A stretch of 64,000 bases of DNA from contig OZ218957.1 in NCBI GenBank assembly GCA_965112735.1, positions 1,054,001 through 1,118,000 on the forward strand. Reading direction: 5' to 3'. Each line of letters starts with the position of its first letter. The stretch's first letter is position 1. The stretch is from Phaeosaccion multiseriatum. Taxonomy: Eukaryota; Protista; Ochrophyta, other classes. Of this stretch, positions 1-64,000 are shown one piece after another. The notes below the pieces were generated by a model. That model saw only the letters and a program-made list of their open reading frames with translations. It was not told the DNA's origin and searched no databases. Made by a program: the position numbers and the translations under genes.

Positions 1-917
1 AGGTAGTCCACGTTGCGGCTGAGCCTGCGCTCTTCCTCGCCGAGGCCGTCATCGTCATCGTCATCTTCGTTGTCCTTTCCGAACACAAAGTCATACAAGA
101 TTTCCCCATTTGGGTCCTCGTCTTGCGATTCATGACAAGCATCGCGACTTCGCCTTCTCACATGAGAAGCCACCTTCCTCACGCTCTTGAGGCTGCAGTG
201 TAGTTGACTTCCGTTACTCATTTTTGCACTGCCCTCTGTTGCACTGCTCGTGACGCCGCCACTGCCGCCCAAGCTACCGCTGCTACTACTCCTGCTCCAA
301 GTGCTGCTACTTATGGTGCTAGCGGTGCTGTCCGCACCGCTGCTGCCCTTTCTCTGCCGTGAGGCCGAATCCAACTCCCACTCCCGTCCCAGCGCTTGCA
401 CTTGACTCCACGACGACAGTGGAACAGTACTCTCCGGCTCCTCCCCTATCGCCGCTGCTGTAATTTTCAGCGCCTGTAAGCGCGATATCCGAGGGGACCC
501 TTTGCGGGGGCGTAGCTTCCTCCTCCGCTCTTCACGCTCCTCCCCCCAGACAGGGCCGCTCAGAGGAAAGTCCAAACTTGAGGCTGCTGATTCGTACCCG
601 TCTTCCTCCTCCAGGGCCTCGTCATCTCCATCGCTCTCAGAGATCCACGTAACAAGGTCAGGGCCAGACTCCATCACATCAATACTCCTCTCCACCTCAT
701 CCACCTCGTCCACGGCCTGCCGTGGTTGCCCCCAAGGGCTTCGGACTTTAGATGTCGCCACCGTGAGATGCAGGTGGGTCCGCACGCAGGTTCCGGCTGC
801 GATGCACGCCCCACAAGATCCTCTATCAACGGGGCACGGCGCTACCACCCTCGTCCTTTCCTCCCTTTCTCCACAGATTTTATTCCCAACGGGGCCCGGA
901 GGGTGATTTATTGACAT
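1..917 (-). CDS. Hypothetical low-complexity Ser/acidic protein, truncated by the window edge
   Basis: The minus frame reads open from ATG at 917 to position 1 (MSINHPPG...EDPNGEILYDFVFGKDNEDDDDDDGLGEEERRLSRNVDY). Head-to-head with the gene starting at 980. Confidence 0.55.
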   Translation of the reverse strand, partial: MSINHPPGPVGNKICGEREERTRVVAPCPVDRGSCGACIAAGTCVRTHLHLTVATSKVRSPWGQPRQAVDEVDEVERSIDVMESGPDLVTWISESDGDDEALEEEDGYESAASSLDFPLSGPVWGEEREERRRKLRPRKGSPRISRLQALKITAAAIGEEPESTVPLSSWSQVQALGREWELDSASRQRKGSSGADSTASTISSSTWSRSSSSGSLGGSGGVTSSATEGSAKMSNGSQLHCSLKSVRKVASHVRRRSRDACHESQDEDPNGEILYDFVFGKDNEDDDDDDGLGEEERRLSRNVDY

Positions 918-979
918 ACGGGAGGTGTCCCGCCGCCGGACTACACAGTTTCGTATATCCCTCACAGTGGGGGAGAGAA

Positions 980-3976
980 ATGGAGGGACGAGGAGACCAT
1001 TTCGCGGAAGAGGTGGACGCCATCGTCACAAAGCACACTGTCAAAAACGAGTCGGCGTTTAGCCGCAAGGTGATGAACTAAAAAGAGCAGGGAAGGGGTA
1101 GTCGCGAACAAGCCTCTCACTTTCCTTCCTTCCCTCCCTCTCTTACTGAAAGGCTGAGATTCTGCATGCTCGGGGGGATCCCAATGGAAACAAAACCTAT
1201 GGACGCTCGTGGTCGACTACTCTCCAGACCCGGCAAGCCGAGGCTTCTGCACGGAGAGAGAGAGAGCGGTACAACCTGAGTCCTGGGGGGGGGGGGCGCA
1301 TCGGCTTGGACTCGGTGGTGATTAACAACTGGGCCGCTAAAAAGTTTACCCCATTGGCACAGCAGCGTATGCCCCGGACATCCCACCTCGGCACTCCTGT
1401 GGATGAGCTCCGACTCCTCCCGCTCTGCAAGTGGAAGACGGGCGTTTGGAACAGAGGTGCGCTCTGCAACGTCTGCCTGCGCGCCACGGCGCCGGGGGGC
1501 GACCGTCTGGCCTGTCGGAGCTGCAATGTAGTGCTTCACAGGAGGTGCGCCTCGGGTGCAGGACCAACAGGTACAGTCGGTTGAACAGAGAAAGACAGGG
1601 TTCCTTTGTCTCCCCTCGTTTCACACACGCCTGCTACTACAGGTCCAGAGACTGTGTGGCTATGCGATGAATGCGAGACAGGATATACTACAGTGGAGGC
1701 CGAGAAGTTCAGGCGGGCCCAGGCCAGCGCGATGGAGCTAGAAAAGGAGGCAAGACCTAAGAAACACGCCACGAGCGAGTACATGGTGCCGCTGCTAATG
1801 CGGGTCTCTCTCTCTCTCTCTCTCTCTCTCCAATTCCAGGCCAATTACTCTATGATGGCGGACTTTCTAGCTTCAAGGAAGCTTGCCAAGCACCGCTTGG
1901 TCAAGAGGGCGGTTCTGTCGCTGCAAGCGTGGGCCCGGGGTCAGGCCGTCCGGCAGAGGCTCTTTCTAGAGGCGTTGTCTACCCTGCGGCCTTGGGCCTT
2001 GCGGATCAAGGGGCTATACAGGCTTACCAACGGGCCGCAGTACCTTAAGGTGTACATCAGCGTGCTCGATGACATGTACAACAAGAAGCCTGGCTCGTCG
2101 GCCGCGGCGGCTTCCTTGCATGCCCTTGGGAACAATGTCTTTCAGGTCAGTCTGACAATGCCTGGCTACCTACCGTAGCTATGTGGGGCGGCCCCGCCCC
2201 CGTCGCCAAATCGCGGGGGAGTTGTGGCTCACCCCAGCTGCTACTCCTCCTGCTTACGGCGTTCCTTGTGGCCTGTGGTACTCCGACGTCTTTGCAGGCT
2301 TCTTCGAGCCGTCCCACCAAGAATGGTGGGCGCACGAAGCAACAGCAGGACTATAGCTCCATACTTGACCACAATGACCAGGTCTTTCTCTTTGAGACGG
2401 AATGGAAGTCCAGAACCAGGTGTGGCACTGTTTTGAGTCCCTCTCTCTCTCTCTGCGTGTTGCTGGATACTTATGGGTAGTGTACTCCTTGCTTTGCCAC
2501 TGGCCTTGCTGCCTCCTTGACCTCTGTTGCAGCTTTGAGGATGTGTGCGCTGAAGAGCAGGAGAGCAGAGCACTAGGAGCCGAGTCGCCACCGCTCTTCA
2601 GACTCGCAAGCAGAGATTCTCCAGCAGAGACCGTCACAGTCTCGCGCAGCGACAAAGGAGAGGGGAGGGGGGGGCAGGAGGAGGGGGGGGAGGGGGGGCT
2701 AGGACGTAATCGTAACACCCTCTTGCCCGCTCTTCGTGAGTGCCGAACGCCCGGTCCTGGCCATCTGAGTCAACTCTTTGGCACGGAGGACCCAAAGAAG
2801 GAGGTGGACAGGTGGTGGGACACAATTTCGGTGCCAGCGACGTCTCCCGTTGTGCGCATCGTCGTGACGGTTGTTGGGTGTAGTGACCCCAAGACATCCA
2901 CCCCGAAGGTACGCGAAACTTAGGCTCGCTCCTGTCTGGGCAACCAACACACCACCATCCACTATCCGCGTTTCAGCCGAAGGATGCTGATACTGACCAC
3001 CCAGCTGCTGGTCTGGTCCGTCCCTTTGCTGCTTCAGGTTGTGGGCCAGTGCCGGTTGGACCTCAGCCAACCGCTGTGCCGCAGACGCCCGGAGCGCTTC
3101 GACCTTAACCTTGGAACCATGGGCTACCCCATTCTCAAGGGAGGCGGAGGCGGTGGAGGAGCAGCGTAAGTAGCTGGGGCTCTAACGAACGCGAACAGCC
3201 AATGACTGACTGACTGACTGACTGACTGACTGACTGAGTGACCGACCGACCCACTGCGTGACTGTGCAGTAGCAAGACCAAGAGCTCCCAGTTGGTGGTG
3301 GTGGAAGACTCCTCCAAGAACGACTCTTGGGGCCTTTGCTCAACGCGCTTCCCGGTCATTTCCCTCGAGATGTTCTCCTACCCACTGAGGACAAGGTCTG
3401 TGCTCTGTGGTCAGATGGTCAGGGGTAGCCAGTGCAAGGCCAGCAGGTTACGAGTCTGCGAGCCGCCCTCCTTCTAAGACGAACATCTCCCCCTTTCTCT
3501 CTCTGTATCCTCTCTGGCTCCGTTGTGCCTTTCAGCATGAGTGGTGCCATCGACATTGTGGACGGGAGAGGGATCAACATGAGGCGATTCGCAACACTCT
3601 TCGGAGGCGAGCTGTTCCTGTACAGACACGTAAGTCCCCTCCCCCCCTTTGTCCGTCCACCTCCATTCTATACTGTGTGTGTCCCCATTCACGCCTCTCC
3701 TTTCCCCTCCACTCCCAGAGCTACTCCCGACGGGTACTCATGAAGCTGCAGGTTGTGGGTGCACTTATCGAGCACTACACGTCCCGCACCGGCGCTCTCC
3801 AAGACGGAGTTTTTGTGCACCCTGCCGGCCGTAACGAGGAGAGCCTCCTACTAGTGCCGCTCAACCCCGAGCAGCAGCGACAGTGGCTCACCACCATTCG
3901 GAGCGCTGCCAAGCACAGGGCTCAGACACCTGGCGCTGGCCCGGCTACCGTTTGTTGGAGCGGCGGCTGGGGCTGA
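980..3976 (+). CDS. Multi-exon protein with PHD finger, IQ motif, C2-like and PH-like domains
   Basis: ATG 980 (MEGRGDHF...SRK|gt), acceptor at 1152. Splicing 1570/1643 assembles C4HC3: CNVC...CRSC...H..C...WLCDEC. IQ motif LQAWARGQAVR. C2-like strands VRIVVTVVG...VVGQCRLDL. PH-like tail RRFATLFGGELFLY...EQQRQWLTTIRSA. Confidence 0.65.
3203..3237. repeat. (TGAC)n intronic microsatellite
   Basis: About 8 perfect TGAC units just after the GT donor at 3166. Confidence 0.9.
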
Positions 3977-4237
3977 GGGCGCAGAGAGACGGATCACGGG
4001 GCACCACCACCCACCACTTGCAGAAAGGTCCCAAGTGGGCTGTTTGTACAATCGTTTCGTCTATTGTACACTCACTACATACGGGGCGCCGACCTGCTGC
4101 TGCAATGCAGTCCGAACCACTCGTGGCCTCCTCGTCGCAGGGCTGCCCCAGAGATGCCCAGAGATGCCCGTCCTGTGCGACTTTCTCCTCCGCTTCGACA
4201 GAGCAGGCAGCGGCACCAACCAACGACGGTCTACGGT

Positions 4238-6019
4238 CTACGACTTCTTCGCTTTATTCTTTCCTGAAAAGCACGACATGACGAGGAGCAAAAACACCAT
4301 CGCCACGCCTCCCAGTACGCCGATTGTGAGGGGCTGAGCATGCCAGTGAAAGAGAAAGAGAGAGACAGAGAGAGAGAGAGACAGAGAGTTAGAGAGAGAG
4401 AGAGAGAGGTCCGACGAGGAAGGCCCTTGGAGTATTCATCCCGGAGTGGGCACACGGGACTCTGGCAGCGGGCACCAGTCTCGTGTAGCGAGGGCTGGGG
4501 CGGGAGCTGGGGACTAGCACAGCACCTCTGTAGGGCCCCTGCAATGCGTGCCCACTCCACCCCACCCCTCCCCCTCCTTGCCCACTCCGCTTCTGCCTAC
4601 GCACCTGCGGCGTCTTGCCCTCCTTGAGGCCAGCAATGTCCTGCGAGAGGGAGTTGAAGGCCTCCTTGGCTACGGTGAGCAGATCCTGGCTCTCGGGAGG
4701 AACCTCCAGAGCCTCTGCGCGCTTGTAGCCGCCCTGGGTGTGAGGGAGGAGAGGCGGTGGGTGGGCGGGCGGGGGTGCATGGTGCATGGTTATGGTTGGG
4801 TTGGGTTGGGTTGGCACCGCTCTGCTACTGCTGTTGCTACTGCTGCTGGGTCCTCTCGGCAGCGCGATATGGGATGGGGGTGGTGCGCTTGGTTGGTTGG
4901 TTGACATACCCGTGCGAAAGCAGCCATGTCTTCCACATTTCGCCTGCCCTTGTAGCGGTACATACTCCCCTTGCTAAAGAACAGTAATGTTGGAAAGCCC
5001 TGCAGAAAGGATGTTGAGGAGGATATGCATTTACGGATATCAGTCGCGAGGGGGTGTGATTGAGCGAGCTTGCAAGCCATTTCCGCAAAGCGACACCAAG
5101 ATACAGGGCAGAAGCACGTCGGAGTGGGTACAGGCAAGGTGCACGCATTTCTCTCCTGCTCTCTCACCTGGATTCCAAACCTCCCCTTCAGAGCAGAGTT
5201 ACCACCCAGAGTGAGATCCACCTTGGCCACGTTGGCTTCTCCCTGCGTGTGTCGGGAAAGTCACATGAACGCGCAAAGGACAGACAGAGCCTTTAGCCAA
5301 AGTGCGCTGAGCGACAAGAAGGGGGTTGCTGTTACCCGGGTATCACGCATTGCTCCAAGACCGTCTCCGGGCGAACCCCCTCTCTCTGGGAGCAGTGAAT
5401 GGTGCACTGGCGAGGCCCCTCGAACTCACCGAGAGCACCTGGGCAAGTTCGTCCCAGACAGGAGACATCTTCTTGCAGTGACCACACCACGGAGCGTAGA
5501 ACTCTGCAATATCCACGGCAAGAGGGGCACAGAGTGACGGAGAGTTGGTGAGACAAAAGAACGACCCGCGTTCCCACCCGCAAGAGGGGCACGGAGTGAG
5601 GGAGAGGTGGTGAGACAAGAGAACGACCCGCGTTCCCACCCTACTTTACCACAGTGGGTAGCAGCAGCAGCAGGAGCAGCAGCAGCAGCAGCAGCAGCAG
5701 CGGCAGCAGCAGCGGCAGCAGCAGCGGCAGCAGTCTCACCCAACTCAAGCACTCAACTGATGAACCAATCCCCCGTGGTGGCGCCCGTGGCCACCTGCGT
5801 ATCATGCTCAAAGTTGGCCCCGGAGAGGATTATCACCTCGGCCTTGGGCGCGTCTAAGTCGTCCTCCTCCCCCCCCTCCTGGAGAGCCAGAGCAGATCCG
5901 CCTTCGTCTGCCCCATCTTCTTGGGCTGCCACCATCGTGCCGGTGCTCGAGCATGAGCATGCTAGCAGCACGAAGATCGCCGCCAGTCCGAAGAGCTTCA
6001 AAGAGCGAAGCAGCATCAT
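4238..6019 (-). CDS. Thioredoxin-related transmembrane protein (TMX/PDI family), about 6 exons
   Basis: Signal peptide [21 protein letters not shown]. Spliced [23 protein letters not shown] and GFPTLLFF motifs. C-terminal TM ([16 protein letters not shown]) and dilysine end KNKAKKS*, fitting KxKxx ER retrieval. Confidence 0.9.
5518..5733. repeat. Intronic 62-bp tandem duplication followed by a (GCA)n tract
   Basis: gcaagaggggcac...cgcgttcccaccc starts at 5518 and again at 5580. Imperfect GCA run 5660-5733. All within TMX intron 1. Confidence 0.85.
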
Positions 6020-6120
6020 GGCTTCTATTGCTACTTTTTCTTCTGAAGGCAACGGCCGCGTGGAAGGCCCGGATGGCACCCGATGGGAAAATATCTGCCC
6101 TCTAACGACATCGTTCCGAC

Positions 6121-9100
6121 ATGATGGCGTCTGCTCTCAAGCAAGACAAGGACGTGAAGGGCGTAGTGGTTGAAGGACCAGAGAAAGGAGTGGAGGAGCC
6201 GAAGGAACAGGAGGCGGCGAAGGAGACATATCACCAGGCCGCTGGAACGAATGACATCATCATGGTCAGGAGCAGCGACGGCTCGCTGCATTCATCCAAG
6301 TTCTACGTGAGTAAAGTGCTTTTGTGTATTTTCCACCTCATAGAAAAGCAGAGGGTCAGACTCTTCTTCTCCCTTCGTGACCTCGTGATGCTGATAAGTG
6401 CTTCATCCTTTGCATTCTTTTTCTCTGTTCTGTTTGCCAGTGCACTTTTTATAAAAAGGTCAAGCCTGATGCCCCTCGACCCGAGGGTAGGCCCAAGTAC
6501 CTGGAAACTGTTGGGAGGCCTGTTCTCATTACGTTAAATGGGTAAGGAGAGCACGGATGGATGGCCGCTGCTGTGAGCACAGGGTTCGCAAATTATTTCA
6601 CGCCGTTGCTTTCCTCCAATCGTTGTCGGACTTGCACTGCTGCTGACCTTTGCCATTCACCCCTTTTACGTACGCAGCGTTAAGCAGGAAAACATCTTCA
6701 TGCAGGTGAGCTTCTGCTGAGTGTGTGTGTGCACGCGTGCAGCCATGGGGGGGGGGGGGAGAGACGTCTGCTACCCAACAGGACTGGGAGGGCGAGGCTA
6801 ACTCTGCATACGCGTTCCGGTACCTCTCATCAGGTCGGTGCCGACGGCTTCTGCACCTTTGCGGACGGAGGAAAGTTCCCCCCGCAGGTCAGTGCACCCT
6901 GCCCTGCTATGGCGGACAGGGGGTGTATGGGAGAGGGGAGATTCCGTGTGGCGAAGAACAAGACATTTGGGGCCGAGTGCATGCACCCGCATTGCATTAT
7001 GGGGCTCATAGAAAAGAGAGCAAGGGCATTGGGAGGCCCTTGGAAAAGAAGAGACCATTATTCCAAGAGCGAGTGCCTTCAAGCTTGCTTACTCGCCCCT
7101 CCCCCCCCCCTGCCCTCCCCTCCTCTTCTTCTCACACACCCGCCTCCTTGTCCCTCGCTGCTCTGTCCCTCTCATGCAGGATGTGATCCAGGGGTGGAAG
7201 CTGCTCCCCGGGCTGAATTCAGTGCGCTTCGAACTGGCCTACCGAGGCGACCCCCGCGTGCTCGTGGCTGACGCCTACCTCTTCCTCTATGACGCCTCAG
7301 CCTCCTTCATCGTGGTCGACATCGACGGCACCATTACCCGGAGTGACGTGCCTGGACTCATTATGACATTCAGGTAGATGTGAGACGGGAGCGCCTCAGG
7401 GCAAACGAACGGAATGTTGATGTGCTTGCTTTCTCTCTCCGCCCCTCCCACCTCTCTCCAGCCCTGGCACTATTGACCATACACACCCTGGCGTGTGCCG
7501 CTGTCTGGAGGAAGTAGCGATGGACGGAGCCAACCTGCTTTACCTCACCTCCAGACCCATCATGCTCGCCCCCAAGACAAGGGCCTTCCTCAATGAGTGC
7601 AGGTGAGGAGGCCGAAGGGGGGCAGATACGAGCGCTGCCCACTCAGCCTCTGCCTGGAGTATGTACGGGGGGTAGCGGGGGACTCTTGCCTTGTCTCTTA
7701 CAAGTAGGCTTTGTGTTGATTGTACCGCAGGCAAGACCGCGCCCTGCTTCCTCTGGGGCCTCTGGTGACCAACAAGGCCAATCTTGGGGGGGTGCTGCTC
7801 AGAGAACTCATCACCAAGGATATGCATCAATTCAAGACGTCCTCCTTGCTCGAGGTGAGCGGAGAGGAGTGTCGGGGGGCGGAGGGGCAGTCTTGGGGCA
7901 GCCTAGGGGCATTCTTCTCTGCGTACATTCGCAGGGCTTTTGAGGGAGAAAGAGTGGAGACATGAGCCAACAGCCAATCAGGCTCGCCCTCCCCTCCCCT
8001 CCCCACCCCTCCTCTCCCGTGCCGTATGTGGCTTCTCTCTTTCGACCGCTACTCTCTTCGACGGAGCAGATAACCGACATCTTTCTAAGAGCGGGGAGAA
8101 AGGTGCCTTCCCGAGTGTCGGCACTGCCCCCAAAGACGCAAGAGGAGGTCGGGCGGACACTGCAAGCCCTCGAGGCCGAGCGACCCGAGGAGGAGAAGCT
8201 TGCAGTCAGTCCTGGTGTCTTAGTTCGCGGTGGGGCAGGGGGTAGCGGCGCATCGGCTCCATCTAGCTCTCAGCAAGGCCAAGCGGGAGATGTGCCAGGC
8301 AGTAAGGGGGGGGGGGGCGAGGAGGGACGCGCCGTCGACGAGGATGACGAGGACGACGCGCGGCCGGTATTTGCAGCAGGCGTGGGAAATCGGGAGCACG
8401 ATGGCTTGGCGTATCGAGCGGGGGGGGTGCCCATGGAGTTCGTGTTCCTCATAGACCCTTCCTCCGTCATTGTCAATTGGTCGCCTTCGCTCAAGGCTAG
8501 GAAACGCTTCAAAGACGACGTAAGTGCAGACAAGAGCATTGGAGCGGTGGACATACAATTGCTTAGTCGGGGTCCGTCCGACTGGACGTGATGAGTACGA
8601 CACAAGTGTGTTTGGCTGTGGGGCGCAAAGGCGTACTCTGAGCCTGACGAGCACAGCTAAGCCGTATGTTTGGTGCTGTACTGCTCCCCCCTTCGTCTGT
8701 CCGCTCTGTCCACTCTGTCCGCCTGTCATGGGGCACTTCCTCTTTTCCTTGTCTGTTGTGTCTGGTGTGTCCAGGTGCACATTGCAGAATATGTAAGGCT
8801 GGAGCAAAAGGCCTTGGAGAAGCAGCGGCTAGCCTCATTGGCGACGGAGAAAGCCAGACAAGCTGCTTCGCAGGAGGACGGGGAGGGGGAGGGGAGCACC
8901 GCTTTAGAAACTTCATCAATGCAATCAGAACCCTCCTCCACACCAGCGACCGATCCTTCTGACGTGCAAGTAGAGATTGGGAGCGGGGACGATGTGACAT
9001 TGAAGGAGGAGGGGGGGGGCAAAAAGGCGGATGGAGAAATCGGACAGGGTGGAGAGAAGGAGGGGCTGGCCAAGGGCGGCTTGGAGTCCCTGAGCGACAG

Positions 9101-9332
9101 CGCGAGTGGGAGAAAGAGCAGCAGAAGTTGGTTCTCCAGAAGCTCAACAGCGCCGCCGCCAGCGGAGGCTCCAAGTGAGCTGAAGCTTCTTCCTCCGCCC
9201 AAGCCGTGCCATTCGTACAGCGATTTCGCCTTTTTGACCCTTTTGCGCAAGAGCATTGGCCTTACCACGGACTTGGCCCCTGAGCCGGAGGAAGAAGGCG
9301 GAGAGGGGCAGAAAGATGGGGCAGGCACGTAG
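6121..9332 (+). CDS. Lipin / phosphatidate phosphatase (N-LIP + LNS2 HAD domain), multi-exon
   Basis: N-LIP motifs GTNDIIMVRSSDGSLHSSKF and MQVGADGFCTF. Catalytic IVVDIDGTITRSD, LYLTSRP, FAAGVGNREHDGLAY and final HSYSDF motifs. Joins checked for exons 1-5 are canonical GT-AG. Confidence 0.9.
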
Positions 9333-9602
9333 TGAGGCCGAGACTACCCAGTCGACTTGCAGGAATCCCCGGAGGGAGGGAGGGAGGGAGGGAGGGAGGG
9401 AGGGAGGGAGGAAGGGACGCCACTCCTCCGGGGGAAGTAACACATGGCAGGCCTGGGGTTCGGGCCCGAGCGAGACTCCCGCTCTACCGCTGAGTTGCAG
9501 CACTGAGTAGAGGCGGTGTGCGATGAGCCGTGCGTGCACCACTCTCAAGCCTCGGCCGCCCCCCGGGAGAGGAGGAGGACACACCTTGCCTCTCTGCGGC
9601 GC

Positions 9603-9815
9603 GGGCAACGGGCCGGGCAACGGGCCGGGCAACGGGCCGGGCCTCGCGCTCCAAGCACCAAGCGGGCCACGCCTCTCTTTGCACGCCACGACGCTTCCCG
9701 TGCGACGCTTCCCGTGCGAAACTGCCCTTGCGGAGACGCCGACTGCCGGGGTCGATATGGCTGGGCCATATGACTGAATGACTACTGGGCCATATGACTG
9801 AATGACTACTGGGCC
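9603..9815. repeat. Cluster of short tandem duplications (12 bp x3, 14 bp x2, 24 bp x2)
   Basis: gggcaacgggcc x3; cgacgcttcccgtg x2; ctgggccatatgactgaatgacta x2 at 9761 and 9785. Confidence 0.85.
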
Positions 9816-10356
9816 TTGGCTCGGTGGTTGGAGCCTCACGGCCTCTGCGTCACTTCTGCATGGAGAGAGCTAAGCTGCACCACCTGAGGCTGCTGGGGGC
9901 TGGGAAGGGGCACTTTCTCGTCTGCGGTCTTGAGACTCGTACGGGTATACCGCATTCATCAACGGTCAACGGCGGGCCCCGACTTGCTGGGGTCGCTCCT
10001 ACGCTGGAGGATCGGAGAAGGGGCGCGAGATGATCATGGAGGAAAGTAGGAGGTAGGGCTTCACGCCGATATGGCATATGGCGCGACGGTGGAACGCATG
10101 AGGTCAGAACGCCGTCGCCAACTGGAGGGCTGAGGAGACGCGTCTCAACGTCGCTCAACGCAGGCAACCGAGCGGGGGGTTGGAGAAAAGAAAAATATGT
10201 CAATGGCGGGCACCCCGCCTCCCCTAAAATTCTCTTATCCCTCTCATTTTTCCCGGTTATAATAACGCTGTAGGTGGAGCTTCTTCTTACCCGGACCTCT
10301 TTAGTACCCTTTTATCTTACCTCGGGGCGGAGGCTGGTCCCTCCCTCTACGTAGGC

Positions 10357-13300
10357 ATGCCACCGAACTTGCCTGAGGATCCAATCACCCTGGCTCAGAG
10401 GGCGATAGCGGTTGGCATACAGCAGAGTGAGTCGCACCGTGGCTGGATTGCTTCGAGCTCTGGCTACAGAATCTCACTCTTTTCTCCCTGTGTCCCCCTC
10501 TCCTTCTCTTTCTCTTTCTCGCACACACACTCTGAGCTCCTCGGGCTGAAGAATTCTCACTCCCCTCTCCTCTCCTCTCTCCCTCCTCCCTCTCCTCCTG
10601 TCCCTAACTGTACCTTCCTTCCGCTCATTATCTCCGCTCTCTCCTCCTCTCTCTAACTGTCCCTCCTCCTACTCTGACGCTTTCATACTCAGATGGCAAG
10701 GAGGTTGAGGACATCTCGAATTACCTTCACTCCCTCCGCAATGACACTTCGTCAGCGAGCAGCACCAACACGGGCGCGGGGCAGCCTTTCCCGCCTCCGC
10801 CTCCACAGCAGGTCACCAAAGAGGTGGAGGCGGGGAGAAAACTCTTACTGCAGTACGCCATGAACGCCATTCAGGTAGGTAAAGCTGCGCCAGAGCACCA
10901 CGTGTCCACGTGTCCACCCTCCCACACTGTTTGCCCTCCCCATGCACATGCACGTCTACGCCCTCTCGCACCACCCTCCGTTCACTCTATCGACTTTGTC
11001 CACTCTATCCTGCCCTTGACAGGTGGCGGAAAATCAGCCCAAGAAGTCTCTACGCGCACAGGGCTTTCACACCGCAGTCATCTACTTTGATGTGCTTAAG
11101 GTAAGGGGTCTTTGAGGTAGGAGAGCCCTATATATATATATACGCCAACAACGTAGTGACAGATAGACCGATACACAGACAACACACCTCCACTCCGACC
11201 TGCTGATTGTCATTGCTGGTGCACTTACTGTCCCTCGTTCGTGGCCCTTGCCTGCCCTCTCTCTGTCCCAGTCCTTCCAAGCGCTCCCGGAGGAAATGGA
11301 GGAGCGTCTGGAGTACGCCCGCTGGCGCCTGCAGCAGTGCTCGCACCTCGTGGAGAACATGGTGCCCGAGAACATCAACGCCACGCACTGCATAGAGGAC
11401 ACTTTCATCGTGCACAAGGTGGCCGGGTGGGAGGCAGAGCGTCTGTCCATCTCGTATCTTTTCCTATCAACGGATATTACAAGGAGGAAATTATACATGC
11501 TCTGATCGTGAAGGGGAGAGGAGCAGGCGCTCACTGCTTACTTTTGGCTGTGGCTCTGTCTGTCCCTGTGTGTGTCTCTCTCTCTCTTGCCCCTCCCCTC
11601 CCTCTTCCTCCTCTTCCTCCTCCTACATCATTCCCTCCATTCCGCAGGATAAGATTCTGGGGAAGGGAACGTACGGCACAGTGACTGTGGCTACCCACCG
11701 CGGCACCAACCGCCGCTACGCCTGCAAGGTCATCAAGGTAAGCTGAGCAGCGCCCTCACGGCATTGGATGGCAATCAATGGGGACTGCCCGTGTTGCTCG
11801 CAACTGGCGGGGGCATCCTTGCATCAGTGCTACAGCTGGCTCACTGACGCTCCTTACGTGCTCTGTTTGGCACCTTCTATGCCTCGCATGCGGTTCTTCC
11901 TCCTTTGTCCCTTTTCCCTCGCACTCGACGTGTGCACATGCACAGATGTCTCGATTGGACCCTCGGCAGGTCTCCAAGCTCTACACGGAGATTCAGTGCA
12001 TTCGCGCCCTCGACCATCCACACATCGTCAGGTCCAGGTGCGTAGCGTGTGTGTATGTATGTGTTTGTGTTTGTGTGTGTGTGTGTGTGTGTGGTGGGAG
12101 AGGAAGCGAGGAGATGAGGGGCCGAGGAAGCAAACGAACGTGTGTGTGTTTATGTGTTTGTGTGTGTGTGTTGTGTGGTGGACGAGGAAGCGAGGAGATG
12201 AGGGGCTGAGGAAGCAAACGAGCGCCCACTACTGGACCTACGGCTCTCTTTCGCTCCTTCGCACTCTTGCGTTTGTGTTCACATCTGTCCCATCTGTCCT
12301 ATCCTATCTGTCTACCGACCCATCTCTCTTTCTGTTGGCAGAGGCGTGTACTTCAGTAAACGCTATGTGTATCTGTTAATGGACCTGATGGAGGGCGGGG
12401 AGCTGTTCGACCTGGTCACGAGCAAGCCCAACCACTGCGCCACCGAGGCGCAGATCATCAACATGGCCACGTCCATGCTCAGTGCTGTGGCGTACATGCA
12501 CGCCAGGGGCATCGTGCACAGAGGTGGGTGGGGGTAGGTCACAGGGGTAGGTCACGAGGGTAGGTCAGGAGTGTAGGGGTAGGTCATACAGGTTGGTCGT
12601 ACGGGTAGGTCACGAGGGGAGTGGTAGGTCAGGAGGGTAGGAGTAGGTCACAGGGGTAGCTTATAGGGGTACGTCATGCGGGTAGGTCACGAGGGGAGTG
12701 GTAGGTCAGGAGGGTTGGAGTAGGTCACAGGGGTAGCTTATAGGGGTACGTCATACGGGTAGGTCACGAGGGAAGTGGTAGGTCAGGAGGGTAGGAGTAG
12801 GTCACAGGGGTAGCTTATAGGGGTACGTCATGCGGGTAGGTCACGAGGGGAGTGGTAGGTCAGGAGGGTAGGAGTAGGTCACAGGGGTAGCTTATAGGGG
12901 TACGTCATGCGGGTAGGTCACGAGGGGAGTGGTAGGTCAGGAGGGTTGGAGTAGGTCACAGGGGTAGCTTATAGGGGTACGTCATGCGGGTAGGTCACGA
13001 GGGGAGTGGTAGGTCAGGAGGGTAGGAGTAGGTCACAGGGGTAGCTTATAGGGGTACGTCATGCGGGTAGGTCAGCAGATCACTCCTTCGGTCCTTCTTT
13101 ACCGCTGCCAAGCCCCGCCCCTTCCCTCAAGCCATGCTGTTTTCTCACTCTGAACTAACTGCGTGGGTCCCCCCCTCCCCTCCCCTCCCCTCCCTTACCT
13201 TCTGCTCTACTCTGCTCTACCCTGCGCCGCTCATTCGTTCGTCTCTCCGTCTGCGCAGATTTGAAGCTCGAGAACTGGCTGCTTGAGTCGCCAGGGGACA

Positions 13301-16300
13301 CAACGAGTCTCAAGCTCATTGACTTCGGCCTCAGGTGAGGTGGGATGGGGTGGGGTGGGGTGGGGTGGGGTGGGGTGGGGTGGGGTGGGTAGGCAGCGGT
13401 TGTGACGTCCGGCAGCAACGAGACTTCTCTTCTTCCTCTCCGTTCACGCGTCTCTAGCCTTGCCCTATCCCCTCGGTGTACCATGGCTTCACTGCACGAC
13501 TGCCACACGCGCCCAGCACCTCCGTTGCCCTGTCCTCCCCCCCCCCCCTTCCTTCCCCTGACCCCTGCCCCTTACCCTTTGCTCCTTGTCCTTTGGCCTG
13601 ACCCTCACTGACCGTCACCAGCAAGCACTTCGGCCCAGCGGAGGTCATGCATCAGGTGCTGTGCACGCTTTGTACACACTTAGTCAGGCGGCGGGAGGGG
13701 AAGTGCTGCTCCCCCCCTTCCTCCTCCTCCGAATCGAGTGTGGGCACATCGAAGGAGAGGGGGGGGGTGGGGGGAGCGGGCGTGGCGTAGGCCAGGTGTA
13801 CGAAGGACTCTCTCCCACTAACCACCTGCCGAAAGTCTCACCCCACGTCTCTCCCCTTTTATCTCTCTCTTGTGTGTTGTGTGTGTGCCTCTTCTCGACA
13901 CCACAGTCCGTGGGAAGTACCTACTACGTAGCCCCAGGTGCGGAGCTTGTGACGGAGGCGAAAGGGAGGGAGAGAAGGAGGGAGCGAGGGGCGGAGGGAA
14001 GGAGGGACGGAGGGACGGGGTGGAGGGTGTCTTCAGTCTTGCTCTCCCCACCTCATTTATCAGTTACGCCTGAGGAGGCTGAGGTGGTGTTCTTCGTCCC
14101 ACCCAGACACACTAAAACTCAAAACTCCTTCCCAGGCACACGTAAACTAAAACAACCCCTTCCGTTCCTCCCCCATCGCTCTTCGACTTGTGCAGAGGTG
14201 CTGCAGGGGGAATACAATGAGAAGTGCGACGGTGAGTGAGTTAGTGCGTCAGTCAGTGGGTCAGTGAGTGAGTGAGTGAATGCGGAAGTGAGTGAGTGAG
14301 TGAAGTTTATAGTCCGAAGCGCTTCGACTAAACCATTGCCCCGATTGAAACTTGAAACTGTCCTAGTTGGTTGGTTGGTTGTTTGGGGATCATCTCTGTA
14401 GAAGCGATACTGAGTGTGGGACTCACCCCCCCCCGCGCATCACTCTGACGCCCATCCCCCCCCCCCCAATCGGATCAGTGTGGAGCCTCGGTGTGATCGT
14501 CTACATGGTGATATCGGGGGCGCCTCCGTTCTGGGGTAAGAACGACACAGACGTGCGAGGCCGCATCCTGCTCGGGGGCTTTGAGATGCCGGAGCAGCTC
14601 TTCTCCTGCGTATCGCCTGATGCGAAGGTAGGAGGGGAAGGAGGGGGTAGGGGAGAGGGGAGGCACTCACTGTGTTGGAGGACGAAAGATACCGCGGACT
14701 TTCGGTCTTGTTCCGCTCACGCTCCGCTCCGCTCCTTCTCTACTCCTCCCCCCCCCCCCCCCCTGTTTGTGTACAGGACTTCGTCGGTCTCTTGCTGCAG
14801 AAGGACGTGAGCAAGCGCCCCACCGCCGAGGAGGCCCTTCGGCACCCCTGGCTGCAGTCCACCGCCGCCGCTCAGGTGCGGCATGTGGGAAAGTAGAGGC
14901 ACATGGGCGGGCAATGGGCAATGGCATCTTTTGTACTTTGTACCCACAGCGAGCATGTGTGCCTTTCTACTTGTCTCCTTACTGGGGCGTGTACCCACCC
15001 GCTGGCCCTCCCCTTCCGCCCTCACCCCCTCCTATCCACTGCGATCCCCCCCCCCCCCTCGCCCTCTCACCTTAGGCCAACCGCGGCATCCACGGCCCTC
15101 TCATGCGACGCACAGACCTCGCGGAGGCCCTGCGGCAGTTCGGCAAATTCAGGTGCTGTGCTGTGCATGGATGCCAGGGAGGTGGAGAGAGAGGAGGAGG
15201 GGGAGGGGATGGGCTTGCAGGGCTTAGATCTCACCCACTCACCCACTCACCTGCTCACCACTGCCTCCCTCTGTGCCTGTCTGTCTCTCGACCCCCTCGT
15301 GTGGTGCTGGTGCTGTTGTACTCTTGCCCTCGCAGCGAGCTTAAGAAGCTCACTCTGGAGGTGGTGGCTTACAACATGGCGCCCCAGCAGCTGGTGAGTG
15401 AGCAAGGGGGGCCAAGTAAAGACGAAGCACACACGAAGCAGAGACGTGGGGAAGTAGGGAGCGTCATGTTTGTCTCCGTCTTGTTGTTGCACTAACACAG
15501 AGAGCTCGCCCCAGGAGGGCTCACTCATTTGTCATTTGTCACTGTGTGCCACCACCATGGCTCTTGTCTCTCTCTCTCTCTCTCTCTCTGACTTCGTTTG
15601 TTCCCTTCCCTTGCCTCCCCTTGCCATGCCTTCTCTCGCCTTGCCTTCCCTTGCCTTCCCTTGCCGTGAGCGCAGTCCTCCCTACGAGAAACGTTCGAGG
15701 CCATCGACACAACCCGCACAGGCTCAATCAGCCTCGCTGAAATGGCCCGAGCCCTGCGAGGCTACATGGGAGAGAAAGAGCTCCAGCAGCTCTTCGGCAA
15801 GCTAGACGTTACACACAGCCAGGTGAGGGGGGAGAGGGGAAGGGAAGGAGGGAGAGGGAGAGGGCGAAGGGAGAGGAGATGGAGTGAGGGTGGAGAGAAG
15901 GACCGCAAAGGAAGCTGTCGACCGACCCCCTTCATCCCCCCCCCCCCCCCCTCCTCAGGAGATCAACTACAACGAGTTCATCGCCTCCACCATCTGGACC
16001 CGGCTGCAGCTCGACGAGGAGAATCTGCACGAAGCATTCGTCTCGCTGGACCAAGAGGTGCGTGCATGTGTGTGTATGGATGCATATATATATATATGTA
16101 TGTATGTATGTCGCAGATGGGGGGGGGGCAAAAACATACGCACACGCACACACAACGGAAAGAAGAATCCCCCCTCCTCTTAACCAAAGCCTTCCTTCGT
16201 TCACCCCCCTCCCCCTTCCCCAACCCTCTGTCGCTCTTTTCTCTCTCCCCGCCTCTCTCTCTCTGTCCTTAGGGGAGGGGCTTTCTGACGGTGGAGAGCA

Positions 16301-16846
16301 TACGTAAGGTGGTGGGCACGGATTGGGGAGCAGCGGAGGTGGAGGCGATGATCAAGGAGGTGGACACCAACCAAGACGGGAAAGGTGCGTGAGATTCATC
16401 CAAGGCACAGACCGCATACACCCACATGCATACATACGCTCATGTCCACATCACACCTGATACACCCCACATACATAGATAGCACTCACGCCCACATCCA
16501 TCGAGATCCATTCACATCTATGCTTTCTTCTCAATCAGAGGTACTCATAGAGAGATGCTCAATCACATCAAAGGTAATGGTTGTTGATTGGACTGACTTT
16601 GAAACCTCCTCATGCTCCGTCTTCACAGTGGACTATAACGAGTTCTCGAGCGGCCTCAAGGCCATGGCCCTGACTCGGCACGCAAGGCCTCTGTCCCTGC
16701 CGGGCACGGGGCTGCTAAAGAAAGTGAGGAGAACCTTCGGCAGCTCACGAGGCTCAAGTGGAGGGGGGGATGCCGCTGCAGGGGCGGGGACAGGAGCGCC
16801 CGACCGGCCAGAAGGAGGGGCACATGAGGCCCCACCAGACACATGA
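10357..16846 (+). CDS. Calcium-dependent protein kinase (kinase + junction + 4 EF-hands) with N-terminal Vta1/LIP5-like domain, 19 exons
   Basis: Spliced motifs LGKGTYGTV, YACKVI, HRDLKLEN, IDFGLS, GSTYYVAPE, CDVWSLGV, EALRHPW and junction SELKKLTLEVVA. EF loops DTTRTGSISLAE, DVTHSQEINYNE, DQEGRGFLTVES, DTNQDGKVDYNE. Exons 1-4 join in frame to the kinase. Confidence 0.92.
12091..12222. repeat. Intronic ~84-bp tandem duplication with GT microsatellite
   Basis: aggaagcgaggagatgagggg..gaggaagcaaacga at 12101 and 12185, separated by (GT)n. Confidence 0.8.
12534..13075. repeat. 77-bp minisatellite (6 near-identical units plus degenerate leading copies) inside a CDPK intron
   Basis: Units start at 12603, 12680, 12757, 12834, 12911, 12988 (partial at 13065). 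Each unit contains several gtaggtca sub-repeats. Confidence 0.95.
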
Positions 16847-17051
16847 CTTACGCAAAAACTCTTTATTTAATTTTTTTTTTTTGTAACTAAAAATAATGTA
16901 ATCGATGTGAATAAAGTGCATCAAAGGGACGTGCCCTTGAGTCTATCGACACACACAAACACAACAGAGAACAAAATAGAAGAGCGAGCGAGCGAGAGAG
17001 AGAGAGATGAGAAGACCCCTTCCTTCTTGCTGAGGCCCAGGCCGGCGCTCC

Positions 17052-19373
17052 CTAGGCGGAAGTCTTTTGCCTCTTGGGGAGCTTGTCAGGATATATGCCC
17101 TCCTTTGTAAGGTTCTCCTTCATCCGCTGCATGACGCCCACACACGCCGTCTTGATGTCCTTGATGGGCACGTCGGGCAGCGCGTTGACCATCTTGCTGC
17201 AGTCCAGCTCGTTGTTGGAGCGCTTGGCCACAATCACCTTGTCCTGCTCCTCCAAGGTGAAGTTGGAGTAGCTGTTGGAGGGGAGAGAAAGGGAAGGAGG
17301 AAGGTGGACAGACACAGGTCAGCATGTGTAGTTTGCTGCAGCTTGCTTTCATGGTGTGAGTCGTCTACTGCCATGGACCGGTCGCGAGAGGGGCCACATA
17401 TTGATTGCAACCCCCTGCGCCAGTGAGAGCCGTGGATGATGCCGCACACGTGATGGGGGGTGGAGGAGGGGCAGAGTGGGGGCTGGAGAGGGCAGGGCCC
17501 TTACGCAAAAGACTTACGTGAAGGACGGGTCGATGTGCTCCTTGTAGAGGTCGAGGATCTCGTTGTGGCTGATGGCCCCGGGGTTGCAGAAGTTGTAAAT
17601 GCCTGAGAGGTTCCGCTCCGCCATGATGATGGAGATGGGGAGGAGGTCGTGCAACACCGTCATCGAGTTGGGGATGTTCACCACCTGCGGGGGGGGGGGA
17701 GTGGTGAGAGAGAGTGAGTGTGGGCGTGTGTGTGAGTGAGTGTGTGTGTGTGTGAGTGCGTGAGAGAGAGAGAGAGTGTGTGTGTGTGTGCAAAGGGTCA
17801 CGGAGACCTGTCGAGGGGTATACATGAGGGCCACGAACCGAGTCAGTCTGTGGAGGCTCTCCTCCTCCTCCTCCTCCTCCTCCTCCTCCTCCTCCTCCTC
17901 CTCCTCCTCCTCCTCCTCCTCCTCCTCCTCCTTATCCTCCTCCTCCTCCTCCTCCTCGATGGCCGATGGGCCGCCGTCGCTATACGTTTCGTTTGCTTCA
18001 CACACACTTGAACTGAGCTTTTGCTCACCTTCTCGTATTTGGTAATCTTTGTGATGAAGTTGCGCGCTGTCAAGTCGTCCGAAATGGGCATGCGCACCCT
18101 CAACACACACACCTGTGCGGTGCATTTGTCAGCAGAGGCCCGGCAAGAAGGGGAGGGGAGGATGATGAGTCTCACGACAGAGAAGTCACCGCCGTCGCCA
18201 ATGTATCGTAACCTCCTCTCCTTGCACACCACACTGAACACTAACCTTGTCGTAGGCCCTGAGCATCTCCTCTACGAAGCCCTTGGTGAGGGAGTAGTAC
18301 GAGCCGTCGAAGTTGGCCCTGTCCTCCTCTGTGAATCCCTTGCCGCCGATGACGTGGTCCTTGTCGTATTCGAAGATGCAGCCAGTAGCGAAGATGGTGC
18401 AGTGGATGCCCTTCATATCGCAGAGGTCCTGAAGGGTTCATAACGCACATAACGCAATAAGGAGCCACACACACACATTGGACGGCGAGGTGAGTGGCAG
18501 TAGGCTGGGTGGGGGCAGACGTCGGACAAGGAGCACCCATGCCAGAAGTGGGCAGGGGCGTACAAAGCACTGCCACCCACTGTCTTTTCGCACCGCTCAA
18601 GGACGCCCTCCCTTCCACTCACTCACTCCCTCACTCACCGCGAGGTTGAGAGTGCCGATGACATTTGCTCTGTTCGTCTCCTTCTTGTGGCTCTCGCACC
18701 AATCCACATTGGGCCTGCCCGTCACTCCTGCCGCGTTTAGCACGTGAGTGGGCTTGAACTCCTCCAGCTCCCTGCGAGATCAACACAATAAAGGGGAAGA
18801 GCAAGAAGAGTCCGTCAGCCGGCACTGCTTTCTATCCTTGCATCGCACTTATTCCGTCTCTACCCTTGCGCTGCAGGGACCGAACCCTCCCAGTTATACC
18901 CTGTCTAGCCCCGTCTGTCCCGCCGCACCATCCATCGCCCGCCTCCCCCACGTACTTCATCACTGATTCCCTATTCTCGAGGCGAGCGTTGCCCAGGTGC
19001 ACAGTCTTTCCTGCGTCCCGGAGCAGCCCAGTCAAGATGCCCCCCAGCCACCCGGTCTTGCCGTAGATCAGGAATACCTGCCAAAGGAAATCACGGAAGG
19101 AGGGGGGGAAGGTTAGAGACCTTCAGGATCCGGTCAGCTTGTCTGGATATGGGACAGCCTGCAGAGGCGACAAGGTGCATCAAGACTCTTTCATGGTAGG
19201 GTAGTTGCGGCGAGCTATTTTGCTCCTGCTTTCCCCTTTTCTGTCAAGGATCTCTCAAAGGCCTACGGAAGCTCTGGCTCTTCGCTTGCCCAGGACAGCA
19301 GCAGCGCTTGCCCACTCGCACTCACGTTGTCGCTTGACGCAGCTCCATTCTCGGCACTCCCGTTGGTAGCCAT
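17052..19373 (-). CDS. Bifunctional NDP-4-keto-6-deoxyglucose 3,5-epimerase/4-reductase (NRS/ER, UER1-like; rhamnose synthesis), 7 exons
   Basis: FLIYGKTGWLGG, PTHVLNAAGVTGRPNVDWCESHK, FATGCIFEYD, GSYYSLTK (YxxxK), LRVRMPIS, VVNIPNSMT, KRSNNELD. Confidence 0.95.
17860..17957. repeat. (TCC)n trinucleotide microsatellite in an NRS/ER intron
   Basis: About 32 TCC units between exons ending ITKYEK and starting VVNIPNS. Confidence 0.9.
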
Positions 19374-19508
19374 AGTCAAAGCAGCAGAGAGGAGATGGAG
19401 GAAGGGAGAGCAGAAGGGAACAGAATTTTTGAAGGGGGGGGGGGATACTAAAGAGCTGAAACTTAAAACTGACAGACTGGCGAGCAAGGGAGACAGAGAG
19501 AAGCGACG

Positions 19509-21165
19509 ATGGCGAGGAGATACGATAGCAGCACGACCACCTTCTCTCCAGAGGGGAGACTTCACCAGGTGGAGTATGCCATCGAGGCCATTTCAAACGC
19601 CGGCACGTGCGTGGGCATCCAGGCCAAGGACGGGATTGTGCTCGGAGCAGAGCGAAAGACGGTAGGTCAACAGGGGGGCGGGACCTGGCCTGCTGACAAC
19701 GTGTACACCTACTAAGGGACATGTGTCAACGTGAATAGGGTGGATAGGAGGCGACCGGGAGGATGCGATGCATGTGGGGCGCTTTGCCAGGAGGAACCAG
19801 TGCGCGATTACCAGAGAACATTGTGGGGAAAGGGTGGTTGTGCCACGGTCCGGACTCGCCAGCAGGAGGGTGGTGTGGCCTGCTGTGATCGTATAGTGAA
19901 CGTCTGGTTAGATCTTCTCGTTGGTGCTTGCTGCTGAGGGGGGTACTTAGCTTTGTGTGTGCCTCCACTCTCCCTCGCGCCTCCCCTTCCCGCCCTTGTA
20001 CTGCAGGTGTCGAAGCTGCTGGCTCCCTCCAAAGTGTCGGACAAAATGTACAAGATCGACGCGCAAACGTCTTGTGTAGTAGCGGGGTTGACAGCAGACG
20101 CAAACATCCTCATCAATCAAGCCCGTCTCAACGCACAACGCTACCAGTACACATACCAAGAGGGCATGCCAGTGGAGCAACTCGTCAAGCGGGTACGGGT
20201 CATCTCTCCACTGGTCCGCACCAGAGAGGATCATCGCTAATATGCCCTCTTTCCTCTGCATGTACAGGTTTGTAATTATAAGCAGGCGTACACACAGTTT
20301 GGAGGGCTGCGACCGTTCGGAGTTTCCTTCCTCTTTGCAGGCTGGGACCAATACGAAGGGTTCCAACTATATCAGGTAGGTTGACCGGACATGCGCAAGA
20401 GCACACACACACACACAGTCTCTCTCTACCTCTCTTTCTCTCAAACGGCTGTGCTACGCTGCTTGAAACGCAACGACTGAATGACCGTCCGCAGTCGGAT
20501 CCCAGTGGAAACTACGGCGGCTGGCGGGCGACTGTGATCGGCAACAACAAGGAGGCTGCGAAGGGACTCATCAAGACGGACTACAACGAGGACCTCACCA
20601 TCAAGGAGTGCGTGTTGCTCGCGGTCAAGGCAAGTGCGCTTCTAGGGTCTGACAGTCTTGCGGTGTTGGGGGGGGCGACCGAGTGAGGCTGACTGACAGT
20701 GAGAGAGCGTCTGACTGACGTGACGCCGCCCTGTCCCCCTGATACGTACGTACACAGGTGCTCAGCAAGACGATGGACAGCACCACCCCCACGGCAGATA
20801 AGATGGAGTTCACGCAGCTCACGCTGGAGGATGGAGTCGTCGTCACGAAGGTGAGTGAGTCAAGTCAGTTTTAGATGCTAAGCTGTGGTACGCTGAAACC
20901 GTCAAAAGAATGGGGTTAGGACTACGCTATCTTGTGTTGTGCGTATGGTGAGGCGTCAGTGTCCGCATGTTGCGGTGCACCTTTACAAGTCAGCAGCCCC
21001 GCCGCCTTGTGCCTGTCGTTTTCGTGACCCTGATGGGTGATGATTTAATCACTCTTCCGTCCGCCCCCCTTTCCTGTTGCACTTGCGCAGGTGTTACCGG
21101 AGGCAGAGGTGACGGCATTGCTAGAGCAAGCGGTCAGCGAGATGGCCACAGAAGGAGACTCTTGA
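19509..21165 (+). CDS. PSMA4: 20S proteasome subunit alpha-3 (PSMA4/PRE9), 6 exons
   Basis: [66 protein letters not shown]|VLSKTMD. Intron 20630-20757 is GC-AG. Confidence 0.96.
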
Positions 21166-21477
21166 GGAGACACATGTAGAAGGGGGTGGATGGATGAATG
21201 ACATGTAGCGCCCCGTTTTCGGTCGATTGATAGCCCCCCTCTCTCCAGAGGATCGATGGAGCGGTAGTGGAGCACTGCCCAGTAACGACCGCTCGCCTTT
21301 CCCGCGGAGGCAAGAGGAGGGAGGGAAAGAGAAGGAGCTGTTGCCCCTGCACCGGGAAAGCAGGAACACGAACAAGCACCACGGCACCACCGCTCGCCAA
21401 GGGCAGGTCTACATTAATCAAAACAATGTTGTAAAAAAAAGCCACAGTTACGTCTTTTAAGACACAGCTCAAGCCAG

Positions 21478-24400
21478 TCACAGCTCGAACTTGGCTCTCA
21501 AGTCCTCTTCAAAGTAGCGCAACATGTCGGGCGGGATGCCAAACACGGGCGCAGGGAGCTCCTTTTGCTTTGGCACTGAATCACTCTCCTTCTCCTTCGT
21601 GCCAACACCGCCCCCGCCTTCATCGTCATCATCATCATCATCAGCAGCAGCAGCAGCAGCAGGCTTCGCCGCTCCTCGAAGCTGTGTAGGCATGTAGGAA
21701 GCGAAGAGGAGGCCTATCGGGGCCAGATCCAGCGTCGCCGCGTCCAGCACGGCCGCCCCCCTTGCCTGTTCGGCCCTCGGAAGCGCGACCGTCTCTCCCT
21801 CCCCCGCGGGAGCAGGCGGGAGGGTGAGGGCAGAGAGGGCAGTCCCCCTGTTCGTCAGGCTCGAAGGCAAGGACCCCACCAAGGAGCCCAACACAGACAC
21901 CGCGGGGGCGCTGATCTTGTGCAGCATCTGGGGAGACCCTGCGGTCGTGGAGAGGAGCACCACGTCTCTCTTGTGCGTGATGCCCACCACGCCTTGCAGA
22001 GCGTCGCCGAGCACAAACACCATGCTCAGCAGCGTCTCGTCAGGCAGCCGCCATGAGTAGGCGGGGGCCACGCCACTGCGCTCGGGGTGACTCTGCTTGT
22101 CCCCCGGCGTGCCAAAGAGCAATACACAAGAGCCCCCGGCCTTGAGTTTCACACACACCGCCACGTTGGCCACTTTAGCGTCCTCCAGCGCGAGGCCGAG
22201 CCTACCAGAGCGCTTGGCTAGCGCTGCATCCACCACACAAGACGAACTCACTCTTGCCGTGTGTGCCCAGTGAGTGCGCGTGCTCAGCAGGTCCCACAGC
22301 ACGAAGTTCTGCCGCCCCTGCGCAAACAGCGTCGTGCCGCCCCCCGCGGGGAAGGCCAGGGACTGAACAGGAGCGTTGCCCGACCCCGGCGACAGCAGAG
22401 TCAGCATCAGCTGCGCGCCACGGCTCTCCACGCCGCCCGTCACGTCCCACAGAGTGATGACCCCACCAAAGGCCACGGCAAGCAGGGAGCCGTCGTTGCA
22501 AAAGGCGCAGGCCACCGCTGCCCCCGCCCCACCGCGACTCTTGTACTCGACCGCGAATCGGCACCCCCAAATCATGGGCCCTCCCTCACTACGGCTAGAT
22601 GCAGAGGTGGCAGAGTCTGGACGCTGCTGAGGACCCGTGTCAGACTCATCTCTGGGGCGGCACGACCACACCAGAAAACTGCCTCGCGAGCACGTGGAGG
22701 CCACAACGTCCTGCGAGGGGTGGTATGCGAGGTCCGTCACCGCGGCTCCTTTGTGCGGCCTGTCCACGCTCGTCTCCACCACGAAAGATCCCCCTCCTCC
22801 GCTGCCGCCGCCCCCCCCTTCCACACCTTCCTGCTGGGGCCGCTTCGTCCAGAACTTGATCATAAACCGGTACTCCTCCTCGGCCTGCTGCAAAGGCCCC
22901 AGGCCCTTCTCGTATCTCTTTTGCAGGGTCACGAGTCGTCGACCGCCCCCCCCCCCGCTAAAGCAGGCCCGGGTCACCAAGGGGGGGCGGACCTTTTCAT
23001 TGTCTGTCCTGCTCACTCTATTGAAAGGCGCTACTTCGAGCGTTTCGCTCATTGCGTCCGCTTGGGGATCGAAAAACTGCAGCGCGCCAGGCTCCCCATT
23101 CAGCACCAGCCGACAGCCTGTTCTGGAGTCGCTGGGGTGGTCGATTGATGGAATGGCGGGTGTGGGTCACGGGGGTGGGTGGGTCATGAAGTGTCGGGTC
23201 GGCGCCAGCGCACAGAATTTGAGGAGAAGTGTAAGAGCAGGTACTTACCCCGCATCAACAGACAGCCTCAGAGAGTAGTCCGACGCATCGTCTCCCGCGC
23301 TCGGCTCCAGCGTCAGGCCCTGGAGCTGCCACAGCACAGCCCACTCCGCCAAGCCCACCAACTTGACACAATTTGCTGCGTGTTTGCAGGAGAGTAGAAA
23401 GGGGCACTAAACGTTATAGAGAGCACTGCGCATCAGAGGGAAGAGGCTCAAGTGCCCCGCTCACCTCCAGTGGTGACTGCCAGCTTGCTCGACCCGTCGG
23501 TGCTAATGCTGATGGACACGACAGGCGCCCCGAGCCGCGCCAGGAACGCCATGGTGCCCAGCTCCAGATTCCACTGTGATGCGAGCGGTTACGAGTGGGT
23601 ATACAGTCAGCTCTCTGCACACTCGTTAACCACTTGTGTACTTGATACGCTCTCACTCACCTGCACAAGCACGGCTTCCTCACCCCCGCTGAACAGGAAG
23701 CGGCCGTCCAGAGAGAAGCACAGCGCCCGCACGGCGTGCGCGTGCCAATGTGAGATAGTCTTGTGCAGGCGCTCTGAGTATAGGGGTGGGAGAGGGGTTT
23801 AGTTACGAGGGGCCCAGTCAAGGGGGGAACTTAAAACAACCCACGATTCGCACCTTGGCCGACCTCTGCCTGCGCGCACTCCACCACGTTTCTCCACAGC
23901 GTGACGCTGCCATTGGCGTGCCCCGTGGCGAGCAGCCCCCCAGCCCCCGAGGCCATGGCTGTGATGGGCTTGTCGCTGTCACCCGCGTACCACTTGCGGC
24001 CCGTGGAGTGGCTCACCAGCCACAGCGAGGAGCCGCACGATACGGCCACGTAGTGCTCCTGCTCTCCCCCCGCCTGGAGGGGGCCCGTCTCGATGGGGCA
24101 CACATGCATGCGACGGGGAGTCGTGCCCTCCAGCACAACGGACTGCAGCTTGGGGGCCTTCTTCTTAAGACTATAGCACACCACCTGGACAAAGGGGAGG
24201 ACACAAACCGGGTCACCGTTCTGTCTCGGGCAAAGCCTTTGTACGAAAGAGAAACCAGCACTTAAACCATCACTGACCATCCAGGTCTTCTTTCGCTGAT
24301 CCGGTGTCTCTCCCCCCTTCCCGTGGGCAAGCCTTTCGTCTGCGTGTGTGAGGGTGATGGTGGTGGCAGAAAGAAGCAGCGTTAGTGCAGCAGGATCCCT

Positions 24401-25004
24401 TTCGTAGCTTGCCAGCCTAGGCGAGAGAGAGAGCAAGAGAGACCGCACCTCTCGCGGCGCGGATATTGTCAGATATATCGCTCCTCGGTCGCTTCTTCCC
24501 CTTGGCGCGGCCACCACCATCTTGCTGCGTAGTCACATAGGCAGCAGCCGGACACGACTCCGTGCCTGGCACGACAAAAGAAGTGTGGGCCTTTCCCGAG
24601 GGCAGCTCGTAGGTATTGAGGCAGCGCGGCCCGCCCTCCGCCCCCACGTCCCAGCTCTTCAAAGCCCCATCCAGGCTGGTGGTGAGGATATCTCCCTGTC
24701 CATGGGGGGGGCTCTGCTGTATGGAGGTGACTTGTTCGCGGTGCCCGTCGAGGCGAAACACCTCCTCGCCTGTCTCGACGGCAATGCCCTTCACGCTGTT
24801 GCTGCAGGCCACAAGCAGCGTAGCAGAAGCCGCGTGGAAGAGCGGCGCGCACGTATAAAAGCGTCCAGCGAGAGGGTGGCGAGTGCCGGCCACCGCAGCC
24901 GCCAGCTTCTGCTCGGCCTCCGGATCCAGCTCCTTCCTGCGTGGCTGCTCGCTTCTGACCTTCTCTGCCACATTCTTCTTCGCCCTCTTGCCCGCGGACC
25001 CCAT
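21478..25004 (-). CDS. WDR75: WD40-repeat protein WDR75/UTP17(NAN1)-like (SSU processome), multi-exon
   Basis: WD repeats plus HWHAHAVRALCFSLDGRFLFSGGEEAVLVQW...FLARLGAP, LNGEPGALQFFD and IKFW motifs. Checked exon joins are in frame. Confidence 0.8.
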
Positions 25005-25070
25005 TGGTCTTCTTTCCAATTTTGGCTTTGCTTCACCGATATCCTTCACCACAAGCTGAGAATCCTAACC

Positions 25071-25119
25071 AATATCGATATCGATCCGAAAGTCGATATC
25101 GTTTCCGAAAGTCGATATC
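25071..25119. promoter_or_regulatory. Candidate promoter element: 16-bp direct repeat tccgaaagtcgatatc plus palindrome atcgatatcgat
   Basis: Copies at 25085-25100 and 25104-25119, about 70-115 bp upstream of the WDR75 ATG. Function is inferred from position only. Confidence 0.35.
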
Positions 25120-25302
25120 TTTCTCTCTCTTTCTCTTCTCCTCTTCCCCCCCCTCTACTACTTTACTTGTGAGATGAAGTTGCGCTGAAACTCAACCCGT
25201 TCCACTCTGATTGAGCTACTCGTAGGGGGGGACAGAAGTGAAGTAATTTTTTTTTTTTTGGTCGCTCCAGAGGAGGGAGAACCACCCCCCCCCCCGTACT
25301 GA

Positions 25303-27263
25303 CTAGTGTCCTAGTGCTACGCGTGGTTTACGAGTGCCGGAGAGGGCCGCGGGGCTTTCAAGAAAGGCCGGCATGCGCAGTTTGTTCTCCTTGATGTGCT
25401 CCACGAAGCTCCACGTGATTGGGAGGCCTTCCAGCTTGACTCGCATCTGTGCCTTTTCCTGCTCACACAAGCAAAGGAAGAGAGCCAGTTAGGAAGTACG
25501 AATAAGGAGCCGTCTACTTCCTTCTGTCCCTCCTCCTCCTGCTCATCCTCCTACTCCTCCTCCCCCTGCACCGCAAATCACTCACCTTGTTGTGCTCATG
25601 CAGGGCCTGGTCGGCCAATGAGGGGACACAGCCAGGCTTGCCCCACGTACTTGGCGGTATAAACCACTTTTGGCCGTACTCGAGTTTCCTCCTCCTCCTT
25701 TGCTGCGCGGGCGCACCTTCTACCGCCCCGTCCCGCCCTGCGTGCACCCCCTCCCTGTCTCTCGCCACACCTTTGCCATCCTTGCCCCCACCGCCTGGAA
25801 AGTGCGTGTGGGCCTCACTCCAACCTTGCATGAGGCGGAGTGGTCTGGTTGCTCTCCATCTCCAGGGGGGGCGCGACGAAGACGGCACACACCCATCCGA
25901 CAAGGCCCTCCCCGTCGCTTGAGCTTTGGCCTTGGCGGCGGTGAGGATGATCCCCAGCGTCACGGAGGACGGTGGAGCTGCGGCTGTGGAGGGCAAGAGC
26001 TCGTCGCTCTTCCCCAGTGGTTCTTGTGCAGCTGCTCCTCCTCCTCCTGCTGCTGCTGCTGCTGCCAGTGGCACCGCAACGCCCTCCGCGCTGTCGCTTC
26101 CCGCCATGTCTTCTGTGTCGTCGGCAGCGAAAAGCAGCTCTGGGGGGACATTCTCGGCGAGCTTGACTGTTGTGGGAGGGCGAAAGAGGTGAAGCTCCTC
26201 TGTTGTGGATCCAAATTCGTGTTCGCCCATAGAGGCCATACCCCCGCGCAACGCATTCAAGTCAGTCACATCCGAAGGAACGTCCCGTAGTGCCTTCGCA
26301 AAGTAGGCGTTGGTGGCCTCATCTTCGGCGGCTTGTTGCTGGTGCAACGATTTGAAATCTCGATCTCTGGCCTTGGACCTCGCTTCCTCGGACAGCAGGT
26401 CTCCTCCTAAGCTAAAGCCATGGAATACATCCATCATTGCCGTCGTCTCTGCCTCTGCCTTGGCCTCCGGTGCGGTTTCGGCTTCGTCCTGGAAATTGTC
26501 CTGCTCGTAGAGGCGTTGCTGGCGGGCTTCCCACTGCTCTGCCAGTTCGGCCTGTTCCCGCTTTTCTTTCCTCGACGCATACGGTGGAAGCTCCCCGACC
26601 TGACCTTCGATATCATCACCACCGCCGCCCGAATCGTCTTCCAATTCTTCGTCGTCTTCCACTCCCTTGTCGCGTCCGGGCTCTGAGCCCGTCCCATCCC
26701 TCCCCCACTGCTCTGCCTCGAACACCTCGTCGTAGTCGTCCCCCTTCGCTTCTCGATTAAACTTCGAAGATCTCATCGGGAAAGCATGCATCAGATCCAC
26801 CCCCATGGGCGGTCTCTTCGAGGCCATCATCTGGTACATTATCCGACTCTCCACACACTCCACTCGGGGGTCTAACGGTGCGGCCGATAGTTTGCGCCTG
26901 TGAGTCTGGCTCTTGGAAGGCGGTGGCTGGCTTGGCCTGACCGGGAACGCCCAGTCTTCGACGGTCGAAAAGAGCGACTGGTTGCATTCATGAGGCTGAA
27001 GTCCCTGGAACCGTGCTCTGGACGCCGCCACCATGGCAGCCGGCTTTGAACAAAGCAATCACAAAGCTTAGAGAAGAAGGCCTGGATTCGCGAAACGTCC
27101 TGCCAACTGTGAGTCACCATACGAAGGCATATAGGCACGCTGGCTCCCCCTTCCTTCCCACCTCTCTGGTTGCTGCAGCTCTGCTACTGCTACTGCTGCT
27201 TGATGGTTTGGAGGTGCGTGTGCTCTCTGCTGTATGGAGCACCTGCGGCTGGTCTCTGAACAT
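25303..27263 (-). CDS. Hypothetical acidic/disordered protein with a conserved-looking C-terminal module
   Basis: 514-codon ORF 25514-27058 plus a spliced last exon (EKAQMRVKLEGLPITWSFVEHIKENKLRMPAFL...*, stop 25303) and a probable first exon MFRDQPQ. The start is uncertain. Confidence 0.6.
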
Positions 27264-27392
27264 GTGGAGGAGCAGCATTGTGGAGGAGCAGCATGTATTT
27301 TTTTTCTTCCCCTCTCCCTCTTCCCTCACGTGGGCTGCTGAACAAACAAGCTGCACCGCAGCAAGCTGGAGGGGTATCAAGTGCTAGCTAAA

Positions 27393-28527
27393 ATGATTTT
27401 CCTCCGCGCTTTCCCAATCCCGACAGGCCCGTGGCGGCGGGCGTGAGGCGCCTGTCTTCCTCATTGGCGCAGCCTTGGGGGAGGGTCTGCAGTGTGAGAG
27501 CACGACCCGTGCCTGCTGCTTCTGCGGCTGCAGCTGTTGCCGGCGATGCTCGCCGTCTTTCGACCGCAGCCTCGTCAAATGAGCGACCAGATCACTTCAC
27601 TTTCCCGAACGAGGGCCCAGGAAACAACTACGATGTCAATTGGTAAGGAGAAAGCATACAGGCCTAGCTTCGCCCTTGTGGAGGATTGACACATGCTTGC
27701 CTTCGGTTCACCTCTCGCAATTGCCGTTTGCAGGTCTATAGCGAAGACGGGGGTCGCCCCCAGCGGGTGGGCATACCTGAACTTGGATGCCGCAGCCTTG
27801 AAAGAGTGAGCAAAGACAGAAAAAGGACACACATACGAGAGATGCCTAGGCTCATCCACTATTGTCTCGCACCCTCCTGTCCCGTCGTTGTCAGGTATAA
27901 AGAGCCTGCGGGGAAGGCCAATCCTACCCTGGCAGAGGCCGGCTCGGACGCGCTCTCCTTCGACGTCTTTGACGACGTCCGGCTGGCCATGTCCACGCAG
28001 CTGTCTGCCGCCTCCAAGCTTTTCGTGGCGGATGGCAGCGTCAAGGGCGGGGGGGCGCCCATCCGCGTCATTTCAGACTCTGCAGGTGCGTGAGTGCGTG
28101 TGTGCTTGATATGTTGTTGATTTTCGGGCACCCCCCCCCGCCTTACATGCCATGCCTTTGCCACTGCCGTGCCCCCCGACAGCGACGGCTCAAGCTGCAG
28201 CCAAGGAGTACGGCTCTCGCGCGGACATGGCCGATGCATCCATCCTGGTCATTCACTCCAAGGTCCGTACTTCTTTCCTCTTTCAATCAAGTCTACTTCA
28301 GTTGACAACTCACGCCGAGGAGCTGCCGTTCTCCTCCCCGCCCCTCCCTCCAGGCCTATAAAGAGGAGCTCGCTGCCTTGCAGTACGAAGGAGGGGATGA
28401 CGACGACGACATCACAGGGGCGACTGTTCTGCTGGGAGGAGCCGTATCGGGCGGCGCGCTGCACAATGCGGTCAAGGAGGCCGTGGCTGCCATGAACCCC
28501 AAACCCAAACCCGCCACAGAAAGCTAG
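27393..28527 (+). CDS. Short PEPCK(ATP) N-terminal-domain-like protein with putative mitochondrial presequence
   Basis: Arg/Ala-rich leader ending RRLSTAASS. NYDVNWSIAKTGV..YLNL and FDDVRLAMSTQLSAASKLFVADGSVKGGGAPIRVISD resemble the PEPCK N-lobe. Ends ...KPATES* with no P-loop. The start requires a 50-nt intron (27443-27492). Confidence 0.6.
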
Positions 28528-28653
28528 ATTTCCGAAGATTGACTGCGTCAGACGGAATGAGATAAGAAAGGAAAGGTAGCACACACACTCTCAGCTCAGT
28601 CGGAGCAATAACGTGGACAAAAATATTAAAATTTGAAATATAGTGTATCCAAT

Positions 28654-29912
28654 TTAGCGCCTCTTGTTCCCCTTGCTGGCGTCGAAGGCCTCCATGTGCC
28701 CAACGAAGAGGCTCTCCTCGATGCTAATGTCGGACAAGAGGCCGCGAGTGGCGCGGGCCATGTGTGCCTTGCTGGGCCCGTCCGACATGCTAGGGAGGGG
28801 CGCCTCTTGCGGTCCGGCCTGCCGGATCGTGAACGGCTTCCGCGTGTGGGCGCGGGCGTGCGGCAATGGGCAGCGACTGCTGCTGCTCTCCTCTGGTCTC
28901 CCTGAGGTGGTGCTGGGAGCGTGAGGTCCCAAGGACGAGAAGGAGGACGGGGGAAGGTTTACGCCGGGGAGGGGGAGGGGTTGGACTTGGACTTGCCCCT
29001 GCTTGCCGTGTCCTTGGCCGCTCATGCGAGACAGCCCTGCGGACGACGAGTAAATGTAGGCCAGCGTGGCGGAGGCACTCGCTGCGTCTGCTTGCTGCTG
29101 CGTGTGCCGGGTACTATTGACACTTGCGGTGCTGCTGCTGCTGCTGATACTGCTGCTGCTGCTGGCGGTGCGCGCCCTACGGCTGCTTCCGGTACCCGCA
29201 CTCTCCCTCTTGGGTGCAGCTGGAGCAGACGCTGCACGCGGTAGGCGGGGTTGAGCTGGGGGCCTGTGGACGTTACACTCACACTCGGCACATGCTTCGT
29301 TTGCCCTCGCTCTTTCTGGGGCCTCAATCAGCTTGAAGCGGCTGTGAATCGGTAATTTGAGTTGGCAGGGTCGGACAAGGGGGTGTCAGTGCGCGAAAGC
29401 ACACAAACTTTTCAAAAAAAAAACCCACTCACAGCACACCGACAGCACACACACACTTACAGGTAGACACCGCGCAAGTCGTCCTTGAGGCGGGATACTC
29501 GCGTCGTGAGCACATGGTTGTCGTGAAGCAGACGCACACACTTGCCGTCCAGCGCCTTCACCTCGGAGGGCACACAGGGCACACTCGCCCCGTTCTGTGG
29601 GGAGAGAGAGAGAGGGAGGACAGGTGGACGGCTTTATACACTGTAGCTCAGCTCAGGGGGGGGGGGAGCAAAGGACTTGGCTGGTGAGGGGACGAGTTGT
29701 TACGGGGTCGTAAGGAGTCGCACACAGTAACACAACGGATGTCTTACCTCCTCGCCGTGCTGCAGGGAGGGCACGTGTCTCACCAAATCGGAGGCCCCTG
29801 AGAACGGAAGGGGGGGGGGGGGTGAGAGGGGCGGGTGGAATACGGTGAGGGGGTTCCATTGAGGCGGGGGAGGGTGAATTGGCGCACCAAATAAGGGCAA
29901 GACACAAAAACA

Positions 29913-29967
<55 letters not shown>

Positions 29968-32900
29968 GGCCACAGGGTGTGCACGATACCTCTTGTGAGC
30001 TCTCCGAGGGTGGGTGTGAGGTGATCAATTAAGGCCAGGCAATTGGTGAGCTCGGTGAGGACGGACTCCTTCTCCGAGAGGGCGGACCCCAAGGGGCGCT
30101 CCTTCCGCCCCCCCCCGCTCTGCCCGGAGCTCTTCGCTGCTGCTGATGCTCGTGCCGCAGACGCCATAGCCGCCGAGGCTGTCTGCTTGCTCTGTGCCTG
30201 CTGCGCCACTGCCTCTCGCAGCCGCGCCTCCAAGTCCGCCCTGGTAAGGTCCCAGGCCTCCTCCCGCACCTTTCCATCGCTCACACACGCTGACAGACGA
30301 GCAATGTCGCTGTCGCGGTCGGCAATCTGTCCGGCAAGGCAAGGGGGAAGGAAAGAAGAGGCTTTGTAAAGACACACACAGCGCTTCTCTCGGGAGGTGT
30401 GTGTTTGTTCTAGACACACTCACAGCCCCTCCGTCCCGCGCACCACCACACCACCCACCGTTGCCGCCGCCTCATCTACTTGTCTCTGCAGCTCTTTCTT
30501 GTCCAAAGAGAGGGCTTCCGCTGCCGCCAGAGCCTCGCTGAGCTCGTTCAGTACTCTGCGACGCATGAGAGGGACAGAGTGAGACAGGCGTGAGACCCTT
30601 TCCGCAGTGCCTCCCCCCCGCCGTGACCCCGGACCGACGTACATTGGCTGCCTTCCCTCCTGCATCTCCTTCTCTCGTTGGAGCGTGCGGAAGCGTCCCC
30701 CCAGCTCAGCCCTCGCCTCCTGCATCCCCTCCAAGGCTTCGCAGCACAGCCCCGCCGCCCGTCTACATCCTTCCAGCCCCTCCCCCCGGCCCTCCTGCTC
30801 CTCCAGCTGCTGCAGCAAGAGGAGGGAGTCTCTCGCCCGAGCCGTCTCAGTCCCTATCTGCCCGGCTGCTGACTCCGCCTCTTGCTCCTCCTCCTCCTCC
30901 CCCTCCTCCTCCCCGCTGCAGAGAGCCTTCAAACCGGTCTGCAGCTTGAGCAAGTCGGAGGCGATGCCGCTCAAAAGGGCTTCACACAGCGACTGCCCGG
31001 GGTTGGGGGGGGAGTGGGGTGGGGGGAAGACTTGGGCGTCGGCGCACGGCTTTACTGAGGAGCACACACGACAGCAGTCTCTTACCTTCAAGTTGCTGCT
31101 CTCCTCTTGCAACTGCTCTTGAGTCTCTCTCAGCTGCTGAGCCTCAGTCTGCGTTGCCTCGCCCTGCTTGGTGAGCTCCACCACTGCCTGCCCTTGCTCC
31201 TCGCTTTGCTGTCGCTCCGTCTCCAGCTCTGCACGCACCATCTCTACCTCCTCCACCGCCGCGGCACGGGCTTTCTCCATCCTGGATACACACAAAAGCA
31301 GTGCAAGACGTAGGGTGAGCTGAGCGAGGAGCTTCACTGACATGCAGTCTCATGCAGTCATACGGGCTTGGGGGAGGGAGGCATTGCAACTACTCACTGC
31401 CGCAGCTCTGCCGTCTCGGCTCTTAGGAGCTTCCTCGAAGACTCCAGCCTCGTCTGTTGCTCCTCCAGCTCCTTCTTCATGGAGCCCATCCTCTCCTCCA
31501 TGCCCGCCATCTTATCCGTGAGGCCCACTCTCTCGCGGGTCTACAAAGGGAAGGAGGGGGGGGGGGGGGACGTCCGCATGTTGGGAACATGTTGCGCATC
31601 CTTCACTCATCAGTGGAGATGTAGGGCAATCTCAGGCACCTTACCTGCGTGAGTAGGCTGCTGGCAAGCTCCTCCTTCTCCACTCCCCACCGGACCCTGT
31701 CTTCCCTCTCGAGAGCAAGCTGTGCGACAGCCTCTCTCCTCCTCGTCTCTGCCTGCTGTACCTCCTGTGTCAGAGCAGACACGCGATGGCCATTCACCAC
31801 CTCCTCCTCCTAGTCAATTCACACACACACACTCGTATGCGTTAGAGCGGCTTCCCCTCTGATGCCCTCTGCTTGAGACTGATACGGACCTGTAGCTTGG
31901 TGTGCGCAATGCTGGCGGCCGAGCGAGCAGAATCGGCCTCCGCCTGAAGCTCCTCCACGCGCTTGCCGAGGTCTCGCATGTCCGTCTCAAGCAACGTGCT
32001 CAGCTCTGAGAGAGGCGCGGCGCACACGGGCAGTCGAGGACTCTCAGTGTCTGTCTCGACGAGAGTGAGTGACAAGAAGCACAATGGAGAGTGCTACTGA
32101 CCTGCTCGGGCTTGGTCCCTCTCGCCGAGTGCCTCCTGCACATCGTCACAGCACTGCGCCTCCAGCTGCTCCATGTCGTCTGCTCAGTTGCCATCCATCC
32201 CCAGAGAAATGACGTTTTGAGTTCCATACAAGTCTCTTGAAAGGAGAGGTTCAGCCGTACAAGCAATCTCACCTTGGAGCGAAGCCAACTTGTCCGATGC
32301 TTCCTTCAGCTCGCCGTTCAGATCAGCGTTCTAATACACACAGCAAGAGCGACTATATTGGTGCCTGCCTGCCCTCCCCGACAGAAGCAACAAGTGCGCT
32401 TACCTTTTGGTTGACCTTTTGCACGAGCTGATCTCGCATGAGGTCGCTCCAGGCCTCACCCTAGAGCGTTGGAGTACAGAGTGTCAGCAAACGGAACACG
32501 GAAGCGAGAGGCGCTCTTAACCCTTACTCACCTCCATACTCTCCACCTGCCGCTTCAGCGCCAGTATTTGCTCTTCGCGCTCCTCCGCCTCTGCAGTGTA
32601 CTTTTCGCACTGGTGGTGTCCGGAAGAGCAACAAGAGGGGTGGGGGCGTGAGGTGGTGCAGGCGGGCAGTAGCTATATTGCTGCTGGGGCGCGCACAGCG
32701 GACACCAACCTCATCCGTCTTGGCAGCCAGGTCGTCGAGCAACTCCCCTTCCTCGAAGGTGCAGCCCCGCTCCTCCTTCAGCCTCTCGTTGTCCTTTAGC
32801 ACGCACTGCAAGTGCAGTCTGCAAAGAAGGGCGTAAACATGAGGGTGCATTAACTACTTTCCCTCACCCCCCTCTCGCTTAAATCACTCACTTGAGGTCC

Positions 32901-33253
32901 ATGATGGTGCGGTTCAGCTGATCAATGTGCTCTTGCTTCTCCTCAAAAGTAGGACTCCGTGGCCCAGAGCCTTGGAGCCGCTCCGCTTCGATGGCTTGCA
33001 GCAGACGCAGACCTCCTGGTGTCCTCGCGGGTGATGTTGGTGTCCTCGCGGGTGAGGGGCCACGATCGTCCCCTGCGAATAGAGAAAGCGATCGGACACG
33101 TGAGAGGCTGTGAGGTGAGGCAGAAAGTGTGAGACCGGCAGAAGGTGAGCCAGCAAGTGGCGAGGGGGAAAGCCATGCTGGGAGCGAGGCGGCTTTGCAC
33201 TTACTCATCGCCCGAGGAGAGGGACTTTCGAGCGGTTGCAGTTGCTCCTCCAT
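28654..33253 (-). CDS. Large multi-exon coiled-coil protein of unknown function
   Basis: A series of E/Q/K/L-rich heptad exons bounded by GT-AG sites (e.g. EEKQEHIDQLNRTIMDLK, LETERQQSEEQGQAVVELTKQ). Exon structure not fully resolved. Confidence 0.7.
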
Positions 33254-33457
33254 GGTCACGAGATACCTCTTCACGTCGCTCGGCAGACCAACCCCTAGAA
33301 GCAGAACTACATGAAAGCAGGACAAAGGAGGCTCCTCTTTATAGTTTGGAATTGATTTCTCCAACTGTTGGATGGTCCCATTATCAGTTTACAGGATCTG
33401 TGACTTGGTGAACCAACACCCCTACCTAGCCTCACTCCGTTCACTCCGGTGTCCCTC

Positions 33458-36400
33458 ATGGCGGGTCTTCAGGCTCAGGTCAAGGCCGCAAAGGCCATGA
33501 TGCAGGGCGGAGACCACCGAGGCTGCCTTGAGGCGTGCTCCAAACTTTTGCAGGCCCACGAAGGCGAGCTACAATCAGCCGACAAGGAGAAGATGCTGTC
33601 CGGTGTCCACATGCTTCGAGGCCTGGCCGCCACCAAGTGTGGGGAGTGGGCGGCGGGGGTTGAGTCGTTTGAGGTTTTCACGAGGCTGCAACCGGAACTG
33701 CCTCAGGGTTGGAAGGGGTAAGTAATAAATGCACAAGAATGTGCTTCGTACTTCGAAGTAGTAGAAAACGGAATAAGAAGGGAATTCAGGACTTGCCCCT
33801 TGATCCCATTGCAGGCTAGCCGAGTGTTTGGAGGGCCTGGACAAGAAGAGCTCAGAACTCGTTGCACCTTGGACGCACCTGGCTGAGATTGCAGAGGCCA
33901 AGGCCAACTGGACCAGGGCCCGGGGCGTCCGTCTCAAGGTTGCCCGTCTATTACAGGACGAATTGGGGCGTGGGGAAGAGGCGCTGGCATCGCTGCACGT
34001 GCTCGCCGAGACTCCTGGGGCCTGGGAGGAAGCTCTATCTTTGAGCAGCAGCGAGGAGGGGGCCCCTGAAGAAGGCCGGCTGGAGGCGGCGGAGTTCCGG
34101 CTGAGGCTGGTGGGCCTCGAGTGGGAGGGGATCAAGACCCTGCTGGACAGCGCGGCGGAAGGGAAAGACGCAGCCTGTGCAGCTGCCTTCTTCGGGCGAG
34201 AGATTCTCGGCTCTGATAGAGACGCCGTGCTTCAGCAGTTTGCGGACGGCCTGGTGGCAGACTTGAGGTCGCTGGAGCCGCCTCCCGGCCATGGCAGTGA
34301 GGGGGGATGGGAGGGGCTGCGGCGGGCTGCAGATGGCGCGGCACAGGCGTTGTTCGAGAGGAGCCTGTGGAAAGTAGCTTCGGGCGCCGCTGGAGACAAG
34401 GAGGGCCCCTGGAGAGAAATGTACAGCACGTGTCGGGAGCTCTGGGGGGCGCCGCTGTTCGCAGGTATGGTATGCGTGTACTGATCTGCAAGTCACCCAA
34501 AGGACACGGTTCCTTTGTGTCTGTCTCGCGGTGTAACACTAACCCGGTGACTATTGTATGCTCCTCCAAGGCCGGCCAAACGCTGCTGCCCGAGGCATGC
34601 TCTTGGCCAGCAGTTACGTCCCGCTCGCGCCTCCTGCTGCCCGAGACGACGGCGACTCGACGACCGAGCAGCTGCGGGGCATTGCCACCATATGTGCCGA
34701 GGCCTCGACGTGTAGTGGGCAGCAGGAGTTGGTCGTGCGGCGAGAGGGGCTCCTTTGGCTGTCCTATCAGGCGCTACAAGCCGGTCAGCTAGCAGAGGCC
34801 GCGTCTATTGCCAATCAGGCCATTCAAGAAGAAGCTGCCCCGAAAGTAAAGGCAGCTGGAGAAGCCGTGACGCTGGGCAAGCAAGAAGAGGAGGGGGCTG
34901 CGGCTCACGTGCATGTGGCAGAGGAGCTGCTCGCTTGGCGCCTGCCTTGCCTCCGCTGCTTGGTGGCCGTGCGCAAGGACTTTCGAGGCCTGTCTCACTC
35001 GACCATGGCGGACGAGCTCTGCGCGGCAAGCAGCAAGGCTCACGCGGCAAGCAGGCTCTTGGGCAGGCCAGACCAGGGGAGCGGCTCATGTACGTACATG
35101 CCGTTGGGCGATGCCTGCCTGCTTCTGGCTTACTCACGCCCCGTGGTGTGACTCATCCACATGTTTTGTCTGCTTTCGCGCTCTTTACACTCTTCTACAC
35201 CACAACAGGCGCAGGAGGAGGAGCGGGGGGAGGCGACGGGAGCCCGTGGGACTGTGCAGATGTGCTGGACATTGCTCGCGCCGGGCTGTTGCAGAGGCTG
35301 CAGCGGCATGTGGAGGCGGAGGCGCTGCTCTCGGAGGTAATGTCATGCCTCCAGCGGTGCTGCGAGAGAGAAGGGACAGTCATCGATGAGGCACAGAGCC
35401 AAGTCGTCCCGCTACAGGAGGAGTGGGGCAGGAGGCTGAGGAGCCACGCCAAGTGCGCTACTGCGGAGGGGCTTCTCACCACAGCAGCAGCGGGCGGCGC
35501 GGCAAGGGCTCAAGCGAAGGCCATTTACGATGAGGTGTTGGAGGAGGACGGGGATTGTCTGTGGGCCCTGCGCGGACTGATTGCTCTGCAGCTGAGAGGA
35601 AAAGGCGGGAAACAGGAGGAAGAGGCGGAGGAGGAGACCAAGGCGGTGGTCATTGCACTGCGGCCGTTGGTGGAGCGGGCCGTCGCCCTCTGTGAAGGGG
35701 CCACCGATGACCCCCTGGGCAGGTCCAACACTTTCCTTCTGCAGGCTCGCTGCTCGTGGGTGGTCGAGAGGGAGCAGTCCTTTGCGCAGCTGTTGCGTGC
35801 GGCGAAGCTGGACCCCGCCAATGCCGACGCTTTCGACTGGCTCGGCAGGTGTGTATATGGGCTCTGCTTCGGCTGCTTGCAGCTCTCTCCTCCTCGGCCG
35901 AGCACGACTCGCACTGACTCGCTTTCCTGACACCCAATACTTGTCCTGACACTCACACACGAACCTTTTCGGGCGGCTGTACAGGTGGTACAAGGGGAGT
36001 GGGGGAGACATGGTGAGGGCCAAGGGCTGTTGGCAGCGCTCTCTCAAGATCTCTCCGGGTCACAGCGAGGCCGGCCTGCGACTTGCTGCTCTATATGTGG
36101 AGCAGGGGCAGCTGGCCCTGGCCAAGGTAAGGGGGCGGGAGGAGACGGGTAGGGACGTTGCAGCAGGATGAGGGAGGGGCCTCTTTATTGACCCATTCAC
36201 AACCCCCCCTACACATACATGTACACACATGTACACAGGAGCTCTTTCGGTCGTGCGCCGAGGAAAGCTCTTTGTGGGAGGGGCACTGGGCGTGGGTCAG
36301 GTAAGGCGGTAGACCAGAGCTGGTGAGGCAACACGCTTTCGCAGCAGACAGATTCCGAATGTCCGCACGCCCCCCTCCCCCTGCACAGGCTGGGTAGGCT

Positions 36401-38863
36401 GGCCATGGCGGAGGACAAGCTGCTCGAGGCCTCCGAAATGCTGCAGCAGGCCATCCGAGGCAGGCCCAAGGCGTGGAGCTACTGGGCAGACCTCGGCTGG
36501 GTCTACCACACGCAGAGCAAGCGACATGCAGCGCTCAAGGCGTACGGCAGGTCGCAGCAGCTTTTGCAGCAGCTGCAGGAGGAGGAGGAGGAGGAGGACG
36601 AGGACGGGGGAGGGGAGGGGGGAAGGAAGGAGGGAGGAGAAGGGAAGGGAGGCACTTTCAAGGGGCTACTGCGCGTCTCCTCCGAGCTGGGCACGGTGCA
36701 GCGCGAGCTCGGCTTGTGTCTTGAGTCTGCAGATAGCTTCGACGCGGCCCTGGCGGTGGACGGCACCAATGCTCTCGCCCTGCAGGGGGCAGCAGAGACA
36801 CAGTTGGCGCTGGCACACAGCAGCGCCACGGAAGGGCTGTACAGCGCAGCAGCGGCAGGCCTCGTCAGGGGGGTAGCGTTTGCGGAGCGCCTCTTGTTGC
36901 ACAGCAGCGCGTCTGCTGCCTTCTGCTGCACGTGGAAGACCAAGGGGGACTTGCACACGTACGCCCACCGCCTGCCGCCGAGCTGCTTCTCCGAGGGGGG
37001 GGTGGAGGAGCAGCTTGCCTTTGTCGCGTTGGGCGAAGAGGCGTATGAAAAGGCCTTTGAGCTCAGTGAGGAGGAGCACCGCCCTGCCGCACTCTACGAC
37101 GTGGGCCTCAACCGCTACCTTCGCTGCCAGCTGCTGCGCCAGTCCCTGGGGGAGGGGTCCGGCACTTGGGCGGCAGGGGTGTATTCCAGGCTACCCCAAG
37201 TGGTGGCGCTGAATGGGAGGGCCGTGCGGGCCTTTGAGGCCTGCTTGAAGCTCACGCCCCTCGACAGCAATGCCTGGAACGGGCTCGGGTTGGTTCGCTG
37301 CGACAACGCTCTTGTGCAGCAGCACTGCTTTGTGCGGGCCATCCAGATCGACCACAACCCCTCCGCCTGGGCCAACTTGGCCATGCTCTACATCGCCTTC
37401 GACCTCGAGGATCAGGCCTACGAGGCGCTGGGCGGACTTCAGTCCATCTGCGACCATCCCGCCATGTGGGTGGGACTCGCCATGCTCAAGCACAGGACCG
37501 CAAGCAGGGCCTTGGGCCTACTGCCTCCCTTCAGGACCCTTCGCAGTAGCAGCAGCAGCAATGGTGCGGCAGGGGGTGAGGAGGAGCAGGAGGGGTGCGT
37601 GAGCAGCAGCAAGGGGAAACGCTTTCTCGATCAGGTGCGTTTTAGTTGGTCCACCCCCCCCCCCCCTTGACGGATGGTAAAGGGATGGCATGGATGTGAA
37701 TGGCCTCACGAATCGTGGCCATTTCGTTTTGTGTGTGGGGGGTGCTTGCCTTCTTTGTTGTGCAGGCGTCTGATGCCTACTACTCCGCGCTGGAGACCAT
37801 GCAGCACCCCGACGCCCTGCTGGGCCTGGGCAGCGCCACCGCCACGGTTTCTTGGCGACAGGGCGGGACGGGGGGGGGCAACAACGACAGCGACGGCATC
37901 GTTGCTCTGCAGCAGTACGTGGAGCTCAACCCCTGCAACGCCGCCGCCTGGAACGCTCTCGGGGGCTTGTTGGAACGGACGGCGGACGAGAAGGGGGCGA
38001 GGCGGGCCTGCCGCTGCTATGAGCGGGCCATTGCTCTGCTGGAACAGCAGCGGAGAGACGTGGGGGCGGCAGGGGGGGGGGGGGGAGAAGCAGAAGCAGG
38101 CTCGGCCGAGCACAAGGGAGATGAGAGGTGCACGGCAGCACTCCGCATTGCTCACGCCAACCTCGGCCGAGCCAGGCTTCTCTCCTCCGAAAGCAGAGGA
38201 GCAGAGGCAAAGGAGGAGGAGACACCTGCGGCTGCGGTCAGCGCCATTGCAGCCCTAGACAAGAGCGGAGAGAACGCGGATAGGCTCGTGCATGCTCTTG
38301 CCTTGGCGGCAGCGGGCCGCTCGTGAGTAGTAGGCTTTTGGCAAGGGAGAAGACGACGATGGCGCCTTCTTCCCCCCCCCCCGTCGTATATACCTCTTAC
38401 GTACCTACCCCACCGCTTGTCTTCCTTCCGTGTGTCCTCTTTTTGTCAGGGAGGACGCACGCGCTGCCTTCTCAGGGCTCGTCGGAATGAGCGGCACGCC
38501 AAAGGGCGCACCGGCATCGGGCCTTGGTGGGGCTCTGCTTTGTGCTGCAGTGGCCACGCACCGGGACGGAGACACAGCTGCTGCCCTCAAGGCCGCTGCT
38601 GAGGCAGTGCGACAAGCTCCGACTCACCCCAAGGTGATATATTTCAATGGCGAGGGGGGCTGGCCTGTTTTCTTTCGCGAGTCTTCGGTCCGACAGAGGT
38701 CTTACCAACATGCTCCCACACCCGCATCCCCCTCTGCTCGCCTCCCCCCCCTCCTCCTCCTCCGACACGACAAGGTCGCGGAGCATGCGCTGGCATTGGC
38801 GGGCGTGGGGAATGACATTGCCCTTGCCAAGACATGCATGGGATGCATCAAGCAGGTTCGTGG

Positions 38864-38900
<37 letters not shown>

Positions 38901-38938
38901 TATATATTTAGATGCCATGCCGCTGCCATCCTGACCTC

Positions 38939-38970
<32 letters not shown>

Positions 38971-40345
38971 GCTGCCCTCCTCTGCACACACCATACCCGG
39001 CCTAAGCAGCTCGACAAGGGGGGGGCGTCTGCTGCGGCCCACCGAGGCCTCGTGGGCGAAGTGCTGCGAGCCTCCAAGGCCCCCCGGGGGATGGTGCGCA
39101 GGGCTCTCCTGACGGCCGTGCATCGCGACCCGGCCTCCGCGGCAGGCTGGCTGCAGCTGTCGGCCGCCCTGCTGGACGATGCAGCGCGTGACAGCAGAAG
39201 CCTCGGAGGGGAGGGCCGGGACATGGCCGAGGCCGAGGCCGTGCGGCATGCGGGCAAGGCGGCGGATTCGGCCTTTGCCATGGTGAGGCAAGCGCGAGGC
39301 TCGTCACGAAGGGGGAAGGGTCCAAGGGTCTGGAAGTCGCCTGCTAACCGTACGTGCCACACACCACCCCTTGCCCCTTGTAGGTCCGCTACTCGATGCT
39401 CTCTCTGAGCATTGCCTCGCGGGGACGGAAAGGAAACACCATTGACCTGCACAAGGCTGGAGCCGTCGCGGAGAGTACTTGCGCTGCCCGGGGAGGTGGG
39501 GCCTTCAGGGGAGACGCAGGGGACGCTGCTGTCTCGCTTACACTCAAGGTCGCCGCAGATGCCATGGAAGGTTCGAAGAATGCTCCACTTTTTCTTCTGT
39601 GGTCGTCGTCTTGTCGGAGCTCAGCCCCTTCTTATCTCTCTGCCTCCCCCGTGCATCCTTGTCCAGGCGGCTCTTCCGGCAATAGTCGACTTGTTCGCAG
39701 TCTATCGGCCGCGCTGCACATGAACCCTACGGACGAGCGCTCCTGGCGGCTCTTGGCGCTGCTGGAGGGGGAGCGGGGCACACTGGGCGAGGCCACTGCT
39801 GCCTCAGCGGCCGCCTTTGGAACGGCAGCTAAGGTGCACGCTTTCTTGGCAAGGGAAGGGGGATTCGAGGGGGAGGCGAGCTTCCAGCCGGCAGTGGACA
39901 AGCTCAGTCAGAGTTGGGCTCTCCTCGGACAAGTGCAGCAGCAGAAGGAGAAGGCAGAGGGGGGAGAGGCCGGCCCAGGGGAGGAAGCGGGGCAGACAGA
40001 AACCCTTTCGAGGGCGAGAGAAGCCGTGGCGCAGGGTTTCGACGTGTCTGGCGAGGAGGGTGGTGACGACGGTGACAGGCGGCGGGCCCTGGTGAAGCTG
40101 GCCGAGGCGAGATGCCATACGGCGCAGGAGAAGCAGAGTGAAGCAGTGCGGGCATACAAGGAGGCGGCTGTGCTGTGTCCTCGCCTGGCCGCCTGCTGGC
40201 ACGAGCTCAGCGCGTGCTACCAGCGCCTGGGCAAAGCGCATGCGGCCCTGGCGGCTCTTCAGTGCGGCATCGATGTGAGTGCAGTGCTCCTACCGCCTCG
40301 CTCTAGGCTTGTCTCGCTCCTCCCTTCCCCCTCCCGTCCCTTAAA

Positions 40346-40387
<42 letters not shown>

Positions 40388-40777
40388 GTCGCCAGGCACT
40401 GGGTGGCGACGCGACGCCCGACCCCTCGGCGGTCATTCTTCACTTGGAAATGGGCCGCCTTCTCTGCAAAGCGGGGCGGCTGGGGGAAGCACAAGCAGCG
40501 GTGGGCAGGTAGGTGGGGAAGGGAGCAAGGTGGGGAAGGGACGGTTCTGACGTCCTCTGTCTTGTGTGTCAACCCCCCCCCCCTCCTCTCGTGCGTCTGC
40601 AGAGCTTGCCGGTGGCAGGAGGTGCCCGCGGGTGAGGTGTTGAAGGGGGTGATCTGGCTCAAGAAGGGACAACAAAAGAAGGCGACGGAGGCTTTTGAGC
40701 GAGCCATCGCACTCGATCGGAGCCTCGCCCCCGCGGTGCAGCAAATTCTGGACAAGTCAGACACTTTGCCTACTTGA
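33458..40777 (+). CDS. SKI3: Superkiller complex TPR subunit SKI3/TTC37-like, multi-exon
   Basis: N-terminal VKAAKAMM...LQPELPQGWKGL. TPRs including LLRAAKLDP...GDMVRAKGCWQR, WADLGWVY...AALKAY, WKTKGD, AWNGLG...QQHCFVRAIQ and WANLAMLY. Confidence 0.8.
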
Positions 40778-40951
40778 CTTCATGGAGAGGCAGCAGCGGC
40801 AGCAGCAGCAGCCGCCGCCGCAATGGGCAAGGGACGGTGCTGCTGCATTCCTATCCATCTGAAGCGCAACGTAACCAGACGGAGAAAAGTGTACCCAGTG
40901 GATGCGTGGGTGTAAGGATTCGGGCCCTTCCTTCTATAAATAAAAAAAAGG

Positions 40952-41797
40952 CTATGAACCCTGGTCAAAATCCCAATCTGCTTGCTCCGTGCCGCCCTTC
41001 TGCTTGCTGTCTTCTGCGTCTAATTTCGCCTCCATAATCTCGTCTGCGCTGACCTCTCTGAGACTGCCCAGCGCTTCTCGCTCTGGGTCAATCTCGCCCA
41101 TCAAGACCACGTTGTCGCCTCGCACAATGTACAGTCCGAGTGGGATGTCTCCATACATGTCTGCGCCGGAGGGGTGGGAGAGAACCGCGAAGAACACGAA
41201 ATTAGTGTTTGGGCAAGGTCACCATCTGCCCCAAGCAAGCAAGCAAGCAAGCACTCACTCACCTCCCACGACGTGCCGTTCGTGTGTTCCCTCTAATATC
41301 ATGTTGGTAAACTGGTCATAACTCCTCATGGTGCCCACTAAATGCCGCCCATCCCTCAAGATGACGAGCAACTTTTTGTCTAGCTGTTCAAACAGGGAAG
41401 CGGCCCCCGGGCTCAAGGCCACCGGACCAACCGGAGGGTAGGATGGAGGCGGGGGCGGCAAAGGCCGCGGAGGAGGGCCCGGGAAAGCACCGGTAGCCAT
41501 ATTGCTATACATCCCTGGCGGGACGATGCCCTGCCGTGGAGGAGGCATTTGCTGTGGCACGTACCCATAGGGCTCGCCGCGAGGGCCCTGTTGCTGCTGC
41601 TGCTGCTGCGGCGGTGGCGGTGGCGCCTGCTGCTGATTCTGATGATGGTGATTAGGTCCCCTCGGCGGTTGTGCTCCTCCTCTCCCTTCGTGCGGGGCCT
41701 GTGCGGCATTTGGGGGAGGATTCGAGGGAGGGGGGTGCTGCTGCTGCTGTTGCTGCTGCTGCTGTTGTTGTTGCTGCTGAGGCTGCTGCTGCGGTTG

Positions 41798-41829
<32 letters not shown>

Positions 41830-41863
41830 TCGACTTCGGCTGTGTACCCTGCTTCTCCTCCAT
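40952..41863 (-). CDS. LSM1: Sm-like protein LSm1 with long Q/P-rich N-terminal extension, 2 exons
   Basis: PGAASLFEQLDKKLLVILRDGRHLVGTMRSYDQFTNMILEGTHER and DIPLGLYIVRGDNVVLMGEID. Confidence 0.93.
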
Positions 41864-42136
41864 AGCTCGGCAGTCACCCTTCCGCAAAAAAAACCAGGTC
41901 CCTCCTCTAGTCCCCCAGTACTGCTTGCTTCCTCGATCCTCTTCTATTCGCCCAGTATGCTTGCTTCTCCTCTTCCTCCTCCGCTGCCTTCGGGCGCCGT
42001 TTGACGGATCCAAGAGAAGAAGGGCAAGGATGATGGGAAGGGGGATGGCAGCTCACGTGAACTGGATGGCAGCAGAAGGCTCCCAACCCCCTCCCCGCTT
42101 CTCACCTCCTCCGGCCCCTCGATAAGAGGGTCAACA

Positions 42137-42600
42137 ATGAGCACCGGTCACAACAGTAGCAGCAGCAGGTACTGTGCGGAGAAGCGTCAGGGACAAGGCC
42201 AAGTTTCAGGGAGTCCCCTTTTCTCACCTGAGGAGGCCCCGTCGGCCGTTGTTGACATTCCTTCCACCCTCCCTCCTCTCCGTCCTCTTGCCAAGTTGTT
42301 GATGACATTCTTTCCCACCTTCTCTCCTCTCCCTCCTCTTGCTATCTCCAGCGGACGATTTGCAAGCAAGAACCTCAATGCTGTGACCAAACCGCGCTCG
42401 GCGGAGACCAGCCGGGGGGGAGGCGGCGGACGGCTGCTTGTGCTGGGCAGCAAATCCCGCAGCAGCACCGGCCTCAATGCTCCAATTCCCATGAACACGC
42501 CCAGTCTCCGAAGGGAGAACAATGGGCAGGATATCACCGTCAACTTGGTTCCTACTGGAGGGACGGGCTGGGGGGCTGATGGTGCTCTGTCCAAGCATTC

Positions 42601-42632
<32 letters not shown>

Positions 42633-42705
42633 GCAGTGAGGGCCAGCAGCAGCGACTTGCACCCTCAAGTCGCTTGGCCCCGTGGAGCAGTGCAGGACCG
42701 CCGCC

Positions 42706-42738
<33 letters not shown>

Positions 42739-42886
42739 CTACAGTGAGGAGCAGCGAACACCCTCGTCTGGGCGTTCGGATGTGCCTTGGACTAGCGGCG
42801 GAGGTCTGCAGCAACAGCAATACAGTGAGGAGCAGCGAACACCCTCGTCTGGGCGCGCGGAATTTTCTTGGACTAGCAGCGGAGGT

Positions 42887-42921
<35 letters not shown>

Positions 42922-45509
42922 CTACCATTATCCCCAGCACGATGATGGGCAAGAGAGGGGCGCGCCATCTGGTCGGTCGGCGCCTTGGAGTAGCAGAGGG
43001 GGACAGCAGCAGCAGCAACAGCACTACCAGGATGGTGCACAGCAGGACCAGTCTGTGGGAGGCCAGCAGCAGCGGCGGCAGCAGCCGTACAATGATGAGC
43101 ACGATCGAAGCTGGAGTAGGAATGGGCAGCAGCATCAGCAGCCCTGTAGTTCAAGCAATAGAGGTTTCGAGGAAGAGCCCGAGTGGAGCAGTCCTCCAGA
43201 AGCAGGCACCAGAAGGTTGTGGGGAGATGAGGAAGACGAACCTTCTGTTCCGCCCCATCAGGCCCCTAGACCACTTAAGGACCCTTACGCGGAAGATGCG
43301 GCGACAGCCGGTGAGGCGGAGGGGGTGGTGCGAGGGGGGGGGGAGGGGAGCGTAGCACAAGGGGCAGAGGAAAGGAGAGCTGGATATAGCACTCTGCCAC
43401 GGCAGCAAGTGGCCGAGAACAGCACTTGGCACAGTGGGCGTGATGAGAACTTGAGTACGCTACGAGAGGAGGGAAGGGATATACCCCATGCTCGTGGTCC
43501 TGAGGTGCCTCCAAGCAGAGATGCGGGAGGAGAGCAGGCTTCGGGGGAAGCAGGGTCTCACCCGAGAGACAAGCCGAGAGACTCCTCACCACGTGCTGCT
43601 GGGGCAATAGAGCAACAAGAGAGCTTTGGTTCCGTGTACTCGAGAGGCCCCCAGAGGCAGGAACGACAGCTATTTGACCCCAAGGTAAGTGGTTCGAGTT
43701 CACTTGCCAACCCAAACCCTTAAGCCCTAACCCTATGCCTGCCCCAACCCCAAGACCGGGAAGATGACAGACGCCACAAAGGAGAAACAGACCACGCCAG
43801 CACAGCAGCCTGCTGCGCCCAAAGCTCGCCCGAAGCGCGCGGAGAAGGCTGCGGCGCGGCGCCAGGAGAGGGATGCAGAAAAAGAGTCGCGTGAAAAGGA
43901 CAAGGAGCGACGCAAGCGCCAGGCGGAGCAGCAGGAGCAGGTGAGTTGGTGTGCTGTGCTGGCCCCTTGTTGTTCTCTCCCACAGGACCTTTTTCATCAT
44001 CTCTTTGCTGCTCCTACCTCTGCTCAGGCTCGCAAGCAAAGAGCGGCTGCGAGCGCTCAGGCCCTCGCAGCCCGTGTGGCTGCTCGCGCTGCTCGGGCCA
44101 AGGAGAAGCAGGCCAGAGGCGCGCGAACGAAAGGGGCGCTTTACGTATATAGGAAGGGCAACCCAGCCGTGATTGAGAATGCCGATTTGGGAGAGGGGGA
44201 GGTGGATCCGTTCCAAGAGATGTGGGACAAATTAGGGCCGGTTGAGGAGCAGCACGGGAGAAGTGGAGGCGGGGGGGGGGTTCAGCAGCCGCCACCGCTG
44301 CAGCAGCAGCAGCAGCAGCTAGCAGGGAAGCAGGCTCCCCGTCAGAATGCTGTGGAAGCTGGGGAAGCTCAGGCAGATCCGACCAATGCAGTGGACCGAG
44401 CCGCGCTCAAGGAGCAGAGGAAGGAGAGAAAAAAGGCCAAAAAGGTGAATGAAGCGAAGGAATTCGCCTTGCAGCAGGAACAGAAGCTGCAGGCACATCG
44501 GATGATTCTAGGCCAAGACGAAAGACCAAATGTTAAAACCGCTGGGATGGTCGTTGTGGAGGATCAGGTTGGCATCGAGAGAGACGGCTTCTGGGACGGA
44601 GAGTTTGAGGTGGTCAAGTCGCGCAAGGAGCAGCAGAAGGAGCGGAAGGAGCAAAAGGAGGTGGAAGCTCGGTTGGCTTTGCACAAGAAAGCCAAGGAGA
44701 TGGAGGCCGCTCGAAAGAAGGTCAAGGCTGCACTAGCTGCCGCCAAGAAGCAAAAGCAAAAGGGAGCAAGGGAGCAGCAGCAGCAGCAACAACAACAGAA
44801 ACAGAAGCAGCAGAAACAGCCGCAGCAGCAGCAGCAGCAGCAGCAACCACAGCAGCCGCAGGAGCAGCAACCACCGCTCCAAGCAGTAGAATTGAGCCCA
44901 AGCACTGCGTCTGGATGGGAAATCCCTCAGCTCGCAAACCAAGGCAGTGTTGCACCGCCCTTTGGAGGACTGAATTCCTCTCTCGTGTCAGGCTTCAACA
45001 AAGAGGTCTATTCCCCGCAACACCCGCAGCAGCAGCACGAGCCCTCTGGCCTCTTGATAGGGGACGAAATGCAAGAGGCGGTGCAGGAGCAGTTTGGAGA
45101 TGATTTCATGGACAGCCAAGCCAGTTGGACCATTGACTCGCCCTTTTTTGAAGGGGAGGCGGAGGAGGGGCGGCAGCAGGAGCAGCAACAACAACAACAG
45201 CAAGGACAGGAGGGGGAGCCTTTCTCGCAAGCTGCCACCGCACAGATTCCACAATGGACTGTTGATTGGGAAGGGGGCAGTGGTGGTGGTGACTATTTTG
45301 CGTTCCCTCCGAAAGGGCCGGCATCAAACGACACCTGGGGGCGGGGCGGGCTGATGGGGCAAGTGAATGGCGGCTCAGCCAGCAGCGGCATGGAGGCCTT
45401 CTACAAGGGGGACATAGGAGAGGTGGGGGGGCTCGAAGAGAGGGGCCTCCCACCACCGCAGCCCGGCCACCCTGGACATGCCTCCCCACCCCCACCTGGG
45501 GCGGGCTAG
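42137..45509 (+). CDS. PRRC2/BAT2 (MOS1)-like protein: BAT2_N domain plus long Q-rich disordered region, about 4 exons
   Basis: RFASKNLN...LLVLG...PIPMNTPSLRRENNGQDITVNLVPTGGTGWG resembles BAT2_N. LFDPK|TGKM spans an intron; also FEVVKSRK. Confidence 0.75.
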
Positions 45510-45548
45510 GAGGCCGAAAACATTGAATGAGAAGAGAATTATCAAGTC

Positions 45549-47117
45549 TTAGGGCGGAGGCGCGTATCGCTGGGGACCAGGGCTCTCCAAGCCGAGTAAG
45601 TGATCCTGGGCTATGAGATGGCCCGGGTACTCACGCGACATGACCGTTGCTCTGGTGCCGCTCCCGAAGGTGGTGGAGCATCTGGCGCTGAACTTGGTGC
45701 TGGAGTCGAGCACTCTTGCGAGTCTGTCTCGATTGCCCGCGAGCATGGCTTGGGCAGCCAAGTCACTGGAAAAGCAGTGCCCTTCCCCCCACTCTTGTCT
45801 TGCCAAAAGCTGCAGTGCCTCTGTGGTATTGAGAAGAAGAAGCGAGAGGGCAAAGAGCGTTAAGAAAGGGGGAGAGGGGCGAGAAACACGCCCCTTCGTC
45901 GTAAACCTACCAGTGTTCAGCCGTTGCCCGATGTCCACATCGTACTCCTCCGGCGACGGAGAGTCTAGGCGTACAGCCACTTGCTCCTCGGCAAAGAGGT
46001 GCCCTCGGGGAAGACGTGCTCTCCTGCAAAGGTCTATTCGCGCCGTTCTCGAGCATCGCCCGCCGATGTTTCGATCGTAATCGGCCTGGTCATAGGAGCA
46101 CGGACCCGGGGAGCAAGTCTGTTTCTTCGGCTTCCCTTTGGCAAGAGCAAAATTTGCAGTGAAGTCCCCCCGCAAAGAACCTTCCGCCGTCACGGCCCTT
46201 CCACCTTTGCTGTAAAGGTCGTAGCTACTCCTGCTCGAAAAGACCTTGGTGTTCCTACCGAGCCCCCCTCCCCCTCTTCGCCTCTTGTTCTTCTTGCCCT
46301 TCTTCTTTTTGGTCTTGTACTTGTCAGCCCCCCCGGGCCGGCATTCCAGCAGTAGCGCTTCCCTCGTCCCAGCTGTGTTTCTTGGGAGAGCACTACGGCT
46401 GCTGGTGCAGCGGCTGCTATTCCCGCCGAAACGAGCGGACGAGCCGAACGAGTAGGCAGGGGCGGACATGTGCCCCCCCAAGCTCTGAAACTGCAGCGCG
46501 GACTGCTGTGCACAGTAGAACTTGCCATTTCCATGGTGCTTGACAGGAAACATGGGATTTGGGGAGGGGTTGGAGGTCTTGCTGGGGCCGTCATATCGCC
46601 GCGTGGGGCTCTCATAGTCCCTCACCCTCGCTCGTGGTATTGTCTCCATTTTGCTGGAAGGACCCTTCCTTCCGACGTTGTAGTCCCCCACACCTGGAAT
46701 TTTCTCCTCCGCACCCTCCTGCCCTGAGTCAAAGGTGCATACAGGCGAATGGTGCCGAACAAGCTTCCACTGTCCCTCCTCATCATACGCCTGCGGCCCA
46801 GGCGAGTCGAACACTGCGTCCCACTTCTCAGCCTTTGCCACGCTACTCCCATGGAAAAGGCGCAACGAGCTCTCACGTCCTGTCATGTTCAAGAAGCAGC
46901 CTTTGCCAGGGCTCGGCGGACTTTGAGTCGCCGTTGTTGTCGTTGCAGAGCCATCGTCAGCCTTGCTCGGGCTCGCGACAAGAGAGCGCAAAAGGTTCTG
47001 GCTCTGCTGCCGAAATAGGTTGGACTCTGTAAAGTGCTTGTGCAATTTCACTCGAGACTCATCCTTCTTAGCCTGAGCCGGCGCGGTCTCAGTCTCTTCT
47101 CCGTTCTCTCCTCCCAT
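45549..47117 (-). CDS. SHIPPO/STPGR-repeat protein (ODF3-like, ciliary)
   Basis: Repeated PGP.xY motifs: DSPGPQAYD, IPGVGDYNV, SPGPCSYD, DSPSPEEYDV, ESPGPQRY. Also APAYSFGSSAR and TFGSGTR. Confidence 0.65.
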   Translation of the reverse strand: MGGENGEETETAPAQAKKDESRVKLHKHFTESNLFRQQSQNLLRSLVASPSKADDGSATTTTATQSPPSPGKGCFLNMTGRESSLRLFHGSSVAKAEKWDAVFDSPGPQAYDEEGQWKLVRHHSPVCTFDSGQEGAEEKIPGVGDYNVGRKGPSSKMETIPRARVRDYESPTRRYDGPSKTSNPSPNPMFPVKHHGNGKFYCAQQSALQFQSLGGHMSAPAYSFGSSARFGGNSSRCTSSRSALPRNTAGTREALLLECRPGGADKYKTKKKKGKKNKRRRGGGGLGRNTKVFSSRSSYDLYSKGGRAVTAEGSLRGDFTANFALAKGKPKKQTCSPGPCSYDQADYDRNIGGRCSRTARIDLCRRARLPRGHLFAEEQVAVRLDSPSPEEYDVDIGQRLNTGRFTTKGRVSRPSPPFLTLFALSLLLLNTTEALQLLARQEWGEGHCFSSDLAAQAMLAGNRDRLARVLDSSTKFSARCSTTFGSGTRATVMSREYPGHLIAQDHLLGLESPGPQRYAPPP

Positions 47118-47272
47118 TTCTCTCCCCTCCCCCCTCCTCGCCCCCACCGCTGTGTCGCGTCTTCTGTAACTGTCGGTAAGTCAACAAATCCTCTCCGGCG
47201 GCGGCTGCGCTGAGGCTACTCCGTCGAGCGACTGGCAAGTCACCCCCGCTCGCTTAGGCCGCGCTCCCCTTT

Positions 47273-47735
47273 ATGGGCAGCCCCGGAGTCGCGTGCTTTC
47301 CGTGGGCAGCTCAGCCAGACACGGTGCTTGCGTACGACCGGGATGGCTACTACGTCAATACCGCCTTGGGAGAACGGATAGGCGACTTGCTGGAGTACGG
47401 GATCGGCGCGCGGAGGGTGCAGCTACTCTTGCCCGAGATTAGGCTGCTGGCGAGCTGCTTATACTATGGGCTCACCAACTTGTCGGGGAAGCAGACGCTG
47501 GGACAGGAGTACTGTGATATTCTACCTGTCCAGGCGCCGGCCCTGAAAGGGGGGGGTACCGCGGCGCCCAAGCCTTTTGAGGGGAGGGCCAGGAAGCTGT
47601 ACGTATTGTTCACACTCCTCCTTCCATACTCGTTGGCGAGAGCTAGGGATGGCCCTTTGTCGGTGCAGCAACTGCGCGACCCCTTCGGAAGGGCAGCAGC
47701 GGCTGCGGCTGGGAGAGGAAGCGGGAGCAGCAGCC

Positions 47736-47768
<33 letters not shown>

Positions 47769-48385
47769 GCAGCAGCAGCGCCACCGGCGGGAGGGATTCT
47801 GTGTGTCGGGGAGAGCGGATACGCCAGCTGATCCAGTACTGCAAACGACTCTGGGCGTTGGTTTTGAAGCATCGTCGCCTTAGCTTGCAGGTGCTGGAGT
47901 GGTGTTCCCAGGTCCATCTCATGTTGTTTTTCTTGGACGGGGGCCGCTTCTACACGCTGGCCATGCGCAAGCTGGGCATTCGCTTCATGTACAATAGAGC
48001 GGTTCGCGAGCCCAGGAGCTCTTACAGCACGCTAGGAGTCTTGCTCCTCGTTCGGCTGTGTGCGCAGGCGGCGACAACGGTTGGGTCGGAGCTGTGCAGG
48101 CTGCGAAGAGAGTCTCGGGGAGAGGAGCGACTCGAGGAACCCACCAATCAGACCCGCGTGCCAGCGGGAAAGGACCTGCTGGCCCCCCATGGCTCGAGAG
48201 AGAGCGTCTCCCAGAAAAAGTGCCCTCTCTGCATGAGCAGGCGGGAGAACCCGGCCGCTACGCCGTGCGGGCACATCTTTTGCTGGGACTGCATCATCGC
48301 GGCCGCTGAAGCCAATTCAGAGTGCCCCCTCTGTAGGCAGCAAGTGCTCCCCCAGACGGTTATATTATTACAGGGCTATGTGTAA
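47273..48385 (+). CDS. PEX10: Peroxin PEX10 (Pex2/12 N-domain + C3HC4 RING), intronless
   Basis: FPWAAQPD...RD, YYGLT...QTLGQEYCDI, HLMLFF..G.FY and the RING CPLCMSRRENPAATPCGHIFCWDCI...ECPLCRQ. Confidence 0.93.
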
Positions 48386-49043
48386 TGGAAGGGTAAGGAG
48401 GAAGGTGTCCTGCTGGGCTGCTTGTTCCCGAGCGAAGCCTTCTTCGTCACAACGGCTGTGGGTCTGCTGCTCCAATCTTCCGTCTCAGCGGCTGCTGAAG
48501 GAACGACTGAGCTCTTGCTTCCCCCCACCAGGGCGACTTCAAAGACCCTTTCCCTTTGTCTGTGCAGCCCAGTAGAGCCGCCAATTGCACAATTGCCCTC
48601 GACCAGCGTCAACATGGGCGGGGGAGGGGGGGAGGCCTCCAACGAATGCATGTTCGTCGCCTCAAAGAGCGTTGCAAGGCCACTGCGGAGCCTGATGCGT
48701 GCTTTGGTTTCGGGGGGCTCTGCGCCGTCTCCCGACCAGCTCGGCTAGCACTGGAGGAGGTACATGCATTCTCTCCTCACCGACACCAATTCGACTGACC
48801 ATCCGCAGATGCATCCATGCCTGAGCCGTCACGCACGTCGTCGCTAACTGGTCCAACTGTGTCTTATCGGGGCCCATGGACTGCTTCACACCTAGGCCGG
48901 GACGAGCCGAGAGAGGTAGTGCTTGTCCTCACCAATTGTTTTTCCTCACCATCCATCAAACCGCTGCTGCTGGTTCGAGAGTACCCCACCCTTTGCTGTC
49001 TCGCGTGGCTCTCCATCAACCCGGGTGACGGGGCGTCCTCCAT
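48376..49043 (-). CDS. Possible small 3-exon hypothetical gene
   Basis: An open model can be built from MEDAPSPG (49043) with two ~55-58 nt GT-AG introns to a stop at 48376. No recognisable motif. Confidence 0.3.
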
Positions 49044-49159
49044 ATCGGAGCTGCGCCCTTCAAAGCCTCTCTCCCTCACGGATGTCAACAGACCCCTTGG
49101 TGCTGTAAGCTTCTCCTCTCGCCGGAATGCCTGGCTAAAATGTCGTCGACACCAGGGCA

Positions 49160-49670
49160 TCACTTCTCATCGCCACTGCTTGGATCAGTCACCTCTATAT
49201 GACACGAACAGCCTCCACATCCCAAAACTCGAACCCCCTCGTCGAGCTCCTCCCGCGACACTTGGTAAGTATCCCCACACCGGCAGTCGTGGGCATACAG
49301 CCCCTCGCGTTCGTCCCACTGCATCTCAGACAGAGTAAGCACCTCAGAAATGACCACGCGGCCTTCGCTCTCCTCCTCCCTCAGCCGCTCGTCGCATGCA
49401 GCCCGACTCTTGGCATCTCGCAGCACCTCCCACGCCTGTGTCCGTGGAGGGAGGTCGTTAAGGAGCCACCAGGAAGCACAAGCACCGCTGCCACCTACCT
49501 AACCCACCCACCTCTTGCACTCGACGAAAGGCTTCGTCCTCGGAGGCTGTGTCCGCCAGCTTCTGCTGCTTGTCCGGGTGGTGCTTCAGAGCAGCCTCTC
49601 GGTAGGCGTCTCGGATCTCCGCGGCACTCGCCGACGGAAGCACGCCCAGCACTTCGTATTCGTTCATCAT
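49160..49670 (-). CDS. DPH4: Diphthamide biosynthesis protein DPH4 (DNAJC24): J-domain + CSL zinc finger, 2 exons
   Basis: NEYEVLGV...EIRDAYREAALKHHPDK...VQE|AWEVLRD, followed by CRCG...GCGGCS. Confidence 0.92.
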
Positions 49671-49764
49671 CGCCTCTCCGGCGAGTGGTCCCAGAGTGCC
49701 ATTCATTGACTTATTCATTTTCGGTTTCGCCGCCATCCACTCTTCAGCCCCAGCTTTAGAAAGC

Positions 49765-51678
49765 ATGGGTGACGCAGAGTACGGCACCTTTGACGGGGGA
49801 CCCTTGGGATGGAGGCAGCAAGAAGAAGGGAGAGAGAGACATGCACGTCCCGGACGAGTTCGAAGTAGAAGTGAGATGGAAGCCCCCCTGCTGGAGGAGG
49901 GCCGTGACTTGTTGCGCGGAAAGGGGTCGGGGCGCGCAAGAAGATGGGGTATAAGGCTAGCTACGGGAGCGGCACTGCTCACAGGTACCTCACTGCTTCT
50001 GTCTGCTTCACAGCAGAACGAGGTGACTCCTGTTTCCCAACCAGAAGAGTCGACGGTGCTTAGCTCCCTCGAAAGCCTGAGGACTCTGAAGGCACGTGAC
50101 GGGGGGAAGCCTCACGTGTTCGTGATCTTGATGGACGACTTGGGCTACAACGATATTGGCTATGCCAACGACGACTTTATGGGCTTGACGGATACGCTGG
50201 ACGGCCTGCGGGAGGGGGGGATTTCGCTGGAGAACTACTATTCGCAGCACTTGTGCACTCCAGCCCGGAGTGCCCTCCTGAGCGGCAAGTACCCGTACAC
50301 TACCGGTATGCAGGTGGAGGTGATCAAGCCTTGGGAACCCTGGGGGCTGGCCCCCTCTGTTCGGGTCATGCCCCAGATTTTCAAAGACCAGGGAGGGTTC
50401 GCCACGCACATGGTGGGCAAGTGGCACCTGGGGCATGCCTACGACGACCTGTTGCCCACGAACCGAGGGTTTGACTCCTTCTATGGCTTTCTGACGGATC
50501 AGACCGACTACAAGAGCCACATTAACGGGGAAACGGAGGTGCTGGACTTTACGGACGCTAACGCAACCTTTTCCGAGTGCGTCACCAACGAAGCGGGGGT
50601 GCACAACATGGAGCTGCACAACGCAAGGATTTTGAGAACTGTTGAGGAGTTTGCTGCTGCTCAAACAGCGAAAAAATTGCCGTCTTCTTCTCCCTCCTCC
50701 TCCTCCTCCTCCTCCTCCTCCTCCTTGTTCATGTACTTGGCCTACCAGTACCCGCACTATCCCCTCCAGCCGGACTCGGAGGTGGGCACGCATGACGTGG
50801 CTCCGATCTTGGATGCGATTGAGGACAGAAATAGGCAAAAGGTGGGCAAGATGGTGTACGAGTTGGATCGGAGGATACAGGAGCTCGTGCATGTGCTTCA
50901 GACGCAAGACATGTGGGAGGACAGTGTCCTCGTGTTTGCGTCGGACAATGGCGGGTGTCCGTCGTACGGAACGAGCAACTATCCTCTACGAGGGACAAAG
51001 CACTACATGTTTGAAGGCTCCAGCAAGGTGCGAGCCTTTATTCACAGCCCTCTCCTCCCGGAAAGCAGCAGGGGGCAAAAGTATGAGGGCCTCTTTCACG
51101 TGACGGACTGGTTACCGACCTTGATGGAGGCCATTGGGATTGGCGACGACGTGTCGCAACACAACTTCGATGGGGTCTCTCACTGGCAGCACTTGCAGCC
51201 GGCTAGCTCTTCTCCGGCACCAGCAACAGCAGCAGCAGTAGCTAGAGAAACGATGGTGTACAACCTCGAAATCCTGGAGAGCGGGCAGCTCCGAGGTGCG
51301 GTTCGGGTGGGGCGGTGGAAAGTGATTCTGAATGAGGTTTGCCAAGGGTGGGCCGACTTTGGAGACCGCAAAGACGGAGCCGCATGGACTCTGGCATGTG
51401 CGGACGCTGGGGCTGTGGAGTCTTGCGGGGGCATTGATGGCTCCACGGCGACAGAGATGGGGAGCTTTCTGTTCGACTTGGAAGAGGACCCGCAAGAGAC
51501 CACCAACTTGATTGCAGACATGCCGGACGTGTACAATTCGCTCTTGGAAACTGTCCAAACTCTGCTTGAAAAGGGCGTGTCCTCGAACCGGGTGTCCACG
51601 CCCTCCAACCCCACCGCCCGCTGGCAAGACACCGGCTGCATTTCTCCCTATGCCGAGTTCCGCCCCGCCGACTCCTGA
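49765..51678 (+). CDS. Formylglycine-dependent sulfatase (arylsulfatase B/I/J-like), probable type II membrane anchor, intronless
   Basis: PHVFVILMDDLG, CTPARSALLSGKY (CxPxR), GKWHLG, SDNGG, NYPLRGTK, HVTDWLPT, LFDLEEDPQE. Confidence 0.95.
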   Translation: MGDAEYGTFDGGPLGWRQQEEGRERHARPGRVRSRSEMEAPLLEEGRDLLRGKGSGRARRWGIRLATGAALLTGTSLLLSASQQNEVTPVSQPEESTVLSSLESLRTLKARDGGKPHVFVILMDDLGYNDIGYANDDFMGLTDTLDGLREGGISLENYYSQHLCTPARSALLSGKYPYTTGMQVEVIKPWEPWGLAPSVRVMPQIFKDQGGFATHMVGKWHLGHAYDDLLPTNRGFDSFYGFLTDQTDYKSHINGETEVLDFTDANATFSECVTNEAGVHNMELHNARILRTVEEFAAAQTAKKLPSSSPSSSSSSSSSSLFMYLAYQYPHYPLQPDSEVGTHDVAPILDAIEDRNRQKVGKMVYELDRRIQELVHVLQTQDMWEDSVLVFASDNGGCPSYGTSNYPLRGTKHYMFEGSSKVRAFIHSPLLPESSRGQKYEGLFHVTDWLPTLMEAIGIGDDVSQHNFDGVSHWQHLQPASSSPAPATAAAVARETMVYNLEILESGQLRGAVRVGRWKVILNEVCQGWADFGDRKDGAAWTLACADAGAVESCGGIDGSTATEMGSFLFDLEEDPQETTNLIADMPDVYNSLLETVQTLLEKGVSSNRVSTPSNPTARWQDTGCISPYAEFRPADS

Positions 51679-51971
51679 GACTCTTGGGTTCGATGTTGTT
51701 GCTGCTGCTGCTGCTGCTGTTGTTGTAACGTTTCAATTCTATTCGTTCTTCCGGGGTCGACTAATTTTTTAATCCATACAGTCTTTAGCACTCTTTGAAG
51801 AGTTTGTGAGCACGAGATTCGGCCTCACTTCATGCACAACCGCCTGGAACCAATGCATAGAGGCCGATATCAAGCCCACAGGATGTCTCCTCCTCTCCCC
51901 TTGGTGCTTTGGTGGTGCCTAAATATCTCCAGGACGACAATTTACAATACAACGCTTGTCCGGTCCTCTTC

Positions 51972-52691
51972 TCAGAGCTCCTGAGGCAGCTGAATCACTG
52001 GCGCCGACAGTAGGTCCGGGAAGAGCTGGAGCACAATTGCCAGGATCGTGATGCCCGCAATGATGCCAACCAGCCACTGATTTTTGTACGGAGTTACAAT
52101 TTCCTCCCTAAGCTTGGCCTTTTCGAACTGGCCTTCAACATCCTTGGCCCTCTCTTTCCGTTGAAGCTCCCTCGCCCTCTCCTCCTCCAGCAACTTCTCG
52201 TCCACCCAGTAGTCTGTTCCCTGTACCTGCGCCTCCCTGCTCGTGGCCCTGAACATAGGCCGCACCTCGTCGTACTGCGGCTCCTCCTGCTGAGCCCGCT
52301 TGTCCTTTCTGCTTGCCAAAAACGACATGCACTCGCCACGTCAGTGTGTGGGGTGAAAATCAAGGCCACTTCCTCCCCGTACGTACCTCCTCTTCTTCGG
52401 TTTCCGCTTGAGCTGGGAAAGAGGGATATTCCTGCCCATTTGCGAGTCCGTTTGGTCCTTAACCTCCAATTTGATGCTTGTTCTCGCACGCACACCATTG
52501 GTCCTCGTCAAGATTGGCGCAGAAGGTGCGGAGGGCACGAAAGCCCCAGCTGGTGAGCTGCTGCGCACCTGCCTGAGTGCTTTTGGCACACCTCCGACGC
52601 CAGCAAATGCACTGCAGGTCAGCAAAAGCGACAAGCCCATCACCAGCGTGGGGATGAAAGACGAAGGGACAAAAGACAGGGCGAAAAGCAT
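51972..52691 (-). CDS. Hypothetical plastid-targeted protein with C-terminal TM helix, 2 exons
   Basis: Signal peptide ending TCSA-F, a Ser/Arg-rich transit region, DYWVD...KLREEIVTPYKNQW and a hydrophobic C-terminal helix. Start could be 52640. Confidence 0.7.
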
Positions 52692-53134
52692 GGTTTCCCC
52701 CGGGTTGTGGACTGCTCCAGGGTAATGTATGCCACAGCAAGACTCGCAGGAACGGGGGTTAAGGAACTCCAACTACTGCGGGAGAGAGAGAAAGGACCCC
52801 CGCCTGGGCTTTGACGCTTCACGATAAACAATCGTCAGCGGACAGGTCAGGGTGTTGGATCACCAACAGATACAACTGGCGACGTCGATCCCAACTTCCC
52901 CTATCCCCATCGTCTCTCATTTCTATATATAACATATAACCATATCTTTTCTCCCTACAGGAACCCATAGTATCTTCGTTGTACCTCCCTGCGAACAAAT
53001 CGTGTGATCTTGTTGAGGATCTGCAAGCTTTTTTTTGCATTGTCCCTCTTCCTTCCAGGGAGTGTTGCTATACCCGGCGAACACCACGGACGACAGCGAT
53101 TCCAGGGAAGGCGCTCGTGCTTTTGCTGCGACTA

Positions 53135-54061
53135 ATGGGCAATGGCGCGAGCAGGGAGGAAGAGGAATCAGTTGGGTACAGGGTCCTGGGCGTTCAGCCA
53201 AACTCGCCTGCCAGTCTGGCGGGTTTGGTGTCTTTTTTCGATTTCATAGTGGCCGCAGACGGAGTCCCTTTGCGCAAGCTTGACAACACGTTCATCGAAA
53301 GTATAAAGGCTTCGGAGGACAAGCCCTTGCCCATCACAGTCTTCAACTACAAGAGCCAAATGGCAAGAGATGTGTCCATAACACCCTCACGAAGCTGGGG
53401 TGGCCAAGGCATGCTAGGCGTGACCATTCGCTTTGACAGCTACTTTAATGCGGAGGAGAATCTGGTGCGGGTGCTTCATTGTGCGAAGGGAGGGCCAGCC
53501 TATATGGCGGGGTTGACCCCGTTCTCGGACTACTTGCTGGGGACGGCGGAGAAGGTGTTCAACACGGCGGAGACTTTGCATGAGGAGCTCGTGAAGCACC
53601 TCGATACGCCCATGGAGATGTGCGTCTACTCAACGGAGACGGATCAAGTGCGGGTAGTCGTTGTTCTTCCTACGGATGGCTGGGGAGGAGAAGGGTGTCT
53701 GGGAGCGGAAATTGGATCGGGCTACCTCCACGCCTTGCCCCAAAACTGCAGGAGTAGTACTGGCATGAGCGTGGGCCTCGGGATTAGCATAGGGATGTCG
53801 CCTGACACCACGTCGGAACCTTTAAGTCCTGTAGCGCTTGATTCATTGGAAGCCGAAGGTGCATTGGACGCTGTGGGGCCCGAAAACAACGCCGCCAGCA
53901 GCGCTGCACAAGCACCGGCACCAGCAGCACCCGCAGAAGAACCCTCACCGAGCCCTCTTCCCCAAGCAGCACCAGCAGCAGCAGCAGCAGCAGCACCAGC
54001 AGAAGGAGCAGAACCAGCAGCAGAAGTAGCAGTGGCAGGAGCACCACCACCACCACAATGA
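53135..54061 (+). CDS. Golgi reassembly-stacking protein GRASP55/65 (tandem PDZ), coding region intronless
   Basis: MG myristoylation start, GYRVLGVQPNSPA..AGL..FFDFIV, WGGQGMLGVTIRF, WGGEGCLGAEIGSGYLH, then an Ala/Pro-rich tail. Confidence 0.93.
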   Translation: MGNGASREEEESVGYRVLGVQPNSPASLAGLVSFFDFIVAADGVPLRKLDNTFIESIKASEDKPLPITVFNYKSQMARDVSITPSRSWGGQGMLGVTIRFDSYFNAEENLVRVLHCAKGGPAYMAGLTPFSDYLLGTAEKVFNTAETLHEELVKHLDTPMEMCVYSTETDQVRVVVVLPTDGWGGEGCLGAEIGSGYLHALPQNCRSSTGMSVGLGISIGMSPDTTSEPLSPVALDSLEAEGALDAVGPENNAASSAAQAPAPAAPAEEPSPSPLPQAAPAAAAAAAPAEGAEPAAEVAVAGAPPPPQ

Positions 54062-54085
54062 TACCTGTATCACAGTTTCTTCTTT

Positions 54086-54925
54086 TTATCTTTCAATTCT
54101 TTCGCCCCCCTCTGTGTCGAAACTCAAACCATGCTCCTCGGCAATTTGTTGCAAGATTTCTTCCCAGCGGGGCCCAAACGCTCGAAGCGACAAGCGGCGA
54201 GCGTCCACTCCGACATTGGCCAAAGACACCTCCAATCGATGGTCGGGAGTCAAGTGCTCCAGCCTCTCTGGCCACTCGATTAAGCACGCACACGTGGAGA
54301 ATATTTGCGGGATAGCGAGAATGTGCGTGTCTTGGGGGTTCTGCAAGCGGTAGAGATCAATGTGGTGGATGGTCAGGTCCCCCTCTGGAGCCTCGTACAT
54401 GTTGTCAAGGAGGTACGACGGCGAGGTGACTCGCAAGTCCTTCTGTCCCAACACTTCTCGAATGTAGCCCCTGGAAAAACACGTCTTGCCCGTTCCCAAG
54501 CCCCCCGCGAGTAGAATAACGTCACCAACGTCTGCGTACTCTCCGAAGCTCCTGCCCACGGCCTCCATGTCCTCAGGGCTCTCCACTAATTTCTGGGCAA
54601 ACACGCCTCCCGGCACTGCTTCCACTGCTTCAGCGGAGGAGAGACTTGAGCTAGCAGCTCCTGCTGCCCCTCGCACACTGCCCCTGTTCGAGACTCGGTC
54701 GTGCCTACTCCTGGTGCTCCCGCTCCTTCCCCAGCTGCTGCTGCGGCTGCTGTTGACGCTGCCGCTGCTCCCCAGAACTTTCGGAATACCTGTCGCTCTG
54801 CTGCTACTGCTTCCGGCGCTCGGGCCGCCCCAGACGCCCCACGCCCTCACGGCGCTTCGACGTAGCATCGCGTGAAGGAGCAGCAAGAGAAGGATCCCTC
54901 CATCCAGCCTCCTGCTGCCCCCCAT
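54086..54925 (-). CDS. tsaE: tRNA t6A biosynthesis ATPase TsaE (YjeE) with N-terminal organelle-targeting extension, intronless
   Basis: GDVILLAGGLGTGKTCFSRG (P-loop), VTSPSYLL, HHIDLYRL, LIEWPERL. About 100-aa hydrophobic then Ser/Arg-rich leader. Confidence 0.9.
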   Translation of the reverse strand: MGGSRRLDGGILLLLLLHAMLRRSAVRAWGVWGGPSAGSSSSRATGIPKVLGSSGSVNSSRSSSWGRSGSTRSRHDRVSNRGSVRGAAGAASSSLSSAEAVEAVPGGVFAQKLVESPEDMEAVGRSFGEYADVGDVILLAGGLGTGKTCFSRGYIREVLGQKDLRVTSPSYLLDNMYEAPEGDLTIHHIDLYRLQNPQDTHILAIPQIFSTCACLIEWPERLEHLTPDHRLEVSLANVGVDARRLSLRAFGPRWEEILQQIAEEHGLSFDTEGGERIER

Positions 54926-55091
54926 CCTCACGCACCGCCGCAGACCCACATTCAAAGGAAGAGCTTTCGAACAAGGATCCTAGTGGTCTTGCAGCAAATC
55001 ACTTGGCAGCGGAGGAGCGAGGAAGAGGGAAGGAGAGAGAGGGATGATCAGAGAGGGGGGAAAGGGGAATAGGTGTGCTTAGCTTGTTAAA

Positions 55092-55132
55092 GGCCACTTT
55101 TTTTTTGGGTGGCCACTTTTTTTTTGGGTGGC
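55092..55132. repeat. 19-bp tandem repeat ggccac(T9)gggt in the TsaE/NSA2 intergenic region
   Basis: Copies at 55092 and 55111. GGCCAC/GTGGCC inverted arms flank the T-tract. Confidence 0.8.
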
Positions 55133-55174
55133 TTGAATTGTACACGCTCAGTCCAGCCGACTGTTGCGGTAACC

Positions 55175-56391
55175 ATGGTGAGATTAGAGCAAGTCGACTG
55201 CTCCTCCACCCTTTTCTTTCTCTCACTTGCCTTGGCTGGTGGCCGTCCTGCTGCGCCTGCTGCTGCGCCTACCGCCATGGGCAGGGCTTTGCGTATCACG
55301 ACATCTGACACCGTGCGTCCCCTTGTACTGCTGCTGTGCCCCACGCTCAGCCTCAACATGAGTATATGGAGCTGCATAAGAAGCGCCATGGAGAGCGCAT
55401 GGACAAGGCGGAGAAGCGGCGTAAGAAAGAGGCCCGAGAGGTGCACAAGCGCTCGGACTTCGCGCAGAAGGTGCATGGCATTAGGGCCAAGCTCTACCAC
55501 AAGCAGAGATTCAAGGAGAAGGCCACTATGCGCAAAACGTGAGTGGGCACGAAGCATGACGCGCCGCGAGCTTGGGTTTTTTATTCTAAACTTGCCTGCC
55601 CACCGTGTTTACCTCCTCCCCCCTCCCACTCTACAGTATTGCCATGCACGAGCAACGCGACAACAAGCACGCGAACGATGACGCTACTCCGGAGGGAGCA
55701 GTTCCGGCATATCTGCTGGACCGAGAGGGTGTGTCGAGGGCAAAGGTGCTGAGCAACAGCGTGAAGCAAAAGAGGAAGGAGAAGGCTGGCAAGTGGGACG
55801 TACCTATCCCAAAAGTCAAGCCCGTGGCAGACGACGAGATGTTCAAGGTATTGAGGAGCGGCAAGCGGAAAAACAAGGTGCGACGCGAATTGTTGGTTGT
55901 AGACCATGGTGCTGATAGAAGGAGCTTCCCATCTCTTTGGACAGAAGATTAGAAGGAGGAGTGGCAGAGACCTTGATTGAGCCTCCCATCTCTTTCTTAC
56001 ATTGCAGTCCTCCCTTTCTCTCCAAACTGTGTGCTGGTAGGCCTGGAAGCGAATGGTGACCAAGGTGACTTTTGTAGGGGAGGGCTTTACCCGCAAGGCG
56101 CCAAAGTACGAACGCTTCATCCGGCCGTCCGGTCTGCGATTCAAGAGGGCTCACGTCACACACCCGGAGCTCAAAGCCACCTTCCACCTTGACATTATTG
56201 GGGTCAAGAAGAACCCGAGCTCCCAGCTCTACACACAGCTCGGGGTTATGACCAAGGGTACTGTTATCGAGGTTAATGTCAGCGACTTGGGGCTCGTCAC
56301 GCAGTCGGGCAAGGTGGTCTGGGGCAAGTACGCCCAGGTCACCAACAACCCTGAAAATGATGGGGTCGTGAATGGTCTCCTACTAGTGTGA
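55175..56391 (+). CDS. NSA2: Ribosome biogenesis protein NSA2, 4 exons; first coding exon is the ATG alone
   Basis: ATG|gtgaga at 55175-55177 splices to [63 protein letters not shown]. Confidence 0.96.
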
Positions 56392-57062
56392 GACTTTTGC
56401 TCCATGGAGTGGTGGACGCGGTTGGTTGGATAGGCGGGGGATGGGCGGGTTCATCGGGTGTTTGTGCGCGGCGCTTTCCGGGGTCGTTGGGGCTCTACTA
56501 CTACGTCCATCGGGATACGCGCTGTTTTTCTCCTTCCAAGCACGAATCTGTACAGTCAGTGTAAAAAGTAAATACAGTATGGCAATAAGGTTGGTACGTG
56601 GTACACTATACTTCAGACAAGAGCCCAGGGGCGGCCCGATGGAGAGGGGGCAAGTCACCCGCCGGCAGCCAACGCATGCCCGATCGAGCCCGAAGCATCG
56701 AGAAGCACGCACGCACGCACGCACGCACCACGCACTGCCACATTGTACAGCTTCGCCCCCTGGGGTGGGGCAGGCCGCTGGCTTATGGGGCGTCTAGAGA
56801 GCGAGAGAGACGAGGGACAGAGGAAAGAGAGATCGAATTATTTTTAATGGGGGAGGAAAGAGCAGCGCATAAGAAAAAGCGGGGAAAAGAAAGGGGAAAG
56901 ACCGCCTTCGGAAAAATTTGAGTTTCAGGATGACAACTCTTCACACACACACAGTGAGGGCTTGTCGCTTCTTCTTGGTCATGACAGTACGTCTTAGAAA
57001 GAAGACAATCCTCTCTGCAAAGACGAGAGAAGGAGCGGGGGGGGGTTAATCATCATCTCAAC

Positions 57063-59576
57063 ATGGCGACTCTTGTGAAGCAGGGCTCGCCTCCTCGGGG
57101 CAGCTTGGAGCGTTCAGCACCGCCAGCCCAGCTGCAGCCTTCGTGCTGGCTCACTGACACGATGGGCCTCCGTCTACCTGCGTCCAAGAGCGACTTTGCC
57201 CACGTGGGCGCACTGATGAAGAGGAGAGGCGGGTTTGGGAAGATGGCACAGAACCCATGGAAGGCTCGGTGTTTTGTGCTTATGAAGTAAGTGGTTGGCT
57301 CAACGAGGAGAAAGTTTTAGCGATTTGCTCAAGCCCGACCTCCTCCCCCCTCCCGCTTTCCCCCGCCCGCGAAAACTCTCTGATGAAGGGAGGGGCTGCT
57401 TTGTTATTTCGATGAGGACACGTTTGCCAAGGTGGACTTTCGGCAGCCGCCACGCGGGGTCATTGATGTGGCGGGGGGGTTCGTAGACACTCTTGCGTTG
57501 TCCACCAAGCCGGAGACGGACTCACCCACCGCGCACGTTCTCGTGCTGCAGGTATGAAGGATAAATGAGAGAGAGAGAGAGAGAGGGATTTGATGTTTTC
57601 TCTCAAAACTCACGTGACTGCTTGATTGGTCTCCTTCAATTAGGTGCGCAACGAGCGCTGGAAGCTGTGCGCTCACTCGGAGGAGGAAATGCTGCACTGG
57701 CTCAAGGTGTTGGGAGAGGCGCGAGATTTGGGCGCTTTGAATAAGAACAACAGCGTTTTGAGGGCCACCATGCCGGCTGGTGGGATACGGAGAGCTAGGA
57801 CGGCGGCGGGGCCGGACAGTATCAGCAGTGCAGGAGGGGGCCATCCTCGGAGATTCAGCGACGGCGAGGAGGCGTGTGAGGAGGGTTTCCGCGCCTACAA
57901 CCCCGCCACCACCACTAGTAACAGAAGCAACAGCAGCGCCTTGGTGCGGCCGCATGACAGGCCGCACAGCATGGGTATCCCCAAGCAAGCCCAATCCCCT
58001 GCCGCGGATCTGACTGGGGCTACGCTGGCCTTCCTTCTCGCCGCCACTGTCATCAACGCCTCGTGCTACGCGCTACACACGCTAGACTTGGGAAGCTCGC
58101 CTTTCTTCCTGCTCATGCTGCTGCTGAATGTTGTGCTGGCGCATGGTGTTTTCGTGGGGCGAGCAGCAGCGTCCGCCTCGGCCACCAGCGGAAGTTTGAA
58201 TGTTCCCCTTGTGCACGGGCCCGACGTACGCGTCATTGCTCTTGGTCTGAAACGCCTGCTGCGAGCGCACGACAGGGCAGAGCGCGAGCAACTAGGCGCG
58301 GCGGCCCCCACCAAGCCCGTAGCAGGCTCTACCATGCGCAAGTGGGAGGGGCCCCGCGACTCTCAGACCTTGGAGGGCAATGAAGACGCAACGCACACGT
58401 GGTGCTCCGGAAAGGGCGAGTTCTTCTCTGTTCGGGGACCCGCGTACATGACAGATCGGCAGAAGACCAAGGTTACCTCGGCAGATCCGTTGGTGCGTTC
58501 GTTGGAGTGCTGAGTTTGTTGGCGCCCTCTCTCTTTGTCGTGCGTCTTATGTTCCCACTGCACTTTTGTGATTTCCCTCCTCGCGAACAGTATGAGCTGG
58601 TGGGAGTGGACTTTTTCGGCACAGACGCCCGGGCCGGACACATTGCCAAGGAGTTGGATATGCAGGCCCTTGCGCAGGATCTGCCCAGCGTCCAAGGGTC
58701 CAAGGTGAGGACAAGAAGGACGAGGTCTTGGGGTCTATTTAGCAAAAGGAGGAAGTTTCTTGGCATGCATCTGAAGCAGGACAGCCTCCTACCTCTCTCC
58801 CGCTCCTACTCTTTGAACCACAGGTGCCCCCTTTTTTGGTTATGAATGTGCAGCTGCCTTCGCTGCCGCCATCATTCCCAAAAGGCCCAACGGATGGACC
58901 CGGCGTGCAAGTGGTGTATTACTATCGCATCACGAGTGAGACAGCGAACATGGTGAATGGGCTGGAGGAGCCCAGCGCCGCTGTCAGGCTGTGGATGACG
59001 TACATAGAGAAGGCCACTATAGACCCAGCCTTCAAGGGCAGATTCAAGGTATGTCGTGTCATGATTGAGAGCATTAGAGTAGCGACAGCCATGACCCCAC
59101 CAACCAATCATCCAACTAAGCAACCAACCCTCACCAACACTAACGGCAGGTGATTGCGGTGGTCGATAATATGGACCGCCTGGCGTTGCCTGGGGGCGTT
59201 ACTCGCTACAATGGCAAGCCTGTGCTTATCAACAAGTCTGGTGAAATTCACGCTGGCCCAAGCTACTGGGAGTGTGACATCAACGTGCACAACTTCGGGT
59301 ATCCGGCCAAGAAGGGCCTCAGCATGCTCAGCCACATGTGAGTGCTCCATAGGGCAACCCCCTAGTCTATTCGCCACCCCTCCTTTGTCTAAACCCGGCA
59401 AGACGTTTGCTCCCCCCCCCACCCTCTCTACTCCTTTTAGGTTCAAACAGATGGTTTTGCACGTTGGCTTCCTGGTGGAGGGGAGAGAAAATGACACCGA
59501 GCTTCCGGAGACACTGCTCGCCGCCGCTCAGCTCAACTTCCCCGACCTAGATGTGGCCGCAGATCTCGATGTTTAA
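57063..59576 (+). CDS. PH domain + two TM helices + EDR2_C (DUF1336) domain protein, multi-exon
   Basis: PH: GALMKRRGGFGK...PWKARCFVL...CYF...RGVID...EEEMLHWLKVL. Two hydrophobic segments. EDR2_C motifs FSVRGPAYMTD..K, FLVMNVQLP, RFKVI, YNGKPVLI, ELPETLL. Confidence 0.85.
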
Positions 59577-59740
59577 TCCTCTTCCCAGCAACACGCGTTC
59601 ACCAAACGCTGCTTCCAAATCTGATTTGCTGTACACAACATATATACTCTCTCCTCCCCCCCCCCGAAACAAGGGTGCTTCGAACTTTGGAGTTTGTGTC
59701 CCGACATCTGTATGGTGTGCTCAGACTCCGAGACGCAGCC

Positions 59741-61667
59741 TCAGTGACCCGCCTGGTGCGTGGGAGAGAGGGAGAGACACTGTCCCCAACAATCCTGATG
59801 TGCGTTGTCCTCAGATTCCTCGCTGCTGCTGTCCTCCACTCCACTTGCGTAACTCCCTTCCACCATGAATTCTTCCACCTGAAGAGTGGGTTGGGCCGCT
59901 GCCTGAATGGGTTGCGCCGCTGCCTCAGGAGGATGCTGTCCCTCGAGAGCTTGAGAGAAGAGTAGGCTGTAGAGGGCGCTGGCCTTGTTCGCGCATAGCT
60001 CGGACAACTGCTCCGCTAATGTATCCTTGCGGTCCCCAGCGGGGGGGCGCCAGTCCTCTCCGTGCTCAAACTTGAGGATAGTCTGCACGTCTTTGATTTC
60101 TGCGCCAAAGCCACCCACAAAGGAACGAAGGGGCGTTTGTTAATCAACGGATCAAGCAACAAGCGGCGAGGCATCGTGATGAGATGGTTCCGGACAAGCA
60201 CTTACTGAAGGCCTGGAAAATGGCGAGGGCCGTGGGTGGGCGGTGCTCCATCTTGACGGCCCACAGAGACTTGATGTATGAGGCAGCTTCTGCAGGGGAG
60301 GAGCGGGGCAGGGCGGGGGCGGAGGCGGACGAGCGGGCTACGGCTGGCGAGCGAGCTGGGACTGGCTGAGGGGTGGCGACTGCCGGGCACGCGACACTTT
60401 GGAGAGAGGCTCCACCTCCTGTAACCCCGGCGGCAGCGACACAAGCCTGTGCCACGGTCGGGGGCGAGGCAGCGGCAGAAGTCTGTACCACGTTCGGAGG
60501 AATCCCCCCTGGGTCGGGCACCGGCCCCCTCTGATCCTGCGAGTCCACCGCCCATGCTCCTTGCCCGCAACTGGCCTGCTGGGCCTGGCTATGTGCTTTC
60601 CTACAACCACTGCCATTGTCCTCGTTCTGGCGATGGTCGCGCCTTTCTCCCCCGCCCACTTTAAGCGATGCATGCGGCGACTTGAGTGACGGTTGAAGGT
60701 CGACTTTCTTCGTCCTGTGCCCTGGCTCTTCTCCGGCGCCAACTCGACGCGACGCCTGCGACGACTCCTGTGAGGGTGGAAGGAACGCTTTCTTCGTCGC
60801 GTGCATTGGCCGCCGGGGAGGGACGAGGGCCGAGGCTGACTGCGACGGGCGGGCGCGGGTGGGGGTCTTTGGGGTCTTCGCACGCCCGGCCTGGGACGAA
60901 GACGCCCGTCGGCGCTGCTCCTCCAACTTGAGCCGCTCCGCCGGTCCCACACGCCGAAAGGTGATGATGAGCGGTAGCTTCGCCTCCTTGATCCACTGCC
61001 TCACCGTCTTTGTGCAGCGCTTCGTACATGAGAGCGCGCCAACTTTGTGCAAGCAATCGCCTAGTCGGCCCCCCTTTCGTTCAAACTCCGACAGAGGCGC
61101 ACTCGAAGACTGAGTGGTACCCTGAAAGCTCTTCACGACGACGGGGCCGGGGTCGTTGCGGCGCAAAGTCAGGACCCCCTCTGCGCACTCCACAAAAGTT
61201 ACCGTGTAGAAGGGAGAGGAAAGCCCTTCTTTCCCCCCCGTCACTCCAGCAGCAGGAGACGAGCTAAGGATCGGGCTGGTCTTGCATGATAGCAGACCAC
61301 CGTGGCTACCATTGGCGCCCATCCCCTCCGACGCGGTAGCCGGTCCCAGCCCTCCTCCTTCCGCCGCTGTCAGCGGGCGCTGCTGCGGTCCTGGAGAAGC
61401 TGATGCTGTTACTTCTGCTGTTTGCTGCTGCGGAACCAGTCGCGGAGAAGCTTTCGCGGCTGGTGCTTCTGCTGCTCGCTGCTGCTGTCCCAGTCGCGGT
61501 GGCGCCAGCAGTGCTGCGCCAGCGGCCGAGGACTGAGGAGTCGACGCGGCTCTTGCTGCCACTGCTACCCTCGCTGAATCATCAAAGGGCGGGGCAGGAT
61601 CAAGCAAGTCTGGGCTCTCGTGGCCATCGTCTTGGTCTCCCTCATCCGTTGAGGATGATGCGTACAT
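59741..61667 (-). CDS. Hypothetical mostly disordered protein with a possible PDZ-like segment
   Basis: 507-codon ORF from ATG 61667 with YTVTF...GVLTL...VVVKSF...LGDCLHKVG...LPLIITFRR. A probable last exon ends at 59741. Confidence 0.55.
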
Positions 61668-61815
61668 TGTCGCCCTTCACCCTCCCTTCTCCAAGCATTC
61701 AAGTTCCTGAGCTCTCAGAGAGAGAGAGGGAAAAGGGTTCTTCCCCCAAAAAAAACGTTGGGGGGAGGGGGGGGCACAGGTAGTGTCCGAAGTCCTTACT
61801 TGCAAGGAGACCGTC

Positions 61816-63493
61816 ATGGGTATGTTCGGAGTGCAGGTGGCGGAGGGCGAGGACAGCAGGGTGGTCGTGCCGGAAGGTTGGGTCCTGCAGCTCTGTCAGG
61901 CGTGCTTAGTCGGCGGGAAGGTGAGGCTGAGGGGCTGAGATCGGCTGGGGAGATAGTGAGACGCTGAGTGCCCGCTGGGGTGCTTTCTGGGGCTTGTTTT
62001 GGATACCATCATCACTAGGCTCCGATCCATGCCTTTGCGTGTGTTTGTGAAGAGTGCGTCTTGGTGGGGAGATGTCATACGCTTTTGTTCATCCTCGCTC
62101 CCGCTCTCAATAAAGCAGAAGAGCGAGCCGACCACTCTGCGAGTTCGCGCAGATCTCGAGGATGACAAGGCAGAGGACTTTATTCTCTGTGAGCTGTCAG
62201 CCGGGGCAGGAGGGAGGCAATGCGCGCTGACACACAAACTCAGCGTGGTAGACAGCCCAATATTCAACATCACGGGGCCCGGCTCCATTCACTTGACGGG
62301 CTACTTTGAGAGAGATCCGTGGGCGGAGGATGAGGAGTCAGAGTATGGAGATGAGGAGGAAGAGGAGGAACAGCAAGTCTATGACGAGGAGTCAGAGGAA
62401 GAGAGGGTGGCTGAGGTTTCCAATACTGGAAAAAAGGTGAAAAGACGTCAGCGGGAGGAGGAGGAGGAGGCGGAGGAGGAGGAGGAGGAGGAGGAGGAGG
62501 AGGAGGAGGACGCCCATGGCCCAGGGTCATTGTCTGCTTCTCCGCCCAAGAAGAAGAAGCGAAAGCAGCAGCTGTCGGAGAAGGAAAAGCAAGACCAGGA
62601 GGAGCTAGTGAAGATGGAAAAGAAGGAGAAAAAGAGGCTGAAGAAGAAAGAGGTGAGGGATGAGGGCCAGACAGAGGCAGGGTCACTGTCTTTGCGTAGA
62701 CAAGCGTGTCGAACTGTGAAAGCGTCTCCCCCCGCCCCGCGTGTTTGCCCCTGTGCCGAACCTTAACCCCTAGGCGGCGGAGAAGAAGAAGGCTCTTTCG
62801 GATGCCTTCGCTCGGGACGCGGAGGCAGACACTCTGGCGAGAGTCAAGCAGGAAGGCGGCGGCGGCATTGCAGTAGGCGTGCCCCTCAAGAAGCCCATTG
62901 AGCGTCGCGCGCCTGGGGGACTCAAGATTACGGTATGTGGCTTGTGTGTCACCGTCCTCTCCTTTGTCAATGAGGCCTGGGCTTCACACGACGCATCGCT
63001 TTCTGACTCTTTTGTCATCCAATTATTTGCTGCCCTTTTCTTTACGCCTTCCGTGCGCTGCCAGGATGTGGTGCTTGGTGGCGGTAAGACCGCAACTGCG
63101 GGGAAGAAAGCGGAGCTCCTGTACGAAGGGTGCTTTCCAGACGGGACAGTGTTCGACAAGAACTGGAACCGCCGCAAGCCCCTCAGCTTCCGCGTAGGTG
63201 AGTCAGAGCGGCAGCTGCTCCGCTGCATGTATTTCATTACAGTACCGCTACCACCGCTCCCCGTGTCTCACACGCAACCCTCGGCCATGTCTGCTCCCCT
63301 CCTACCCGGCGCAGGCATCGGACAGGTGGTGAAAGGCATGGACAGAGGCGTGGAGGGTATGCGCGTCGGGGGCATCCGCGAGCTCTTCATACCCGCTGCT
63401 CTCGGCTACGGGAAGCGGGGCGCGGGACCCATCCCTGCCAACCAGGACTTGGTCTTTAGAATAGAGTTAGTGGCTGTGAGTGGAAGAAAATGA
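61816..63493 (+). CDS. Nucleoplasmin-like-domain FKBP prolyl isomerase (Fpr3/Fpr4/FKBP53 type), about 5 exons
   Basis: NPL motifs MFGVQV...LCQACL...GPGSIHLTGYF, an acidic and Lys-rich linker, and FKBP motifs YEGCFPDGTVFD, GQVVKGMDRGVEGMRVGG, IPAALGYG. Confidence 0.92.
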
Positions 63494-63606
63494 GATGATG
63501 AAAAAGAAGGAGTGTAGGAGTTGGTGATCTGTACTTTTTTCTGTGAGCCGGAAATTCTCTCCAATGGCTTGGCGCTGGTGGCTGGCTGCGCTCTCTGTCG
63601 AAGGCC

Positions 63607-64000
63607 ATGTCCTCCTCCCCCCTTCTCGCTCTGTTTGTCTTGATCACTGCCGTGCTGGCGAGAGCGGCAGCTGCGAGCTCGTCAAGATGGACGCTGAAGG
63701 GCAAGTCTGTCCTCGTGACAGGAGGAACGAAGGTGGGTACAACAAAAATATAACACTCCCATGCAGGCGCGGCGACTCTTACGTTGCTTTGATCAAAATC
63801 CTCTCCTCGTTCTTTCAGGGCATAGGGAGAGCCATCGTGGAGGAGATGGGCGCGATGGGGGCCTCTGTGCTCACTTGCGCCAGAAATGAGGCAGAAATGC
63901 AGGCGGCCCTCAGTGAATGGCAGAGTCAGGGCATGGAAGTGGAGGGTGTCATTGCCGACGTCACGAAGGACGAAGACCGGCAACAACTGCTCGCCAAGGT
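63607..64000 (+). CDS. Tropinone-reductase-like short-chain dehydrogenase, 5' part only
   Basis: MSSSPLLALFVLITAVLARAAA (signal-like), RWTLKGKSVLVTGGTK|GIGRAIVEE (TGxxxGIG split by an intron), VLTCARNE. Runs off the window. Confidence 0.85.

Follow-up and report, generated by a model that had tools for sequence, protein, structure and literature searches.

We describe here a gene of Phaeosaccion multiseriatum in which an MIT domain of the Vta1/LIP5 type stands directly in front of a kinase of the calcium-dependent protein kinase (CDPK) type, and our analysis confirms that this fusion is real. The gene lies in the window, by which we mean the whole stretch of 64,000 nucleotides that was analysed (contig OZ218957.1, positions 1,054,001 to 1,118,000 of the forward strand). 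Three lines of evidence support the assignment of residues 64-144 to the second MIT domain (MIT2) of Vta1/LIP5: Pfam matches of orthologues, profile searches against PDB and the predicted fold of an orthologue.

Gene structure and transcript evidence

The gene and its features, in coordinates of the window, are as follows.

10357..16846, + strand: whole coding region, 19 exons, product of 658 aa
10357-10426, 10693-10874, 11023-11100, 11272-11418, 11648-11737, + strand: exons 1-5
11946-12037, 12342-12523, 13259-13334, 13622-13655, 13907-13937, + strand: exons 6-10
14196-14231, 14479-14627, 14777-14875, 15076-15152, 15336-15393, + strand: exons 11-15
15676-15822, 15959-16057, 16273-16384, 16629-16846, + strand: exons 16-19
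10375..10742, + strand: pair of short N-terminal helices, aa 7-40 (EDPITLAQRAIAVG... and ...ISNYLHSLRN), spliced across intron 1, placed by alignments
10743..10811, + strand: Ser/Pro-rich low-complexity linker, aa 41-63, read from the sequence
10812..11373, + strand: Vta1/LIP5-type MIT domain, aa 64-144, equivalent to MIT2 helices alpha5-alpha7, spliced across introns 2 and 3
11314-11325, + strand: YARW motif, its Trp being residue 128
11404..14854, + strand: Ser/Thr protein kinase domain, aa 155-415, beginning late in exon 4 and ending in exon 13, by Pfam Pkinase
14855..15393, + strand: CDPK-type junction, aa 416-467, collinear with relatives named calcium-dependent protein kinase by their sources
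15676..16657, + strand: calmodulin-like domain with four EF-hand loops, aa 468-596, by Pfam EF-hand matches
15706-15741, 15805-15976, 16049-16299, 16363-16642, + strand: EF1, EF2, EF3 and EF4
16658..16843, + strand: C-terminal tail, aa 597-658, containing a weak version of the basic motif specific to the clade
16685-16738, + strand: basic motif RPLSLPGTGLLKKVRRTF, by the tail HMM (12.8 bits for the window)
16844-16846, + strand: stop codon

The spliced coding sequence of 1977 nt is an open frame with GT-AG at all introns, and its product runs from two short N-terminal helices through a low-complexity linker, a three-helix MIT bundle, the kinase, the CDPK junction and four EF-hand loops to the tail. 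It aligns over about 620 columns with brown-alga orthologues of 654-670 aa at 50-54% identity. The splicing of exons 2-4 in frame into the kinase, as claimed by the first-pass annotation, is borne out, residues 65-133 of the product being exactly the peptide quoted there. An in-frame stop stands at 10225, with no ATG from there to 10357. A further coding exon upstream, entering at the AG at 10354, was considered and is ruled out by this stop together with an RNA contig that is collinear through 10345-10426.

That the MIT segment and the CDPK-type kinase share one transcript was also an earlier claim, and it now has RNA behind it. Contigs from a metatranscriptome run contain the junction of exons 1 and 2 (10426 to 10693) with 0 mismatches, continue from the final 19 nt of exon 4 through exons 5 and 6 with synonymous differences only, and join exons 15, 16 and 17. 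The junctions of exons 2-3 and 3-4 had no covering contig in the single run examined; there the product is collinear without gaps with orthologues, some of them from transcript assemblies, and orthologues are likewise collinear across the remaining junctions that lack RNA cover. These two junctions are what could be said for a gene-model artefact, in which exons 1-4 would form a separate transcript and no fusion protein would be made. We consider this exceedingly improbable, as RNA contigs link exon 1 to exon 2 and the end of exon 4 to exons 5-6, the same continuous architecture is found in more than 40 relatives (several of them from intron-free transcript contigs), and the upstream neighbour is a separate gene.

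As for the surroundings, the gene upstream is LNS2/lipin-like, and the neighbour at 17052-18416 on the - strand resembles a sugar-nucleotide epimerase/reductase by eye, Pfam giving no match on its ORF pieces. Megablast of the N-terminal region against plasmids gave no match.

The N-terminal MIT domain

The Pfam evidence comes from relatives. Vta1 (PF04652) matches the N-termini of six out of six brown-alga orthologues in one register (E 1.5e-6 to 2e-4; best score 28.7 bits, compared to a gathering cut-off of 26.8), and 23 of 54 family members at E<=0.01 (best 1.6e-10); the matches on orthologues cover positions 68-140 of the 145 in the profile. When profiles were run against the 177,635 sequences of PDB, human LIP5/VTA1 came first with the brown-alga profile (E 2.3e-4) and again with the 54-member profile (E 2.5e-6, residues 11-151, both MIT domains). 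The N-terminus encoded in the window scores 102.6 bits against the profile of its 54 relatives, from which any rows of the window were excluded. Language-model neighbours came from Vta1 clusters only, which we take as a lead and nothing beyond that. Pfam on the four N-terminal exons singly found no Vta1 match, but the pieces are too short for this to be contrary evidence. The link of the window to the MIT family is thus transitive through its relatives, because introns split the N-terminus and the single exons have no match.

The evidence on fold comes from models of an orthologue. In the AlphaFold model of orthologue P0157 the region is predicted as a three-helix bundle (helices 99-115, 123-143 and 148-174, pLDDT 93-97), and the top 22 rows of a Foldseek search with it are almost entirely MIT domains. 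Structural comparison (VIA) gave Z of 8-10 to the MIT domains of LIP5, Vps4, CdvC and calpain-7, values which for a three-helix bundle, even near 10, are not decisive alone. The best match was LIP5 (Z 9.8-9.9, 24-25% identity); the MIT regions of Atg1 and ULK1 are neighbours at Z of about 8, and the ULK3 MIT a weak one at 7.4. The identification with MIT2 of Vta1/LIP5 made in the first-pass annotation therefore holds on profile and fold evidence, and the LIP5 sequence given there agrees with the PDB chains. In the alignment, the Vta1-specific alpha6/alpha7 motifs FHTAxVY and YAxW have been kept over very long divergence, which argues that a binding function has been kept as well. The Trp of YARW, in the first-pass annotation a putative key contact for CHMP5/Vps60, is retained here (residue 128), but roughly half of the wider family has lost it. 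The domain also contains an SHLxEN extension that is invariant within the clade.

Ahead of the linker, the pair of short helices is conserved with brown algae and Chrysoparadoxa, and the orthologue model places helices at 5-14 and 21-37 (pLDDT about 70-77), followed by a linker-equivalent stretch predicted to be disordered (pLDDT <50). The first-pass annotation had called this upstream, MIT1-like part degenerate, and we agree that MIT1 is degenerate or undetectable here. None was found in the N-termini of the window or of the brown algae by Pfam, by profile search against PDB or by an MIT1 HMM, which was built from full-type relatives and does detect MIT1 in P0107, P0088, P0171 and P0161. MAFFT places EISNYLHSLRN under helix 1 of the full-type members, a placement that has no statistical support. 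The helix pair may be a remnant of MIT1, although this is not demonstrable.

Kinase, junction, EF-hands and tail

The description of a complete kinase with four EF-hands fits what we found, with one qualification concerning the loops. The catalytic motifs GKGTYG, HRDLKLEN, DFG and APE are intact, and Pfam Pkinase matches single exons, and orthologues with E down to 1e-73. The junction is presumed, by analogy with other CDPKs, to be the autoinhibitory region. Pfam EF-hand families match single exons and orthologues. Four EF-like loops span aa 478-591, of which EF4 alone passes PROSITE PS00018 in this gene; EF1 (DTTRTG) comes close to the canonical pattern, and the loops EF2 and EF3 are degenerate. 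In orthologues both EF1 and EF4 are canonical by PS00018. With a kinase, a junction and a four-EF calmodulin-like domain the gene has the make-up of a CDPK, and activation by Ca2+ is predicted.

Two absences noted earlier also stand. Met1 is followed by Pro, and there is accordingly no Gly2 acylation site; the VSL domain is absent, as Pfam matches no family at all in the last exon and no VSL family in orthologues at full length. Matches to the tail HMM are almost confined to MIT-bearing members of the clade.

Distribution and origin of the fusion

A search with kinase exon 7 found the first four relatives, and the same N-terminal domain was found in about 64 of the 120 best CDPK relatives by local phmmer and hmmsearch. 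Its carriers include the brown algae Ectocarpus, Scytosiphon, Pylaiella, Ascophyllum and Discosporangium, and also Tribonema, Chrysoparadoxa, the pelagophytes Aureococcus and Aureoumbra, and Paraphysomonas. The 45 rows that carry the domain were all recovered within a single clade (SH-aLRT 99) when the tree was restricted to kinase and EF columns. By this phylogeny the fusion has a single origin and marks one old, ochrophyte-wide CDPK clade, and it has been conserved since early ochrophyte evolution. Many clade members retain both Vta1 MIT domains, separated in pelagophyte-type members by a Pex24p-like insert; this gene and the brown algae have MIT2 only. The most conserved part of the N-terminal region is the extension of helix 3, SHLxEN..E, with L167, N170 and E174 invariant.

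The novelty claimed for the architecture holds in part. No description of a Vta1-MIT/CDPK fusion was found in searchable papers, and a survey of Saccharina CDPKs makes no mention of Vta1, MIT or ESCRT (PMC12335766). However, the architecture already stands unnamed in public databases, where four members have precomputed Vta1, Pkinase and EF-hand Pfam matches, it is ochrophyte-wide, and with ULK3 a kinase that has MIT domains and acts on ESCRT-III was already known.

Relation to known systems

Vta1/LIP5 is a cofactor of the Vps4 ATPase (PF04652), and residues 64-144 are homologous to its MIT2 in both sequence and fold, including FxTA..., YARW and the next helix. In contrast to Vta1/LIP5, this gene has neither the C-terminal VSL domain, which binds Vps4 and dimerises, nor a detectable MIT1 (alpha1-alpha3, the MIM1 site), and the domain sits directly on a kinase. 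Because the VSL domain is absent, the gene is not a Vta1 orthologue and its relation to Vta1 is one of domain donation. Human ULK3, an active Ser/Thr kinase that phosphorylates ESCRT-III, likewise has kinase and MIT domains in one chain (PMC4475061), and delivery of a kinase to ESCRT-III is the logic that we propose here as well. It differs in being a ULK-family kinase with C-terminal tandem MIT domains that are not Vta1-type and with no Ca2+ sensor, whereas the present kinase groups with CDPKs and its MIT is N-terminal, single and Vta1-type; it is not a ULK3-type kinase.

Canonical CDPKs of plants, apicomplexans and algae have the same order of kinase, junction and four EF-hands, and intact catalytic motifs. 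Compared to them, the often acylated variable region is here replaced by a folded MIT module, Gly2 is missing, EF2 and EF3 are degenerate and the tail is clade-specific. The PH- and cNMP-CDPKs of brown algae (PMC12335766) share the habit of adding a targeting or regulatory module N-terminally, but the module is a different one. ALG-2/ALIX and calpain-7 are comparable as Ca2+-binding or Ca2+-family proteins linked to ESCRT-III, calpain-7 with a tandem MIT (PMC9477494), but they are an adaptor and a protease rather than kinases and are unrelated in sequence.

Proposed function and alternative explanations

It seems that a CDPK exchanged its variable N-terminal region for a domain that stems from the N-terminal part of Vta1/LIP5, of which only the second bundle survives here. 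Through this bundle the kinase would dock on the MIM-type helix of a protein of the ESCRT-III family, the likeliest candidate being a Vps60/CHMP5-like one; Ca2+ on the EF-hands, probably EF1 and EF4, would release the junction as in other CDPKs, and ESCRT-III itself, or proteins close to it, would then be phosphorylated at sites of rising Ca2+ and ESCRT-III assembly. Such events might belong to wound repair, MVB sorting or cytokinesis. Binding of the ligand could also tune kinase activity, because there is hardly any gap between the third helix and the kinase N-lobe, the invariant SHLxEN..E connecting the two. Taken as a whole, with its putative Vps60/CHMP5-type targeting, this is our best explanation, and we hold its chances of being right and of being wrong in even balance. 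The recruitment to ESCRT-III proposed in the first-pass annotation is pure inference, and so is the idea that Ca2+ influx is thereby linked to membrane repair, scission or MVB sorting. In its favour, MIT2 of Vta1 binds the MIM5 of Vps60/CHMP5 and is a dedicated site for it (PMC5141497), and ULK3 reaches ESCRT-III by its MIT domains and phosphorylates it (PMC4475061, PMC9477494). Against it, the interface between MIT1 and MIT2, which CHMP5 is reported to touch as well in LIP5 (PMC6862464), is missing in this gene, and this counts against CHMP5-type targeting; the YARW Trp is variable across the clade, and only one EF loop is strictly canonical here.

Another partner would fit some of these observations. 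ULK1 has MIT domains whose partner is ATG13 rather than ESCRT-III (PMC9477494), which counts against ESCRT-III and suggests that the bundle might instead target a non-ESCRT protein with a MIM-like helix in another pathway, such as autophagy initiation or cargo or channel regulation. ULK1/2 and NRBF2, which bind ATG13 and the PtdIns3K complex, respectively (PMC9477494, PMC12758336), and LIP5 MIT1, which binds cargo such as AQP2 (PMC6862464), are examples of such use, and Atg1 and ULK1 are among the structural neighbours. We nevertheless think it unlikely, since Vta1/LIP5 is the only MIT family picked out by the sequence profiles, and Vta1 MIT2 is dedicated to Vps60/CHMP5. It is somewhat easier to imagine, though still rather unlikely, that the Vta1-derived bundle is re-used within the kinase itself, where by packing on the kinase or calmodulin-like domain, or by dimerising, it would set autoinhibition or activation with no ESCRT-III partner. 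The strongest conservation of the N-terminal region lying next to the kinase, the variability of the presumed ligand-contact Trp, the loss of MIT1 in a lineage that kept the gene, and a C-terminal motif that is found along with the domain and might bind it within the same chain all agree with this. However, Vta1-specific surface motifs of alpha6/alpha7 that persist over very long divergence, and two MIT domains kept in many members, go beyond the needs of a packing helix.

A more elaborate form of the ESCRT-III explanation concerns the clade-specific basic helix after EF4, W[KR]..[KR]P..RLQ..V[KR][KR], which is accompanied by a further helix, S.SL..F[KR]..R, in members keeping MIT1. The helix after EF4 might dock as an intramolecular MIM on the MIT domain or domains, and the enzyme would then be a coincidence detector with an internal latch, firing only upon displacement by an ESCRT-III tail together with Ca2+-loaded EF-hands; that is, a dedicated Ca2+-gated ESCRT-III kinase of ochrophyte algae. 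We regard this as a long shot.

Significance

In animals, Ca2+ influx brings ESCRT-III to membrane repair via adaptor proteins. To our knowledge ULK3 is the one well-studied ESCRT-III kinase, and it is not Ca2+-regulated. If the proposed function is true, a single protein with its own Ca2+ sensor and a Vta1-type module would connect Ca2+ signals to phosphorylation where ESCRT-III acts. Gene tagging and knock-outs are now possible in Ectocarpus, and because an orthologue exists there the idea, and with it the inferred direct kinase link from calcium to ESCRT, is now testable. Additionally, the catalogues of algal CDPKs gain a defined subfamily that they now miss and that has two sequence signatures.

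Gene model and transcript

The region 9800-17400 was read and spliced by eye and script, giving 19 exons on the + strand (10357-16846) with GT-AG introns throughout and an open coding sequence of 1977 nt for 658 aa. The peptide quoted in the first-pass annotation is identical, letter for letter, to residues 65-133 of the spliced product. An in-frame stop at 10225 is followed by the first ATG of the gene with no other ATG in between, and because residue 2 is Pro there is no N-myristoylation site, in agreement with the earlier statement that Gly2 acylation is lacking.

The RNA evidence consists of short contigs from one metatranscriptome run (X1); three other runs contain the gene as unspliced genomic DNA. 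One X1 contig splices 10426 to 10693 without mismatches and is collinear through 10345-10356, so the acceptor-like AG at 10354 is not used and was ruled out. In a second contig the last 19 nt of exon 4, with one synonymous change, run on into exons 5 and 6, and a third joins exons 15, 16 and 17. These junctions (1-2, 4-5-6, 15-16-17) place the N-terminal and kinase exons on one RNA, as had been proposed for exons 2-4. No X1 contig spans junctions 2-3 or 3-4, which are supported by reading frame and gap-free collinearity with relatives; we regard a gene-model artefact as very improbable. Intron 7 (12602-13074) holds a 77-bp minisatellite (6.1 copies, 97% identity) and intron 6 (12056-12221) two copies of an 84-bp unit, and genomic read contigs end at both repeats.

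The neighbouring features were:
7174-8588, + strand, upstream neighbour, LNS2 (lipin/Ned1/Smp2), Pfam matches on two ORF pieces
17052-18416, - strand, convergent tail-to-tail ORF pieces (…NFTLEEQDKVIVAKRSNNELD…), apparently belonging to one multi-exon gene
19509-19712, + strand, first exon of a proteasome alpha-subunit gene (Proteasome_A_N, E 5e-15)

The LNS2 gene is separate and ends well before 10357. Pfam gave no matches on the ORF pieces at 17052-18416 (-); a GAG/CTC microsatellite of (E)n/(S)n type lies at ~17800-17950.

Relatives and assignment of the N-terminal domain

A representative library was searched with kinase exon 7 and the matches were compared locally with the spliced protein; four share its N-terminal region, and word-index searches were started from two of them. 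These gave orthologues of 654-670 aa from the brown algae Scytosiphon, Pylaiella, Ascophyllum, Ectocarpus and Discosporangium, plus Tribonema, with 45-54% identity over the length of the window protein. Among the best 120 CDPK relatives listed by a full-length family profile search, a local HMM found the N-terminal region in ~64, including Chrysoparadoxa, Aureococcus, Aureoumbra and a cluster with a Paraphysomonas transcript.

The Vta1 match proposed for the first ~140 aa emerged from intact N-termini of relatives and family profiles, not from single window exons, which gave no Pfam Vta1 match. PF04652 matches all six brown-alga proteins (E 1.5e-6 to 2.1e-4, profile positions ~68-140 of 145), one of them above the gathering cut-off, and 23 of 54 family members at E<=0.01 (best 1.6e-10). 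No other Pfam family recurs in the N-termini of the 54, apart from an insert-specific Pex24p match. With a profile of brown-alga and window sequences, three human LIP5/VTA1 N-terminal-domain sequences rank first of 177,635 PDB sequences (E 2.3e-4, LIP5 residues 92-155). LIP5 is again first with the 54-member profile, which has no window rows (E 2.5e-6, aligned 11-151, both MIT domains); the spliced window N-terminus scores 102.6 bits against this profile over residues 43-154. Language-model neighbours of the bundle, taken as a lead, are three Vta1 clusters.

The AlphaFold2 model of the orthologue P0157 (residues 1-175) begins with two short helices, continues through a disordered linker and ends in a three-helix bundle with pLDDT 93-97. 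Its Foldseek neighbours are nearly all MIT domains (E ~0.1, usual for so small a fold), LIP5 having the highest identity (rmsd 2.2-2.5 Å, ~73 columns). In VIA-align LIP5 leads (Z 9.8-9.9 over 77-81 residues at 24-25% identity), level with Vps4 MIT (Z 9.6), and the tool cautions on helical bundles; therefore the modelled fold confirms an MIT domain, and the Vta1 assignment comes from the sequence profiles. In P0177, a relative keeping both MIT domains, residues 1-214 are modelled as seven helices in Vta1 order (mean pLDDT 82.6), and LIP5 N-terminal domains fill the seven best Foldseek places (174-185 columns, E 9e-4 to 1.2e-2); with the large rmsd, it is uncertain how the two bundles lie relative to each other.

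Origin of the fusion and its conserved parts

A tree was built from kinase-to-EF columns, with N-terminal columns excluded, for the 86 rows with a coverage of 400 residues or more (IQ-TREE quick search, LG+G4, SH-aLRT support, midpoint root). The 45 rows that bear the domain all belong to a single group of 48 rows (support 99); the other three are short, apparently N-truncated models, two with the clade tail motif. Brown algae, Chrysoparadoxa and a Tribonema-like sequence share a 16-row subgroup (support 99) with the window protein. From this tree we infer that the MIT-CDPK fusion is one old event. The sister group comprises long (900-1100 aa) diatom CDPK-like proteins (P0240, P0246, P0253, P0259 and relatives), in whose N-terminal extensions an MIT HMM recognised nothing.

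MIT1 is complete in many clade members (IPSSLRSVAPFLDEAQ... RRVSIFCIDHAFKLL...). An HMM built from them detects MIT1 in pelagophyte-type members, which have a long insert between their MITs, and none in the window protein, brown algae or Chrysoparadoxa, whose first 50 residues also match nothing in Pfam or PDB; the MIT1-like part had rightly been called degenerate. Likewise, no Vps4-binding VSL tail is among the Pfam matches of window exons and relatives. In the pelagophyte-type P0107, P0161, P0171 and P0200 the insert is ~300 residues, with a sub-threshold Pex24p match; P0107 (L001:139-3216) is read without introns from a 3.5-kb transcript contig, which rules out a misannotated insert.

The YARW Trp is retained in the window protein, as first reported, and in brown algae; roughly half of the clade has another residue there. 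Conservation in the N-terminal region peaks in the helix-3 extension SHLxEN..E, which runs directly into the kinase. About 10-30 residues after EF4 lies a clade-specific basic motif, W[KR]..[KR]P..RLQ..V[KR][KR] (tails of the relatives P0154, P0180, P0178, P0183), almost confined to CDPKs with the Vta1-type N-terminus; the window copy is weak (12.8 bits, 16685-16738). MIT1-keeping members have a second helix-like tail stretch, S.SL..F[KR]..R. The basic motif may pair with the MIT domain of its own chain.

Kinase and calcium sensor

The Pfam families Pkinase and EF-hand both have matches on single window exons. The catalytic motifs (glycine loop, HRDLKxxN, DFG, APE) are all preserved, and downstream of the kinase the protein continues with a junction segment and then four loops of EF-hand type. 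The complete kinase of the first-pass annotation thus stands, and its four EF-hands stand as loops, of which only EF4 meets PROSITE PS00018: EF1 (DTTRTG) comes near, and EF2 and EF3 have degenerated. Orthologues have canonical loops at EF1 and EF4. The X1 contig over exons 15-17 has 11 differences from the window and stems from a closely related strain, another allele or a paralogue; its EF1 (15706-15741) is DTSRSG, a canonical loop with Ser at both odd positions. Together these parts give the protein a CDPK architecture, with one Ca2+ site per lobe probably functional.

Discussion

CDPKs are activated by Ca2+ loading of their EF-hands. The most economical reading is that the MIT bundle would deliver the kinase to an ESCRT-III-family tail and that Ca2+ would switch it on there, a reading for which we see an even chance. 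Vta1 MIT2 binds the MIM5 helices of Vps60/CHMP5 (PMC5141497), and enzymes including the kinase ULK3 are brought to ESCRT-III by MIT domains (PMC4475061; PMC9477494). However, CHMP5 also uses the MIT1-MIT2 interface (PMC6862464), which is absent in the window protein. In addition, some MIT domains have non-ESCRT partners (PMC9477494), which speaks for such a partner here too, although we consider this unlikely. The strongest conservation adjoins the kinase, which also counts against ESCRT-III targeting and suits an intramolecular function; a kinase-intrinsic role of the bundle is nevertheless rather improbable in our estimate.

The fusion had been called undescribed. A full-text literature search, with most subscription journals outside it, gave no description of Vta1/MIT with a CDPK or of ESCRT with kinase fusions in stramenopiles. 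Among additions to brown-alga CDPKs, a 2025 survey names PH and cNMP modules and does not mention Vta1 or ESCRT (PMC12335766). The architecture itself, however, is already in public databases, where four relatives have precomputed Vta1, Pkinase and EF-hand Pfam matches and the Ectocarpus protein is named only a Ca2+/calmodulin-dependent kinase. Since ULK3 is a precedent for MIT kinases, the MIT-CDPK is a variant of known MIT kinases and not a new category, and in these algae its MIT bundle may target a Ca2+-activated kinase to an ESCRT-III-family tail.
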